DNA of 46,712 nucleotides. Origin: Chiloscyllium plagiosum. Lineage: Eukaryota. Numbering within the stretch: the stretch's first letter is position 1; each line of letters begins with the position of its first letter. The stretch covers positions 9,650,985-9,697,696 of the forward strand of contig NC_057718.1 in NCBI RefSeq assembly GCF_004010195.1, read 5' to 3'. The notes under the pieces were generated by a model, which did not search any database, was not told the origin of the DNA, and worked only from the letters and a program-made list of their open reading frames with translations. Both the position numbers and the translations under genes were made by a program. Positions 1 to 46,712 of the stretch are shown here, piece by piece.

Positions 1-122
1 CTAACTGCAAGGTGAATTCTACCATATTATGGTCACTGCCTACTCATGGTTCCTTCACCTTTAGGTCCATAATCAAGACTGCCTCATTACACGTCAACAG
101 ATCCAGAATTGTATATTCTCTC
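1..122 (-). mobile_element. CR1-clade LINE ORF2 fragment (end of APE endonuclease)
   Basis: Reverse strand reads roughly ILDLLTCNEAVLIMDLKVKEP.VGSDHNMVEFTLQ, containing the LDL and SDH endonuclease motifs. Confidence 0.65.
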
Positions 123-124
123 GT

Positions 125-462
125 GATTTGGAGATGCCGGTATTGGACTGGAGTGTACAAAGTTAAAAATCACAACACTAGGTTATAGTCTCAAACACTA
201 GATTTATATGGAAGCACTAGCTTTTGGAGCACTGCTCCTTAAGGTGGCTGTGGAGTATAAAATCGTAAGACACAGAAATTATAGCAAAAATTTAGTGTGA
301 TGTAACTGTAATTATATATTAAAATGACCTGGCTTGTTAAAGTCTCTCCTCTTTTAGGATGAACATGTTGGCTTCAGTTCTTTCTTATGTAAATCTCAGA
401 ATTTTTTTAAAGTTACATTCTCAAGTGAAACTTAACAATTGATGTCATGTTGGCCCAGTTAA
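125..462 (-). mobile_element. Penelope-derived terminal repeat, family B (hammerhead core deleted)
   Basis: Shares gatttggag..tggactgg.gtgtacaaagtta.aaatcac...ggaagcactagcttt.ggagc.ctgctcctt with 27280-27392 and 6931-7013. Penelope origin is inferred from the hammerhead motif in the other copies. Confidence 0.6.
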
Positions 463-465
463 TAC

Positions 466-730
466 CTCCCATTCACCAAAACCTTTACTGTTCAAAAATC
501 TATCCATCTTTGCCTTAAAAACATTCAGAGGTCGTCTTAGCTGTTTCACTGGGCAGGGAGTTCCACAGACTCATAATCCTTTGGGTGAAGAGGTTCCTCC
601 TCAACTCAGTCCTAAATCTGCTCACTCTTATTTTGAGACTTCGCCCCCTAATTCTACTTTCACCCGCCAGTGGAAGCAACCTTCCTGCTTCTATCTATTC
701 CCTCCATAATTTTATGTTTCTATATGATCC
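466..730 (-). mobile_element. CR1 LINE 3' fragment
   Basis: Reverse complement resembles the ORF2 end of the CR1 at 15330-15530 (FTQRIMSLWNSLPSETA-like). Confidence 0.65.
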
Positions 731-795
731 TGGGGTGAAAATGTCTTGCTGGAACAGCGCAGTAGATCAGGCAGCATCCAGGGAACAGGAGAATT

Positions 796-823
796 GACGT
801 TTCGAGCATAAGCCCTTCTTCAG
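796..823 (-). ncRNA. Minimal hammerhead ribozyme motif
   Basis: Reverse strand: CTGAAGA A GGGC TTAT GCTC GAAA CGTC = CUGANGA box, 4-bp stem II (one G.U), GAAA box, palindromic ACGU stem III, GUC cleavage triplet. Confidence 0.7.
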
Positions 824-853
824 GAATGAGGAGAGTGTCCTCATTCCTCATTC

Positions 854-881
854 CTGAAGAAAGGCTCATGCCCGAAACGTC
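854..881 (+). ncRNA. Minimal hammerhead ribozyme motif (sense to REPS1)
   Basis: CTGAAGA A AGGC TCAT GCCC GAAA CGTC; core boxes intact, but the first stem II pair is an A-C mismatch, which should impair activity. Confidence 0.62.
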
Positions 882-894
882 GATTCTCCTGTTC

Positions 895-1100
895 ACAGAA
901 AACAGTGTCTATTCCCCGACTACAAGGACATTTCTCTTTCCTCCATCCCCCCCTTCAAATGGCTTCCTATGCCTAGGTGCTACGGTCAGTTTGCTCATCC
1001 TCCAAATGGTCTCTGCTCTTGTTCGCATAGGGAACAAGATCCTCAAACTTGTTACACAAGCTCAAAGGTTGAGGCTTCTTTAGCACTCCTGAACTCTACC
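895..1100 (-). mobile_element. CR1 ORF1 fragment (upstream of esterase domain)
   Basis: Reverse strand gives NKFEDL...RNVLVVG...IDTVFCEQ, like the NKYTVL...IVMGNS segment of the CR1 ORF1 at 43596-43760. Confidence 0.5.
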
Positions 1101-1170
1101 TTTTTAAATAGAGAAAATATTTAGAACAGTTTAAAAAAAAAAGTCCTGGCATGCTCAGTCATGATTTCTG

Positions 1171-1218
1171 TGTTTTGTAGCTTAATTAGTTAATTGTTTT
1201 GTAGCTTAATTAGTTAAT
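1171..1218. repeat. 24-bp perfect tandem duplication
   Basis: tgttttgtagcttaattagttaat twice (1171-1194, 1195-1218). Confidence 0.9.
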
Positions 1219-2244
1219 TATTTTTAACTTAGATTTAATAATTCATTTTCTGGGACTTAGCTAAAAGTCTAGAAACTTGTCAACATTCAGTTCATTGTTT
1301 GGCCTTTCACTATGTGCCAGCAAGATGGGAATGGAATTGACAAGCAGCACAAAGCTCAGTATAACATTTGCAGATGAAGATTTTCAGTAAGGTGGTTGCT
1401 TAATCTGCAATCTGTATCTCATGTAGAGGCAGTCTCGTTATGAGCACTGATATGGTGTACTAGATCGGCAGAAGTAAATGTATGTTGCTGTTTTGATAGA
1501 AAGGCACTTGGAGGTTGGTTTAGGAGTCTCCAATGAGAAGATGATGCATCTATGGTACTTAAATAGGCAGCTGCCAGAGTGAGGAAAACTGAGTATACCA
1601 AGGTATCACAAAGGATGGTCTCCCACCCCTCCTTTGTCTCTGGAACACTGAGGGATAGGATGATGTTTGATGATAGGATTATGTTGGAGGTGACAGAGGC
1701 TAATCATTTAATGCAGAGGCTCAGGGGTAAAAGGTAAGGTTAAGGGAAACATTGCTTTTCTGTGAGGGAAGTAACAAGGTAATGAAGGCCAATTTTTTTT
1801 TCTTGCTCTAGTCTACTATTGTAAAGGAGATACTTTGACAGGGAAAATGAGGACATTCTGGAATCCATGCTATTAAAGTTGGTATCTTTCATAACCTCAC
1901 ACTCGTTAACCTGGATACTACTTTCCACTACTGAGAAGCTGCACTCCAATCCAAAATAGATTTATCTCTTGAGAAATACTCAGTGCAGGCTTTAAGTATT
2001 CGTAGAAATTTTATTGAAGTTTTGTTTTAACTGACAAGCGTTTCACTTGTAAAGTATGATAGTTATATAAACCATCTAGTATATAGCTTAATTGAATTTG
2101 CATTCCATTTCCATTTCCATTTTTTACATTTATTTCTTGAATTTTGAAGATATCTAAAATGATTTTAAACCAGCATTCATTTTCACCATCACCACTTCTT
2201 TGTATTGTTCAGCATATGATCACTGTTGGAACAACTATGCCAAG

Positions 2245-3550
2245 ATTGATGAAGTGTGGCGCTGGAAAAAGCACTGCAGGTCAGGCAGCTTCTGAGGAGC
2301 AAAAGAGTCGACAGTTCTGGCATGACCCTTCTTCAGGACTGGGAAAGGGGGCTGAGAAATAAGTAGAGGTTGGGGTGGGGCTAGGGTAAAGGTAGGTGGG
2401 ATGGCAATAGATGGGCAAAGGTAGGTGGTGGTGGTGATAGGTCAGCGGGAAGTATGGAGCAGATAGGTGGGAAGGCAAATGGATAGGTAATTCAGGCCAA
2501 GAGTGCAGAGCTGAGTCAGAGATTGGATCAGGGATAGGGTGGGAGGAGAGGAGATCTGGAAACTGCCCTGTGATATAGACTCATTAGGCAGAAGATGAGC
2601 TGTTTCTCCTCTAGTTTGCGGGTGGTCTTGTGTGGGCAGTGGAGGAGGCCCAGAATAGACATGCCTTCAGGTGAGGGGTGGTTGAAGTGGATGGCCACAG
2701 GAAGATGGGGTTGGTTCTTGAATATGGACCAGAGATGTTCCTGAACTGTTCTGCCACTTTGCGCTTGGTCTCTCCGCTGTAGAGACCACATCGAGAGCAA
2801 TGGATGCAGTAAATGAGGTTCAGGATTATACAAGTAAATGTCTGCTGGATTAGGAATGATCCTTTGGAGCCTTGGTCTGAGGTGAGTGGGGGAGGTGTGG
2901 ACGTGAGTTTTATATCTCTGACTGCAGCAGGGGAAGGTGCCAGGTGTGGGGAGTGTGGACCCAATGAGGGAGTCATGGAGGTGCAGATAGGGTTGGGGAG
3001 GGAAATATATTTTTGGTGGTGGGGTCTGACTCTAGATGGTGAAAATGGCAGATGATGTGCTGAGATTGGTGGGGTGGAATGCCAAGACCGGGGGATGCTA
3101 TCCTTGTTGGGTGCTATTCTTGTTGGGGTTGGGTGGGGAGGGTGTGTCTGGTTCGAGGGCAGAGGTGTGGGAAATAGAGGTGACATAATTGAAGGCACTT
3201 TTGATCACAGGGAAGGGGAATCCTGATGATCCTTGAAGTAGGAGGACATCTGGGATGTCATGGAGTGTGCTCGCTAAACCTGATCACAGATAAGGCTGAG
3301 CAATTGAGAGTAGGGGATCACATTTTTGTGGGTTGGAGGGGATAGGGATGATAGATGGAAGAGAGGGATAGAGGAAGGACCGTAGATAAGGTAGCTGTGG
3401 GAGTCTGTAGGTTTGCAGTAAATGTCAGTTGTTGCCGAGAGCCCCAGGAAGGGGAAGGAAGTGTCGGAGATGCACTTGGGGAATTTTAGGTCAGGATGGA
3501 AGGTGTTGGTGTGGTGAATGAACTGTTCAAACTCCTCTGGAGAACGAGGC
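2245..3550 (-). mobile_element. Penelope-like retroelement, 5'-truncated and frameshifted (RT C-terminus + GIY-YIG endonuclease + terminal repeat)
   Basis: Fragments EEFEQFIHHTNTFHPDLKF...FPFL...TDIYCKPTDSHSYL...IPYSQ (RT thumb); FTC..NLIYCIHCSRCGLYSGETKRKVAEQFR...PVAIHFN...RKLEEKQLIF (GIY-YIG); terminal repeat at 2245-2340. Confidence 0.85.
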
Positions 3551-4253
3551 AATACTGATACAGTTATCAACAATTGTACCGGAGGAAAATGTGAATTCAG
3601 AAATTCTAATTCACACAACACTTTAAACACTATTTGCAATACCAACCATGGCCCATTTAAGATACACTTTTTTTTGTTTGGTAGAACTGTAACTCTCCAT
3701 AAGAGATCCATGCAAACATTGACGTGCCTTGCAGTAATGGTAACTGTGTCAATATGAATCAGAAACTTTGAAGGTAGTAGGTTCCTGTTTAACTCCTCAA
3801 TTTTTACATTCTTTCCCTAGTATCCAGGTTCATCTCATTTAACCTCAGCCTGCCCCAAATGGATTTTTCTCTTTGCTCTCAAGTATGGTTACCATTTAGC
3901 CTTGTATTAGAAAGGTCTTTATGAAATGCTTCATGTTCTGCACCTTGGTTGCTTGCTAAGAGAATTGTGGAATGGAGCATGACCATGTTGATTCCAATGC
4001 CTGCACCCATACCTGGCATGCTAGCAAGCAGACAAAACTTGGCAAGTTGCCTCATTTGGAAAGTTTGAATAGAGTTGCCGAATCTTGGAATCAGTTCTTG
4101 ACTCCTAAATGAAAGGCCATGTGACCCCTGGGACCAATTGTGATCTTTATCAGTCTTTCTGCATAGTTTGAGGCATGTTTGTGAGAAAACTTCTGGCTTT
4201 TTATTCTGGTGGACTGGATAGCCTTTTCTAGACTTTGGGCTGAATTCTGACTG

Positions 4254-4464
4254 GGAGAAAGTGAGGACTGGAGATCAGAGCTGAAAATGTGTTGCTGGAA
4301 AAGCCCAGCAGGTCAGGCAGCATCCAAGGAGCAGGAGAATCGACATTTCTGGCAGGAATCTGAAGATTCCTGAAGAAGGGCTCATGCCCGAAAAGTCGAT
4401 TCGCCTGCTCATTGGATGCTGCCTGACCTGCTGCGCTTTTCCAGCAGCACATTTTCAGCTCTGA
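4254..4464. mobile_element. Penelope-derived fold-back element, family A
   Basis: Inverted arms from tcagagctgaaaatgtg (4275) to cacattttcagctctga (4464); + strand hammerhead-like motif 4370-4397 CTGAAGA A GGGC TCAT GCCC GAAA AGTC. Confidence 0.8.
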
Positions 4465-4544
4465 ATCCTAACTCTCTAACGTCTGAGTTTCATGCTAGAA
4501 CCTAATCCAGACAGGAACCAAACCTGTCAACCACTTCCTGCCTT

Positions 4545-4830
4545 AACTGAGGCAGGATGATGGGCTGACATCTAATCTGCAGTCGCTGGGTTGATCATTT
4601 AAGTATTTAATGAGGTCATTTGCCTTGGTTATAGGAGTCTTTGCATACACAGCCATAGAGCTGAGTTTAGGGAAATTTTGTATTGAAAGAAGGAAAGGAG
4701 TGCTGAGTCCTTGAGGTATGTGATGTTGGTGGGTCAGGAAGTGGATTGTTTCTCTAACCTCTGATGTACCTGGTAAGTTCCCAACCCACCTTCTACAACT
4801 TCTCTCACTCTGCCAGTGCACCTACCTTGA
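4545..4830 (-). mobile_element. Possible very old LINE RT fragment
   Basis: HIPQGLSTPFLLSI...AVYA resembles the VPQGSxLGPLLF...YADD region; heavily decayed. Confidence 0.3.
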
Positions 4831-5208
4831 CTCATAGTCTTCAGTCTTGTGAAGCAAGCTTCTCACCTGAACGCCTTCCACTAACAATTCCATTTGAAAT
4901 GGTTTTAAGTCTGCAGACCGTCGGAGCTGATCACCAGACTGAAATCCAGGATGTGATTTGATATTGAGTAAATGCTATTGGTCAAAGGCCAAATCTGTTT
5001 TAGTCATTATATTATGTCAACCTCGTACAAATGTAGGCACGGAAGTAATCCAATTTGTCCCTCTGGTGTTGAATCCATCAATTTTATATTTGGTATTGTA
5101 TGAAGAAGAATTTTGGTGTGTGTGGACCAGTTCAGGGCTGGAACCTGATGCTGTTAAATTAATTGCATATTCCAGGAATTCACATGGGCTGGTGACCTAG
5201 TGACTTAT

Positions 5209-5416
5209 GTGGTAAAAACAATGACTGCAGATGCTGGAAACCAGATTCTGGATTAGTGGTGCTGGAAGAGCACAGCAGTTCAGGCAGCATCCGAGGAGCA
5301 GTAAAATCGACGTTTCGGGCAAAAGTCAAATGAAGGGCTTTTGCCCGAAACGCGATTTTACTGCTCCTCGAATGCTGCCTGAACTGCTGTGCTCTTCCAG
5401 CACCACTAATCCAGAA
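5209..5416. mobile_element. Penelope-derived fold-back element with 13-bp target-site duplication
   Basis: Inverted arms 5246-5416; cctagtgacttat at 5196-5208 and 5417-5429; left part near-identical to 46583-46697. Confidence 0.85.
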
Positions 5417-5691
5417 CCTAGTGACTTATTAGTTACCAAATAAAATATCAATTCTAAATCTGACTAGACCCTTCATTTTGTTCTGAATCCTCTGGGTGTT
5501 TTTATTTTTTTAGCCATTGCAGCATCTGTCAGTTTGGAGTGGCAGTATGACCTTTTGACTAAATTGCTTAGGCATGGTTATAAAGGACTAAAGGGGTAAA
5601 TAAATTGAAAGGAGTAGCGAGAATGATGGGCAATTTCATTAGTTCATTGCTGAATCTAGATGCTAAGCATTTAAATGGTGTAGAGAGACAC

Positions 5692-5795
5692 TGGGGGGAG
5701 TGGTAGTGTCCCTATCTCTGAGCCAGTATACCCACTTTAAGCCCCAAGTGCTCCAGAGATATGTAATAACATATCTGAACACTGATTAGAAAATT
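5692..5795 (+). mobile_element. Short tRNA-derived SINE, decayed
   Basis: gtggtagtgtccctatctctgagccag...tgattagaaaa resembles the reverse complements of 10341-10456 and 37641-37692. Confidence 0.5.
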
Positions 5796-5941
5796 GTATA
5801 GCCTACAATATATAGGTAAACTAATGACAGCAAGATACAACCTTTTAAAATGTTATGTCCGGCTGTTGCAAATAAAATTCATATAGTATTTTTATCCATC
5901 CTGACTATTATTCTCACTTTATCATTTTGTCCCCCTAACAG

Positions 5942-39615
<33,674 letters not shown>

Positions 39616-41785
39616 CAGAGCAGCCCGAGCGCTTGGATGGGACTTTTTTTTTTAAAAAACCCGGTGTTTGATCCGACTGTGTCACGGTACCCTCCTCCCT
39701 GCAGATAGCTTACACCTGTGTTCAGCTTCGCCTGTCTACAATGAAGCAATAGGTTTACATGGTTACTTTCATTGAGCTGCACACTTGACACATGGCTGCA
39801 GTATGTTTAAGAAGCGCTGTGTTGGTGTGTGGGTGGCGGATGACGATACAAGAGGGTGTTATAAAGCTGATGGCCATTCAAGCCCTGAATCGGGAGGTCA
39901 TTTGCTTTTAGTGTTGATTCTACAGAAGAGCAAATAATTTAACAACTCCTCCTAGATCAGTCCAACATAACACAGCTGGCTTACCCACAGGATGAAAGTT
40001 CTTAGTGAGGCTATGGCTTGTTGAATACTTGGGATTTGCTGCATTTGAAAACGGGAGTGATCAGCAACATTGAAGCACCCATACTCAATTAATCAACTTG
40101 CTTAACTGTATGGAACATGTTAATAATAGTAGATTATGATTGTGATTGTGCAAAGACTAGGGATGGAAGAGCTGTGCTTGAATGGGAAATTGTTTCCTGT
40201 GTAGGTGTCAAAGTACTTCTCTTCTCAATCTGCATAACTTTCATTTTGGATGAGAAGTTGGGTTTTATTCTAGTGTATTGAGAGGAAATGGCTTATCTTG
40301 CTCTTCTCTGCTTCACTCAAAAAAAACCTGTTGCATTCTTGCAGTAAATGATTTCTCTATATGTTTATAACAACCTCTGAAGTACATAATGAAATATTTT
40401 GCACTACTGACGTATGCGTGTAATCATGATTATTTGGCATGGTTCAAAACCACTTTTTAATTGGAGGGTGTAAAAGGTAAAAATGCTTGAAGCCTGGGTA
40501 AATGTTTAGGGACAGTAGCTACGATGTTTTTAAATACATGTCTGACAGTCACTCGCTAAAGACTGTTTATGATAAAGCAGTCTGTTGGTTTGAATATGTT
40601 GAGATGCTCGTGGGGAGCGGGCCTTTTTAACTTGAGTGCACTGAGCTCACTAATGTTTCATGGAGGATGTGAGGCCTGACTGATGCACATACACGCATGA
40701 TTAAGGGAGGTGGGTGTGCAGTGTTTTGCATTTGGCTTTGCAATTTCCATCAGTTTCTGCATGATATATCCATGAAAAGAAGCAGGATCCTGGAATGACA
40801 CATCTCACCTGCGAGGAGGAGGAATAAGTGCAAATACTGTGTCACTTCTCGTAAGCATTTGTGAAAGAGAGATCATCTGGTGTGTGGCATAAACGATTTT
40901 GGGGTGAGATGCCTGTGTGGAACTGTAAGTTACATATAAAAAGCCACCACTTGCAGGTGAATCCGTGTGCAGTTTTGCATGAAATTTGCATTAAGCAGCT
41001 GATTCTATACTCTCCTTTCCCCTATTCTCACTCCAAATGAATTAAAATATGTGGGGTTTGTGCAGTAGCACAGTATGTGGGATAAATTGTGATGATTTAG
41101 GACAGAATATTTTGTGTGTGTGTGTGTATGTTGATGACTTGCAGTTCTGTGGTTTCTCACAACACAGCCTCTATCTGCATGTTACTGACCGATTTCCATT
41201 CCACCAACATAGCCTTCTGAGTACTGAATACATACTGTGCACCTCCCTGACACTGGTAAAGTGATCTTTAAATTTAAATGGGAGTTTAATCAAAAATTGT
41301 ACAGAACTAGAGAATATTTCTTTAAATTATTATGCAAAAAGTGAGATTTTATAATTAAGTTTGACATTGGTGTTCAGTATTCTAAGGGTTAATATGATTT
41401 ACAGTTTCTGTTTTCAAAAAAGAGAAAAAAACATTTTTTTGCATTTGGGATTATCTTTTGTTTCTGTAATTTCAAGCCTTACTGTTCTAGCTTTGTACTT
41501 CAAAAGAGAAGGGATGAACAGGGAGGGAAGGCTTCGCGTCCTGACCGAATCAGAATCGCCTTGTTATTCAGGTCAATGTACTGTATAAGGGGTATGATGT
41601 AAATTGTATAATACACTTTTGATCTTGTATGTAAATTTCCATTAAATTGCTGACTAACAGCAGCTCTATTTAATTGCTTACTCTAGCTCTGGGATCTTGG
41701 ATGTTAAAGTGCATGGATATATCTTGGCAGAGCAATCTAGCAACTGTGATTTTTACACAAATAAAACAGCACAATATTTTACCTG
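39616..41785 (+). other. REPS1: Probable REPS1 3'UTR (3' end approximate)
   Basis: Stretch after the stop with no recognisable interspersed repeat, ending in a TGTA-rich block and poly(A) hexamers; repeats resume near 42000. Confidence 0.6.
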
Positions 41786-41825
41786 ACTGCCTACTCCGTC
41801 TCTCCATTTCTATCTATTTAATAAA
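41641..41825 (+). terminator. Candidate polyadenylation signals
   Basis: ATTAAA at 41641-41646 preceded by several TGTA motifs (41577-41634); AATAAA at 41760-41765 and 41820-41825. Confidence 0.55.
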
Positions 41826-42029
41826 TAGGATTAGGAGTGAATCATGAAAAACGTCAAGTCTGCAATGTCATTCACTACCTCCACTTCTTCGCACCCTATC
41901 CTTGACTTCTTTAGTAATTGTAATCATCAACAGCATTGGCAATCCTCAAGACTTACAGCTATCAGTAAAAACATTTTCTTCTCATCTTGGTCCTCAACTG
42001 CCGATGCCCTTGTTCTGAGATGAGGGTGA

Positions 42030-42405
42030 AGCACTGGTGAAGTGACATTGTCACTGGGTTAGTAATCCAAAGGCAGAGACTGATGATGCTCTGGATGCAT
42101 GGGTTCAAATTCCACCACACCAGCTAGTAGAGTCTGAGTTCACTTAATTAAATGTGGAATGAAAAGCTGTCCTCGGTAATGGTAATGTGAAATGATCAAT
42201 TGTTTTGGAGAAAACGAATCTGGTTCACTGTCCTTTTAGGAAAGGAAATCTAACATCCTTACCTGGTCTGGCCTGTATCTGACTCCAGACCCATGGCAAT
42301 GTGGATTAATTTTAATTGCCCTCTGAAACAATAAGCAGTTGCAGGTGGGCAGCAAATGCTGATCTTGCAAGCAACACCCACATCCCTTGAAAGAATAAAT
42401 TAAAA
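42030..42405 (+). mobile_element. tRNA-derived SINE
   Basis: B box GGTTCAAATTC near 42102; body shared with 17903-18073; A-rich end. Confidence 0.7.
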
Positions 42406-42931
42406 ACAGCTCCAGAGTTTATAATCAGAGGAATAATGTTCTTAGTAGCTGCTGTTTTTCTGACTTCCTGTCTATTGTTTATAGCCAGAGTACAGCTATA
42501 ATCCATAAGTGTCATTGTGTCACACACAACCTATAAAAATTGATGAGATTTCCTGTAGTCTATGAACATTGTCATCTATTGAATATAGATGATTAATATT
42601 GTACATTTGGCCTATTAGACCTAATATACCTATAGGGTTAACAGTGGCATATGTCATGCATTCGTTTGCTATCATAAGCTTCATTCTGCGAAATAGTCAT
42701 AAGGCCACGCAGCTTGAATGAAAATCATTTTGCCTGCCATCAGGGATGTGTATCAATGTTGCTTCCTTGGCACTGATTCAGAATCTCAACTCCTGACCTA
42801 ACAGCACTGCAGGAGCACAACTTTCAACCTTGTGTCCCCTGCAACTGACTCTACACATCCCTGTTGATTTTGATCAGGGCTGAGAGAGACTTAAAGCCAC
42901 TTTCTCCAGCAGCTACGATCAACAGGTCAAA

Positions 42932-42960
42932 GGGGGTGGGGGGGGGGGGGGGGGGGGGGG
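42932..42960 (+). repeat. Poly-G run
   Basis: G5-T-G23. Confidence 0.9.
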
Positions 42961-43289
42961 TGTTCCTGTGTGTTGGGGATGGTTGGGAGAGAGATGTGGC
43001 GAGTTTTCCTAAGCAACTTATCCTAGGCCACAAACTTCAGAAGACCATCCAGGCCCTGCATAGGAGATCTAGGTCTTTATCTGGGGAAGAGTGTGACTAG
43101 CAAGAGGGTGCAATAGCTGGAATTGAATTAAGTGTGGGAGGTTAAGCAAGTGGGGGATGGAGGGATTGCTGTTTTATACAGGCCAGTTTTGCAAGGGGCT
43201 GCTTTGTAGTCTAGGCATAGCTGGTTAGATCCAAGAGATTTAGGTGAATACCAGGCTTTGTTGAGGCTCCCCCTCCCCCCAAGTCTGCT

Positions 43290-46200
43290 CATTATTAAAG
43301 GGGCAGAGATGGCAGTCAGTGGAGTGGTGTGGATCTCCTATCAGATGTAGGAGATCAGGGAGCAGTCAACTGTCCCGAGTGACTATGTCTGCAGGAAGTG
43401 TGCCTGGCTGTAGCTCCTCTTGGACTGCACAGAGTGGTTGGAGCAGAAAGTGGACACTAGCAAGCAAACAGGAGGCTGGGTGTGTGATAACAGCTTGAGG
43501 GAGGTGGCCACATCACAGAGGCAGTCAGGTAGATGGGTGACTGCCAGGAGAGGTAGGCAGGTAATGCAGGAGTCTCCTGTGGCTATGTCTCTCTCAAACA
43601 AGTATACTGTTTTGGATACAGCTGGGGGAGGGATAGCCTTTTGAAGAAAATTGCAGAAGCAGCAGCCAGGCCTTTGACACCACAGGTGGCTCTGCTGTAA
43701 AGCAGGGTGTGGCAAAGTCCAAGCGAGCAATTGTGATGGGAATTCTCTAGGGGCACAAACAGGCACTCCTGCCGCAAATGAAACTTCAGGATGGTATGTT
43801 GCCTCCCTGGTGCCAGGGTTAAGGATATCGTGGAGTGGTTGCGGTAAATTCTGAGGGCGAGTGAGCAGCCAGAGACCATTGTGCACATTGGTACCAACAA
43901 CGTCGGTATAAAAAGGGATGAGGTTCTGAAAGTGAACATAGAGTGTTAGGCAGGAGGTTAAAAAACTAGACCTCAAGGATTGTAGTCTCTGAACTACTCC
44001 CAGTACCACGTGCTAGTGAGAACAGGAATTGGAGAATAGGGCTGATGAATGCATGGACCCAAGAGATGGAACAGGAGTTCAGATTTTTTTGATCATTGGG
44101 ATCTTTTCTGGGGCTGAAGTGATCTGTACAAGAGGGATGTGTTGCACCTGACCTGGAGAGGGACCAATATCCTGGGGTGAAGATTTGCTAGAGCTATGCA
44201 GGGTTTGACCTGGTCTGGCAGGGAAGTGGGACACTGAGCAGTAGTGAATCAAAAGAAAGTTGAGGCAGGCTGCAGAAGTTAGAGAGTAAGTTAAATAGAT
44301 TCAACAGAGAAATGAGAAAAGACTGATTTGCATTGAAATAAATGCATTTTAATTAGAGGCTGGACAAGTAAGGCAGGTGCTCCCTTCCATGCTCTGAGTT
44401 CACGAGACTGGGATATCATAGTGATTACAGAAACACAGCTGAGGGTGGGACAGGACTGGCAGCCCAATGATGCTCCAGTAAGGAAAGAGGAAGGGGAGTG
44501 ATGAGGGAAAACATCATGGCATACTTCAGATATTCCTGGAGGGTCATCCAGTGAAGCTAACTGGGTGCAACTGAACAATATGGGGGTGATCACTTTGGGA
44601 TTGTACAATGGGCACCCCAAATAATTGGGTTGTAATATTAGATTAGATTCCCTACAATATGGAAACAGGCCCTTCGGCCCAACAAGTCCACCCAGACCCA
44701 TTCCCCTGTCCTATATTTACCCCTGACTAATGCACCTTAACGTTATGGACAATTTAGCATAGCCAATCCACCCTAACCTGCACATCTTTGGATTGTGAGA
44801 GGAAACAGGAACACCCGGAGGGGACCCGCAGACACTGGGAAAATGTGCAAACTCCACACAGGTAGTTGCCAGAGGTTGGAATCGAACCTAGGTCCCTGAT
44901 GCTGTGAGGCAGCAGTGCCAACCAAAGAGCCACCGTGCTCTCCACAGGGGGCACATCCCCATAGGGGATTTTAACTTTCCAAATATAAACTGGGACTGGC
45001 ACAGGGTTCAAGGCTTGGATGGGGATGAGTTTAAGTATGTTCAAGAAAACTTTCTTGATCTATATGTAGATGGCCGTACTGGAGAAGGGGCCAAACTTGG
45101 CCTCTTGGGAAACATGGCAGGGCAGGTGACTGAGGTATTAAATGGAGCAGCACTTTGGGACCAGTGACCATAATTCTATCGGTTTTAAAATCCTTGTGGT
45201 AAAGGATAGGCATGGTCCACAAGTTGAAGTTCTAAATTGGGCAGGCCAATTTTGATGGTATTCGACAGGAACTTGTGGACGTTCACAGGTAAAGGGATCC
45301 CTGTAAGTGAGAGGTTTTCAAAAGCAAGGTAATGACACTTTAAGGACAGCATGTTCCTGTTAGTATGAAGGGCAAGGCTGGAAGGAATAGGGAACACTGG
45401 ACAGCTAGTGATATTCATGCTCTGGTCAAGAAAAAGGAGAAGGCATATGTCTGGTATAGGCAGCTGGATCAAATGAATCTCTTCAGGAGTATACGGGCTG
45501 TAGGAATACACTTGAAAGGGGGGGGAAAGGGCAAAAAAGGTTCATGAGATAGCTTTGGCAGATAGTTATAGAATCCAAAGAGATTCTACAAGTACACTAA
45601 GGGTAAAATAGTTACTAAGGAGCAAATAGGGCCCCTTAAAGATCAATGACATCTGTCTGGAACCACGCGATGGGATACTAAACAAATATTTTGCATCAAT
45701 TTTTACTGTGGAGAAAGAAATGGAGGCTAGGGAACTTGGAAATTGAATAAATGAGTAGATCAAGTGTATCCCAGGACATTGTGGGAAGTTAGAGAAGAAA
45801 TTGTGGAGCCTCTAGCAGTGATGTTTGTATCATCTGCCACTGGTGAGGTGCCGGAGGACTGGAGGTTGGCTGATGTACCATCATTTAAGAGAGGCTGTTT
45901 TTAAAAAAATAAAAGCCAGGATGCTATAGACTGGTGAGTCTGATGTCAGTGGTGGGTAAGTTATTGGAGGGGTTTCTGAGAGGCAGGATCTACGTGCATT
46001 TGGAGAGGCAAGTACTGATTAGGCACAGTCAGCATAGTTTTGTGCGTGGGAAATACTGTCTCTCAAATTTGAGTTGTTTTGAAGAGGTGACCAAGAAGAT
46101 AGATGAATGTAGAGCGGTAGACATTGTCTGCATAGTCTTCAGCAAGGCCTTCAACAAGATTCGGTGCGATAGACAGGTTGGTAAGGTTAGATCACATGGG

Positions 46201-46290
46201 ATCCAGGGAGAGCTAGCCAATTGTATACAAACTTGGTTTGATGGTAAGAGACAAGGATTGTTGCTCAGACTGTAGGCCTATGACCATGGT
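43290..46290 (+). mobile_element. CR1-clade LINE (ORF1 + ORF2 to mid-RT), decayed, 3'-truncated, interrupted by a SINE
   Basis: DYVCRKC, VAMSLSNKYTVL, MVCCLPGARVKD, VHIGTNNV (ORF1); DFNFPNINW, SDHN, KYCLSNL..FEEVTK, FSKAFNKI (ORF2); collinear with 12235-14660. Confidence 0.9.
44637..44940 (-). mobile_element. HE1-type V-SINE nested in CR1 ORF2
   Basis: Same structure as 9125-9443 (GGTTCGATTCC B box, TGTGTGGAGTTTGCAC core, (AATCT)n tail). Confidence 0.9.
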
Positions 46291-46467
46291 CTGCTGTAAA
46301 AGTTGGGTCATTTTTACATTGCTATGCATGGTGAAATCTGTATTTTTTTAACAACTTAAAGATTTTAAGTCTCAAAAGTGCTTTGGGAGGTCATGCAGGC
46401 ATAATGGGCGCTATAGTAAATGAGTCTTTTTATTCAAGCATAGTAATTGCAAACTGACTGAGTTCCT

Positions 46468-46712
46468 AGTCGAGGTGGGAGGTGAGGTCGTGATCAAGGG
46501 GGCAGTAGGAGGAGGTGTCTGCGAGTTGGCACCTGGCTTCAGGGATGTAGAGGTCAGTGCGCCAGACTACTACTGCCCACCGAGGTAAAAACAATGACTG
46601 CAGATGCTGGAAACCAGATTCTGGATCAGTGGTGCTGGAAGAGCACAGCAATTCAGGCAGCATCCGTGGACAGGCAAAATCGATGTTTCGGGCAAAAACC
46701 CTTCATCAGGAA
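46468..46712 (-). mobile_element. Penelope-like element pieces: RT N-terminal fragment (46468-46582) abutting a terminal repeat (46583-end)
   Basis: AVVVWRTDLYIPEARCQLADTSSYCPLDHD resembles the DKG-adjacent Penelope RT segment; terminal repeat matches 5211-5325. Confidence 0.75.
46682..46709 (-). ncRNA. Minimal hammerhead ribozyme motif
   Basis: Reverse strand CTGATGA A GGGT TTTT GCCC GAAA CATC; core boxes and stem II intact, AUC triplet, stem III palindrome lost by a CpG-type change. Confidence 0.62.

Follow-up and report, generated by a model that had tools for sequence, protein, structure and literature searches.

Insertions of Penelope-like elements (PLEs) have been described in which the element is accompanied by an inverted, 5′-truncated copy and an optional tail of 30–40 bp (PMC8557442, PMC3846280). 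Dual minimal hammerhead ribozymes, located on opposite strands 100–700 bp apart, were tied to truncated PLEs in 2014, and the minimal PLE hammerheads were reported there not to cleave as monomers and to cleave at a low level as dimers (PMC4209133). For an Anolis element, the protein is described as cutting and extending both strands in vitro with no need for homology; two internal starts of reverse transcription bound the tail, and the template needs RNA beyond the tail (PMC11167929). According to the same source, the Anolis hammerhead requires the protein of the element and is dispensable for insertion. The non-LTR retrozymes represent a further related system. They are described as head-to-tail tandems with mostly canonical hammerheads that can yield circles (PMC7229834; bioRxiv 10.64898/2026.07.22.740005).

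The stretch of DNA analysed here, referred to as the window, comprises 46,712 nucleotides of the shark Chiloscyllium plagiosum (contig NC_057718.1) and is repeat-rich, CpG-poor vertebrate DNA. A preliminary description had pointed to a short fold-back at 733–894 with two back-to-back hammerhead ribozymes. We propose that 733–894 is a dead-on-arrival insertion of a Neptune-type PLE, whose inverted truncated ends were made at insertion, and we assign this reading a probability of roughly 0.8.

Results

The two ribozymes had been described as minimal type I hammerheads of PLEs, and both cores were found as they had been located. The minus-strand core (823–796) consists of CUGAAGA, an extra A, a 4-bp stem II with one G-U pair, GAAA and CGUC, and has an ACGU palindrome. 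The plus-strand core (854–881) has the same layout of CUGAAGA, extra A, 4-bp stem II, GAAA and CGUC, its first stem II pair being A-C (862). The predicted cut sites lie after 881 on the plus strand and after 796 on the minus strand. The core boxes, the extra base after A9 and the palindromic 15.1-16.1 are present in both arms of 733–894. The inverted arms proposed for the element are also real: 783–832 and 845–894 are complementary at 46 of 50 positions, and the region 720–910 folds with z = −11.2, with equally stable folds in none of 200 shuffles.

A full minimal-hammerhead descriptor gave three matches in the whole window (823−, 854+ and 27405+) against a mean of 0.035 over 200 Markov resamples, none of which reached two or more; this descriptor was composed after the motif was known, and the two arms represent one duplication, so that the matches are not independent. 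The loose core pattern was weak, with four matches against 0.94 expected, a number reached by 3 of 100 shuffles. Rfam returned six matches over the whole window, all under the gathering score and none of them a hammerhead. A lone CTGATGA...GAAAC match at 11805–11828 (−) has no relative in the window, was missed by the full descriptor and is probably a chance occurrence.

The origin of the arms is indicated by a broken, 5′-truncated coding PLE at 2252–3561 (−), 1.4 kb from 733–894, which contains the end of the reverse transcriptase (RT), a Cys linker, a GIY-YIG domain and the 3′ UTR. A related terminus, its hammerhead at 2336 decayed, forms the end of the fragment; this terminus (2252–2345, −) aligns to the left arm of 733–894 across 89 columns. 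Pfam matched none of the three open frames of the coding fragment, and its identity comes from homologues. The protein P0003 matched it in tblastn searches with E-values of 2e-38 and 2e-21, covering the RT end, Cys linker and GIY-YIG. In Pfam, P0003 shows RVT_1 and GIY-YIG, both under the curated cut-offs, and P0001 shows RVT_1 above the cut-off. The nearest named relatives of the window PLE frame are Chiloscyllium punctatum proteins, 53–55% identical (two of five matches). P0003 has the motif CxxxxCxxC before GIY-YIG, which is decayed in the window. A Cys linker is given as a Neptune feature in PMC8557442 and suggests the Neptune clade for the coding relative. The coding copy belongs to a sister subfamily with an identity of about three quarters and is not the parent of 733–894, and the tie of the A1 subfamily of 733–894 to a coding PLE is only indirect, through contigs that continue past 838 as loose ends. 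Judged by sequence, the arms of 733–894 appear to be the termini of a Neptune-type PLE. The earlier proposal that a PLE reverse transcriptase put them in place is supported by the related terminus at the end of a fragment coding for RT and GIY-YIG.

The window had been said to hold about eight such termini in two families, four of them as fold-backs, and all of these were counted. The eight loci belong to family A (starting at 733, 2252, 4253, 5209 and 46584) and family B (124, 6928 and 27280). One of the eight ends a coding PLE fragment, and four are fold-backs in which an inverted 5′-truncated copy adjoins a pLTR. The sister fold-back at 4253–4460 (family A1) has a tail on the left arm only; its right core is present and its left core is deleted. 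A possible 13-bp target duplication with two mismatches at this locus is not significant (15% of null pairs scored at least as high). The fold-back at 5209–5415 (family A2) has a tail of about 38 nt on the left arm only, no complete core, and a perfect 14-bp target duplication (5195–5208 and 5416–5429; 0 of 1000 null pairs). The family B fold-back at 27280–27480 contains one core (27405, +), a 42–46-nt tail confined to the left arm and a 12-bp AT-rich target duplication (27268–27279 and 27481–27492), which was matched by 0 of 1000 null pairs and consists of low-complexity sequence. A one-sided tail is present in all three intact fold-backs, with lengths of 38, 42–46 and 22–26 nt, the last with an internal deletion. 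Target duplication is clear in two of the four fold-backs, weak in one and absent at 733–894. Of the four fold-backs only 733–894 has two complete cores; 4253–4460 and 27280–27480 have one each, and 5209–5415 has none. A cap-G reading of the centre of 4253–4460 was rejected, as it is not unique and a core stutter also explains the sequence.

The other termini comprise a family A2 terminus with a tail and a core at 46709 (46584–46712, −), cut by the window edge, and two family B solo stubs with decayed cores, one with a tail (124–248, −) and one without (6928–7013, −), the latter starting 3–4 nt before C3. Directly after the A2 tail at 46584 lies a PLE RT fragment (46454–46576, −; 68% to residues 211–251 of P0001, E 2.5e-10), which represents either a nested insertion or an internally deleted tandem. 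No tandem sense hammerhead pair was found at any of the eight window loci. A metagenome scan gave no match to the family A core pattern; the one match to the family B pattern, 21–24 nt in an unrelated contig (L001), was taken as chance. A near-perfect palindrome at 37506–37640 (135 bp, 66-bp arms, 97%, 3-nt loop) is unrelated to families A and B and showed neither a hammerhead descriptor match nor a clear target duplication.

Among the variants listed from other copies, the core varies only at N7, in loop II, at the CpG and at the sites private to 733–894. In an automatic alignment of seven copies, in which families A and B are out of register, 63 of 500 shuffles gave stem covariation as high as the observed one. 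When the few, decayed copies are put in register by hand, both stems (I and II) and the palindrome (ACGU and AGCU) have different sequences in families A and B, and the pairing is mostly kept.

The two arms of 733–894 are not equal. The left arm, a 5′-truncated PLE terminus of family A1 (736–838, −; outer edge 732–736), begins 15 nt before the hammerhead C3 and stops at the short, tail-less outer end. The family extends past 736 into the tail in 272 RNA reads. Longer relatives match to 838 in three DNA runs (40, 42 and 50 contigs) and leave the match at this point, as their sequence goes on into the upstream part of the family itself. The junction (839–844) consists of six added bases and forms a 7-nt tandem stutter, 838–844 being identical to 845–851; by public contig depth it is near-private to this copy. 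The right arm, a second truncated terminus (845–894, +), begins 9 nt before C3. The family continues beyond 894, with 88–117 loose ends at 891 in each of four runs and an agreement of 0.68–0.81. The right arm was cut off at 894 by a later deletion, probably through 7 nt in common with the flank (888–894), as suggested by one contig of organism B, which matches 888–1248 only from 888 onward, its first 149 letters being foreign to that piece. An insertion common to organism B was considered and dropped, as the contig matches only from 888, which fits the 7-nt common stretch. No target duplication was found at the ends of 733–894; the best repeat, 9 bp at 694/908, lies off both ends. Of the element described earlier, the inverted arms and the outward-facing cores stand, but it is a remnant with unequal arms and a missing right end.

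Both motifs of this copy are mutated. Position 862 is G in 95–98% of the other copies in all four runs, where 733–894 has A-C, and position 805 is G in 91–96%. Position 795 is C in 71% and 73% (organism A) and 47% (organism B) of contig depth and in 91% of RNA reads. As the majority letters of the other copies differ, the plus motif is seen to lack the G10.1-C11.1 pair, replaced by A-C, and the minus motif the closing pair of its already short helix I, which is C-A instead of C-G (795); most other copies keep each of these pairs. The G10.1-C11.1 pair is described as highly conserved (PMC4209133).

The left flank (480–731, −) is a LINE 3′ fragment that hosts the insertion of the PLE stub and shares 61% over 248 nt with a LINE end of the window at 15285–15523 (E 4.5e-9). 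The right flank was tried as a LINE ORF1 region and rejected, the likeness being by eye only and not significant. Two long broken LINE copies at 12244–15623 and 43786–46233 (+) are about 70% alike, with RVT_1 in each.

Among 136 frames, the only match above the Pfam cut-off was an EH domain (E 3.2e-7) in an exon frame at 20216–20380 (+). The host gene, which we take to be REPS1, has likely exons at 6797–6891, 11954–12073 and 20222–20373 (+), based on splice-site context and the translation at 11950. Neither Atlas nor Pfam gave a match to the 33-aa frame at 6795. The exon at 6797 has an acceptor site, and for this reason the fold-back at 733–894 is probably intronic in the EH-domain gene. The family B stub at 6928–7013 lies about 35 bp after exon 6797–6891. 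Broken LTR-type RNase H fragments occur at 7534–8161 (−; Pfam E 3.6e-9 and 0.022), and the adjacent 7171–7249 matches, in inverted orientation, 9132–9205 and 44637–44698. A perfect 65-bp direct duplication is found at 28379–28443 and 28506–28570, 127 bp apart.

The preliminary description had suggested that the antisense arm could switch off cleavage within a host pre-mRNA. The first part of this idea agrees with the folding model: forcing the hammerhead fold is computed to cost 48 kcal/mol in the plus read-through transcript and 59 kcal/mol in the minus one, the computed pairing probability of stem II is 0 in both, and the 50-bp hairpin of the read-through RNA is predicted to exclude the ribozyme fold. 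On either strand, transcription reaches the antisense arm first, and thus the hammerhead fold would always be off. Each strand contains one sense motif, and therefore no dimer can form in cis. With the antisense arm first, no dimer in cis and both motifs mutated, a regulatory switch at 733–894 is unlikely, and the likely effect in a pre-mRNA would be that of an inert 50-bp hairpin.

In one polyA single-cell RNA run, about 2% of which was read, 1,239 of 12,955,460 reads matched and none did so at an identity of at least 99%. No locus-specific RNA was found in one polyA library, the depth being zero in 17 of 17 bins over 909–1248, and no piles of read starts or ends marking cleavage were found in one polyA library. 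In the RNA run X21, reads of other family A copies are abundant across 729–888 in either direction, with depths of about 600 and 290 at 769–788, and 61 reads carry a fold-back junction at 827.

Four of 24 public runs (two contig sets of organism A, one of organism B and one RNA run) were compared with 649–1248 at 85% likeness, and 20,544 contigs matched in run X1. In this run the depth is about 3.4 million in the arms and 11.8 on the unique flank, a ratio of about 290,000 that is not a copy number. In the three DNA runs the depth at 838 is 764, 264 and 401 against 3.3–4.0 million at 819, that is 0.023%, 0.007% and 0.010%. At other loci 149 different joints were found, the commonest of the 15 listed occurring in 18 of the 20,544 X1 contigs, and the junctions of all four window fold-backs differ. 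The joints cluster within about 25 bases around the hammerhead and are not randomly spread. Among the 15 of 149 joints listed, the longer arm ends at 823–827 (0–4 nt upstream of C3) in 68 of 75 X1 contigs, and the other arm begins inside stem II (862–870) in nearly all of the X1 contigs, so that within this set a single complete hammerhead is usual. Hairpins break assembled contigs, and common centres may be under-reported; near-symmetric centres can align as gaps rather than joints, and a few such pieces are among those listed. Solo stubs with unrelated flanks are common in the public contigs.

Neither a fixed internal junction nor equal terminal inverted repeats common to the copies were found in the window and the public contigs. 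The fold-back is not a fixed family, and its varied but clustered junctions fit formation at each insertion. Random inversion points had been named earlier as the mark of ordinary inverted 5′ truncations. The number of joints and the four different window junctions agree with such an origin, but the clustering near the hammerhead shows that the points are not random.

Discussion

We propose the following course for the insertion. The PLE protein would nick both target strands, a step for which two-strand priming by the Anolis PLE in vitro serves as the model, and reverse transcription would start at two points within the PLE RNA that lie some 90 and 125 nt downstream of the hammerhead core. 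The two cDNAs would each stop just past the hammerhead, presumably by run-off at the 5′ end of the RNA. Joining of the truncated cDNA ends head to head would leave the terminus present twice, facing outward, with the tail on only one of the copies, and the whole would lie inside a target duplication. The PLE origin and the unequal arms are observed at 733–894, and the tail and the target duplication in its sister copies. The hairpin would be made anew at each insertion and would not itself be re-copied; the unshared junction is an observation, and the lack of re-mobilisation is our inference. The copy at 733–894 would afterwards have lost its right end and acquired the mutations seen in both ribozymes. 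The mechanism is borrowed from an element of the Poseidon clade. The fold-back product would be unable to move again because the downstream RNA is missing, an argument that reaches across clades. Against the proposed insertion, the clustered joints could also come from several small fold-back masters, and 733–894 itself has no target duplication.

The second strand may have been made in another way, a single cDNA folding back and priming its own second strand in place of two target-primed cDNAs. Self-priming has been proposed for PLE inversions (PMC3846280), and the listed joints (15 of 149), with one whole core and the other arm beginning at 862–870, have the form that a loop requires. However, 0–1 bases are in common at 11 of the 15 X1 joints listed, the tail-less end at which the second arm stops agrees with a second RT start rather than with the terminus of a copied cDNA, and in 733–894 and 4253–4460 both arms reach upstream of the core position. 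We regard self-priming as somewhat unlikely.

A different template is less probable still. It would be a short, linear, non-autonomous PLE derivative, a retrozyme- or SINE-like master, with the fold-back again built at insertion. Depth, 3.3 million in the core, is down to 0.64 million 8 nt upstream and to less than 800 at 15 nt, so that upstream sequence is retained in hardly any copies. In vertebrates, one cartilaginous fish among them, tandem retrozymes derived from PLEs are also described (bioRxiv 10.64898/2026.07.22.740005). The fall in depth is, however, partly caused by subfamilies with other upstream sequence. Furthermore, 40–50 contigs per DNA run enter a stretch rich in pyrimidines, which looks by eye like the coding copy's 3′ UTR, and the window contains no tandem units.

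The preliminary description had suggested a possible non-autonomous class of ribozyme-bearing elements, and under this reading the fold-back would be transcribed and inserted again as one unit by PLE proteins. The very high abundance of the arms, the similar size of the copies and their clustered junctions would suit such a class, as would joints found in up to 18 contigs (15 of 149 listed) and in both organisms. This reading is contradicted by four different centres in the four window copies, only one of which has two cores, by a centre depth of 0.007–0.023% of that of the arms, and by the 149 joints and the many solo stubs. In addition, the copies end at the tail, without the downstream RNA that the Anolis protein is reported to need (PMC11167929). 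We consider re-insertion as a unit very improbable. A MITE or a DNA-level inverted duplication that merely resembles a hammerhead would account for the hairpin shape and the target duplications, but is largely refuted by the homology to the end of a coding PLE, by the unequal ends with a tail on one side, and by a core kept across families A and B while the stems differ, and is hardly credible.

Under the proposed insertion with ends made anew, the place where both cDNAs stop deserves attention. The 5′ ends of the copies pile up 3–4 nt before C3, those of the 733–894 arms lying at 9 and 15 nt. Among the 24 loose-end entries listed, with 748 further entries beyond these, solo copies start at 850 in 110 and 147 contigs and 109 RNA reads, and at 851 in 92, 81 and 85 contigs; the flanks of these starts are unrelated (agreement 0.32–0.48). 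The motif TCATTCC at 848–854 (+), with A at 850, 4 nt before C3, presumably fits the initiator consensus, which is met at 1.3% of the window positions. The motif is also the 5′ strand of stem I, and its mirror site lies at 823–829 in the minus arm. An internal promoter lacking a TATA box is described for Penelope of D. virilis (PMC2377424).

We offer as a tentative and rather doubtful reading that the PLE mRNA starts at the A850 initiator and that RT, starting about 95 and 130 nt inside, runs off the capped end, the stubs being 'strong-stop' products. Completion of a full-length copy would require a jump to an RNA 3′ end; solo stubs would be single failed jumps and fold-backs double ones. Possible support comes from the 850/851 pile-up, the unrelated flanks, the consensus letter before 850, which is G in X1 and X10 (possibly a cap copy) and T in X21, and the 7-nt stutters at two window junctions. 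Against it, the 733–894 arms begin 9 and 15 nt upstream, and family B by eye has no such initiator. Position 850 also lies at the 5′ edge of helix I, where stalling would produce the same picture. If the run-off reading is true, the very large shark stub population gives the start of the RNA and the two RT starts at single-base resolution, and one LTR-like strand transfer explains both pseudo-LTRs and inverted ends. In the openly accessible papers searched, none was found on shark PLE fold-back stubs or on initiator run-off, and the families may already be catalogued, for example in Repbase or Dfam.

As a locus, 733–894 matters little, being an old mutated stub in a probable intron. The population could matter for the question of how PLEs build pseudo-LTRs and inverted ends, and the sharply clustered 5′ ends represent a testable, base-level record of failed insertions. 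Shark PLE hairpins are very many and can pass for MITEs, microRNA precursors or ribozyme switches; the Rfam hairpin matches in the window were all sub-threshold.

Comparison with known systems

The non-LTR retrozymes (PMC7229834; bioRxiv 10.64898/2026.07.22.740005) are described as non-coding, PLE-related and equipped with a type I hammerhead, and in this they resemble the copies studied here. In contrast to the retrozymes, the motifs of 733–894 are minimal and located on opposite strands, and cannot release a unit. The Anolis Poseidon element PAc (Frangieh et al. 2024, PMC11167929) is similar in that its terminus passes the hammerhead to two ends that bound the tail, and in that the hammerhead is retained in genomic copies, as expected with an uncut RNA template. 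It differs in that the coding relative here looks Neptune-type by the Cys linker of P0003, and no ORF start was located in the termini. The minimal metazoan PLE hammerheads of Cervera and De la Pena (2014, PMC4209133) share the CUGANGA and GAAA boxes and the extra base 9/10.1, as well as the G10.1-C11.1 pair of the family, the palindromic 15.2-16.2 and the lack of helix III. Compared with that description, the two cores of 733–894 are only 31 bp apart, with a helix II of 4–5 bp and a helix I of 2–4 bp, and both are mutated.

The closest correspondence is to the inverted pLTR insertions with a tail that are described for Penelope/Poseidon, Neptune and Nematis (PMC8557442, PMC3846280). These share the head-to-head truncated termini with a terminal hammerhead, and sister copies in the window share the one-arm tail of 30–46 nt and the target duplication of 12–14 bp. 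The copies studied here are distinguished by arms of only about 100–140 nt with no ORF between them, by their very high abundance and by 5′ ends clustered at the hammerhead. Taken by its sequence pattern, 733–894 thus appears to be an already known kind of structure, an inverted-pLTR insertion of the published pattern, and not a new self-copying element.
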